A program made the translations under genes and the position numbers. Shown here piece by piece: positions 1 through 40,841 of a stretch of DNA of 40,841 nucleotides. Source of the DNA: a virus (Duplodnaviria > Caudoviricetes); the IMG/VR virus record IMGVR_UViG_3300005261_000007, positions 1 to 40,841 of that record. The stretch is one strand, 5' to 3'. Numbering within the stretch: position 1 is the first letter of the stretch; each line of letters begins with the position of its first letter. The notes beneath the pieces are model-generated. The model was given only the letters and a program-made list of their open reading frames with translations. It had not been told where the DNA came from and did not search any database.

Positions 1-60
1 CGGTAGAGCGCCGGACTGTTAATCCGTAGGTCCCTGGTTCGAGCCCAGGTCGGGGAGCCA
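1..60 (+). tRNA. trnN: tRNA-Asn(GTT), 5' end outside the window; integration target
   Basis: D-arm remnant GGTAGAGC, anticodon loop CTGTTAA (16-22, GTT at 18-20), T-arm CCTGG-TTCGAGC-CCAGG, acceptor strand CGGGGA followed by G-CCA ending at 60. Confidence 0.95.
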
Positions 61-61
61 A
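13..61 (+). repeat. attL common segment (49 bp)
   Basis: GGACTGTTAATCCGTAGGTCCCTGGTTCGAGCCCAGGTCGGGGAGCCAA, identical to 40780-40828. Confidence 0.97.
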
Positions 62-108
62 ATTCTTCAGACACCACCAGCGAAGTGGATACTAACATGC
101 CGCTGGAG

Positions 109-132
109 TGTGTCCAAGAATGTGCCCAAAAG
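109..132 (+). promoter_or_regulatory. Putative integrase arm-type sites (2 x 12-bp period)
   Basis: TGTGTCCAAGAA TGTGCCCAAAAG; the same motif occurs three times at 40644-40679, on the other phage arm. Confidence 0.7.
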
Positions 133-136
133 TGAA

Positions 137-153
137 GTAAAACCTACCTATAG
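137..153 (+). promoter_or_regulatory. Phage RNAP promoter
   Basis: GTAAAACCTACCTATAG followed by GGG; 17-mer found six times at gene boundaries, ending TATAG like T7-family promoters. Confidence 0.85.
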
Positions 154-241
154 GGGTTATCTAAAGATGCCCCAGGTAAGATTCCTGATTGAAGATGACC
201 AAGTAAGATGTACTCCTAGAGGCATCTATAGATCATCTAAA

Positions 242-277
242 GACACCTGAAGATAACCTCTTCGGGTGTTTTCTTTT
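242..277 (+). terminator. Putative intrinsic terminator just inside attL
   Basis: Stem GACACCTGAAGA / TCTTCGGGTGTT followed by TTCTTTT. Confidence 0.7.
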
Positions 278-282
278 GCCAT

Positions 283-302
283 AATTTACACGATATCGGA
301 TA
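283..302 (+). promoter_or_regulatory. Operator-like site O1
   Basis: AATTTACACGATATCGGATA, abutting the TAAGGAG RBS; member of a six-site family with a CGATATCG palindromic core. Confidence 0.7.
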
Positions 303-313
303 AGGAGTAAGAC

Positions 314-580
314 ATGAAATTCCCTTTCAAGATTGTTCGGCAGAGTTCTGAAGATGAATTCCGTAAGCGCCTGGCTGACCTGGAGTTCAAAGTGATGATG
401 CTGGAGGGCTCAATGAACCTTCTTCGCCCCTCCAAGAGTCCCCGCCAGAACTACCAAAAGTTCCATGTGGTTACCATCATTGAACGCATCCTCTCCCACC
501 TTAGCCTGGACATTCAACAGGTCCCGGCGCAAGCGGCAACCATCACCCTGAAGGCTGTTGCTACTCCTTCTGACAAGTGA
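314..580 (+). CDS. Hypothetical protein (88 aa)
   Basis: ATG with TAAGGAG RBS at 301-307; no motif recognised. Confidence 0.7.
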   Translation: MKFPFKIVRQSSEDEFRKRLADLEFKVMMLEGSMNLLRPSKSPRQNYQKFHVVTIIERILSHLSLDIQQVPAQAATITLKAVATPSDK

Positions 581-743
581 TCTTCAGGGAACCCCTCTCG
601 GAGACTCCGCACTGGACAACCTCCCCGGTGAGTCTATCCAACCGAAGGATGCCTCCACCGTTTGCTTGTAGTTCGTAACGCCCGAACGCCCCAGCCACAA
701 CGATAGCGAAGGCAAGGGCTACCACAGCTACAGCATTCCACAT
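561..743 (-). CDS. Small membrane-anchored or exported protein, counter-oriented (60 aa)
   Basis: Fills the 580-769 gap; hydrophobic N-terminus (AVAVVALAFAIVVAGAF) and two Cys. Confidence 0.6.
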   Translation of the reverse strand: MWNAVAVVALAFAIVVAGAFGRYELQANGGGILRLDRLTGEVVQCGVSERGSLKITCQKE

Positions 744-768
744 CTAATTTCTCGCAAGGAAACAAACC

Positions 769-1467
769 ATGAACAGTATCACCAAAGACTTCAACGGCCT
801 GCCCATCGTGTTCCGCGAGGATGGCTACATAAGCGCTACCAAGGCGTCCCGCCAGTTCGGTAAGAGGGATGCGCGTAAGTTCTTCGAGAATAAGGAAACC
901 CAAGAGTATCTTGAAGTCCTTTCTAATCTGACCCAAATCCCGGTCAATATCCTCCGCCCCTCAACCAAAGGACGCAACGGTGGCACGTACCTCCACCCGA
1001 AAGTGGCTATTCGGTTCGCCCGCTGGTTGTCAGTGGAGTTTGAAGTGTGGTGCGACCTGATGATTGACAACATCCTGAAGGGCAACATCCAGACCTCTGT
1101 AGTAGTCCCTACCCAGGAGGCCATCGACGTTAATGCTGTGGTAGCACCCTTCAAGGCCCGCATCATGGAGCTGGAAGGTGAAGTGCAGCGGCTCCAGGAG
1201 AGTGGCCTTGCGGATGGAGAGGTGCCAAAGGGCTGGATGTCACAGTGGAACTTCCTGGAGGACCAAGGACACCAGATTCCATTCATCCGTGCCGCCAGTG
1301 CAGACTTCGGTACTCTTTGCTCCTCCGAGCATAAGAAGATGCACCTGGCCGTGGTCACCATCAAGGGCCGTGTAGGTAGCCGCGAGAAGGACACCAGCTA
1401 CTACCAACCGGACGCCCTGAAGGCTGCCTACCTGCGCCTCCTGAAGATGTACGAGCTGAACATCTAA
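769..1467 (+). CDS. KilA-N domain DNA-binding protein
   Basis: REDGYISATK...FGK...GGTYLHPKVAIRFARWLSVEFEVW is a typical KilA-N signature; coiled-coil follows; AAGGA RBS. Confidence 0.88.
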   Translation: MNSITKDFNGLPIVFREDGYISATKASRQFGKRDARKFFENKETQEYLEVLSNLTQIPVNILRPSTKGRNGGTYLHPKVAIRFARWLSVEFEVWCDLMIDNILKGNIQTSVVVPTQEAIDVNAVVAPFKARIMELEGEVQRLQESGLADGEVPKGWMSQWNFLEDQGHQIPFIRAASADFGTLCSSEHKKMHLAVVTIKGRVGSREKDTSYYQPDALKAAYLRLLKMYELNI

Positions 1468-1484
1468 GTAAAACCTACCTCTAG
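1468..1484 (+). promoter_or_regulatory. Phage RNAP promoter upstream of the RNAP gene
   Basis: GTAAAACCTACCTCTAG followed by CAAT, immediately after the KilA-N stop codon. Confidence 0.85.
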
Positions 1485-1496
1485 CAATTCCAGATT

Positions 1497-1533
1497 GGCC
1501 TCCCAGGTTTAACCGCCTGGTGGGCCTTCCTTT
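1497..1533 (+). terminator. Hairpin (terminator-like or RNase III-like)
   Basis: GGCCTCCCAGG...CCTGGTGGGCC followed by TTCCTTT. Confidence 0.45.
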
Positions 1534-1538
1534 GCCCA

Positions 1539-1558
1539 AATTCACACGATATCGGATA
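1539..1558 (+). promoter_or_regulatory. Operator-like site O2 over the RNAP translation-initiation region
   Basis: AATTCACACGATATCGGATA ending 4 bp before ATG 1563. Confidence 0.7.
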
Positions 1559-1562
1559 TCAA

Positions 1563-3989
1563 ATGGACACTAATCAAACAGTCCCGAGCGCAGACCGCAC
1601 CAAAGCCCAACTTGACCTTGAAGAGGAGTGCCTGGCCCTTGGCATCGAACGATACCGGGCCTCTATGGAAGCCGGGGAAGACACCTTAGTTCCCGGCCAG
1701 CGCCTCATCAAGGCAGCCGTGTTGCCTCTCTCCCAGGTCATCCAGGAGATGATTGAAGAGGCCCTAGCAGGTAAGGCTGGCCGCTCCGCTGGTATTGCCA
1801 AGTTCCTGGCGCAGTTTGAACCGGAACGAGCAGCCTTCATTACCGCCCGGCGGGTCATCCATTCGATAACCGACAAGATCATGCTTTCCACGGCAGCTAT
1901 TCAGGTATCCAACGCCCTGGAAGACTGCCTCAACTTTGACGCCCTGGAGGAGCAAGCCCCTAAGCTCTACAAGCAACTCCAGCGCAAGATTCAGAACAGT
2001 AACGACGAGGGCTACCGCCACATCGTAATGAAGCGCCAGCAGGAGTTCGCTGGTGTCGCCACCATCAAGTGGGGCATCACCGAGAAAACCCGCCTGGGCA
2101 CCACCCTGATCCAGCTAATGGCTGATTCCACGGGCCTCATTGAGATTGTTAAGGTGTCCCGTGGGCACAACGATAACCCCTTCATGGTTACCGCTTCGGC
2201 AAAGACCTTGATGTGGCTGGAGCAGGCTCACGCCCGGTGCGAACTGATGCAGCCCACCTTCATGCCTATGGTGTGTCGCCCTCGCCCCTGGACGGGTCCC
2301 TTTGGTGGCGGCTACCTGACCAAGGAGCTGCGCTTCCCGCTCATCAAGACCGGAAACAAGAACTACCTGGAGGAGCTGAAGAGTTGGGTTATGCCTGATG
2401 TCTATCGGGCCATCAACGCCCTCCAGGACACCGCATGGACCATCAACAAGGGCATCCTCCGGGTGTCCCGTGAGATTTGGGATGGCGGTGGCCGGGTGGG
2501 TAAGCTGCCTAGCCGGGAACCGATCCCGCTCCCTCCGAAGAACCACGACCCGGAAACCGAACCGGAGAAGCACAAGGCTTGGAAGCGGGCTGCCGCCCAG
2601 GTGTATGAAGAGAATATCCGACTGGTATCCAAGCGCCTTGGCGTAGCGACCAAGCTGCACCTGGCGGAGAAGATGGAGAAATACGAGCAGTTCCATTTCG
2701 TCCATGCCCTTGACTGGCGAGGCCGTGCCTACCCGGTGTCCTCCATGCTTAACCCCCAAGGGGATGACCTGGCGAAGGCCCTCCTGATGTTCTCTGAAGG
2801 GAAACCTTTGGGCGAGAACGGGGCAACCTGGCTGGCCGTTCATGGTGCTAACTGCTTCGGTGTCGATAAGGTCCCGTTCGGTGACCGCGTGAAGTGGGTG
2901 ATGGAACACCGGGAGCAAATCCTGGAGTGCGCCTTCAACCCCACGGACGGGACCCTCTTCTGGGCACAGGCAGACAGCCCCTACATGTTCCTGGCCTTCT
3001 GTTTCGAGTGGGCTGGCTACATCATGCAAGGACCGGCCTTCGTCAGCCACCTCCCGGTGTCCTGGGATGGCACCTGTAACGGCCTCCAGAACTTCTCCGC
3101 CATGCTGCGGGATGAAGTGGGCGGTAAGGCCGTTAATCTGGTCCCTTCAGATAAGCCTTCAGATGTCTATCGGGCTGTTGCTGAAGTTGCCCAGGTTGGT
3201 ATCGACATCGACGCCGAGAACGGGAATGAAGTAGCCAAACGCTGGGTGGGCCGGATGACCCGCAAGTGGTCCAAACGGAACACCATGACGGTCCCTTACG
3301 GGGTGTCCAAGTTCGGGATGCGTAACCAGCTCCGTGAAGAGTTCTCAAAGCTCCGCATGGAAGGTGACGAATCCGCCCCCGCACGGGAAACCGAGATGGA
3401 GGACGCTGCCTACATCGCTGAGAAGAACTATGAGGCCATCGGCCAGGTAGTCATCGCGGCACGGAGGGCAATGGACTGGCTCATGGAGGCCGCGAAGGTT
3501 GCCGCTTCAGATGGCCTTCCGGTGCGCTGGACGACTCCGAGCGGGCTTCTTGTACAGCAATCCTATCGGGTAGCTGAAGGGAAAGTGCTGGATTTCAATG
3601 TTGCAGGACGCCGCTACCAGCTAACCCTCAACATCACCGGCCACAAGATTGACAAACGAGCCCAGAAGAACGGCATCTCGCCGAACTTCATCCACTCGCT
3701 GGATGCGGCGCACATGATGCGTACCGTTAATTACTCGCTGGATGTTGGCCTTAGCTCCTTCTGCATGATCCACGACTCCTATGGGTCCCATGCTGCGGAC
3801 GCTGAAGAACTCTCCTATCATCTCCGCCGCGCCTTTGTGGATCAGTACAAGGGTGACGTACTGCGGGACTTCCGGGACCAACTAGCGGGGCAACTTCCGG
3901 AGGAACTGGCAGCCGAACTTCCACCCCTCCCACCGATGGGAACCTTGGACCTGGATCAAGTGATGCAGTCCGACTATTTCTTCGCCTAA
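1563..3989 (+). CDS. gp1: Single-subunit DNA-directed RNA polymerase (T7 gp1 homolog)
   Basis: 808 aa; DWRGRAY, motif A DGTCNGLQ, motif B RKWSKRNTMTVPYG, PNFIHSLDA, motif C IHDSY, C-terminal YFFA. Confidence 0.98.
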   Translation: MDTNQTVPSADRTKAQLDLEEECLALGIERYRASMEAGEDTLVPGQRLIKAAVLPLSQVIQEMIEEALAGKAGRSAGIAKFLAQFEPERAAFITARRVIHSITDKIMLSTAAIQVSNALEDCLNFDALEEQAPKLYKQLQRKIQNSNDEGYRHIVMKRQQEFAGVATIKWGITEKTRLGTTLIQLMADSTGLIEIVKVSRGHNDNPFMVTASAKTLMWLEQAHARCELMQPTFMPMVCRPRPWTGPFGGGYLTKELRFPLIKTGNKNYLEELKSWVMPDVYRAINALQDTAWTINKGILRVSREIWDGGGRVGKLPSREPIPLPPKNHDPETEPEKHKAWKRAAAQVYEENIRLVSKRLGVATKLHLAEKMEKYEQFHFVHALDWRGRAYPVSSMLNPQGDDLAKALLMFSEGKPLGENGATWLAVHGANCFGVDKVPFGDRVKWVMEHREQILECAFNPTDGTLFWAQADSPYMFLAFCFEWAGYIMQGPAFVSHLPVSWDGTCNGLQNFSAMLRDEVGGKAVNLVPSDKPSDVYRAVAEVAQVGIDIDAENGNEVAKRWVGRMTRKWSKRNTMTVPYGVSKFGMRNQLREEFSKLRMEGDESAPARETEMEDAAYIAEKNYEAIGQVVIAARRAMDWLMEAAKVAASDGLPVRWTTPSGLLVQQSYRVAEGKVLDFNVAGRRYQLTLNITGHKIDKRAQKNGISPNFIHSLDAAHMMRTVNYSLDVGLSSFCMIHDSYGSHAADAEELSYHLRRAFVDQYKGDVLRDFRDQLAGQLPEELAAELPPLPPMGTLDLDQVMQSDYFFA

Positions 3990-4008
3990 ATTCACCCGAT
4001 ATCGGGTA
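3989..4008 (+). promoter_or_regulatory. Operator-like site O3
   Basis: AATTCACCCGATATCGGGTA contains the perfect 14-bp palindrome ACCCGATATCGGGT, between the RNAP stop and the ligase RBS. Confidence 0.72.
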
Positions 4009-4025
4009 TCAGATAGGAGCAACAA

Positions 4026-4916
4026 ATGAGCAAGCAATTCAAGCCCATGCTGGCCGCTGAAGCAGACCTGGACAAGCTCCGCTTTCCCTTGATCGCCTCC
4101 CCAAAGCTCGATGGTGTCCGCGCCCTGGTGAAGGGTGGCGTGGTTCTCTCCCGGAGCCTCAAGCCGATCCCCAACAAGCACGTGCAGAAGCTCTTTGGGC
4201 GTCCCGAGCTGGAGGGCCTGGACGGGGAACTGATTGTGGGCTCCCCGACTGACAAGGACTGCTTCCAGAATACTTCAGGGGCCGTCCGGAGGTCTGAAGG
4301 GGAACCTGATGTCACCTTCTATGTGTTCGATGACCACAAGAAACCTGGCGGTTACGAGTGGCGGTGGGTAGGCGTAAAGCATTGGGGCAAGCCGAATACC
4401 CTTGTCCATGACATGCGGTATGTCCATACCCAGGAAGAACTCCTGAAGTACGAGCAGGAATGCCTCGATGGGGGCTACGAAGGGGTCATCCTCCGGGACC
4501 CTCAAGGCCCCTACAAGTTTGGCCGCTCGACAGCCAAGGAGGGCTACCTGCTGAAGCTCAAACGGTTCAAGGATAGCGAGGCCCGCGTCTTGGCTGTTGA
4601 GGAGCTAATGCACAACAACAACCCGGCTACCTGTAACGAGTGCGGGCATACAGAACGGTCCTCCCACAAGGCCAACTTGGTTCCTGCTGGGACGATGGGC
4701 CGGTTGTTCGTGGAGGACATCCACACGGGGCAACGCTTCTACATCGGAACGGGATTCACCAAGGAGCAGCGGGATTGGTGGTGGTCCATACGCCATGACT
4801 CCTACCCATACCTGAACATCGTCAAGTACAAGTTCTTCCCTGTAGGCGTCAAGGAGTTGCCCCGCCACCCGGTCTATCTGGGGCTCCGGGATGACTTCGA
4901 TATGGGAGGCGAGTGA
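4026..4916 (+). CDS. ATP-dependent DNA ligase
   Basis: KPMLA, motif I SPKLDGVR, LDGEL, FYVFD, YEGVILR, LLKLK, IGTGF, PRHPVY. Confidence 0.95.
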   Translation: MSKQFKPMLAAEADLDKLRFPLIASPKLDGVRALVKGGVVLSRSLKPIPNKHVQKLFGRPELEGLDGELIVGSPTDKDCFQNTSGAVRRSEGEPDVTFYVFDDHKKPGGYEWRWVGVKHWGKPNTLVHDMRYVHTQEELLKYEQECLDGGYEGVILRDPQGPYKFGRSTAKEGYLLKLKRFKDSEARVLAVEELMHNNNPATCNECGHTERSSHKANLVPAGTMGRLFVEDIHTGQRFYIGTGFTKEQRDWWWSIRHDSYPYLNIVKYKFFPVGVKELPRHPVYLGLRDDFDMGGE

Positions 4917-4978
4917 TGGATCTTATCACCGCCTACGTAATCGTCGCTGCCGTATTCCTCCTGACTTGGCGGATGTGA
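4916..4978 (+). CDS. Putative 20-aa hydrophobic micropeptide MDLITAYVIVAAVFLLTWRM
   Basis: TGATG stop/start overlaps at both ends; GGGAGG upstream. Confidence 0.5.
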   Translation: MDLITAYVIVAAVFLLTWRM

Positions 4979-5124
4979 TGTACCGCAACGCCATCCCCTA
5001 CAAGGACACATGGCTGGCTCCCGGCTCGGACGCCTTTCAGATGCACCAGGACCGCAAGTTCAAGGAACTGGACGAACACCTGAAGCGTACCGCCGAAGAG
5101 GAGCGGAAGAGGTCCGGTAAGTAA
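4978..5124 (+). CDS. Hypothetical protein (48 aa)
   Basis: ATG coupled to the upstream stop; ends at the phage promoter. Confidence 0.55.
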   Translation: MYRNAIPYKDTWLAPGSDAFQMHQDRKFKELDEHLKRTAEEERKRSGK

Positions 5125-5137
5125 AACCTACCTCTAG
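5121..5137 (+). promoter_or_regulatory. Phage RNAP promoter
   Basis: GTAAAACCTACCTCTAG followed by CAATA. Confidence 0.85.
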
Positions 5138-5168
5138 CAATAACAACTCAACCTCTTTCAAGGATCAC

Positions 5169-5432
5169 ATGAAATGCGCTGACCAACTCCCCTTTGTGGA
5201 GCCCCGCACGACTGTCCAGGCTGCCTACGGTGCCATCTCATCCCTCCAGGGTGAGCGGCCCGGTGTCCAGGTGGCTGCTGCTGCTGTGCTTCTTTACGTC
5301 CTGGCAGACGAACTCAAGCTGGACATCTCCCAGCTCATCAACCAGGCGTCCCGTATCGCAACCGACGACGACACGTATTTCCGCCGCGAGGTCAAGGCCC
5401 TCCGGGATTACGTTCAAGGAGAACTGAAGTGA
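5169..5432 (+). CDS. Hypothetical protein (87 aa)
   Basis: AAGGA RBS, helical composition, tiles with neighbours. Confidence 0.75.
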   Translation: MKCADQLPFVEPRTTVQAAYGAISSLQGERPGVQVAAAAVLLYVLADELKLDISQLINQASRIATDDDTYFRREVKALRDYVQGELK

Positions 5433-5632
5433 AAACAAAGTCCATCTCTACCCGAGGCATACACGCCAACGTGTTCTACCGCCGTGACAGAAGGGATAAC
5501 ACCTATGAGCTGTGTATGGGCAGCGCCCAGTTTGCAGACTCTCAATGGTTCGATGCTGGCGACCTTGAAGAGCTGTCAGAGCTGGCCCTGAAGCTGGCAC
5601 GCAAGCTGCGGCAGAAGGAATGCGAACTGTGA
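5429..5632 (+). CDS. Hypothetical protein (67 aa)
   Basis: GTGA overlap with the upstream gene; GGAG RBS. Confidence 0.65.
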   Translation: MKTKSISTRGIHANVFYRRDRRDNTYELCMGSAQFADSQWFDAGDLEELSELALKLARKLRQKECEL

Positions 5633-5775
5633 CCACTCTCGTAGAAGCCTCACTTCTCCGCCAGGCCCATGAATATTGGGACAACGGCGAGTACGTACCG
5701 CTTGACCTGTTCGCTGCAATGGCATCCGAAGGGCTAGATGTACCGGCCCTGGAAGCCCGCTTTATCCAGAACTAG
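5629..5775 (+). CDS. Hypothetical protein (48 aa, MTTLVEASLL...EARFIQN)
   Basis: GTGA overlap and AAGGA RBS; below the ORF-track cutoff. Confidence 0.6.
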   Translation: MTTLVEASLLRQAHEYWDNGEYVPLDLFAAMASEGLDVPALEARFIQN

Positions 5776-5792
5776 CAACACCTCTCAACTTT

Positions 5793-5838
5793 AGAAGCCC
5801 CTGGCAGATGTCCCTAGCGGATGTCTCCAGGGGCTTCT
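5793..5838 (+). promoter_or_regulatory. Putative RNase III processing hairpin
   Basis: Perfect 12-bp arms AGAAGCCCCTGG / CCAGGGGCTTCT, intergenic before the SSB RBS, as in T7-like phages. Confidence 0.55.
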
Positions 5839-5859
5839 TGCATTTTTAAGGAGCCATTT

Positions 5860-6561
5860 ATGGCCGACAAGAAAGCCCCCCTCATCAAGGTGATGACCAA
5901 AAAAGGTCCCGCCCGATTCCCCGCACTGACCAAGCCGGATACCAAATTCAATCCGGACGGTGAATACAAGGTTGGCGTCATCCTCTCCCAGGAAGATGCC
6001 CAGCCGATCATCGACAAGGCAACGGCAGAAGCCGAGAAGATTCTGGCCGAAACCAAGGAAGCCTTGCAGGAGTCCGTCAAGACCCTGAAGGGTGAAAAGC
6101 TGGTCAAGGCGAAGAAGGCCCTGGCCGAACTCGCAATGGGTGACATGCCGTTCAAGCCCGTCTATGACGACGATGGCAACGAGACTGGTGACTACGTACT
6201 GAACTTCAAGATGAAGGCCCAGCGCAAGGAAGCCAAGACCGGCAAGATTATCAAGATGCAGCCGAAGCTCTTTGACGCTGGCGGCAAGGAGATCAAGGGC
6301 GCGATTGACATCTGGGGCGGTTCCATCATCAAGGTATCCGGCTCCATCAATCCGTTCTACATCCCCGGTACGAATACCTGCGGCGTCGGCTTCCGCCTGG
6401 CTGCTGTGCAAGTCATCGAACTGCGCTCCGGTGGCGGTGGTGATGCGTCAAGCTACGGCTTCGGCAAAGAAGAAGGCTACGAGGCTGGTGACGATGACCA
6501 GTCCGGTGAGTCTGCTGGTGAGTCGGGTGATGACCTGGCTGATGAGGACGTTGAGTTCTAA
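5860..6561 (+). CDS. gp2.5: ssDNA-binding protein (T7 gp2.5 homolog)
   Basis: PALTKPD...GEYKV, FKMKA, IWGGS, RLAAVQVIEL, acidic tail ending in Phe (DEDVEF); TAAGGAG RBS. Confidence 0.93.
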   Translation: MADKKAPLIKVMTKKGPARFPALTKPDTKFNPDGEYKVGVILSQEDAQPIIDKATAEAEKILAETKEALQESVKTLKGEKLVKAKKALAELAMGDMPFKPVYDDDGNETGDYVLNFKMKAQRKEAKTGKIIKMQPKLFDAGGKEIKGAIDIWGGSIIKVSGSINPFYIPGTNTCGVGFRLAAVQVIELRSGGGGDASSYGFGKEEGYEAGDDDQSGESAGESGDDLADEDVEF

Positions 6562-6958
6562 ACCAGCCGTCCCCCGTGGAATCGTAGAAGGCTACCGCTC
6601 TGGTCTTGAGGAGAAGCTGGCCGCACAGCTCTCCCTGGCTGGGGTGGATGTCGCCTATGAATCCATGACCATCCCTTACGAGAAGCCCGCAAGTAAGCAC
6701 CGCTACACCCCGGACTTCCCGCTCCCCAACGGAATCATCATTGAATCCAAGGGGCGCTTCGTCACGGCAGACCGCGCCAAGCATCTGCTCATCAAGAAAC
6801 AACACCCACACCTCGATATTCGCTTCGTCTTCAGTTCATCGAAGGCCCGCATCTCCAAGACCAGCAAGACGACTTACGCCTCCTGGTGTGAGAAGTACGG
6901 CTTCAAGTACGCCGACAAGCTGATCCCCGAGGAGTGGCTACTGGAATCACCTAAATGA
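6542..6958 (+). CDS. gp3: Endonuclease I / Holliday junction resolvase (T7 gp3 homolog); start approximate
   Basis: YRSGLEEK, YTPDFPLPNGIIIESKGRF, DIRFVF, TTYASWCEKYGF. Confidence 0.95.
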   Translation: MRTLSSKPAVPRGIVEGYRSGLEEKLAAQLSLAGVDVAYESMTIPYEKPASKHRYTPDFPLPNGIIIESKGRFVTADRAKHLLIKKQHPHLDIRFVFSSSKARISKTSKTTYASWCEKYGFKYADKLIPEEWLLESPK

Positions 6959-7134
6959 AATACCTCATTGGCCCCGTGCTGGCCCTCCTGTTCTCCCTGT
7001 GCTTCTTCGCTGGTTGGGTTACGAACGTCATCTGGACCTTCCGCCAGGACAACGTTACGGATGTCCTCCTGGGAATCCTTGGTTGCATCCTCGCCCCTGT
7101 AGGTGCCCTGCATGGCATCTATACCTGGTTCTGA
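6955..7134 (+). CDS. Small two-TM membrane protein (59 aa)
   Basis: MKYLIGPVLALLFSLCFFAGW...LLGILGCILAPVGALHGIYTWF; ATGA and TGATG overlaps with both neighbours. Confidence 0.65.
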   Translation: MKYLIGPVLALLFSLCFFAGWVTNVIWTFRQDNVTDVLLGILGCILAPVGALHGIYTWF

Positions 7135-7589
7135 TGGCAGCCCTGAAGCTCAATCCGGAGGATGTCCGCTACTTCGTAGTCCATTGCTCCGCCACCCAGG
7201 CCAAGTCCGACATCGGCGTGAAGGAGATTACCCGGATGCACCGGGAGCGTGGCTTCCTGACCATCGGTTACCACTTCGTCATCCGCCGGAACGGCACCGT
7301 AGAAAAGGGCCGTGCCCTGGACGCTATCGGAGCCCATGCGGAGGGGTGGAACTCCCGCTCCCTTGGCATCTGCCTGGTCGGCGGCCTGGACTCCAACATG
7401 AAGCCGCTGGACAACTTCACGGCTGACCAATTCGCTTCCCTTGCGAGTCTCCTCCAGGAGCTTCGTCAGGAGTTCCCGAAGGCTTCCGTGCTGGGTCACC
7501 GCGACCTCCCGAACGTCAAGAAGGACTGCCCGTGCTTCGATGTCCGGAGCTGGGTCAAGGAGACTATTGATGATCCGAAGTTTGATTAA
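7134..7589 (+). CDS. gp3.5: N-acetylmuramoyl-L-alanine amidase / T7-type lysozyme
   Basis: VVHCSAT, IGYHFVIRRNGTVEKGR, GAHA, SLGICLVGG, GHRD, KDCPCFD (zinc ligands H, H, C). Confidence 0.95.
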   Translation: MAALKLNPEDVRYFVVHCSATQAKSDIGVKEITRMHRERGFLTIGYHFVIRRNGTVEKGRALDAIGAHAEGWNSRSLGICLVGGLDSNMKPLDNFTADQFASLASLLQELRQEFPKASVLGHRDLPNVKKDCPCFDVRSWVKETIDDPKFD

Positions 7590-7661
7590 CAAGGTCCGCC
7601 TCCGCATCGAAGAGGTGCTGGACATGATCCTGTGGTGGGACACGCCCCGAACAGGGGCGAA

Positions 7662-7678
7662 GTAAAACCTACCTCTAG
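7662..7678 (+). promoter_or_regulatory. Phage RNAP promoter
   Basis: GTAAAACCTACCTCTAG followed by CAATA. Confidence 0.85.
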
Positions 7679-7705
7679 CAATACCAAGTCCTCTTTAGGC
7701 GATTC

Positions 7706-7736
7706 GACCCGGCCCCGTGCTGGGTCTTTTACTTTT
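7706..7736 (+). terminator. Terminator-like hairpin
   Basis: GACCCGGC / GCTGGGTC followed by TTTTACTTTT. Confidence 0.6.
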
Positions 7737-7753
7737 CACTCAAGGAAACACAA

Positions 7754-7915
7754 ATGAACCGCAAGCAAAAACGTGATTGGCTCCGCGCATCCAAGGGCCT
7801 GGGCAACGATGTGGATTACACCAAGCAGGCATCCCGCCAGCACCGTAAGGCCATCTTCGGCGGCTCTCTTAGCTTCAGCCAGGGCCTCCGCAACCACTTC
7901 CAAGGACGCATCTAA
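7754..7915 (+). CDS. Small basic protein (53 aa)
   Basis: AAGGA RBS; MNRKQKRDWL...; TAATG overlap with the next gene. Confidence 0.65.
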   Translation: MNRKQKRDWLRASKGLGNDVDYTKQASRQHRKAIFGGSLSFSQGLRNHFQGRI

Positions 7916-8328
7916 TGAAGCCTGTAACCCCCGGCACCAAGACCGCTAAGGTCCTCTCGTACCTCCAGACGGGCCACTCCCTGGACTTCCCCAAGGCCAT
8001 CGGCATGTGGGGCCATATCCGCCTCTCGGATGTTGTCTTCCGCCTCCGCGCCAAGGGCTACCCGATCACCACGGAAATCGTCAAGAACGGCAACGTGGAG
8101 TACGCCATCTACCGGCTCCCGAAGACGCCCAACCGGGACACCAAGAAGGGGACCCGCGTTCGCGTCCTCTCGACCTTCGGGGGCTCTGATGTATTCATCG
8201 GCAAGGTTGGCTTCCTACGCTGCCACACCCTGCCCACTGGCGAAGAGTCCCGCTACGAGTGCCATGTCCATATTGCGGGGCAGACCGGAACCGTCGCCTT
8301 CAACTACAACGAACTGGAAATCATCTGA
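7915..8328 (+). CDS. Helix-turn-helix domain protein with a C-terminal beta domain
   Basis: KVLSYLQTGHSL...RLSDVVFRLRAKGYPITT...YRL resembles small phage winged-HTH proteins. Confidence 0.7.
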   Translation: MKPVTPGTKTAKVLSYLQTGHSLDFPKAIGMWGHIRLSDVVFRLRAKGYPITTEIVKNGNVEYAIYRLPKTPNRDTKKGTRVRVLSTFGGSDVFIGKVGFLRCHTLPTGEESRYECHVHIAGQTGTVAFNYNELEII

Positions 8329-8528
8329 TGATTCAACACACGACGATGGCGATTGCCTTCAGCGAGGCCCGCGCATCCATTAACCCGTACCCGGCCAAGT
8401 TGGCTTCCCAGGTTGTCGATTCAATGGGGCGCTACTCCCGTAATCGTCGCCCGATGAAGGACTGGACCGCCAAGCTCAGTTTCCGGACGGCCTCCTACCT
8501 GAAATCCAAGGGTGTCCCACTCCAGTGA
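8328..8528 (+). CDS. Hypothetical protein (66 aa)
   Basis: TGATG coupling; fills the gap before the primase. Confidence 0.5.
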   Translation: MIQHTTMAIAFSEARASINPYPAKLASQVVDSMGRYSRNRRPMKDWTAKLSFRTASYLKSKGVPLQ

Positions 8529-10149
8529 TACCGAATCGTCCTTTGTTTGCCACCAACCCTGCGACAACTGCGGGTCGAGTGATGCGGGATGCCTCTACTC
8601 AGACGGCCACACGTATTGCCAGGTGTGCAAGCACTGGACGCCCCCAACGGATTCACCTGTAGGGGAACCTGCAAGAAAGCACAAGATTAGTAGTGACCTG
8701 ATTCAGGGCGAAGTTAAGGCTTTGTCCAAGCGGGGCATCACTGAGGAAACCTGTCAGAAGTTCCGCTACCAAGTCGGGAAGGATCGGGAGGGTTCTCCCG
8801 TCCAGATTGCCCCCTACTTTGACGGTATGGAGATGGTTGCCCAGAAGCTCCGCTACCCAAGCAAGGACTTCAAGTTCATCGGCCAACCCAAGCGGGCGTC
8901 CCTATTCGGACAGCAGCTTTGGCGCGATGGCGGAAAAATGGTGGTCATCACCGAGGGCGAGATTGATGCAATGACGGTCAGTCAGCTCCAAGGTAATAAG
9001 TGGCCGGTGGTATCCATCCAGAATGGTGCCCAGGCCGCGAAGCGTGAGCTTTCCAAGCAACTCGATTGGCTTGAGAAGTTCGATAGCGTGGTCCTGATGT
9101 TCGACATGGACGAACCCGGCCGTAAGGCTGTGGAAGAGTCCGCCCCACTGTTCTCCCCTGGCAAGTGCAAGGTGGCCTCCCTTCCCCTGAAGGACGCCAA
9201 TGAGATGCTTCTAGCGGGGCGCGGTGCGGAAGTCATTGATGCTATCTGGGGTGCCAAGGAGTACCGACCTGACGGTCTGGTGTCTTTCAAGGACATCAAG
9301 GAGCGCATCAAGAAGCCTATTGAGCTGGGCCTGCCGTGGTTCCTGGATAGCCTTACAGAGGCTACCTACGGACGCCGCTACGGGGAACTGTATGGGCTTG
9401 GCGCTGGTACGGGTGTGGGGAAAACCGACTTCCTGACCCAGCAGATAGCCTATGACATCACCGTTCTAAAGCAGCGTGTTGGCCTCCTGTTCCTGGAGAC
9501 ACCCGTAGAGGAACTAGGGAAGCGTGTAGCTGGCAAGGTTGCCGGTAAGACCTTCCACATTCCTGACGGGACCTGGACGCAGGACGAGCTAGACATCCAA
9601 GTGGATGCCCTGGACGAAGGCGGGACCATGTATGACTCCTTCGGCCAAACCGATTGGGATGTCATCAAGGGCCACATCCGGTTCATGGCGCTATCCCAAG
9701 GTATCCGCATCTTCTATGTGGATCACCTCACGGCGATGGCGGACACCCAGGACGAAAAGGGCTCCCTGGAGCAAATCCTGAAGGAGATGGCTGGCCTGGC
9801 CCAAGAGCTGGGAATCATCATTCACTACGTCAGTCACCTCTCGACTCCTGAAGGGAAACCTCACGAAGAGGGGGGCCGCGTGATGATCCGCCACTTCAAA
9901 GGTTCCCGCGCTATCGGCTTCTGGACTCACTTCATGTTCGGCCTGGAGAGAAATCAACAGGACGACAACGAAGACCTCCGCCAGGTTACCACGCTTCGAT
10001 GCCTCAAGGATCGCTACACAGGCCGCGCTACAGGCCAAACCTTCTACCTCCGGTACGACCCCATGACGGGACTCCTCCGGGAAATAGCAAACCCATTCGA
10101 TGACTCTGAAGGCAACCCATTCCCGCCTGAAGAGAACAAGGACTTTTGA
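8512..10149 (+). CDS. gp4: DNA primase-helicase (T7 gp4 homolog)
   Basis: Zinc ribbon CDNC..CQVC, TOPRIM TEGEID and FDMD, Walker A GAGTGVGKT, VDHL, VSHL, KGS, LKDRYTG. Confidence 0.97.
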   Translation: MSHSSDTESSFVCHQPCDNCGSSDAGCLYSDGHTYCQVCKHWTPPTDSPVGEPARKHKISSDLIQGEVKALSKRGITEETCQKFRYQVGKDREGSPVQIAPYFDGMEMVAQKLRYPSKDFKFIGQPKRASLFGQQLWRDGGKMVVITEGEIDAMTVSQLQGNKWPVVSIQNGAQAAKRELSKQLDWLEKFDSVVLMFDMDEPGRKAVEESAPLFSPGKCKVASLPLKDANEMLLAGRGAEVIDAIWGAKEYRPDGLVSFKDIKERIKKPIELGLPWFLDSLTEATYGRRYGELYGLGAGTGVGKTDFLTQQIAYDITVLKQRVGLLFLETPVEELGKRVAGKVAGKTFHIPDGTWTQDELDIQVDALDEGGTMYDSFGQTDWDVIKGHIRFMALSQGIRIFYVDHLTAMADTQDEKGSLEQILKEMAGLAQELGIIIHYVSHLSTPEGKPHEEGGRVMIRHFKGSRAIGFWTHFMFGLERNQQDDNEDLRQVTTLRCLKDRYTGRATGQTFYLRYDPMTGLLREIANPFDDSEGNPFPPEENKDF

Positions 10150-10547
10150 TGAACAAATCCCTCCTGGTTGCCGCATTGATTGCGCTGACCCTGGCTGGAC
10201 AAGCGAACGCTGCCTCCTTCGGGCGCAGTAGTTCCTTCAGTAGCTCCCGCAGCTACTCCAGCTATCGCCCATCGACTCCTGCTTACCGCCCCCCGGTGGT
10301 TGCTCCGAAGGCCGCCCCTGTGGTGGTCCAGAAGAACGTCACCGTGCAGCAGAACGTCACCCATGTAACGCAATCCAGCAGCTCCGGTGGCGGCTTCATG
10401 TCGTCCATGTTCGGTTCCTTTGCTGGTGCTGGCATTGCCAACTGGCTGTTTGCCCCCAAGGCAGCACCGGCCCCGGCACCCACCCAGCAAGTGGATTGCA
10501 CCCTCCAGCAGAACAAGGCACTGGCCGTGTGCCAGCCCGCCAAGTAG
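10149..10547 (+). CDS. Exported or membrane Ser/Pro-rich protein
   Basis: Signal peptide with ANA-A cleavage, SFGRSSSFSSSRSY tract, Gly-rich hydrophobic segment, two terminal Cys. Confidence 0.7.
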   Translation: MNKSLLVAALIALTLAGQANAASFGRSSSFSSSRSYSSYRPSTPAYRPPVVAPKAAPVVVQKNVTVQQNVTHVTQSSSSGGGFMSSMFGSFAGAGIANWLFAPKAAPAPAPTQQVDCTLQQNKALAVCQPAK

Positions 10548-10581
10548 TAACACCTTTCCATAATTTCCAAGGACTTACAAC

Positions 10582-10764
10582 ATGAAGCTCATCCAAACTC
10601 TGAAGAATGCCCTCCCGGTTTCCCGCAAGGCCCACCAGGATGCACTCGCCAAGATGCACAACGAAGCCGAACACGACAAGGCATATCTGTCCGGTCAGCT
10701 CCGCCAGGTGACTGCCGCCAATATCCGCCTGGAGCGCAAGCTGCTGGCCGACGAGGAAGCCTAA
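10582..10764 (+). CDS. Hypothetical protein (60 aa)
   Basis: AAGGA RBS; tiles in the operon. Confidence 0.65.
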   Translation: MKLIQTLKNALPVSRKAHQDALAKMHNEAEHDKAYLSGQLRQVTAANIRLERKLLADEEA

Positions 10765-10766
10765 TC

Positions 10767-11294
10767 ATGGGCATCCTCCAGAACATCAAGCAGGCCCTTG
10801 CCCGCGTCTTCCCGCTGCATCTGAACGCCACTGTGGTGGCTCTGGAGGATGAACTGGACGAGGCGGAGGTCGCCCTGTACTTCAACCAATGCCGGGAAGA
10901 AAACCTGGAGTTGGAGTTGGATAAGGCAGTCGCCACCAACAACACTTACCGCACAGAAAATCAATGGCTCCATGAGGGCCTGATTCGGCTGCGTGAAGGC
11001 AACAAAGCCCTTAACGCGGAACTCAACGAGGTCTATCAGTCGATGACCCCGAAGCTCTCCACCTGGCCCATGACTGTCTCCGCTCATCTGGAAGACAGCC
11101 CTGTCGGTATCTCGTTCATTCGCGTGGAGCTTCCTGCCCTGCGCCTCTCCTCCTCAGTCAATGAAGCGGTACGCCGTGGCCTGTTCAAGGGCTACACCGA
11201 AGTGTTCGCTGAAAACATCGCCAAGACCGCCCACAAGGAAGTCAAGGCAGCAGTAACCGACATCCTCAACGCAACCCTCCCGATCAAGAAATAA
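10767..11294 (+). CDS. Hypothetical coiled-coil protein (175 aa)
   Basis: GAGGA RBS; heptad-like acidic segment. Confidence 0.7.
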   Translation: MGILQNIKQALARVFPLHLNATVVALEDELDEAEVALYFNQCREENLELELDKAVATNNTYRTENQWLHEGLIRLREGNKALNAELNEVYQSMTPKLSTWPMTVSAHLEDSPVGISFIRVELPALRLSSSVNEAVRRGLFKGYTEVFAENIAKTAHKEVKAAVTDILNATLPIKK

Positions 11295-11302
11295 GGAAAC
11301 CC

Positions 11303-11620
11303 ATGTTCTCCATCTTCAAGAAGAAATCCCTGAATACCCTCCTGGCCTCCTTTACCAAGCTCATCGAAGACCTCCGCAAGCTGGCCTCCGACAAACTGAA
11401 GGAAGCCGAGCAGAAGGAAGCCAAGGCATTCATCATCCAGGAAAAGGCCCGTGTGGAATCGGCCCGCATCCTGGCGGCTGCACGTAACGAAGCTGCTGGC
11501 CTCTACAACGAAGTCGAAGCTGCTGAAGTCGAAGCTGAAGAAGCCCTGGCCGCTGCCGACAAGTGGGAAGCCCTGGTGGGCAGCAGCGTCGTTCTCGAAG
11601 CGGCAGCCGAACAACTGTGA
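11303..11620 (+). CDS. Hypothetical Ala/Glu-rich coiled-coil protein (105 aa)
   Basis: TAAGGA RBS; helical composition. Confidence 0.7.
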   Translation: MFSIFKKKSLNTLLASFTKLIEDLRKLASDKLKEAEQKEAKAFIIQEKARVESARILAAARNEAAGLYNEVEAAEVEAEEALAAADKWEALVGSSVVLEAAAEQL

Positions 11621-13692
11621 CCCAGCCGGGACCCTACGGGGTTCCGGTGCATCTCTTTGACATCGAAACCAACGGGCTGTTGGATCAACTGACCACGGCC
11701 CACTGTCTTGTCATCAAGGACGCCTCCACGGGGGTGTCCCTCCGCTACAACGATCAACCCATACCCGTCATCAAGCACGGGTCCATAGAGGATGGAGTCC
11801 GCCGGCTCCAGAACGCCTCTGACTCCGGTGAGTACATCGCGGGTCACAACGTCATTAAGTTTGACATCCCAGCACTCCACAAGCTGTTCCCCTGGTTCAA
11901 GCCCAACTTGGCCTACGTTCGGGACACCTTGGTGCTTGTCCGCCTTCTGTATCCAGCCGAAAGCCTGATTGACCTCGACATGAGGTTGATGAAGCGCAAG
12001 GTGAATTCCCTCCCTGGAAACCTCTTCAAGAAGCAATCGCTTGAAGCCTGGGGTTACCGCCTGGGGGTATTCAAGGATGACTACGAAGGGGACCCGGCTA
12101 TCCCCGATGAGAAAGAACGCAAGGCCCGCAAGTGGGAATCCTGGAATCAAACTATGGATGACTACTGTGTGCAGGACGTTGAGGCTACCCATGCTCTATG
12201 GAACCTCTGCATGTCCAAGGTGGAAGGCGAACAGTTCGTCCCGCCGAAGCCCAAGAAGGGGGCCATCATGGAACCCTTCAGCCTCCAGTGCGTAACCCTG
12301 GAGCATCAAGTGGCCTGCATCATCGCCGCCCAAGAGCGGTTCGGTGTGCACTTCGACTCATACAAAGCCGGGAAGCTCCTGGCCGAGATGGTCAAAGAGA
12401 AGCTGAAGATTGATGAAGCCCTGAAGGTTAGCTTCAAGCCTCGCTACTTCACTGACGGCAAGGTGATGACCCCCTCAGTGTCTCGCCGGGACCAGGAAGA
12501 ACTCCTTGGGTTCAACTACCAGCGCCCCATCTACGAGGGTAAAGGCAAGGCGAAGACCATCAAGGGCTACTGCTACAAGTCCTATGACTTTGTGGAGGGT
12601 GCCCCCTACTGCAAGGTCAAGTTGGTGGAGTTCAACCCAGGCTCCCGCGTCCATATCCACGTTTGGCTGAAGGCCCTCCACGGCTGGGAGCCCTCCGAGT
12701 GGAATGCGGATGGCACCGCAAAGGTTGATGAGAAGGTGCTGGAGAAGCTGCCCTTCCCCGAAGCCAAGGTATTCAATAGCTACCTGACTATCTGCAAGCG
12801 CATGGGCCAGCTATCCGAAGGGAAAGAGTCCTGGCTGCGGCATGAGGTCAATGGGCGCATCCACGGACAAATGGTCACCAATGGCGCTGTCACCGGGCGG
12901 GCCACCCACAGTAACCCCAACATGGGCCAAGTGCCTGGAGTCCGAAAGGGCAAGGGACCGGATGGCGCTGAAGTCATCCTAATGGGCCTTGAAGGTTATT
13001 GGGGGTACGAATGTCGGGGCCTCTTTGGTCCGCCTCCTGGTTACGTCCAGGTGGGTATCGACATGTCCGGTATTGAGCTGCGCTGCCTGGCCCACTTCAT
13101 GGCCCGCTACGATGGTGGAGCCTATGGCCGCATCGTTGTAGATGGAGACATCCACACCGAGAACCAGAAGGCTGCTGGGCTTCCCACGCGGGGCAACGCC
13201 AAGACATTCATCTACGCCTTCCTGTATGGAGCTGGCGGCGAAAAGATTGGCTCAATCATCGGCAAGGGTAAGCAGGCTGGCGAAGCCCTCAAGGCCCGCT
13301 TCCTGAAGTCCCTACCGGCCCTCGCCAAGCTCATCGCAGTTGTCACCAAGGCCGCCTCACGGGGCTACCTGAAGGGACTCGATGGACGCATCCTGAAGGT
13401 GCGCCACAAACACGCCGCCCTCAACACCCTCCTTCAATCCGCTGGTGCAATCCTGTCCAAACAGTGGCAGGTCATCTTCCACGGAATGCTGGCGGAGGCT
13501 GGCCTGGCCGATAAGGTCCATCAAATGCTTTGGGTTCATGACGAAATCCAACTTGCTTGCCCACCCGAGCTTGCCGAGCGTGTCGGTCAGATGGCTGTAG
13601 ATGCCATTGTGAAGACTGGCGAGTTCTTCAAGTTCCGTGTCCCCATCACTGGAGAATACAAAATTGGTAAAAACTGGGCGGAATGCCACTAG
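11617..13692 (+). CDS. gp5: Family A DNA polymerase (T7 gp5 homolog); GTG start approximate
   Basis: ExoI FDIET, ExoII GHNVIKFD, ExoII/III region SLEAWG and YCVQDV, TGR, motif A DMSGIELR, motif B RGNAKTFIYAFLYG, motif C VHDE. Confidence 0.97.
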   Translation: MTQPGPYGVPVHLFDIETNGLLDQLTTAHCLVIKDASTGVSLRYNDQPIPVIKHGSIEDGVRRLQNASDSGEYIAGHNVIKFDIPALHKLFPWFKPNLAYVRDTLVLVRLLYPAESLIDLDMRLMKRKVNSLPGNLFKKQSLEAWGYRLGVFKDDYEGDPAIPDEKERKARKWESWNQTMDDYCVQDVEATHALWNLCMSKVEGEQFVPPKPKKGAIMEPFSLQCVTLEHQVACIIAAQERFGVHFDSYKAGKLLAEMVKEKLKIDEALKVSFKPRYFTDGKVMTPSVSRRDQEELLGFNYQRPIYEGKGKAKTIKGYCYKSYDFVEGAPYCKVKLVEFNPGSRVHIHVWLKALHGWEPSEWNADGTAKVDEKVLEKLPFPEAKVFNSYLTICKRMGQLSEGKESWLRHEVNGRIHGQMVTNGAVTGRATHSNPNMGQVPGVRKGKGPDGAEVILMGLEGYWGYECRGLFGPPPGYVQVGIDMSGIELRCLAHFMARYDGGAYGRIVVDGDIHTENQKAAGLPTRGNAKTFIYAFLYGAGGEKIGSIIGKGKQAGEALKARFLKSLPALAKLIAVVTKAASRGYLKGLDGRILKVRHKHAALNTLLQSAGAILSKQWQVIFHGMLAEAGLADKVHQMLWVHDEIQLACPPELAERVGQMAVDAIVKTGEFFKFRVPITGEYKIGKNWAECH

Positions 13693-13972
13693 CCAATTCC
13701 GGTGCAAGGCCAAGTACGCCATCCTCTTCAAGTCAAGCACCTCCAGGGTTTCCTCCGAGGGAATCGGAAAGCGCCTGACTGAGGTAGTGCAGCAGGCATA
13801 CACAAAGCCCTTCAGCTTGCAGTCCGACTTCGCAAGGTCCAACTCCTTCTTTGTCGCCGCCGCTGCAAGTCTGGGCTACATCTCAACGAGGACCAGCCCC
13901 CGGAGTGCCCACTACGGGCACCTGTGGAGAACCACACGGGCCGGTCTTCAATACCTGGAAAAAGACGAATGA
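13637..13972 (+). CDS. T7 gp5.7-like protein; true start uncertain, probably further downstream
   Basis: [26 protein letters not shown]...[11 protein letters not shown] aligns by eye with T7 gp5.7; syntenic after the DNA polymerase. Confidence 0.75.
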
Positions 13973-14230
13973 ATTTCGGAGCAGCCCTGCATGCCCTCAA
14001 GGAGGGTAAGCGTGTAGCACGCATGGGATGGAACGGTAAGGGTATGTTCATATTCCTGGTCCCTGGCTCTACCTTCAAGGTAAGCCGCCCGCCGTTGATG
14101 GGAATCTACCCTGAAGGTACGGAAATCAACTACTGCCCCCCACATAGACATGCAAGGGGCGGATGGTCGGGTGTTCGCTTGGAACCCGAACCAGTTGGAT
14201 GTCCTAGCTGATGACTGGTGCGTCCTCTGA
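13969..14230 (+). pseudogene. DUF2829 / Tad2-like anti-defence protein with a +1 frameshift at C6 (14136-14141)
   Basis: [30 protein letters not shown] in one frame and [24 protein letters not shown] in another; removing one C gives 86 aa ending in a TGATG overlap with the next gene. Confidence 0.85.
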
Positions 14231-14646
14231 TGGCTGTAGGTCTTGATGATGCCATTGCGGTGGGCCTGAAGCTCATCGACAAATGGTTCCCTTCCGAGTC
14301 CGAGAAGAACGCCGCCAAGTTGCAACTCCTGGAGATGCAGCAGAAGGGTGACTTCAAAGAGTGGGATGTCCTGGCGCAGTCCGACAAGAACCAGGCAGAC
14401 GTGAATCTAGCGGAGGCCCAATCGGAGTCTCTGATGAAATCCGGCTGGCGTCCCTTCATTGGCTGGACCTGTGGGGCGGCCTTCGCTGTTGAGTTCGTGG
14501 TGGCACCCTTTGCAACCTGGGGCGCAAAGCTCCTGGGCAAGACTGTGGAGTTCCCTTCGCTGGACATGACGCAGCTCCTTCCGGTCCTCTTCGGGATGCT
14601 TGGCTTGGGTGCCTATCGGACCTACGAGAAGGTGAAGACCAAATGA
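14230..14646 (+). CDS. Holin-like protein of the GTA 3TM family
   Basis: SGWRPFIGW...LDMTQLLPVLFGMLGLGAYRTYEK signature. Confidence 0.82.
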   Translation: MAVGLDDAIAVGLKLIDKWFPSESEKNAAKLQLLEMQQKGDFKEWDVLAQSDKNQADVNLAEAQSESLMKSGWRPFIGWTCGAAFAVEFVVAPFATWGAKLLGKTVEFPSLDMTQLLPVLFGMLGLGAYRTYEKVKTK

Positions 14647-14738
14647 AGATTGCCGCTGAAGTCTTCTTCGCGGTGTGCCTTGTGGGCTGCATTTCCGCTG
14701 TGGTTCTGGCGCACATCTCCTACAGGGACGACGTATGA
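14643..14738 (+). CDS. Small hydrophobic protein (31 aa)
   Basis: MKIAAEVFFAVCLVGCISAVVLAHISYRDDV; ATGA overlaps at both ends. Confidence 0.5.
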   Translation: MKIAAEVFFAVCLVGCISAVVLAHISYRDDV

Positions 14739-14875
14739 AGTGCGGCCTACTGTTCCGCCTGGGGTCCTTCTGGATTGGAGCCCACTGGTCGCCCTATAAC
14801 CGCCGCTGGTGCATCAACCCGGTCCCCTGCGTTACCTTCTGGGTGACTCTGAAGGGCGGTAAAACTCCTAGTTGA
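14735..14875 (+). CDS. Small Trp-rich protein (46 aa)
   Basis: MKCGLLFRLGSFWIGAHWS...; ATGA overlap with the upstream ORF. Confidence 0.55.
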   Translation: MKCGLLFRLGSFWIGAHWSPYNRRWCINPVPCVTFWVTLKGGKTPS

Positions 14876-15215
14876 AAGCCTCGCAGGCGGCAATCTGCCC
14901 GCTGAAGCTGTAGCCCTTCACTGTGTTGCGCTCATCTACCTCAAGGTTTAGGACGCAAGAGTAGGAAGAGCTGCCCTGTAAGACCACCTGGCCGCTGGAG
15001 AGTGTGGTCATGTTGGGCATCGTCCTACCGGATGTCCAGGTATAGACATGCTTCCCGGCCACCCACCGATCCGAGTCAGGGTATCCAAAGCTGGCAATGG
15101 CCGCATCCACCGGCTTCCCCATAAAGTTCCCTTGTAGGTTCCTCTCGATACTTCCCGTGGAAACACAGGCAGATAGGAAGAGGCTTGCCGCAAGGGCTCC
15201 AAGGAATTTGAGCAT
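14868..15215 (-). CDS. Counter-oriented lipoprotein (115 aa)
   Basis: MLKFLGALAASLFLSA-C lipobox; GKPVDAAIASFGYP...YTW...C; fills a gap in plus-strand coding. Confidence 0.8.
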   Translation of the reverse strand: MLKFLGALAASLFLSACVSTGSIERNLQGNFMGKPVDAAIASFGYPDSDRWVAGKHVYTWTSGRTMPNMTTLSSGQVVLQGSSSYSCVLNLEVDERNTVKGYSFSGQIAACEAFN

Positions 15216-16041
15216 AATAACTACCCTTTTAATTGACGCTGACATTGTAGCCTTTCAGTTCGCGTCATCGCACCAGGAAAACCACGATTGGGGTGATGGT
15301 GTAGTAACCAAGTCAGTTGCGGATATGTCTGAGGTGACCCCGAAGATTGACGCCAAGCTGGCAGAGTGGAAGGCGCGGTGGAAGGCGGATGAGCTGATTA
15401 TCTGTCTGAGCTGCCCCCACGATGAAAACTTCCGGATGTCCGTCCTGCCCACCTACAAGGGAAAGCGGGACTACAACAACCGGCCTCTACTCCTGACGCC
15501 AATCAAGGAGTACCTGGCAAAGAACTACAAGACCTTTGCCCGCCCCAGCCTGGAAGCTGACGATGTTATGGGGATTCTCTCCACACACCCGACGTTGATC
15601 CCTGGGCGGAAGGTCATTGTGTCCGAAGACAAGGACATGAAGACCATCCCCGGCTGGCTGTGGAACCCTGCAAAGGACCCGAAGCCCTGGAAGGTATCCG
15701 AAGAGGAAGCCGACTGGTGGCACCTTTACCAGACCGTCAAGGGTGATACCACGGACTGCTATGACGGGGCTCCCGGATACGGCGACAAAGCCTACCGGGA
15801 GGTGGTGGATGCGGGGCTGAAGTATCAAGCCTACGAGTACATCTACCCCCGCAAGAAGACTACGGAAATCCGCTGGGAGAAAGTTCCTGCTGAGTCCCGC
15901 TGGGAGTCTGTGGTGTCCATCTTTGAGAAGGCTGGATTAACTGAAGAGGACGCCCTGGTGCAAGCCCGTGTGGCCCGTATCTGCCGTGCCTCTGATTACG
16001 ACTTCAAAGAAAAGAAAGTGAAGCTATGGACACCAAACTGA
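15208..16041 (+). CDS. gp6: 5'-3' exonuclease (T7 gp6 homolog); TTG start approximate
   Basis: LLIDAD, FR...PTYKGKR, LEADDVMGI, SEDKDMKTIPG, GDTTDCYDGAPGYG. Confidence 0.93.
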   Translation: MSIITTLLIDADIVAFQFASSHQENHDWGDGVVTKSVADMSEVTPKIDAKLAEWKARWKADELIICLSCPHDENFRMSVLPTYKGKRDYNNRPLLLTPIKEYLAKNYKTFARPSLEADDVMGILSTHPTLIPGRKVIVSEDKDMKTIPGWLWNPAKDPKPWKVSEEEADWWHLYQTVKGDTTDCYDGAPGYGDKAYREVVDAGLKYQAYEYIYPRKKTTEIRWEKVPAESRWESVVSIFEKAGLTEEDALVQARVARICRASDYDFKEKKVKLWTPN

Positions 16042-16301
16042 TTGGCGCTGACGCCTTCCTGGCCCTGCTGGATGAAGACGGCGAGGCTCCGGAAGGGGCT
16101 ACCGTTGTCCAGTCTGGTGATTGGGTAGTGGAGTTCAAAAACTACGCCAACAAGGAAACCATCTACAAGTTCGGTGAGCAATTCTTCTGTGTCATCGAGA
16201 ATCGAAGTGGTGATTACTACTCCGATTACGACTATGGCGAATCCACATGCTGCGAGGTGAAACCACAGGAAGTCACCGTTACCCATTACGTGGCTATCTA
16301 A
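16026..16301 (+). CDS. Hypothetical acidic protein (91 aa)
   Basis: Overlaps the gp6 end; NRSGDYYSDYDY segment. Confidence 0.7.
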   Translation: MDTKLIGADAFLALLDEDGEAPEGATVVQSGDWVVEFKNYANKETIYKFGEQFFCVIENRSGDYYSDYDYGESTCCEVKPQEVTVTHYVAI

Positions 16302-16445
16302 GTGGCATCTGACATGTCCATCCAGGAGAGAGCCATCAAGGCCCTCCGTGAAATCAAGGAGCTGGTCGCCATCTGGGCTTCCGGCAAGGTAACCCACCAG
16401 TCCGCTATGGAGCGCGTGGAAGACATCGCAAGGAAAGCCAAGTGA
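16302..16445 (+). CDS. Hypothetical protein (about 47 aa)
   Basis: Open frame that exactly fills the gap; GTGA overlap with the next gene. Confidence 0.5.
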   Translation: MASDMSIQERAIKALREIKELVAIWASGKVTHQSAMERVEDIARKAK

Positions 16446-16930
16446 GCGCCTGTTCCGCCTGCAAGAACTATGACTTCTTCCGAAACCAGTGTGGGAATGA
16501 AGCCTGCAATGAGGAGCCCAAGGTAGAGCGTGACTGCAATACCTGTAAGAGCCACATTCAGGGTGTCAATCCCTTCACGCTTCGCCCGTGCAGTTCCTGT
16601 ATTGACCTCCCGCTAACCCTGCCCAATTGGTCCCCCATGAGCAAAGCCTACGATGCTACCTTCCGGGATGAACCCCTGGCGGCCCCGAAAGAAACCCCGC
16701 TGGATACCCAAGTTGGCGGAAACCACTACAAGGGTATGAAGATTCAACCCCTGGAGTTCGCCCTGGTTAATCGCCTGGATGCAGCCCAATCCAAGGTCGT
16801 CAAGTACGTCTGCCGCGTGAAGGGTGACCTGGCGAAGCGCCTGGAAGACCTCGACAAGGCCATCCACGTAATCCAGGTTTATAAGCAGCTCTTGGCGGAT
16901 GGGAAAATCCCTTCTGAATCAATGCTATAG
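16442..16930 (+). CDS. DUF3310 / T7 gp1.7-like nucleotide kinase with a Cys-rich N-terminus
   Basis: QVGGNHYK..KIQPLEF...KYVCR.KG...LEDLDKAIH; several CxxC pairs in the N-terminal part. Confidence 0.78.
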   Translation: MSACSACKNYDFFRNQCGNEACNEEPKVERDCNTCKSHIQGVNPFTLRPCSSCIDLPLTLPNWSPMSKAYDATFRDEPLAAPKETPLDTQVGGNHYKGMKIQPLEFALVNRLDAAQSKVVKYVCRVKGDLAKRLEDLDKAIHVIQVYKQLLADGKIPSESML

Positions 16931-16932
16931 TG

Positions 16933-16949
16933 GTAAAACCTACCTATAG
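16933..16949 (+). promoter_or_regulatory. Phage RNAP late promoter
   Basis: GTAAAACCTACCTATAG at the boundary between replication and structural genes. Confidence 0.88.
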
Positions 16950-16987
16950 CATAGGCCAATCCGTTCGACTCTCCTAAAGGTTCCCTT

Positions 16988-17182
16988 ATGGATTCTCTAA
17001 AGATTGGCTTCCAGATGTCTGAAGACTTCCTCCGGTCGCTCAATGAGATGTACCCGCCTCGCCCTCCTGACCCCAAAGATTCCGAAAGGGAAATCTGGAT
17101 GAAGGCCGGTGAGCGGCGACTGGTTGAGGTTCTTCAGTCGAAGTTCAACGAAGCAAACGAAGGACTGATGAATGTGCGGTAG
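16988..17182 (+). CDS. Small first late protein (64 aa)
   Basis: First ORF after the late promoter; AAAGG RBS. Confidence 0.7.
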   Translation: MDSLKIGFQMSEDFLRSLNEMYPPRPPDPKDSEREIWMKAGERRLVEVLQSKFNEANEGLMNVR

Positions 17183-17381
17183 TAAAAAGGTACAGGCAGC
17201 ACCACCGCCTCCGCCACCCCCGCCTCCGCCCCCGGTACTTGCCTCTCCGGAAGACACCACGGGTTCGGATAATGCAGCAACCACCAAGGCTTCCCAGACG
17301 GCACGCTCCAAGTTGCGTATTGACTTGGACCCGGTGGCCGCAAGTTCTCCAACTAGCACGGGGCTGGGTATCCCGGCCTAA
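17172..17381 (+). CDS. Small virion-associated protein (position of T7 gp6.7/gp7.3)
   Basis: MCG start, poly-Pro tract, C-terminal SKLRIDL...GLGIPA; immediately before the portal. Confidence 0.7.
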   Translation: MCGSKKVQAAPPPPPPPPPPPVLASPEDTTGSDNAATTKASQTARSKLRIDLDPVAASSPTSTGLGIPA

Positions 17382-17386
17382 GCTGA

Positions 17387-18949
17387 TTGGCTGAGAAGTC
17401 CCAGGAGACAGCGAAAGCTAGATTCTCCAAGCTGGAGTCACTGAAGAACCCCTACTTGATCCGAGCTAGGGAATGCTCCACGCTAACAATCCCCTCCCTG
17501 ATTCCCCCGCAAGGGGCTACGGGCTCTACCAAGATGCCCACCCCGTTCCAATCGCTAGGTGCCCGAGGGGTCAATAACCTAGCTGCCAAGCTCCTTCTGG
17601 CTCTGCTGCCTCCCAACTCCCCGTTCTTCCGGCTGGTCATTGATGACTACATGCTGGAGAAGCTGGCTGGTCGGGAAGGTGCCCGTGCTGACATCGAAGA
17701 AGCCCTGGACAAGATGGAGCGGGCAGTAATGACAAAGGTGGAGACTGGTAACACACGGTCCTCCATGTTTGAGGCAATGAAGCATCTGCTGGTTGCCGGT
17801 AATGTCCTCCTGTTCGTCCCCAAGGAAGGTGGCCTGAAGGTATTCCGCATGGATCGCTACGTGGTCAAGCGGGACCCTATGGGCAACGTCCTGGAAATCA
17901 TCACCAAGGAAAACATCTCCGAGATGGAACTGCCGGAAGAAGTGCGCCGGGTACTCTCAAAGGAAGATAAGGCCGAAGGTGAGTCCAGCGCCGAGGACAT
18001 CGAGGAGCTTTACACCCGCGTCGTCCGCTCTGAAAAGGGCTGGGATGTCTATCAGGAGTGCGAGGGGATGATTATCCCGGGCACTGAGGGCACGTACCCT
18101 AAAGACAAGTCACCGTGGCTTGCCCTGCGATTCATCCAGATTGACGGCGAAGACTATGGCCGAAGCTACGTTGAGGAATACCTGGGCGACCTGAAGACTC
18201 TTGAGGGTCTGACCAAGGCAATCGTCCAGGCATCGGCAGCAGCCGCTAAGGTCCTCTTCCTGGTGAAGCCGAATAGCACAACCAAGATGAAGACCCTGGC
18301 AGAGTCATCTTCAGGGGACATCAAAGAGGGCAATGCAGAGGACGTTACGGTTCTCCAGATGGATAAGTTCGCTGACTTCCGAGTGGCCTACGACACCATC
18401 AAAGAGCTGAAGGACGCCCTGTCATTCGCCTTCCTTCTCAACTCTGCAATCCAACGCAATGGCGAACGGGTGACCGCTGAAGAAATCCGGTACGTGGCAA
18501 ACGAACTGGAATCCTCTCTTGGTGGCATCTACTCGACTCTCGCCCAAGACTGCCAGCTACCTTACCTGAAGGTGGTCATGGCGGGTATGGAGCGGACAGG
18601 GGACCTTCCGGTACTTCCGAAGGGTTCCATTAAGCCGACCATCACCACGGGTGTGGAAGCGATTGGACGAGGTAACGACCGGACGAAGCTGGCCGGGTTC
18701 CTCCAGGACATCATGCCACTTGGTCCCGAGGTCATCCAGAACGAGATGAATGTTGGTGACTACATCAAGCGCATGGGTGCTGCCCAAGGCATTGACATGA
18801 AGGGACTCATCCCGACCCCTGAAGAGAAAGCCCAGAAGGCGGAGGAGCAGCAGCAGCAGATGATGATGCAGCAGCTTGGTCCAAATGCAGTAACGCAGTT
18901 CGGCGGCATGATGAAAGATGCCATGTCCGGACAACAACCAACCCAATAA
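17387..18949 (+). CDS. gp8: Portal / head-tail connector (T7 gp8 homolog)
   Basis: QSLGARGVNNLAAKL, PFFRL, DGEDYGRSYVEEYLGDL, ERVTAEEIR, LGGIYS. Confidence 0.96.
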   Translation: MAEKSQETAKARFSKLESLKNPYLIRARECSTLTIPSLIPPQGATGSTKMPTPFQSLGARGVNNLAAKLLLALLPPNSPFFRLVIDDYMLEKLAGREGARADIEEALDKMERAVMTKVETGNTRSSMFEAMKHLLVAGNVLLFVPKEGGLKVFRMDRYVVKRDPMGNVLEIITKENISEMELPEEVRRVLSKEDKAEGESSAEDIEELYTRVVRSEKGWDVYQECEGMIIPGTEGTYPKDKSPWLALRFIQIDGEDYGRSYVEEYLGDLKTLEGLTKAIVQASAAAAKVLFLVKPNSTTKMKTLAESSSGDIKEGNAEDVTVLQMDKFADFRVAYDTIKELKDALSFAFLLNSAIQRNGERVTAEEIRYVANELESSLGGIYSTLAQDCQLPYLKVVMAGMERTGDLPVLPKGSIKPTITTGVEAIGRGNDRTKLAGFLQDIMPLGPEVIQNEMNVGDYIKRMGAAQGIDMKGLIPTPEEKAQKAEEQQQQMMMQQLGPNAVTQFGGMMKDAMSGQQPTQ

Positions 18950-18962
18950 CCGAGAGGTTCAT

Positions 18963-19214
18963 ATGGCAGATGCCGTTCCGGTCAATCCGGTAGAAGATGT
19001 AGCAGCACCCGAAGTAGCACCGAAGGCCCCGAAGAAGGGTGCCTCCGCTGGTATCACCGCTGATGTCCTGGCCGAAATCAAGGCCCAGGTCAAGGAAGAA
19101 CTCCGTGCCGAGATGGCCCCGCAAGTCCCGGTAGTTGAGCTGGGTCCGGATGCCTTCAAGGTCAAGGGCGGCGTCAAGCTGGAATCCCACGAAGCCCGCC
19201 GCGAGGACTTCTAA
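18963..19214 (+). CDS. Hypothetical protein (83 aa)
   Basis: GAGG RBS; TAATG overlap with the scaffold gene. Confidence 0.7.
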   Translation: MADAVPVNPVEDVAAPEVAPKAPKKGASAGITADVLAEIKAQVKEELRAEMAPQVPVVELGPDAFKVKGGVKLESHEARREDF

Positions 19215-19969
19215 TGCCGGGTGAGAACCAGGAAGTAGTAGCCCCGGTTCCAGGCTCCCCGGAGTACGAAGCCGCGATGGCTGCCAAGGTAGATGACAGT
19301 GCCGCAAAGGCCCTGGAAGCTGCTGAAGGTGCCCCGCTGGCCGCCCCCACGGAAGCCTCTGAAGAAGCCGGTGAGAAGGCCAAGCAAGAAGGTGAAGGCG
19401 AACCTGTAGAGGACGCCAACAAGAAGTCTGAAGGTGAAACTGAAGACGCCCAGAACGAAGCAGAGAAAGCAGTAGAGGCCGCTGGATTCGACTACTCCAA
19501 GCTGCAAACGGAATGGGAAAACGGTGGGCTGACTGAAGAGAGCTACAAGGCTCTTGAGAAGGTCGGCTTCTCCAAAGAAATCGTGGATCAGCATATTGCT
19601 GGACAAGAGGCTCTTGCTGCTCTCCACGTGATGCAAGCTGAAGAAACTGCCGGTGGTAAGGAACAACTCGCCGCCATGCAAGTGTGGGCCAAGTCGTCCA
19701 TGTCTGAAGCTGAAATCGCCGCCTATAACAATGCGGTGGTTGGTTCCAAGGAAGAGATGACCCAGGCGATTCTTGGTCTTCGCTCCCGCTACGAGGCTGA
19801 GTATGGCCGCACCCCTGGTTTGCTGGGTGGTCGCAACGCCAACACGGCCCCCGCTGGTTACGCCTCCCGTGCAGAAATGACGGCTGAAATGCGTGACCCG
19901 CGTTATGCCAAGGACCCGGCATTCCGGGCCAAGGTAAGTGCAAAGGTTGCGGCTACCACCGCCTTCTGA
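19214..19969 (+). CDS. gp9: Capsid scaffolding protein (T7 gp9 homolog)
   Basis: Acidic; LTEESYKALEK, AGGKEQ...WA, GYASRAEMTAEMRDPRYAKDPAFRAKV. Confidence 0.9.
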   Translation: MPGENQEVVAPVPGSPEYEAAMAAKVDDSAAKALEAAEGAPLAAPTEASEEAGEKAKQEGEGEPVEDANKKSEGETEDAQNEAEKAVEAAGFDYSKLQTEWENGGLTEESYKALEKVGFSKEIVDQHIAGQEALAALHVMQAEETAGGKEQLAAMQVWAKSSMSEAEIAAYNNAVVGSKEEMTQAILGLRSRYEAEYGRTPGLLGGRNANTAPAGYASRAEMTAEMRDPRYAKDPAFRAKVSAKVAATTAF

Positions 19970-19971
19970 GC

Positions 19972-20214
19972 ATGAGTACCAATCTGGTAGGTGCCTCCGT
20001 TAATGCGAGTGGCACCAAGATTGCAGCCGCTAAGTCCCTTGGTACGGGTGTGCTTAACACCGCCAGTAAGGACAACGACCCGAATACCGTAGTGCCGCAC
20101 GGCGCGATGGTCATCCCGGTCAAGGCAGCAATCAACATGGGCATCCTGCGGCGCAATGCTGCGGGGACGCTGGAAGAACTCAATCCGGCCCAGCCCTATA
20201 CCCGTCAAGGGTAA
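19972..20214 (+). CDS. Hypothetical protein between scaffold and capsid (80 aa)
   Basis: ATG 2 bp after the scaffold stop; small-residue-rich. Confidence 0.65.
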   Translation: MSTNLVGASVNASGTKIAAAKSLGTGVLNTASKDNDPNTVVPHGAMVIPVKAAINMGILRRNAAGTLEELNPAQPYTRQG

Positions 20215-20362
20215 GTAGTCGATGCCCCTCTACGGGGCCTAGCAAGTCCTGGTGGTTACCTCCCAAAGAGCCCACCAGGCACCTCCCTTTGCCCTCTGGC
20301 TGATTACCAGAAGGGTCCCTCTAGCGGTGCAACGCCGCACACAATCGAAAGGCAATACCCGC

Positions 20363-21307
20363 ATGGCAAATGCAACTCAACTGGCTGTCGGCCAAGTAAA
20401 TGGCGCTGGCGCAACTGATGCTCTGTTCCTGAAGGTCTTTGGTGGCGAAGTTCTGACCGCCTTCGAAGAGGCCAACAAGGTCATGGACAAGCATACCGTC
20501 CGCACCATCTCCGCCGGTAAGTCGGCTCAGTTCCCGGCCACCTGGAAGGTTGGCGCTGGTTACCACACTCCGGGTGCCGAAATCGTCGGTCAGACCTCCA
20601 ACGTGTCCGAGCGTGTTATCACGATTGATGACCTGTTGCTGGCCTCTGTGTTCATCGCCCTGATTGACGAAGCGAAGAACCACTACGATGTCCGCTCGAT
20701 TTACTCGAAGGAAGTTGGCCGTGCCCTGGCCTACCAGTGGGACAAGAACGTTCTCCAAACTGGTGTCCTGGCTGCCCGCGCTGCTGCTACCGTAACGGGT
20801 GCCAACGGCGGTACGGCTCTGACCTCCGCAACCACGCTCTACAAGACTTCCGCCGTTGATCTGGCTGCTGGCATCTATGCCGGTGTCCAAGCGATGGACG
20901 AGAAGGACATTCCGGAAGAAGAAGAAAAGTTCGCTTTCGTTCGCCCGGCTCAGTATTACCTCCTGGCGCAATCTACCGCCCTGCTGAACCGTGACTGGAC
21001 CTATGGTTCGGCTGGTAACTACGCAGACGGCAAGATTCTCCAAGTCGGTGGTGCCCAAATCGTCAAGACCAACCACTTGCCGATCACCTCGATTGCCACC
21101 GGCCCGACTGCCTACCAAGGCGACTTCACCAAGACCGCCTGCCTGCTGATGACCAAGCAAGCTGTGGGCACCGTGAAGCTGTTGGACCTGGCCCAGGAAA
21201 TGGCCTACGACATCCGCCGCCAAGGCACCCTGATTGTGTCCAAGTACGCAGTTGGTCACGGCATCCTCCGTCCGGAGTGCGCTGTTGAGCTGAAGACGAC
21301 CGCTTAA
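20363..21307 (+). CDS. gp10: Major capsid protein (T7 gp10 homolog)
   Basis: ALFLKVFGGEVLTAF, RTISAGKSAQFP, VITIDDLL, YDVRSIYSKEVGRALA, KYAVGHGILRPECA. Confidence 0.97.
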   Translation: MANATQLAVGQVNGAGATDALFLKVFGGEVLTAFEEANKVMDKHTVRTISAGKSAQFPATWKVGAGYHTPGAEIVGQTSNVSERVITIDDLLLASVFIALIDEAKNHYDVRSIYSKEVGRALAYQWDKNVLQTGVLAARAAATVTGANGGTALTSATTLYKTSAVDLAAGIYAGVQAMDEKDIPEEEEKFAFVRPAQYYLLAQSTALLNRDWTYGSAGNYADGKILQVGGAQIVKTNHLPITSIATGPTAYQGDFTKTACLLMTKQAVGTVKLLDLAQEMAYDIRRQGTLIVSKYAVGHGILRPECAVELKTTA

Positions 21308-21330
21308 TAGGTCCCAAGTAGCACCCCCAC

Positions 21331-21368
21331 AAGGCATCTCTAGGTTCTTCCTGGAGGTGCCTTTTTTT
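21331..21368 (+). terminator. T-phi-like terminator after the capsid gene
   Basis: AGGCATCTCTAGG / CCTGGAGGTGCCT followed by a T run. Confidence 0.85.
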
Positions 21369-21385
21369 CGTCCTGAGAGTACCCA

Positions 21386-21964
21386 ATGACAACCATTGCA
21401 CTGACCTCTGAGCTGGACGCCGTTAATACCCTTCTCGCTGCTATCTCCGAGTCTCCTATCAACACCCTTGAGGTCACCGGCCTGGCTGATGTATCGGCTG
21501 CCCGTAAGACCCTGGACGAGATCAGCCGGGAGGTCCAGCTAGTGGGCTGGCACTTCAACACTGAAGATGACTACCCGCTCCCCCGAGATGCATCCAACAG
21601 GATCACCCTTCCGGCCAACACCCTGAAGTGTGTCATTACCAGCTCCAGCTCTACCGACATCACCCAGCGGGGCCTCCGCCTCTACGACAAGACGAACCAC
21701 CGGGACACCTTTACCGAGGACCTGAAGGGACGCCTGACGGCCTGCCTACCGTGGGATGAGCTACCCCAGGTCGCCCGCCACTTCATCATGGTTCGGGCTG
21801 CCCGCGTGTTCCAGGCCCGCACCTTGGGCTCTGACTCGCAGTTCCGCTTCTCCGAGAAGGAGGAGGCAGACGCCAAGAAGTCCCTGGCGGAAACTGAAGG
21901 CGAGACAGGCAACTACAACCTCTTCACCGGCAGTTACTCTGTGACAGCCATCATGGAGCGGTAA
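21386..21964 (+). CDS. gp11: Tail tubular protein A (gp11 homolog)
   Basis: SELDAVNTLLAAISESP, REVQLVGWHFNTE, RGLRLYD, WDELP...RAARVFQ. Confidence 0.93.
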   Translation: MTTIALTSELDAVNTLLAAISESPINTLEVTGLADVSAARKTLDEISREVQLVGWHFNTEDDYPLPRDASNRITLPANTLKCVITSSSSTDITQRGLRLYDKTNHRDTFTEDLKGRLTACLPWDELPQVARHFIMVRAARVFQARTLGSDSQFRFSEKEEADAKKSLAETEGETGNYNLFTGSYSVTAIMER

Positions 21965-21965
21965 C

Positions 21966-24005
21966 TTGAGTCGCGTTAATAAGGCTGTTGAGTCCCTGTT
22001 CAACGGGGTCAGCCAGCAGCCTGCACAGCTCAGACTTTCGAGCCAATCCGAAGCCTCCGAGAACTTCTATCCGACCATCGCTACTGGCCTAAATAAAAGG
22101 CCCCCTACGCGATTCAAGGCGAAGCTCTCCAGTTCAACCGATAAGACCGCCTACACCAGCATCATCAACCGGGACCTCTCCGAACGGTACGTCCTGATGA
22201 TACGCAATGGGGCCTTGGAGGTCTTTGACGCCATCACCGGAACACAGAAGACTGTCAATACCCCCAACGGGGTGGCCTACCTGTCATCCACCTCGCCATC
22301 TACGGACTTCTCAACAGTAACCGTAGCGGACTACACGTTCATCGTGAACAAGTCGAAGACAGTGGGGTACGCCTCCACGACCTTCCCAGGTGGCCTCTCA
22401 GGGTCCGTGCAGGTTTTCTCCAACCTATCCGCCACCGCCGCCGATGGGGCCATCTTCTACATCTCCTCACAGCCAGGTTCATCCGGCAAGGGCTACTACG
22501 TCAAGTACCAGGCAGCTAACAATGCCTACGTTGAGTGCCCCGCCCCCGGCATCTACACGGAACTCGACCCGCTGACGATGCCCCACAAGCTGGTCCGGAA
22601 TGCAGATGGCACCTTTACCTTCGCGCCGATGACATGGACACCCCGCAAGGTGGGTGATTACGCCTCCAACCCGTGGCCGTCCTTCGTGGGCCGGAAGATC
22701 AACGATACGTTCTTCTACCGGAACCGCCTGGGCTTCCTCTCGGATGAGAACGTTATCCTTTCGACCTCTGGCGACTACTTCAACTTCTTCGCCAAGACCG
22801 TAACGGCGGTGACTGACGCGGACCCTATCGACCTGGCCGTAGCTAACACGAAGGTATCCATCCTCCGGTTTGCTGTGCCGTTCAACAAGGTCCTCCTACT
22901 GTTTGCCGACCAGACGCAGTTCCAGCTCACGGCAAACGATGTCCTTACGCCCAAGAGCGTGAAGGCGGAGCCTGTGACCGAGTTCGTATGTTCCGCCCTG
23001 TGTCGTCCTGTAGGGGCTGGGCAGCAACTCTTCTTCGCCTCCAATAAGCCGAACGCTACGTCCATCCGGGAATACTTCGTCCAGCAGGACTCCTTCACGA
23101 ACGACGCGGCAGACATCACTTCCCACGTACCCAGCTACATCCCAACAGGCATCTATCACTTGGCCGTCAGTACCACCGAGGACACGCTGTTCGCCCTCTC
23201 GACTGCCGAGCGTAACGCGATGTATGTCTATAAATACTATTGGGGTGCCCAGGAGAAGGTCCAATCGGCCTGGTTCAAGTTCATCTTTGATCCTGGCGAT
23301 ACCGTTCTGGGGTGTGAGTTCGTAGGCTCTGTTGCCTACCTTGTCATTGCCCGCTCCGATGGTATCTACCTGGAAGAGATGGCGATGCAGGCAGCGGACA
23401 CCGATGTGGGCCTCCCGTTCCCTGTGCTGTTGGACCGTAAGGTATTCCTGACAGGCACCTACAACGCTGGCACGAATACCACCACCTGGACCCTTCCGTG
23501 GGCGCCTGCCGGGGCTGTGGAGATGGTCCTAGGGGCATCCTATGGTAGCCGCGCTGGGTCCTCTTCTGGACTCACTGTGGGGGCTGGCAACACGGTAACC
23601 TTCCCAGGCGACTACAGCACCGGGCCGGTATATATCGGCGTCCGTTACAAGGGCCGCTTCCGGTTCTCCGAGCAGTATGTCAAGGACGCCAAGCAGCAGC
23701 CTATCGCTAGTGCAATCATCAAGATTGCCCGAATGATGGTGACGTATGCAGGCACCGGATACTTCCGCGTGGAGGTGACACCACCTGGCCGGGACACGAA
23801 CACCTACCTATTCACCGGGAAGACGCTTGGTGTAGCGGGTGTCCGCCTTGGCTACCCCGCCCTCGCAAGTGGCTCCTTCCGGTTCCCTGTCATGGCTTCC
23901 TCCAAGGGAGTCATCATCGAACTGGTCAATGACTCGCCTTTCCCCAGCTCCTTCCAAAGTGCCGAATGGGAGGGCGAGATGATCGTACCTTCCCAACGCA
24001 TATGA
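21966..24005 (+). CDS. gp12: Tail tubular protein B (gp12 homolog)
   Basis: GVSQQPAQLR, GLNKRPP, TVADYTFIVN, PSFVG, FFYRNRLGFLS, QSAW. Confidence 0.94.
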   Translation: MSRVNKAVESLFNGVSQQPAQLRLSSQSEASENFYPTIATGLNKRPPTRFKAKLSSSTDKTAYTSIINRDLSERYVLMIRNGALEVFDAITGTQKTVNTPNGVAYLSSTSPSTDFSTVTVADYTFIVNKSKTVGYASTTFPGGLSGSVQVFSNLSATAADGAIFYISSQPGSSGKGYYVKYQAANNAYVECPAPGIYTELDPLTMPHKLVRNADGTFTFAPMTWTPRKVGDYASNPWPSFVGRKINDTFFYRNRLGFLSDENVILSTSGDYFNFFAKTVTAVTDADPIDLAVANTKVSILRFAVPFNKVLLLFADQTQFQLTANDVLTPKSVKAEPVTEFVCSALCRPVGAGQQLFFASNKPNATSIREYFVQQDSFTNDAADITSHVPSYIPTGIYHLAVSTTEDTLFALSTAERNAMYVYKYYWGAQEKVQSAWFKFIFDPGDTVLGCEFVGSVAYLVIARSDGIYLEEMAMQAADTDVGLPFPVLLDRKVFLTGTYNAGTNTTTWTLPWAPAGAVEMVLGASYGSRAGSSSGLTVGAGNTVTFPGDYSTGPVYIGVRYKGRFRFSEQYVKDAKQQPIASAIIKIARMMVTYAGTGYFRVEVTPPGRDTNTYLFTGKTLGVAGVRLGYPALASGSFRFPVMASSKGVIIELVNDSPFPSSFQSAEWEGEMIVPSQRI

Positions 24006-24460
24006 CAAAACCTGTGATTAGACCAGGGACGGTGGCAGATGCCATCTCCTTGGCCCCCAGGCTTCGGCCTGAAGACGCACTTGAAATCTCCTTGACCTCT
24101 GAAGACTCCCTGGAGAAGACCCTACTGGATTCCCTGGAGCAATCTACCGAGTGCTTCGCGGCAGAGGTGGATGGGCTGGTTATCGCAATGGGCGGCTTTC
24201 GCCTACTGCCTGGCCGTATTGGCATCCCGTGGATGGTGGGCTCCCCGGAGATTGAGGAGTATCCCGTGTCGATGGTAGCCGCTGGCCGGGTCGCTGTGGA
24301 TCGCTGGGCGTCCCAATGCGATGTCATGGCGAACGTAACCCACAAGGACAACGTGGTGCATCACCGCTGGCTCCGCCACATCGGCTTCACCTTCCTTCCG
24401 GAAGAGGTCCCGGTAGGCCCCCAGCGGGCACCCTTCCTTCAATTCTATAGGCACAGCTAA
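24002..24460 (+). CDS. gp13-like protein (internal virion protein A position, GNAT-like)
   Basis: LAPRLRPEDALE, PWMVGS, N.T..N....RWLRHIGF; syntenic. Confidence 0.78.
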   Translation: MTKPVIRPGTVADAISLAPRLRPEDALEISLTSEDSLEKTLLDSLEQSTECFAAEVDGLVIAMGGFRLLPGRIGIPWMVGSPEIEEYPVSMVAAGRVAVDRWASQCDVMANVTHKDNVVHHRWLRHIGFTFLPEEVPVGPQRAPFLQFYRHS

Positions 24461-24991
24461 ATGTGTTATCCACTCCTCATCATGGCAGCGGTAGCCGTGG
24501 TGTCGGCAGTTGCATCCGCCAAGCAACAAAACGATATGGCTGCCAAGCAGGAACAGGCTATTCAAGACGGCCTGGCGCGTGACCGGGAGGCCACCGCAGA
24601 GCAATACAAACAAATCCAGGCTACATCTATGGATGACCAGGCGAAGCTCCACACGGATTACCTGATTGATGCGGCCCGCATCCAGGCGATGCAAGGAGAG
24701 TCTGGTCTGCAAGGGGCCTCCCAGGACCGCGTAACGGCAGAGGCAGACAACAACTACGCCACCGATGCGGCAACGCTTGAAATCAACCGGCAACGCCAGA
24801 TGACCTCCGCGAAGACTCAAGGGGTCGCCCAGCAGTCCCGAGCTAATGTGCAACTAGCTGGCATCAAGTACCCGAGCAACGTAGGGACCGCCCTCCAGAT
24901 TGCTGGAACAGTGGGCAGTATCTACGCTGCCGGTCAGTCAGGAGGGACGAAATCCTCTTCCACCACCGTTGCTTCCAACTCAGGGGGCTAA
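24461..24991 (+). CDS. Internal virion protein B (gp14-like)
   Basis: MC start, hydrophobic N-terminus, Q/A-rich, GESGLQGAS; syntenic. Confidence 0.82.
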   Translation: MCYPLLIMAAVAVVSAVASAKQQNDMAAKQEQAIQDGLARDREATAEQYKQIQATSMDDQAKLHTDYLIDAARIQAMQGESGLQGASQDRVTAEADNNYATDAATLEINRQRQMTSAKTQGVAQQSRANVQLAGIKYPSNVGTALQIAGTVGSIYAAGQSGGTKSSSTTVASNSGG

Positions 24992-26596
24992 ATGCCGCGC
25001 TCAACTGAACAACGAATTACGGGACAGCCACAGCTAACCCAGCAGCAAGCAGGGCGCACGGTGCGGGCCGGGGTGGTTGCCTCCGCCTCTGATAACGTAC
25101 CCAGCTACATCCCAGACATGCGGGACCCTTCCCTGGATGCCTTCATCACGGGCCTCTCCAAGATCAACCCGGCGCTCCAGCAATGGAAACAACAGGATGA
25201 CGAGGGGCAGGCTTCCCGTGGGGCTGTGGATCGTCAGTCAGGCAAGGACGCGCAGGAGTCGGGTAATGCCTACAAGGCCGCCTACTTCGGCACCGATGGG
25301 CTTGTCCGTGGTCAGCAGTACGGGGCGGACCTCGTTACCCGCTATAACACCGAGTTTGACAAGGACAAGGGGGACCTGGAGGGGTGGCTGCGAGACACCT
25401 ACCAGACGAACCTCCAAGGCATCACCGATGAGCATTACCTTCAGGGCTACCAGAAGGGTATCACCCCCGCCTTCCAGGCTATCCGAGGTGCCCACCTGGA
25501 GTACCAGAAGAAGGCTGTGGAAACCCGCGTGGAATCCAATGTGATGCAACTCCTGAATGGCGGCATCCGTGCCTACACCAGCCAGGGGCAGCCTATCCCT
25601 GACGGCTACATCGAGGCCATCCAGGATCACGTAGGGAAGAACCTGGGCGTCAGCCAACAACGCTTCGGTGAGTTGCTGTTCGATACCGTCAAGCGGGTGG
25701 GCGATGAAGGCCACTTTGAAGCCTACGATGTCCTCAAAAAGGACCGCCCAGACGGGACTCCAGGGATGTACTTTGATCCCAAGTGGAAGACCCAGATTGA
25801 TAACGCGGAACTCCACTCCTTCACGCTATCCCAGGAGATGGCGAAGAAGGCCCGTGAGCAACGTTACAACACGCAGCTCTACAGTGTCTTCTTGGAGGAG
25901 GACCCGAAGAAGGCCCAGGCGATGTTCCGCGAGATGAAGAAGTCCGACCTCTTCAAGGGGGACACGGAAGGGCTCATCAAGTGGGAAAAGCTCATCACCG
26001 AGAAGGTGGATGGGAAGCCGGATGGCATCCAGTTGGACAACGAGGTCCAGATGCTTGCCAAGATTTACGAAGGCAAGGTGTCTCCAAAGGATGTCCTTAA
26101 CGCCCGTGGTAGTGCATCTATCACCTCCTCCCAAGGGAAGTACCTCCTGGGCGAAGTCCGCCGGGTGGAGAACGAGCGGGCAACCCTGGCAGCAGCCCAA
26201 GGAAAAGCGGACGAGGCTATCTACAAGACGAAGGAGTACGCGGACGCTAAGGACTTCGTGGCGGGGATGCTGCAGCCGACTCCGAAAGACCCTAACAATT
26301 TCTCCATGCGTTCTGCCCAGCAGCTTGAGTTTGAGCGGGCTAATGGCGTACTTGCCCAACGCGAGTTCTTTACAGGACTCAAGGGTAAGTCCCAGGCAGA
26401 GATTCAGCCGTTCGCCGAGGAGATTGTGAAGCGCTACAAGTCCAGGCAGAAGGAATACAACGAGTCGCAGCAGACGGCTGTAACTGAGAACCGGGTCCCA
26501 TTCAAGAGCCTGGCTGAACTCCGAGAGGTGGCACACACCCTGTCACCAGCGGAAATCCGCCTCTACACACAACACTTAAAGAACCAAGGAAAATAA
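24992..26596 (+). CDS. Internal virion protein C (gp15-like)
   Basis: 534 aa, helical; called by synteny. Confidence 0.75.
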   Translation: MPRSTEQRITGQPQLTQQQAGRTVRAGVVASASDNVPSYIPDMRDPSLDAFITGLSKINPALQQWKQQDDEGQASRGAVDRQSGKDAQESGNAYKAAYFGTDGLVRGQQYGADLVTRYNTEFDKDKGDLEGWLRDTYQTNLQGITDEHYLQGYQKGITPAFQAIRGAHLEYQKKAVETRVESNVMQLLNGGIRAYTSQGQPIPDGYIEAIQDHVGKNLGVSQQRFGELLFDTVKRVGDEGHFEAYDVLKKDRPDGTPGMYFDPKWKTQIDNAELHSFTLSQEMAKKAREQRYNTQLYSVFLEEDPKKAQAMFREMKKSDLFKGDTEGLIKWEKLITEKVDGKPDGIQLDNEVQMLAKIYEGKVSPKDVLNARGSASITSSQGKYLLGEVRRVENERATLAAAQGKADEAIYKTKEYADAKDFVAGMLQPTPKDPNNFSMRSAQQLEFERANGVLAQREFFTGLKGKSQAEIQPFAEEIVKRYKSRQKEYNESQQTAVTENRVPFKSLAELREVAHTLSPAEIRLYTQHLKNQGK

Positions 26597-29500
26597 TGGC
26601 CGATAGCTTCAACTCTGCCTACCTGGCCCTCCGTCAGGACCGTAATAAGGCAGACCGAGATAAGGCAATGGCTGAGTTGGATGCGGTCATGGCATCCCAG
26701 CAGGCGTCCCAACCAGCCCCCTCCGCTGCACCTACAGCAGCCCCTACAGAACCCAAGAAGAAGTCTCCGGGTGTCGTTAGTGAAACCCTGAAGGCTGTCG
26801 GCGGTGGCGTGATTGACGCGGGCCGGAACGCCATCAACGCGATTGACGACGCGGCAACCTGGCTGGATAACAACTTCCTAGACCTCCGCATGAACTCCTC
26901 CACCTTCGGGACGGTAGGCGGGCGCAGGGCTTCCGGCCAGGAGGCCCACAAGGAGGCCCTACAGGTTCCCGAGCTGCCTGAGTACATGCAGAACGACTCC
27001 ACGGTAGGGAAGATTGGCCGCGCTGCCGTCCAGTTCGTGGTCCCCTTCCTGGGTGCCACCAAGGCACTCAAAGGGGCGCAGCTCCTACAGGGTGCCAGCA
27101 AGACCGCTACGGCTGTCCGTGGGGCCACTGCTGGTGCTGCTGTGGATTTCGCCGCCTTCGATCCGCATGAGGCCCGCCTGTCGAACCTCCTGATGGATTA
27201 CACGGAAGGGAACCCGGTGGTAGGAAAGCCTATCCTGGACTACCTCGCCGCGCATCCGGGGGACACCAACGCAGAAGGTCGCCTGAAGAACACCCTGGAA
27301 GGTTTGGGTGTGGGGATGGCCGTGGAGGGTATCTTCCACGGGGTCAAGGCCGCCAAGGCCCACTTCCAGGCCAAGGGCAAGGACCCGATCCAGGCCATCC
27401 AGGAAGGGGCCGCTGCCGGTAAGTCTATGGATGAGCTGGCGAACGAGCCTACATTCATGCGGACGATGGATTCCTCCCCGGTCAATACGGCCAAGGAACC
27501 CAACCTGGACCTCGTTAAGCAGATTGAACTCCTGACGGGGGTACAGAAGAACGGCCCGAGCAAGTTCCAGAAGGCGCTCGACATGAAGGCAGCCCTGGCA
27601 GATTCCGACGCTAAGGCAGCTCCCAAGGGTCCTGGCCTGGCCGATGGGGCGCTGCCTACAAGTCGCACCGAAGGGAACCCTGACGCTTTCCTGAAAGGTG
27701 CATCTTCGGACTCCCGGCTGGCCCTGGAGGACCCGAACGCTATCCCGTTTGAGAAGGCAGCACAGGCCCCGGTGGAGCATTCCTTCCCGGACACCTGGAA
27801 GCTAGTCGAAGAGGACCCAGCCCCGCGTAAGCTGTTCCTGGACACCCAGGACGGCCACATGGTCATGGGCGCGGAGGCGGCTGGTCCGCATCAACTGGAC
27901 CTCGACCTGGCCCTCCCGGAAGTCCTGGCTAAGGCCGAGCATTCGGCGGACGAGAAGGCCATGCTGGAAGGCTACAAGGAACTCCAAGAGAAGGTCCTGG
28001 AGAAGGCCCCGCAAGATGCTGGCGTGGTGACTAAGGATGCCGACCTGGCAGCCCGTATTGAGAAGGCACAGGCCCGCGTAGATACTCTGCTGGAGGCCGG
28101 CAAGGACTCCGAAGCAGCTCAAAAGGTTCTGGACAACCTCCTCAAGAAGAAGGACGCAGGACTGTTTGACCACTCCACCCGCCTGGGCACCAAGGAAGCG
28201 GAGAAGTTGGCTTCTTCAGGTGACCCGCTGGTGGATACCATCCGGGAAAACAACGAAAGACTCCTGAAGGCAGCCGGAAAGCAGCAAGGCGGTTTCGTGT
28301 CTCCTACCCTTCTGGCGAATATGGCCTCCGCCCAGGTGGGTGCCGTCACTGGCTACCTCTCCGCCGAGGATGATGCAACGATGGCCGAGCGTATGAGCCT
28401 TGCAGGTATGGGCGCTCTGGCGGGTATGGGTGTCAAGGTGGGTGCTTCCCGCGTCCTGAAGGGCTCCGAGCGGGCTGTCATTGAAGGTGCAAGCCCTGAA
28501 GTCCGCGCTATGGCCCGTAAGGAAGTAGCTGGCATCGCCCCACAAGCGGCAGCCGTAGGTAAGAAGCCTCCGGTTATCTCCAAGGCCAAGGTAGAGGGCC
28601 TGGTGAAGGCAGCTCAAGAGGGCGGCATGGAGAACCTGGCGAAGACCGTCAAGGAGTCTGACTTCAATTTCTCCAACATTGACACGGCAGAAGACGTTAA
28701 GGAAACCATTGACGCCTTTTCCTCCGTGTTCGAGAAGGAGGCAGCCCTGGCGAAGCACGGCGAACAGTCCTTTGCGGATATGGCCGAGCTGGCTAACGAG
28801 CTGGGGGCCGGCGAGAAGTCCCTGCGGGAGCTGTACCAGGGAACCAACAACCTGGGAGCCCGCATCCTAGCCCACCGTGCCCTCCTGACGGCCTCTGCCG
28901 AGCAGGTAACCAAGCTGGCCCACCTGGCTGCTGAAGGGGACGCTGAAGGAATCCTGGCGCTCCGCAAGCAGGTTGCTCTCCACGCCTCAATCCAGGCGCA
29001 AATGAAGGGCATCCAGACTGAGGTAGGCCGCGCCTTGGGTCAGTTCCGCATTCAATCCAAGTCCATTGACCTGGCTATCAACGAGCGCAACCAGCTTATT
29101 GAGGCTATGGGAGGTCATGCGGCAAACATCGAGTTCGCCCGCAAGCTGGCAGACATTACGGACCCGGCAGCCCTCAATGCTGTCATCCGTAAGAGCGCCT
29201 TCGCCCGTGGTCGGGACGGCCTGTATGAGGCATGGGTTAATGGTCTGCTGTCTGGGCCAGTAACGCACACCGTTAATATGGTCAGTAACGGCCTGGTAGC
29301 CATCGCCTCCCCAGCGGAGCGCCTGGTGGCAAGCCTCTACGGGAAGGTCCTCCGGAACTCTGCCGATGCAATCAAGCTGGGTGAATCCAAGGCGCAGCTC
29401 TACGGCATGGTGGAGGGCCTGCTGGACGCCACGCGCATCACCAAGCAAGGGATGGACACCCTGAAGAAAGCTGGCGGGGAAGTCATGCAGGGCAACTTCA

Positions 29501-31089
29501 GTGGGGCGAAGAACCTCATTGAGGACTCTGCCGATGAATTCGGTGGTGCTTGGAAGGCTGCCGCTACGGATGCCCCGGTGCTGGACAATGCCGCCTTTGG
29601 AACCCGGCAGTACGACCTCCAGGACTCCGCTATCTCCGCGTCCAACCTGGGCTTTGACCAAGCGGGCTTCATCGGGAAGTTCGTGGATGGTATGGGAGCC
29701 CTGATCCGGACCCCTGGCCGCCTCCTGACGACCTCTGATGAAATCTTCAAGACCGTCCATTACCGGGGCGAACTGAAGGCCCAGGCATACCGTCAGGCTG
29801 CTGCCGAGGGGCTGCATGGAGATGCCTTGTTTGAGCGTATTGCGAAGCTGGTGGATGACCCCACCCCGGAGCTATCTTCGATGGCCCTGGATGCCGCCCG
29901 CAAGGGAACCTTCACAAACCCGCTAGGCAGCATGGGCGGGGCCGCGCAGAACCTCATCAACCAGACCCCTGGTGGGCGCTGGATTGTCCCATTCGTTCGG
30001 ACGCCCACCAACATTATGAAGTACGTCGGTGAGCGGACCCCGATCCTTAACCTACTGTCCGAGAATGTCCGTGCAGAGTTCGCAGCTGGTGGCGCACGGC
30101 GGGACATGATGCTGGCTAAGACGACCACGGGTGGGGCTCTCTACACGCTTGGCGGTTACCTAGCAGCTCAAGGCATGATTACTGGTGGCGGCGAGAAGAA
30201 CCTAACGGCTGAGAAGCTGGGTGGGTGGCAGCCGTACTCCCTGAAGGTCGGGGATAAGTACATCGCCTACAACCGGATGGACCCTGTAGGGATGTTCCTG
30301 GGGCTGGCTGCGGATGCTGTTGATCTATCCGGCCACCTGGACCCTTCCGACATGGACGAGTTCGCCTCTATGGCGACCCTAGCGGTGTCCAGGAACCTTG
30401 TATCGAAGTCCTACATGCAGGGCATCATCAATATCATCGACGCGTTCCAACATCCGGAAGCCAAGATGGAGCGCTACTTGCAGAATCTTGTAGGTACAGT
30501 CGTCCCGGCTGGCGTCAATGCAATCCGCAAGGAAGATGATGACCTGGCCCGCGAAGTGTGGTCCTACACGGATGCCGTGAAGAATCGCCTTCCGGGTTTC
30601 TCCAAGGACCTCATGCCCCTCCGCAACATCCTGGGCGAGGAGATGCACCTGACTGGTGGCCTTGGTCCGGACTTGGTTAGCCCCTTCCGTACCACTGTTG
30701 CCAGTTCGGAGCCTATCACCACCGAGTTGGCCCGCCTGAATATCGACCTTCAGAAGCCTCCTAAGACCCTTGCTACCTCCCCCGGTGCGCCTGGTATCGA
30801 CCTCTCCCCGGAGCAGTATGACCGGCTGGTTAAGGATGGAGGAGAGATGTTCAAGAAGCGCCTTGAGGAGACAATCCACACGGACGCCTACAAGAACCTC
30901 CCGGAGAGCCCTGACGGTAGCGACTACAGGGAGGCTAAGGAGGTGGTCATCCGGCGGCACTACCAGTCATCCATGATGAACGCCACCAAAAAGCTCTTGG
31001 CTGGTGACGAGGAGCTGCGTGGTAAGTGGCAGAACGAGAAGCGCAATGCTTCCAACGCCCTCCAGGGCAAGCCGATCCTTCCCTTTTGA
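26596..31089 (+). CDS. Internal virion protein D (gp16-like)
   Basis: 1497 aa; NGLLSGP.TH..N, PFVRTPTNI, GWQPYS, YNRMDP segments typical of large podovirus ejection proteins; syntenic. Confidence 0.82.
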   Translation: MADSFNSAYLALRQDRNKADRDKAMAELDAVMASQQASQPAPSAAPTAAPTEPKKKSPGVVSETLKAVGGGVIDAGRNAINAIDDAATWLDNNFLDLRMNSSTFGTVGGRRASGQEAHKEALQVPELPEYMQNDSTVGKIGRAAVQFVVPFLGATKALKGAQLLQGASKTATAVRGATAGAAVDFAAFDPHEARLSNLLMDYTEGNPVVGKPILDYLAAHPGDTNAEGRLKNTLEGLGVGMAVEGIFHGVKAAKAHFQAKGKDPIQAIQEGAAAGKSMDELANEPTFMRTMDSSPVNTAKEPNLDLVKQIELLTGVQKNGPSKFQKALDMKAALADSDAKAAPKGPGLADGALPTSRTEGNPDAFLKGASSDSRLALEDPNAIPFEKAAQAPVEHSFPDTWKLVEEDPAPRKLFLDTQDGHMVMGAEAAGPHQLDLDLALPEVLAKAEHSADEKAMLEGYKELQEKVLEKAPQDAGVVTKDADLAARIEKAQARVDTLLEAGKDSEAAQKVLDNLLKKKDAGLFDHSTRLGTKEAEKLASSGDPLVDTIRENNERLLKAAGKQQGGFVSPTLLANMASAQVGAVTGYLSAEDDATMAERMSLAGMGALAGMGVKVGASRVLKGSERAVIEGASPEVRAMARKEVAGIAPQAAAVGKKPPVISKAKVEGLVKAAQEGGMENLAKTVKESDFNFSNIDTAEDVKETIDAFSSVFEKEAALAKHGEQSFADMAELANELGAGEKSLRELYQGTNNLGARILAHRALLTASAEQVTKLAHLAAEGDAEGILALRKQVALHASIQAQMKGIQTEVGRALGQFRIQSKSIDLAINERNQLIEAMGGHAANIEFARKLADITDPAALNAVIRKSAFARGRDGLYEAWVNGLLSGPVTHTVNMVSNGLVAIASPAERLVASLYGKVLRNSADAIKLGESKAQLYGMVEGLLDATRITKQGMDTLKKAGGEVMQGNFSGAKNLIEDSADEFGGAWKAAATDAPVLDNAAFGTRQYDLQDSAISASNLGFDQAGFIGKFVDGMGALIRTPGRLLTTSDEIFKTVHYRGELKAQAYRQAAAEGLHGDALFERIAKLVDDPTPELSSMALDAARKGTFTNPLGSMGGAAQNLINQTPGGRWIVPFVRTPTNIMKYVGERTPILNLLSENVRAEFAAGGARRDMMLAKTTTGGALYTLGGYLAAQGMITGGGEKNLTAEKLGGWQPYSLKVGDKYIAYNRMDPVGMFLGLAADAVDLSGHLDPSDMDEFASMATLAVSRNLVSKSYMQGIINIIDAFQHPEAKMERYLQNLVGTVVPAGVNAIRKEDDDLAREVWSYTDAVKNRLPGFSKDLMPLRNILGEEMHLTGGLGPDLVSPFRTTVASSEPITTELARLNIDLQKPPKTLATSPGAPGIDLSPEQYDRLVKDGGEMFKKRLEETIHTDAYKNLPESPDGSDYREAKEVVIRRHYQSSMMNATKKLLAGDEELRGKWQNEKRNASNALQGKPILPF

Positions 31090-31098
31090 TTCACCCTT

Positions 31099-31133
31099 AG
31101 AGCCCACTAGGTAATCCTGGTGGGTTCTCTTTT
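31099..31133 (+). terminator. Terminator-like hairpin before the tail fibre gene
   Basis: AGAGCCCACTAGG / CCTGGTGGGTTCT followed by CTTTT. Confidence 0.65.
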
Positions 31134-31141
31134 AGAGGACT

Positions 31142-32332
31142 ATGGCACTCTCACGTGTTCAATACACGGGTACAGGCACCTCCGCCCTGTACTCGATCCC
31201 CTTTCCTTACATTAGTAAGGCATACATTGAGGTCCGCGTAGGCGGTACTCAACTCTTCGAAGGTGCAGGCTACACCTGGCAGTCCGCCACCTCGATCAAT
31301 CTGACCGCTGGCAACCTGGCTACAGGTGTCGTACTGGATATTCGGCGGGTGACCCCGAAGGCTTCCAAGCTGGTGGATTTCCAGGATGGCTCTGTCCTCA
31401 CGGAAGCAGCCCTCGACCTCTCCGCTGACCAAGTGTTCCAGCTTGTCCAGGAGACTGTGGATGACATGGCCGACCGCCTGGCTGTACAACCAGATGGGAC
31501 GGTGGATATGCAGAGCCGGCGACTGAAGAACGTGGCCGACCCGGTTGCTGCACAGGATGCTGTGACGCTAAACCACGCCAATTTGTACCTAGGCGGAATG
31601 GCTGCCACCTACGCAGAGCAGGCCCAGGCCTCTGCACTTGACGCTGCAAACTCGGCAGCCCTTATTAGTACGTCCGGATTACTTGTTAAGTCGCAGAACT
31701 TGGCAGACCTTCAGAGCGCAAGTATAGCGCGTGGAAACCTAGGGCTAGGGACGGGGTCTATCAATGGCCCATCGGGGGCTGTCGTCCTCGACGCTACGGG
31801 GAAACTACCGGCTGTAGGCGGAGATTCCTTGTCCGGTGTTGTGCACTTGTCTGGTGCGGAAACTATCAATGGACAGAAGACATTTTCGGCGATGCCTTCG
31901 ATTACAGGAGTGAGCTGCGTTCGCGTCCGAACGGCTAACGGGTACGGCAGTACCAATGTAGCAATCCGCCGGTTTTCAACTGTCGTGGATAACATTGGGG
32001 CCGACATCTCCTATGCGGACTCCGCTTCTCTCGGAGCATCCTTCACTGTCAATACGGCAGGAATCTACACGGTATCCTTTTGCGATCAGTTCAACACCTC
32101 CGGATGGCTTGGTGTGACGCTCAACACCACCGCACCAGCAGCGGGGCTCCCCTCTGGTCCTCCTGCCTCAGAGGTGCTTGCTCAGGCGTACACATCAACG
32201 AATACAGCTAATGGGTGTGTGTCCTGGACTGGGTATCTCCCTGCGGGGGCTGTTCTTCGTCCTCACTGTGGAGGCTCCCCTAGCGGTACATCTCCAACCA
32301 CATCCACGATGACAGTGGCGAGGGTGGCGTAA
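31142..32332 (+). CDS. gp17: Tail fibre with T7 gp17-type N-terminal anchor
   Basis: YSIPFPYISK, IRRVT, LVDFQDGSVLTEAALD, RRLKNVADPV...QDAVT. Confidence 0.9.
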   Translation: MALSRVQYTGTGTSALYSIPFPYISKAYIEVRVGGTQLFEGAGYTWQSATSINLTAGNLATGVVLDIRRVTPKASKLVDFQDGSVLTEAALDLSADQVFQLVQETVDDMADRLAVQPDGTVDMQSRRLKNVADPVAAQDAVTLNHANLYLGGMAATYAEQAQASALDAANSAALISTSGLLVKSQNLADLQSASIARGNLGLGTGSINGPSGAVVLDATGKLPAVGGDSLSGVVHLSGAETINGQKTFSAMPSITGVSCVRVRTANGYGSTNVAIRRFSTVVDNIGADISYADSASLGASFTVNTAGIYTVSFCDQFNTSGWLGVTLNTTAPAAGLPSGPPASEVLAQAYTSTNTANGCVSWTGYLPAGAVLRPHCGGSPSGTSPTTSTMTVARVA

Positions 32333-32706
32333 TGATGCTCCGTTTCGCAGATCAACATGACGGGCTATACGATGTTGAGGTAGAAGGCGGCACCGCACTC
32401 CCCGTGTGGTTGGAAGGTATGAGTTTGCTAGGGGCGGCGCCAGTCGAAGATTGGAATGCACGCGCAGTCCCCCAGCAGGTATCCCGATTCCAGGCCCGTG
32501 CCGCGCTCCTACAGGCTGACCTCCTGGATGACATCGAAGCCTACATGGCGCTCGACACCACGGACGCCTTCACGAAGCTGGCCTGGAAGGACGCACAGGA
32601 CTTCAACCGCTCCAGCCCTTTGGTTGAAGCCATCGGCCAGCTCATTGGCCTAACCCCCGCACAACTGGATGACCTATTCGTGTTTGCAAGTACCATCACC
32701 GCGTAA
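32332..32706 (+). CDS. Tail-fibre-associated protein (possible chaperone)
   Basis: VPQQVSRFQARAAL...W..AQDFNRSSPLV...LGLT-like..QLDDLF motif, often seen after fibre genes. Confidence 0.65.
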   Translation: MMLRFADQHDGLYDVEVEGGTALPVWLEGMSLLGAAPVEDWNARAVPQQVSRFQARAALLQADLLDDIEAYMALDTTDAFTKLAWKDAQDFNRSSPLVEAIGQLIGLTPAQLDDLFVFASTITA

Positions 32707-33065
32707 TGGGTCGAAAGACCCTTCCGCTCATCTGTCCGGACACCATCCGCGTGTTCGGCAGAACCTACACCTTCAACTACGAGCAAGCCGGTGGGCTGGG
32801 CCAGGACCGCGTAGGTTCCTGTGACAACATCCACCAGATCATCACCATTGACGCCCAGCAGAGCCTAGTAGAGGAAGCCGATACGGTCCTCCACGAAGTC
32901 ATGCACGCCATCTTCTACACCATGAAGATTGGTCTGGATAGCGACACCGAAGAGAAGGTGGTATCCGCGCTGGCAACTGGCCTGATTGGCGTCCTTCAGG
33001 ATAACCCTGAGTTTGCCCGGTGGATCATCGAAAACAAGTCCGCCCACCTCCAGGAGGCATCCTAA
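32706..33065 (+). CDS. HExxH zinc-metallopeptidase-like protein
   Basis: DTVLHEVMHAI followed by EE. Confidence 0.7.
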   Translation: MGRKTLPLICPDTIRVFGRTYTFNYEQAGGLGQDRVGSCDNIHQIITIDAQQSLVEEADTVLHEVMHAIFYTMKIGLDSDTEEKVVSALATGLIGVLQDNPEFARWIIENKSAHLQEAS

Positions 33066-33349
33066 TGGCTGCCCCTTCGTCCCGTGAAGAGGGGATGCTG
33101 TGGTGGCTTGCAGCAGTCGGGGCCGTCATCGGTCTTGGCCGCCTGCTTGTCTCCAACGAGCCTATGACCACCCGTAAGGCTATCGGCCATTGCATCGTAT
33201 CGGGCGGTCTGGGAGGGTGCGCTGCACTCATCCAGATTCCCCTACCGGAGGCTCCCTTCCCGGTCATCGTCGGTGCAGCTTGCGCCCTGGCATCCCTTGG
33301 TGCCTCCACGGTGACCCTTATCGTTCAAAAATACGTGGAAAAGAAATGA
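33065..33349 (+). CDS. Holin (P2 gpY-like family)
   Basis: Three hydrophobic segments, GAVIGLGRLLVSNEPMT, basic C-terminus; T7 gp17.5 position. Confidence 0.78.
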   Translation: MAAPSSREEGMLWWLAAVGAVIGLGRLLVSNEPMTTRKAIGHCIVSGGLGGCAALIQIPLPEAPFPVIVGAACALASLGASTVTLIVQKYVEKK

Positions 33350-33621
33350 GCAAGAAAGCATCTGAAGCTGCCCTGGCGCGGCTCCATGAACTCCTGGCAG
33401 AAGCCTTTACGGGCATCATCAAGGACGGTGTAACGGTTATGAACCGGGAAGGCCAGGAGGTCAAGCTGACCGCCCCCGCCGCATACCTGAAGGAGGCCCG
33501 CGAGTTCCTAAAGGACAACAATGTGGATGCTATCCCGAGCGCCAACCCGGCCATCCAAAACCTCGCCGCCGTGCTGCCTTTCCCGGCCCCTGGCGATGAT
33601 CCGGAGATGGCCGTAGGGTGA
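33346..33621 (+). CDS. gp18: Terminase small subunit (gp18-like)
   Basis: KASEAALARLH...AAYLKEAREFLKDNNV; upstream of the large subunit. Confidence 0.82.
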   Translation: MSKKASEAALARLHELLAEAFTGIIKDGVTVMNREGQEVKLTAPAAYLKEAREFLKDNNVDAIPSANPAIQNLAAVLPFPAPGDDPEMAVG

Positions 33622-33722
33622 CCTTCCAGAACCTCCTAATCTGCATCCTGGGGACCACTGCGGCAGTCCTGACAGTGGTTCTTACGGTACGGGTAAGTCT
33701 GCCCGATGGGCCAGATTACTGA
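33618..33722 (+). CDS. Putative 34-aa single-TM peptide
   Basis: MTFQNLLICILGTTAAVLTVVLTVRVSLPDGPDY exactly fills the gap between the terminase subunits. Confidence 0.5.
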   Translation: MTFQNLLICILGTTAAVLTVVLTVRVSLPDGPDY

Positions 33723-35435
33723 TTGCCTCCGCATGACCTGTCTCCGGGTGCATCGGCAGTAGCTCAAGCCTATGACCCGGTACGGGGGGACTTCCGGAAC
33801 TTCGTGTTCCTGGTGTGGCAACACCTCAACCTCCCGACCCCCACCCCGATCCAGTTTGACATCTCGCAGTACCTCCAGCACGGTCCCCGCCGTCGCGTTA
33901 TCGAAGCCTTCCGGGGCATCGGTAAATCCTGGCTTACTGCTGCCTATGTCCTCTGGCGACTCTACATAAACCCCGAAGAACGCATCCTGGTAGTGTCCGC
34001 ATCGAAGGACCGGGCGGATGCCTTCTCCGTGTTCCTGAAGCGGCTCATTGATGAGATGCCGCTACTCAACCACCTCCGCCCCCGGCCTGGTCAGCGTGAT
34101 TCCAACATCGCCTTTGACGTAGGCCCAAGCTCCGCCCACCAGGCACCTTCAGTTCGCTCTGTAGGTATCACCGGGCAGCTTACCGGGGGCCGCGCTACGA
34201 TCATCATTGCGGATGACGTTGAGGTTCCCAAGAACTCCCTGACCCAAGCCATGCGTGACAAGCTGGCCGAGCTGGTGAAGGAGTTTGACGCCGTGTTGGT
34301 TCCTGGCGGGGAAATCATCTACCTGGGCACTCCCCAGACTGAGATGAGCCTTTACAACGCCCTTCCGAATCGTGGCTACGAAATCCGGGTGTGGCCTGCA
34401 AGGTATCCAACACCCGAGCAGAGGACCCGCTATGGCTCCAGGCTGGCCCCGATCATTGGGCGGCTACTGGACCAGGACCCGACCCTTGTAGGGCGCTCCA
34501 CGGACCAAGGACGGTTCTCTGACAGGGACCTCATGGAGCGGGAGTTCTCTTACGGGCGCTCTGGCTTTGCCATGCAATTCATGTTGGACACGGCAGCCTC
34601 AGACACTGACCGCTACCCGCTGAAGTTGTCTGACCTCGTTATCATGTCCCTCAATGCTGAACTCGCCCCCGTGCGGGTGGCCTGGGGCTCTGGTCCCGAG
34701 CAGGTTGTCTCTGACCTCCCCAACGTGGGCCTCCAGGGGGACCGCCTCCACCGGCCTATGTTCCTCGCTAAGGAGTTCGCAGACTTCCAAGGGTGCGTCA
34801 TGGCGATTGACCCTGCTGGCCGGGGTGGTGACGAGCTGGCCTATGCCATCGTAGCCATGCTCAATGGTGTCCTGTACGTCCTCGACGTAGGGGGCATGAA
34901 GGGCGGCTACGCGGATGACAACCTGGCGGAGCTGGCACGACTGGCGAAGCGTTACAAGGCCAAGGAGATCATCGTAGAGTCCAACTTCGGGGACGGTATG
35001 TTCCTCAAGCTGCTGACTCCCTTCCTGGTCCGTACCTACCCGGTGACCACTTCAGAGGTCCGCCACAACACCCAGAAGGAAGCCCGTATCATTGACACGC
35101 TGGAGCCCGTGATGAACCAACACCGTTTGGTCATTGATGAGGCCCTGGTGCGGAAGGACTACGAGAACTACAATGACCACCCGGCAGACCACGCCCACAA
35201 GTACCAGCTCTTGTTCCAGCTCACTCGCATCACCCGTGAGAGACAAGCCCTGGCGCATGATGACCGCCTGGATGCCCTGGCTATCGCTGTAGCCTATTGG
35301 GTGGAGCAGATGGACAAGGATGTGCAGCAGTCAATCGCTGAACACAAGTCCAACCTCCTGGACATGGAGCTGGCTAAGTTCGCCTCCCAGGTCCTTGGAG
35401 AGGCCCCTGCGGGCACCAACTGGATGGGCATGTAG
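33723..35435 (+). CDS. gp19: Terminase large subunit (gp19 homolog)
   Basis: EAFRGIGKSW, IIIADDVE, YLGTPQ, AIDPAGRGGDE, ESNFGDG, HDDRLDALA. Confidence 0.97.
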   Translation: MPPHDLSPGASAVAQAYDPVRGDFRNFVFLVWQHLNLPTPTPIQFDISQYLQHGPRRRVIEAFRGIGKSWLTAAYVLWRLYINPEERILVVSASKDRADAFSVFLKRLIDEMPLLNHLRPRPGQRDSNIAFDVGPSSAHQAPSVRSVGITGQLTGGRATIIIADDVEVPKNSLTQAMRDKLAELVKEFDAVLVPGGEIIYLGTPQTEMSLYNALPNRGYEIRVWPARYPTPEQRTRYGSRLAPIIGRLLDQDPTLVGRSTDQGRFSDRDLMEREFSYGRSGFAMQFMLDTAASDTDRYPLKLSDLVIMSLNAELAPVRVAWGSGPEQVVSDLPNVGLQGDRLHRPMFLAKEFADFQGCVMAIDPAGRGGDELAYAIVAMLNGVLYVLDVGGMKGGYADDNLAELARLAKRYKAKEIIVESNFGDGMFLKLLTPFLVRTYPVTTSEVRHNTQKEARIIDTLEPVMNQHRLVIDEALVRKDYENYNDHPADHAHKYQLLFQLTRITRERQALAHDDRLDALAIAVAYWVEQMDKDVQQSIAEHKSNLLDMELAKFASQVLGEAPAGTNWMGM

Positions 35436-35495
35436 ATAGTGTTGCAGATTCAAGGTAAGTTCTTCTAATACAAGGACTTACCTATTTTTTGCTAG

Positions 35496-35512
35496 GTAAA
35501 ACCTACCTATAG
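35496..35512 (+). promoter_or_regulatory. Phage RNAP promoter (phiOR-like)
   Basis: GTAAAACCTACCTATAG followed by AGGGGA, after the terminase gene. Confidence 0.88.
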
Positions 35513-35784
35513 AGGGGACCCCTTCCTGATTCCCTTCCAGATACTCTATAGATGCACCTTTAGATACATCTATAGAGTCCCCTTTAGGTAACCTTTAGAT
35601 GGACTGTAGAGGTCCTGGCAGGGGCTAGGTGGCTTACTGCGTACTCAGACCTCCCTACCCAGACATAAATGGTACAAAAATCTGAAGGGTCTATCGTTAC
35701 CCTGGCCTCCCGAGTTTCCCCCCGGTGGGTGGCTGGCGCTGGGCCGCCTGGGATGGCCTCTTTAGGGCCTCGTTCGGGTGTCTA

Positions 35785-35857
35785 TTAGGCACAGTCATGG
35801 GCACATACCCTGCTAAGTCATTGATTCATAAGGCAACCCGACGGATACCCTATCCCT
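35785..35857 (-). other. Second att-like recombination site (core, IHF box, arm pair)
   Basis: Minus strand: AGGGA-TAGGGTA-TCCGTCGG (35857-35838), AATCAATGACTTA (35826-35814), TGTGCCCATGACTGTGCCTAA (35805-35785). Confidence 0.68.
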
Positions 35858-36126
35858 AGGCTGTGCCTTCTGGCCTCTTTCGGCCCTCTTCTAGCCTCTA
35901 TTGGTGCATCTTCGGGTGTCCTGGTAGGGGCTTTTTGCTTCTCATGTCGATAACTTTCGATATGTCTGTCTCCTCTCCCCTGTTTTTTCATAGTCATTGC
36001 CTATCGCCTTCAGTTGCCTCCATAGTTTCCACCTAACGACACACCCTCTTGACTGATCCTTTAGATTCCTCTATCACGCGCCCATCACTAAGAAGCCTCT
36101 CTAGATGCCCTAATGGCATGTTTAGC

Positions 36127-36155
36127 TTGACACGATACCCGATAACGGGTAGTAT
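36127..36155 (+). promoter_or_regulatory. Host sigma70 early promoter with an operator (O5) in the spacer
   Basis: TTGACA-17 bp-TAGTAT; near-palindrome TACCCGATAACGGGTA at 36136-36151. Confidence 0.85.
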
Positions 36156-36370
36156 TCGTTCCATGCACTGACGAGATGTCAAAGCAAGTCTGACCGGGGA
36201 CTGTAAATAGCCGGGGCCTAGTGCGGACGCCCTTCAGGGACAAGCTAGGTAACTCTAAGGAGCTTCTACCGCTGGCGCTAGTCAGCTACTGCGTAGCAGC
36301 GAGGCCCTTTAGACGGTCTTCAGGGAGTCCGCAAATTCCCTGTTTGTTTCGAATTCTTGAGGAGTTAATC

Positions 36371-36595
36371 ATGGCAGTTAAGACAGTGGCTGGCCCATTC
36401 CGCACCAACAAGGAAGCCCAGGATACCGCAGCATCGCTAGGGGCTCAGTTCTCCGCCTTCGGTGTGCATCGTCAGGATGCTGAAGGCTTCACACTGGATG
36501 AGTGTGATTACTTCGTAGAGATGGATGATTCCATCATGCCTACGCGGATATTCGGCTACGAGACATCCGCGTTACTTGCTAAACAGTACCGATGA
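36371..36595 (+). CDS. First early protein (74 aa), hypothetical
   Basis: GAGGAG RBS; MAVKTVAGPF... Confidence 0.75.
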   Translation: MAVKTVAGPFRTNKEAQDTAASLGAQFSAFGVHRQDAEGFTLDECDYFVEMDDSIMPTRIFGYETSALLAKQYR

Positions 36596-36607
36596 GGAGT
36601 CCTGACC

Positions 36608-36733
36608 ATGGCCCATTCACAACGCCTTGAGCAGTTCGCTAAACAAATCGGCTTCTATGCCTTCAACCGCTGGGCCAGAAGACAGGGATTGCCCCTTGAA
36701 TCGACCCGCGCAGTCATCCGAAATGTTTTCTAA
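36608..36733 (+). CDS. Early protein (41 aa), hypothetical
   Basis: GAGGAG RBS; MAHSQRLEQFAKQ...VIRNVF. Confidence 0.65.
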   Translation: MAHSQRLEQFAKQIGFYAFNRWARRQGLPLESTRAVIRNVF

Positions 36734-36746
36734 AGGAGTATCAACC

Positions 36747-37313
36747 ATGAACAACGAACAAAGAAGAGAATTAGCCCTGTCTATCGCTGCCGCACTGGGC
36801 TGGAGCGTGGAACAACCGCATGAGGGCAGCGCTAACTACTTCCGCCTGATCTCTCCGGATGGCGTAGTCATCTCCATGAGCATTGGCGGGTATGCGTTCA
36901 AGGGTCGTATCTCCTTCGGATGTGCCTACCCTTGGCACCAAACGGACCAGTATGGAGGCACCCGCCACACGTTCCAACGTGATTTTGACCGCTCCCTGGC
37001 TTACAACGTGGCCCCTTGGGATGGAATCACCGTGGCAGACACCAAGAGCCCCGAACAGATAGCCAAGGACATCAACAGAAGATTCCTTCCGGTCTATCTC
37101 CCTTTGTGGGCTGAGGCGGTCAAGTATTGTGCAGAGAAGGCCGCCTACTGGGTCAAGCGTAATGGCGCTGAAGAGGCCATCAAGGAGGCAATCAAGGGGA
37201 CACCACTCCGGATCGACTTCATGGGCAGCAATTATGCCCGCCTGGAGATTGACGCCTCTCCGGAGCTGGCTAAGGTCATTGCAGACGCCATCCGGGGCTA
37301 CAAGTCCGCCTAA
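36747..37313 (+). CDS. Early protein (188 aa), hypothetical
   Basis: AAGGAG RBS; MNNEQRRELA... Confidence 0.78.
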   Translation: MNNEQRRELALSIAAALGWSVEQPHEGSANYFRLISPDGVVISMSIGGYAFKGRISFGCAYPWHQTDQYGGTRHTFQRDFDRSLAYNVAPWDGITVADTKSPEQIAKDINRRFLPVYLPLWAEAVKYCAEKAAYWVKRNGAEEAIKEAIKGTPLRIDFMGSNYARLEIDASPELAKVIADAIRGYKSA

Positions 37314-37332
37314 ATTCACCCTTTATCGGGTA
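37313..37332 (+). promoter_or_regulatory. Operator-like site O4
   Basis: AATTCACCCTTTATCGGGTA; preceded by GCCTA and followed by TC, as in O3. Confidence 0.65.
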
Positions 37333-37410
37333 TCGGATGATTAATCCAAGGGGCTGCCCTTCGCGGCCTCTTCAGTTAATCCAGTCGTATCACCTACAAG
37401 GAGCAACACC

Positions 37411-37989
37411 ATGATTTCCATCAAGCATCGTTTTTCGTCACAAACCCTCTGTGAATTCGACGTGACCACTGTTAGAGAGGCTGCCGAGAAGGGACGGGCG
37501 GACCTGTATGGGGCGGACCTGCGTGGGGCGAACCTGTGGGGGGCGGACCTGTGTGGGGCGGACCTGCGTGGGGCGGACCTGTATGGGGCGGACCTGTATG
37601 GGGCGGACCTGTATGGGGCGGACCTGTATGGGGCGGACCTGCGTGGGGCGGACCTGCGTGGGGCGAACCTGTGTGGGGCGAACCTGCGTGGGGCGAACCT
37701 GCGTGGGGCGAACCTGTATGGGGCGGACCTGCGTGGGGCGGACCTGGATGGGGAAGAACTAACTAAAGCGCCTGTGGTTGTGACTTCCGGCCTCCCCTAT
37801 CATTGCATCATTTCGAACGGCTTCATGCGTCTGGGGTGTCAGCGCCACAGCCACACCGCTTGGGCTGCGTTTGACGACTCACAGATTCTCCAGATGGACG
37901 GGAGGAAAGCTCTGGAGTTCTGGCGTCAATGGCGGGATGTCTTGCTGTCCATGTGCGCGGCCCATGCGGGCCCCACTAAGGCCGCCTGA
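37411..37989 (+). CDS. Pentapeptide repeat protein
   Basis: 17 A[DN]LxG repeats; AAGGAG RBS; C-terminal MRLGCQRH...W domain. Confidence 0.92.
   Translation: MISIKHRFSSQTLCEFDVTTVREAAEKGRADLYGADLRGANLWGADLCGADLRGADLYGADLYGADLYGADLYGADLRGADLRGANLCGANLRGANLRGANLYGADLRGADLDGEELTKAPVVVTSGLPYHCIISNGFMRLGCQRHSHTAWAAFDDSQILQMDGRKALEFWRQWRDVLLSMCAAHAGPTKAA
37498..37752 (+). repeat. 17 x 15-bp tandem repeat GCG(G/A)ACCTGnnnGGG
   Basis: Directly visible; encodes the pentapeptides. Confidence 0.95.
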
Positions 37990-38052
37990 TTTAGCCTCAA
38001 GGGCCTCAACACGGGGCCTTTCGGGATACATCAGACAACAGGAGTACGCCAA

Positions 38053-38301
38053 ATGAAGTTCAAACCAACCATAGACATCTGGGCGGCCCCTGAAGGCCAC
38101 CTAAAGACCCTTCAGCCCGGTCAGTGGGTTTCGGCTGGAAAGCCTGACCCAGATAGAAGCAACTGCGGGAGATTCTACGGGGTGAAGCCTAGCGGGGCCG
38201 TGGTAGTGGCCTGGAATGGCAACGCCCGTAACCGCCCATCAATCAAGGGCTACCACAAGGCCCTCCACGCTTACGCTAAAGGAGCCTCGCATGGCCGCTG
38301 A
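38053..38301 (+). CDS. Early protein (82 aa), hypothetical
   Basis: AGGAG RBS. Confidence 0.72.
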   Translation: MKFKPTIDIWAAPEGHLKTLQPGQWVSAGKPDPDRSNCGRFYGVKPSGAVVVAWNGNARNRPSIKGYHKALHAYAKGASHGR

Positions 38302-38438
38302 TTTCATCCTGATAGGGTGTCGTCTGGTGCCCTTCTACGTCCATGAATACGACCTGGAGGACACCCAATGGGACATCTAAACGAGGGCGACTACCCCGCC
38401 CATGAGTTCCAACAATGGTTTGTCCTGGAAGTGTGTCA

Positions 38439-38621
38439 ATGAAGTTCCTACTGATTGCCGTCTATCTTGCACACGGCGGAGTGGAACCAACCTTGCAAAA
38501 ACGTGAGTTCCTAGACAAGGGAGAGTGCCAAGCCCTTGCAACGCGCTACATCAAGCAAGTTATTTCAGGTCAGGCACGTGCTTTTTGCTTGCCGCTGAAG
38601 GATCGAAAGCACGGCCTGTAG
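38439..38621 (+). CDS. Small exported-like protein (60 aa, 2 Cys)
   Basis: MKFLLIAVYL...F.DKGEC..LA...AFCLP; converges on the RHH gene. Confidence 0.6.
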   Translation: MKFLLIAVYLAHGGVEPTLQKREFLDKGECQALATRYIKQVISGQARAFCLPLKDRKHGL

Positions 38622-38789
38622 TCACCCTTTAGGATTTCTTTCGGCTACCTTCTGGCGCTCCTCTATGGTGACGATAGGCAGCCCCAAGCGGATAGCGGCT
38701 TCCGCTAATTCCTGGAGGTTCCTGTCCAGCTCCGCTGCCCTGACTTTCAGCAGCCTGTGGAGGTCTTCGGGGATTTTGATGGTTTTCAT
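38622..38789 (-). CDS. Ribbon-helix-helix (Arc/CopG-like) regulator, 55 aa; candidate repressor
   Basis: MKTIKIPEDLHRLLKVRAAELDRNLQELAEAAIRLGL...: alternating beta strand then two helices; absent from the ORF track because it is under 60 aa. Confidence 0.8.
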   Translation of the reverse strand: MKTIKIPEDLHRLLKVRAAELDRNLQELAEAAIRLGLPIVTIEERQKVAERNPKG

Positions 38790-38820
38790 AGGTGGAGGAG
38801 TGTAATTGTCGATTATTTTT

Positions 38821-38866
38821 CTCTACAACTCCTCTACTTTTCTACTTTTCTACAAAACCACTACCT
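38821..38866. repeat. Tandem (T)CTAC boxes upstream of the RHH gene
   Basis: CTCTACAACTCCTCTACTTTTCTACTTTTCTACAAAACCACTACCT. Confidence 0.6.
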
Positions 38867-39001
38867 GACTGCATTTCAGGTTAATTTCTGTTAAGACCGC
38901 GTGCATAGGGTAATGACGGGCGATTTTCACCCCTTACTTTAGTGATATTGGATGAACTTCTGAGTGGTTTTATAGTCGCCGCCCTCCAGTTGCAGGACTG
39001 G

Positions 39002-39029
39002 ATGACACGACACCCGATAACGTATAATT
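39002..39029 (+). promoter_or_regulatory. Putative sigma70 promoter for the wHTH-int operon overlapped by operator O6
   Basis: ATGACA-15 bp-TATAAT (short spacer); 39003-39022 matches 36128-36147 at 19 of 20 positions. Confidence 0.65.
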
Positions 39030-39191
39030 GAGGCTCAAGTTTCATGTTGCTCGCTAATCGCTTTTTTGACATTTCGATAAACAGAACCACAGTAGGACGC
39101 CCTTCCTTTACCCCTTTCGATATCGGTAGAGGATTCCTTGTAGAACTCTTTGGTTTGTCGATTGGCTTTGAACTCCTAGAGGGAGATGTAA

Positions 39192-39527
39192 ATGAAGAAT
39201 CAACTCCGCGCCTTGCGCCTGTGCCTGGACGTAATCCGGAATCACCTTCCGGGGTATGACGCTAAATTCACCATGCGGGCCGCCGAACTCTTGATTTTCC
39301 TTCTGGAAAGGGAAGTAGAGCCTGCTTCGTACCCGGCCATTAAGCAACACACGGGCATAACGCAAAATAAGGCGTCCGACATGGCTACCAAGCTGGTTGC
39401 CTACGGTGTTGTGGTCAAGACCGTGGATAGTGAGGGCCTGGTTGCTTACGCGCCTTCGGAGGCCGGTAAGGCACTCCGGGATGCACTCAACAAACGACTT
39501 GGAGGAAGTGAGCATGAAAGCCCGTAA
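39192..39527 (+). CDS. MarR-like winged-helix protein (regulator or recombination directionality factor)
   Basis: AELLIFL...SYPAIKQHTGITQNKASDMATKLVAYGVV...YAPSEAGKAL; overlaps the int start. Confidence 0.75.
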   Translation: MKNQLRALRLCLDVIRNHLPGYDAKFTMRAAELLIFLLEREVEPASYPAIKQHTGITQNKASDMATKLVAYGVVVKTVDSEGLVAYAPSEAGKALRDALNKRLGGSEHESP

Positions 39528-40841
39528 CGGCATCTGGCAATCTGACTTCTACCTGTCCAACGGGGACCGGGTTCGGGAGTCATTAGGGACCCGTGACAAG
39601 GCCCTGGCCCAGCGTAAAGAGCGGGAGCTTCAGGTGACTATGGAGGCTGGCCTGCTGGGCATCGTCAGTCCCATTCCCGCCCCCGAAAGGAGCCCCAGGA
39701 AGGCCCCTGTAACCACCGCCAGTGTCCGCGCAGTAGCCCAAGCAGGCATCACCCTAGAGGCCGCCTTCAAGCGGGCTATGCGTGAGTATGAGCCTTGGCG
39801 GGCCAGCACCTCACAATCCACCATCAACGCCAACTACGGGCACGTGGTCAGCTACTTCAAGAAGGACCGCGACCTAGCTACCCTCACGCGGGATGACACG
39901 CTGGAGTACGTGGAGAAGCTACGGGATGAAGAGGAGCTGAGTGGCAGCACGATCAACCAACGCCTCTCCCTGGTAAGCGTCCTTCTGAGCCAGGCCGAAG
40001 TCTGGACAAAGGGAGCCATCCAGCCATTCAAGATGCCCCGCCAGAAGGTCCGGAAGGGCCGCATTCGGGTCCTATCCTATGATGAGGAGTTCAAGGTAAT
40101 CCGCTACCTGAAGAAGTCCAAGCGGGCACGCGGGAAGGATGAAGACTTCGCCGAGCTGGTCAAGTTCCTTGTCGACACCGGCTTCCGCCTGGGAGAAGCC
40201 CTCCGCCTGCGCTCTGTAGATGTCGATTGGGATAACGGTATGGTCCCCGCCTGGGAAACCAAAGGCGACGAACCCCGCCAGGTCCCCATGACGAAGCGAG
40301 TTAAGCAACTGCTGGAGGCCCGCCAGGATATGGAGCTGCCCTTCGGGATGTTCTCTATCGACTCAGCAGATGACCATTGGGAAATCATGCGTAAGGGCCT
40401 GAAGGTGGATGTAGAACGGGACCCTGAGTTCGTGATTCACGCCCTCCGCCACACGTGCGCTAGTCGTCTGGTCGCCAGCGGTATGGATGCCTTCCGGGTC
40501 CAGAAGTGGATGGGCCACAAGAACATTGCCACCACTCAGAAATATGTCACCCTATACGGGTCCGACCTTCACCAACTGGCAAGCGCCCTTGACGCCCGCC
40601 GACTGGAAGCAGCCAAAAAGCTACCTATAGGGGGTCTGCCGGGAGTGCCTAAAATTGTGCCCAGGACTGTGCCTAAAATGACACGTGTGGAGGACATCCG
40701 GGTTCCAGTAGGTCTAGCCGAAAGCCTTGTCCCACAAGGGAACCGACCGAATCAACGAACCGATGAACCTGTAGATGAGGGACTGTTAATCCGTAGGTCC
40801 CTGGTTCGAGCCCAGGTCGGGGAGCCAAGAATATCGCGGCC
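39514..40841 (+). CDS. int: Tyrosine integrase; reading frame runs through attR with no stop in the window
   Basis: GGAGG RBS; MKARNGIWQ...RESLGTRD arm-binding-like N-terminus; DTGFRLGE, ETKGD, HALRH, MGH, KY catalytic residues. Confidence 0.96.
   Translation, partial: MKARNGIWQSDFYLSNGDRVRESLGTRDKALAQRKERELQVTMEAGLLGIVSPIPAPERSPRKAPVTTASVRAVAQAGITLEAAFKRAMREYEPWRASTSQSTINANYGHVVSYFKKDRDLATLTRDDTLEYVEKLRDEEELSGSTINQRLSLVSVLLSQAEVWTKGAIQPFKMPRQKVRKGRIRVLSYDEEFKVIRYLKKSKRARGKDEDFAELVKFLVDTGFRLGEALRLRSVDVDWDNGMVPAWETKGDEPRQVPMTKRVKQLLEARQDMELPFGMFSIDSADDHWEIMRKGLKVDVERDPEFVIHALRHTCASRLVASGMDAFRVQKWMGHKNIATTQKYVTLYGSDLHQLASALDARRLEAAKKLPIGGLPGVPKIVPRTVPKMTRVEDIRVPVGLAESLVPQGNRPNQRTDEPVDEGLLIRRSLVRAQVGEPRISR
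40644..40679 (+). promoter_or_regulatory. Putative integrase arm-type sites (3 x 12 bp)
   Basis: AGTGCCTAAAAT TGTGCCCAGGAC TGTGCCTAAAAT, about 100 bp from the core. Confidence 0.72.
40780..40828 (+). repeat. attR common segment (duplicated tRNA 3' part)
   Basis: Identical to 13-61; lacks the tRNA 5' half. Confidence 0.97.

What the first reader, a model, noticed from the sequence alone, without database searches (positions are those of the whole stretch)
35785..35857. A second, orthogonal att site in the predicted terminal-repeat region: the integrase may also circularise the linear genome
Seen: on the minus strand, 35857-35838 reads AGGGA-TAGGGTA-TCCGTCGG, whereas the real junction at 40778-40797 reads AGGGA-CTGTTAA-TCCGTAGG. 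The flanks match at 12 of 13 positions but the central 7 bp differ. Next comes a perfect IHF consensus (WATCAANNNNTTR: AATCAATGACTTA), then TGTGCCCATGACTGTGCCTAA, which matches the arm repeats at 40656-40676 at 20 of 21 positions. Established: lambda-family integrases use core, IHF and arm geometry and need identical 7-bp overlaps; T7-like virion DNA is linear with direct terminal repeats and must be circular to integrate; P1 uses Cre/loxP to circularise. Inference: this site could recombine only with a copy of itself, which exists if it lies within the terminal repeat or in a concatemer. One integrase could then do circularisation or resolution and integration at two non-cross-reacting sites. 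I am not aware of this being described.
Basis: partly seen in the sequence, partly recalled or inferred. Interest (0 to 1): 0.92.

Follow-up and report, generated by a model that had tools for sequence, protein, structure and literature searches.

The report
Integrase site inside T7-like terminal repeats
This T7-like prophage and dozens of integrase-carrying relatives have a second integrase docking site at the genome end, inside the terminal repeat wherever ends are mapped, which likely lets the same enzyme that integrates the phage first join its two ends into a circle.

Summary
The window is a complete T7-like prophage in tRNA-Asn. At 35785-35857 (-) it carries a one-armed, attL-like site: core, the window's only perfect IHF box, and two arms matching its own att arms at 20/21. 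The same fixed-spacing element lies between terL and int on this strand in 49 of 72 integrase-bearing loci (2 of 72 on the other strand). It is absent from 79 of 79 T7-clade loci, and 0 of 50 of those records have an integrase. Core flanks and arms co-vary with each phage's own att site; the 7-bp spacer was never identical to it (0 of 25). The site lies inside the mapped repeats of LUZ100, vRsoP-WF2/WM2/WR2 and (by eye) Pasto. This phage's own ends are inferred, not mapped. Cyanophages whose integrase lacks the arm domain carry a bare core instead. RsoP1EGY and BOESR1 keep an intact integrase and this site but have no other arm pair. Best reading (0.65): Int plus IHF recombine the two repeats to circularise incoming DNA. 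No binding or recombination was tested. I found no description in ten paper searches, but one key paper was not held.

The parts
35838..35857 (-). Core-type site: inverted repeat around a 7-bp spacer (spacer 35852-35846)
   Evidence: Flanks 12/13 identical to the attR core, spacer 2/7; pairing across the spacer conserved in relatives
35814..35826 (-). IHF consensus box, 19 nt after the spacer and 8 nt before arm 1
   Evidence: Only perfect match in the window; spacing; perfect box on this strand in 40 of 66 loci vs 5 on the other strand
35785..35805 (-). Two arm-type repeats, 12 nt apart
   Evidence: 20/21 to the attR arm pair; 0 of 2000 shuffles
35718..35723 (+). C-run that marks the left genome end in T7-like phages; puts the predicted left end at about 35692-35705 (inferred)
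   Evidence: The C-run starts 14-27 nt from the record start in LUZ100, ProddE, Pasto, BB8, vRsoP-WF2, P-SSP7 and HTVC019P; the window from 35703 resembles the first bases of LUZ100
35700..35940 (.). Predicted direct terminal repeat (inferred; right edge uncertain)
   Evidence: By analogy with mapped 244-281 bp repeats of relatives; not mapped for this phage
33723..35435 (+). Terminase large subunit, last late gene
   Evidence: PHROG 38, E 4e-119
36127..36155 (+). Sigma-70-like promoter in front of the early genes, about 270 nt from the core
   Evidence: 10 of 12 consensus match; 0.7 expected by chance, so weak
39514..40683 (+). Tyrosine integrase, about 389 aa, with a predicted N-terminal arm-binding domain and intact R-K-H-R-H-Y
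   Evidence: model with strands plus a helix at residues 1-46; aligns over 381 columns with lambda Int 1z1b; catalytic residues
40644..40676 (+). Three arm-type repeats of attR, inside the end of int
40778..40828 (+). attR core (spacer 40783-40789, the tRNA-Asn anticodon loop) and 49-bp duplication 40780-40828
   Evidence: Asn read from the GTT anticodon (ARAGORN finds no whole tRNA)
13..129 (+). attL: duplication 13-61 (spacer 16-22) and two arm repeats at 109 and 121

Best explanation
This is a conserved, one-armed (attL-like) site for the phage's own integrase and host IHF, predicted to lie inside the direct terminal repeat, and it likely lets the integrase recombine the two repeat copies of the incoming linear genome to make the circle that integration needs. 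Shown by sequence: the architecture, its conservation, co-variation of core flanks and arms with each phage's own att site, a spacer that differs from the att spacer, and its position inside mapped repeats of relatives. Inferred: Int, an early gene about 3.7 kb from the predicted left end, would be made before the right end enters. IHF would bend the DNA so that arm-bound Int reaches the core. Two identical sites in direct repeat would exchange strands across their identical spacers, releasing a unit circle and a repeat-length linear piece. The different spacer would keep this site from recombining with attP or attB. The reaction would be symmetric, so it could also act on concatemers or circles.
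For: Conservation: 49 of 72 integrase-bearing loci score above the control 99th percentile on this strand between terL and int, 2 of 72 on the other; 21 of 43 in the genome set, which supplied no seeds (one locus duplicates a seed). Positives span TerL identities down to 52%. Integrase link: 0 of 79 T7-clade loci, with no integrase in 50 of 50 records checked. Co-variation in 34 loci: arms 12.8 own vs 11.6 other, flanks 16.5 vs 15.0, 0 of 20000 permutations each. Own beats the nearest TerL neighbour 22:8 for flanks and 16:7 for arms. Spacer always 7 nt (fixed in the model), 41 distinct among 49 sites; the innermost pair switches together (33 A-T, 10 C-G) and the next pairs in 47 of 49. Inside mapped repeats: LUZ100 (core 161-145 of 244), vRsoP-WF2 (184-168 of 281; two copies per record in WF2, WM2, WR2), Pasto by eye (spacer 168-162 of 271). 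Architecture follows the enzyme: integrases of S-TIP37, P-SSP7 and HTVC019P lack the N-terminal domain and their left ends carry bare cores. Bare cores occur in 8 of 9 int+ versus 3 of 14 int- cyanophage loci. In RsoP1EGY and BOESR1 this is the only arm pair in the genome beside an intact integrase. IHF box to arm spacing is 8 nt, as in the lambda record.
Against: Nothing biochemical was tested. The window's own ends are unmapped. 23 of 72 integrase-bearing loci stay below threshold, 22 of them from bacterial genomes. Many alphaproteobacterial sites, LUZ100, Pasto and ProddE lack a good IHF box, and the model's top hit missed the Pasto and ProddE sites. L283 has a bare core but no integrase in a 98% complete record; L295 has an integrase elsewhere but no core at its marker. 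The 127-nt end repeat of the BB8 record covers the arms but not the core; this may be an assembly overlap (inference). Spacers show no selection for asymmetry (4 of 49 symmetric) or for extra distance from attP. The T7 control is one clade. An S-TIP37 integrase mutant grows lytically like wild type (PMC8776855, passages), so lytic growth there does not need the reaction. Homologous annealing of the repeats would give the same circle.
Confidence: 0.65

Rival explanations
1. Same chemistry, different job: Int uses the site on replicating DNA, to resolve concatemers or dimers into unit circles or to fuse excised circles into the head-to-tail multimers that T7-type packaging needs after induction.
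For: All architecture, co-variation and integrase-link results fit equally. An excised prophage has one repeat and must reach a concatemer (T7 packaging as summarised in PMC3350473). Phages described as lytic, with no lysogeny module, keep the integrase and the site (PMC8703784).
Against: Any site between terL and int would serve; the position inside the repeat is needed only for joining the two ends. T7-clade phages make concatemers without it.
Confidence: 0.2
2. A binding site only: Int and IHF build a complex on the repeat that protects the ends, blocks terminase or tunes early transcription, with no strand exchange.
For: A binding dimer would also keep an inverted repeat with a fixed spacer. 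No selection on spacer asymmetry is seen.
Against: The nearest promoter-like site is about 270 nt away. The first and last spacer bases are conserved symmetrically (T in 42, A in 48 of 49), as expected next to cleavage sites (inference). Integrases stay catalytically intact where no attP arms exist.
Confidence: 0.1
3. A packaging signal like lambda cosB, with IHF and terminase-binding repeats (cosB recalled, not looked up).
For: It lies at the genome end and has an IHF box with short repeats. Some T7-clade records have a lone IHF box after terL.
Against: The repeats match the phage's own att arms at 20/21 and co-vary with them. They are missing from T7-clade phages with the same motor and from phages whose integrase lacks the arm domain.
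Confidence: 0.03
4. Chance, or a dead relic of an old att duplication.
For: The site is weak or undetected in about a third of integrase-bearing loci.
Against: Shuffles, family-wide fixed spacing and paired changes across the core.
Confidence: 0.02

Closest known systems
Phage lambda attL (core, H' IHF site, P' arms) and the attL x attL 'bent-L' pathway
   Same: Order core-IHF-arms on one side only, 7-bp overlap, IHF box 8 nt before the first arm, arm-binding tyrosine integrase (att anatomy from a figure legend of PMC1807965).
   Different: Overlap-to-IHF distance is 19 nt, against 28 in lambda. Two arms, not three. It is not a prophage junction but a standing site in the terminal repeat with its own overlap. 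That two attL sites recombine with IHF is recalled; I saw only a reference title, and the paper was not held.
Phage P1 Cre/loxP (recalled)
   Same: Site-specific recombination between two copies in terminally redundant virion DNA makes the circle, and can resolve dimers.
   Different: P1 has a dedicated arm-less recombinase, permuted headful DNA and a plasmid prophage. Here the integrating enzyme itself would act, with arms and IHF, in a short fixed repeat. The bare cores of the cyanophages are the more loxP-like form.
Temperate or integrase-bearing Autographiviridae (LUZ100, ProddE, Pasto, pelagiphages, S-TIP37, P-SSP7)
   Same: Gene order, integrase between the early genes and RNA polymerase, tRNA targets, terminal repeats of 206-281 bp.
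   Different: The papers I searched do not mention circularisation ('circular' 0 times in PMC10134795, PMC8776855, PMC12361551 and 10.1101/410191) and the passages seen describe no site in the repeats.

Membership tests
Lambda-type att site (attL-like) | Inverted core sites around a 7-bp overlap, matching the phage's own att core | tested here: met
   12/13 flanks; paired changes and co-variation
Lambda-type att site (attL-like) | Arm-type repeats shared with attP, on one side only | tested here: met
   20/21; none on the far side
Lambda-type att site (attL-like) | IHF consensus between core and arms | tested here: met
   Met in the window; weak or absent in several relatives
Lambda-type att site (attL-like) | Cognate tyrosine integrase with arm-binding domain and intact active site | tested here: met
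   (the arm domain is a predicted fold)
Lambda-type att site (attL-like) | Bound and recombined by Int | not testable with these tools
   Needs footprinting and a recombination assay
True attL, attR or second attP for integration | Overlap identical to attB, at a phage-host junction, or arms on both sides | tested here: not met
   Overlap 2/7 identical, internal to the prophage, one arm
loxP-type circularisation site | Two copies in direct repeat in virion DNA | tested here: inconclusive
   Met in relatives; inferred for this phage
loxP-type circularisation site | Dedicated arm-less recombinase without accessory sites | tested here: not met
   The single integrase has an N-terminal domain and the site has arms and IHF; it may work like loxP but is not one
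T7-like (Autographiviridae) phage | Single-subunit RNA polymerase and T7-like replication, head, tail and terminase genes in one orientation | tested here: met

The most novel reading that the evidence does not exclude
Integrase-bearing T7-like phages share a family-wide, integrase-driven circularisation step built into their terminal repeats. One tyrosine recombinase works two non-cross-reacting sites: with arms and IHF in freshwater, soil and enteric-type hosts, and as a bare loxP-like core in marine cyanophages. End-joining is the more persistent job, which explains why 'strictly lytic' phages such as RsoP1EGY, vRsoP and BOESR1 keep an intact integrase with no attP arms.
Probability: 0.5. 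Interest if true: 0.93.

Novelty: new variant of a known kind. Interest (0 to 1): 0.86.

Why it matters
How linear, blunt-ended T7-like genomes become circular before integrating is left open in the papers I read. This gives a precise, cheap test, including in S-TIP37, where integrase and attP mutants already exist. Over half of marine Autographiviridae populations encode an integrase (625 of 1143, PMC12361551). It would also change how an integrase in a therapy or biocontrol phage is read: it may join ends rather than signal lysogeny. It would be a natural use of one-armed attL-type recombination, and a natural source of paired, non-cross-reacting sites for one enzyme.

Tried and rejected
Mapping this phage's ends: only four small-share runs kept as contigs. 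Contigs cannot show ends, so a related contig stopping at 35929 is not used as evidence. The rigid matrix under-called genome prophages (10 of 43), so a model with flexible spacing was built and the search widened to the whole terL-int stretch (there seeds were scored by a model that includes them). L084, L085, L073 and L021 were left out of the seeds for lack of an arm pair by eye. The co-variation tests used only loci scoring 15 or more, dropped L176, L184, L185 and L228 (duplicates or cut), L034 (no catalytic motif found) and four loci with under 300 nt: 34 loci. The overlap test used the 25 of 38 with an automatically found tRNA-type core; some calls (L056, L177, probably L223, L224) look wrong and were kept. 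Direct flank matches of the P-SSP7 and HTVC019P bare cores to attP were 10 of 16, no better than chance. CRP-114, HTVC105P, HTVC109P and HTVC201P records do not start at the genome end, so they were uninformative. Boeckman et al. 2022 (temperate T7-like phages) and Segall 1998 were not held; either could bear on novelty or mechanism. Paper supplements were not read. Earlier scan notes gave nothing on this. The host was not identified.

Full report
The window. It is one complete T7-like prophage: RNA polymerase, replication, head, tail and terminase genes all on the + strand, then early genes and a tyrosine integrase. A 49-bp duplication of a tRNA 3' half bounds it (13-61, 40780-40828), and the crossover spacer is the Asn anticodon loop. 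Arm repeats lie at 40644, 40656, 40668 and at 109, 121. The integrase (39514-40683) has all six catalytic residues. Its model shows an N-terminal strand-and-helix domain, a linker, then core-binding and catalytic domains, and it aligns over 381 columns with lambda Int.

The observation. Shuffles reach the arm match in 0 of 2000 and the core match in 2 of 2000. The site has arms on one side only, so it looks like an attL, not an attP. The IHF box is 8 nt from the first arm, as in the lambda record; spacer-to-IHF is 19 nt against 28, about one helical turn less (inference).

Conservation. Among 66 loci with 1300 nt after terL (window included, not de-replicated), 40 have a perfect IHF box on this strand, 5 on the other, and 12 of 580 control strands. 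Aligning on the box revealed the same core and arm pair at fixed distances. A flexible model, scored leave-one-out for seeds, put 54 of 138 loci above the best of 902 control windows, in 19 of 61 clusters at 75% TerL identity. Over the whole terL-int stretch, 49 of 72 integrase-bearing loci pass the control 99th percentile (28 of 29 viral, 21 of 43 from bacterial genomes) against 2 of 72 on the other strand; 45 of the 49 are followed by the G-run that marks the genome end. A relative about 95% identical, seen in two runs of one study, shows one listed change in 35785-35860 and nine in 35861-35902; 12 of its 14 differences were listed.

Link to the integrase. Complete relatives carry an integrase in 26 of 27 records; the exception, L078, has no site. 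T7-clade loci score at background in 79 of 79, and 0 of the 50 records checked, of 80 fetched, have an integrase. That is one clade, so one contrast. A second comes from cyanophages. The integrases of S-TIP37, P-SSP7 and HTVC019P have only 3-6 residues before the core-binding domain, and their left ends show a bare inverted repeat with a 7-nt spacer and no arms or IHF box. In P-SSP7 it lies inside the experimentally mapped 206-bp repeat (PMC3350473, parts 1-2 of 3 read). Near the end marker such cores occur in 8 of 9 int+ and 3 of 14 int- loci, background 224 of 1522 windows (marker found in 23 of 36 loci; six of the eight came from the P-SSP7 integrase search, five of them 95% or more identical). 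Counter-cases: L283 has the core but no integrase, and L295 has an integrase but no core.

Co-variation. In 34 loci each terminal site resembles its own att region more than others': 0 of 20000 permutations for arms and for flanks. It also beats its own shuffled region, and the nearest neighbour's region 22:8 and 16:7. Phages that target tRNA-Leu(GAG) have AGC-spacer-GCT at both sites; those at Asn, Lys or Cys have GGA-spacer-TCC. The spacer does not follow: 0 of 25 identical, at most 5 of 7, with 41 different spacers among 49 sites. It is not more different than chance, and L030 (score 8, outside that test) differs from its att spacer at one base in the reverse orientation, which hints at origin by duplication of the att core.

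Inside the repeat? LUZ100: 244-bp repeat (record and passage of PMC10134795), core 161-145, arms to 88, best hit in the first 1500 nt but with a weak IHF box. vRsoP-WF2, WM2, WR2: two copies per record, under 'redundant terminal repeat', ends Sanger-confirmed. Pasto (PhageTerm, 271 bp) and ProddE (predicted, 271 bp): core and arms found by eye at the same 40-41 nt spacing; the model's top hit missed both. Lo5R7ANS has the element at its left end, with no repeat annotated. BB8 has it at 175-103, but the record's end repeat is 127 nt and excludes the core. For this window the marker puts the left end near 35692-35705, so the core lies 153-166 nt in, within any repeat of the relatives' size. That is inference; no raw reads exist.

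Integrase without attP. In RsoP1EGY and BOESR1 the terminal pair is the only match to their arm pair in the genome, no tRNA-type core lies near int, and the integrase is intact. The vRsoP paper notes the integrase but no lysogeny module (passages). BB8 keeps arms after int but no tRNA arm. A non-tRNA or diverged attP is not excluded.

Mechanism. Lambda-type integrases need 7 bp of identity between partners (PMC1807965 figure legend), so this site can pair only with itself. Two copies in direct repeat exist in virion DNA and in concatemers. I commit to circularisation on entry (0.65), because only end-joining requires the site to be inside the repeat. The same chemistry on concatemers or excised circles is the main rival (0.2). 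Binding without exchange gets 0.1. The product equals that of homologous annealing, so sequence data cannot show the reaction. An S-TIP37 int mutant has normal lytic fitness (PMC8776855, passages).

Novelty. Ten searches found no description. Term searches in four papers on integrating T7-like phages found 'circular' 0 times. The most relevant subscription paper was not held and no supplements were read. It would work like P1 loxP (recalled) but is built like lambda attL and belongs to neither: a new variant of a known kind. Interest 0.86.

Noticed in passing
window:37411-37989: Pentapeptide-repeat gene among the early genes: about 16 or more tandem 15-nt units.
   Followed up: no
window:139, 1466, 5119, 7660, 16931, 35494, 40617: Repeated AAAACCTACCT[AC]TAG motif, likely the phage RNA polymerase promoter; one copy lies inside the end of int, just before the attR arms.
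   Followed up: no
window:271-308, 1527-1564, 3977-4014, 37301-37338, 36136-36151: Repeated GATATCGG or TATCGGGTATC elements before early genes and RNA polymerase, possible repressor operators; no classical repressor gene was identified, and the gene after attL is a KilA-N protein.
   Followed up: no
L031 (RsoP1EGY), L093 (BOESR1), L091 (Pasto), L092 (BB8): Intact integrase and terminal site but no recognisable attP beside int.
   Followed up: partly
L264:51-71, L265:131-152, L258:57-73, L256:97-113: Bare inverted-repeat cores with 7-nt spacers at the left ends of S-TIP37, Syn5, P-SSP7 and HTVC019P; Syn5 has an integrase elsewhere.
   Followed up: partly
L098, L102-L106, L163, L164, about 483-494 nt after terL: Some integrase-less T7-clade phages have a lone perfect IHF box on the same strand, without core or arms; possibly a relic or a separate role.
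   Followed up: no
L209, after terL: A site-like hit (score 29) on the opposite strand, the only strong one in that orientation.
   Followed up: no
L038, L056, L058, L059, about 300 nt further from terL than the site: A second perfect IHF box on the same strand, towards the early genes, without arms.
   Followed up: no
L011 and L074, after int: No tRNA-type core after int although arms are present; these may use a non-tRNA target.
   Followed up: no
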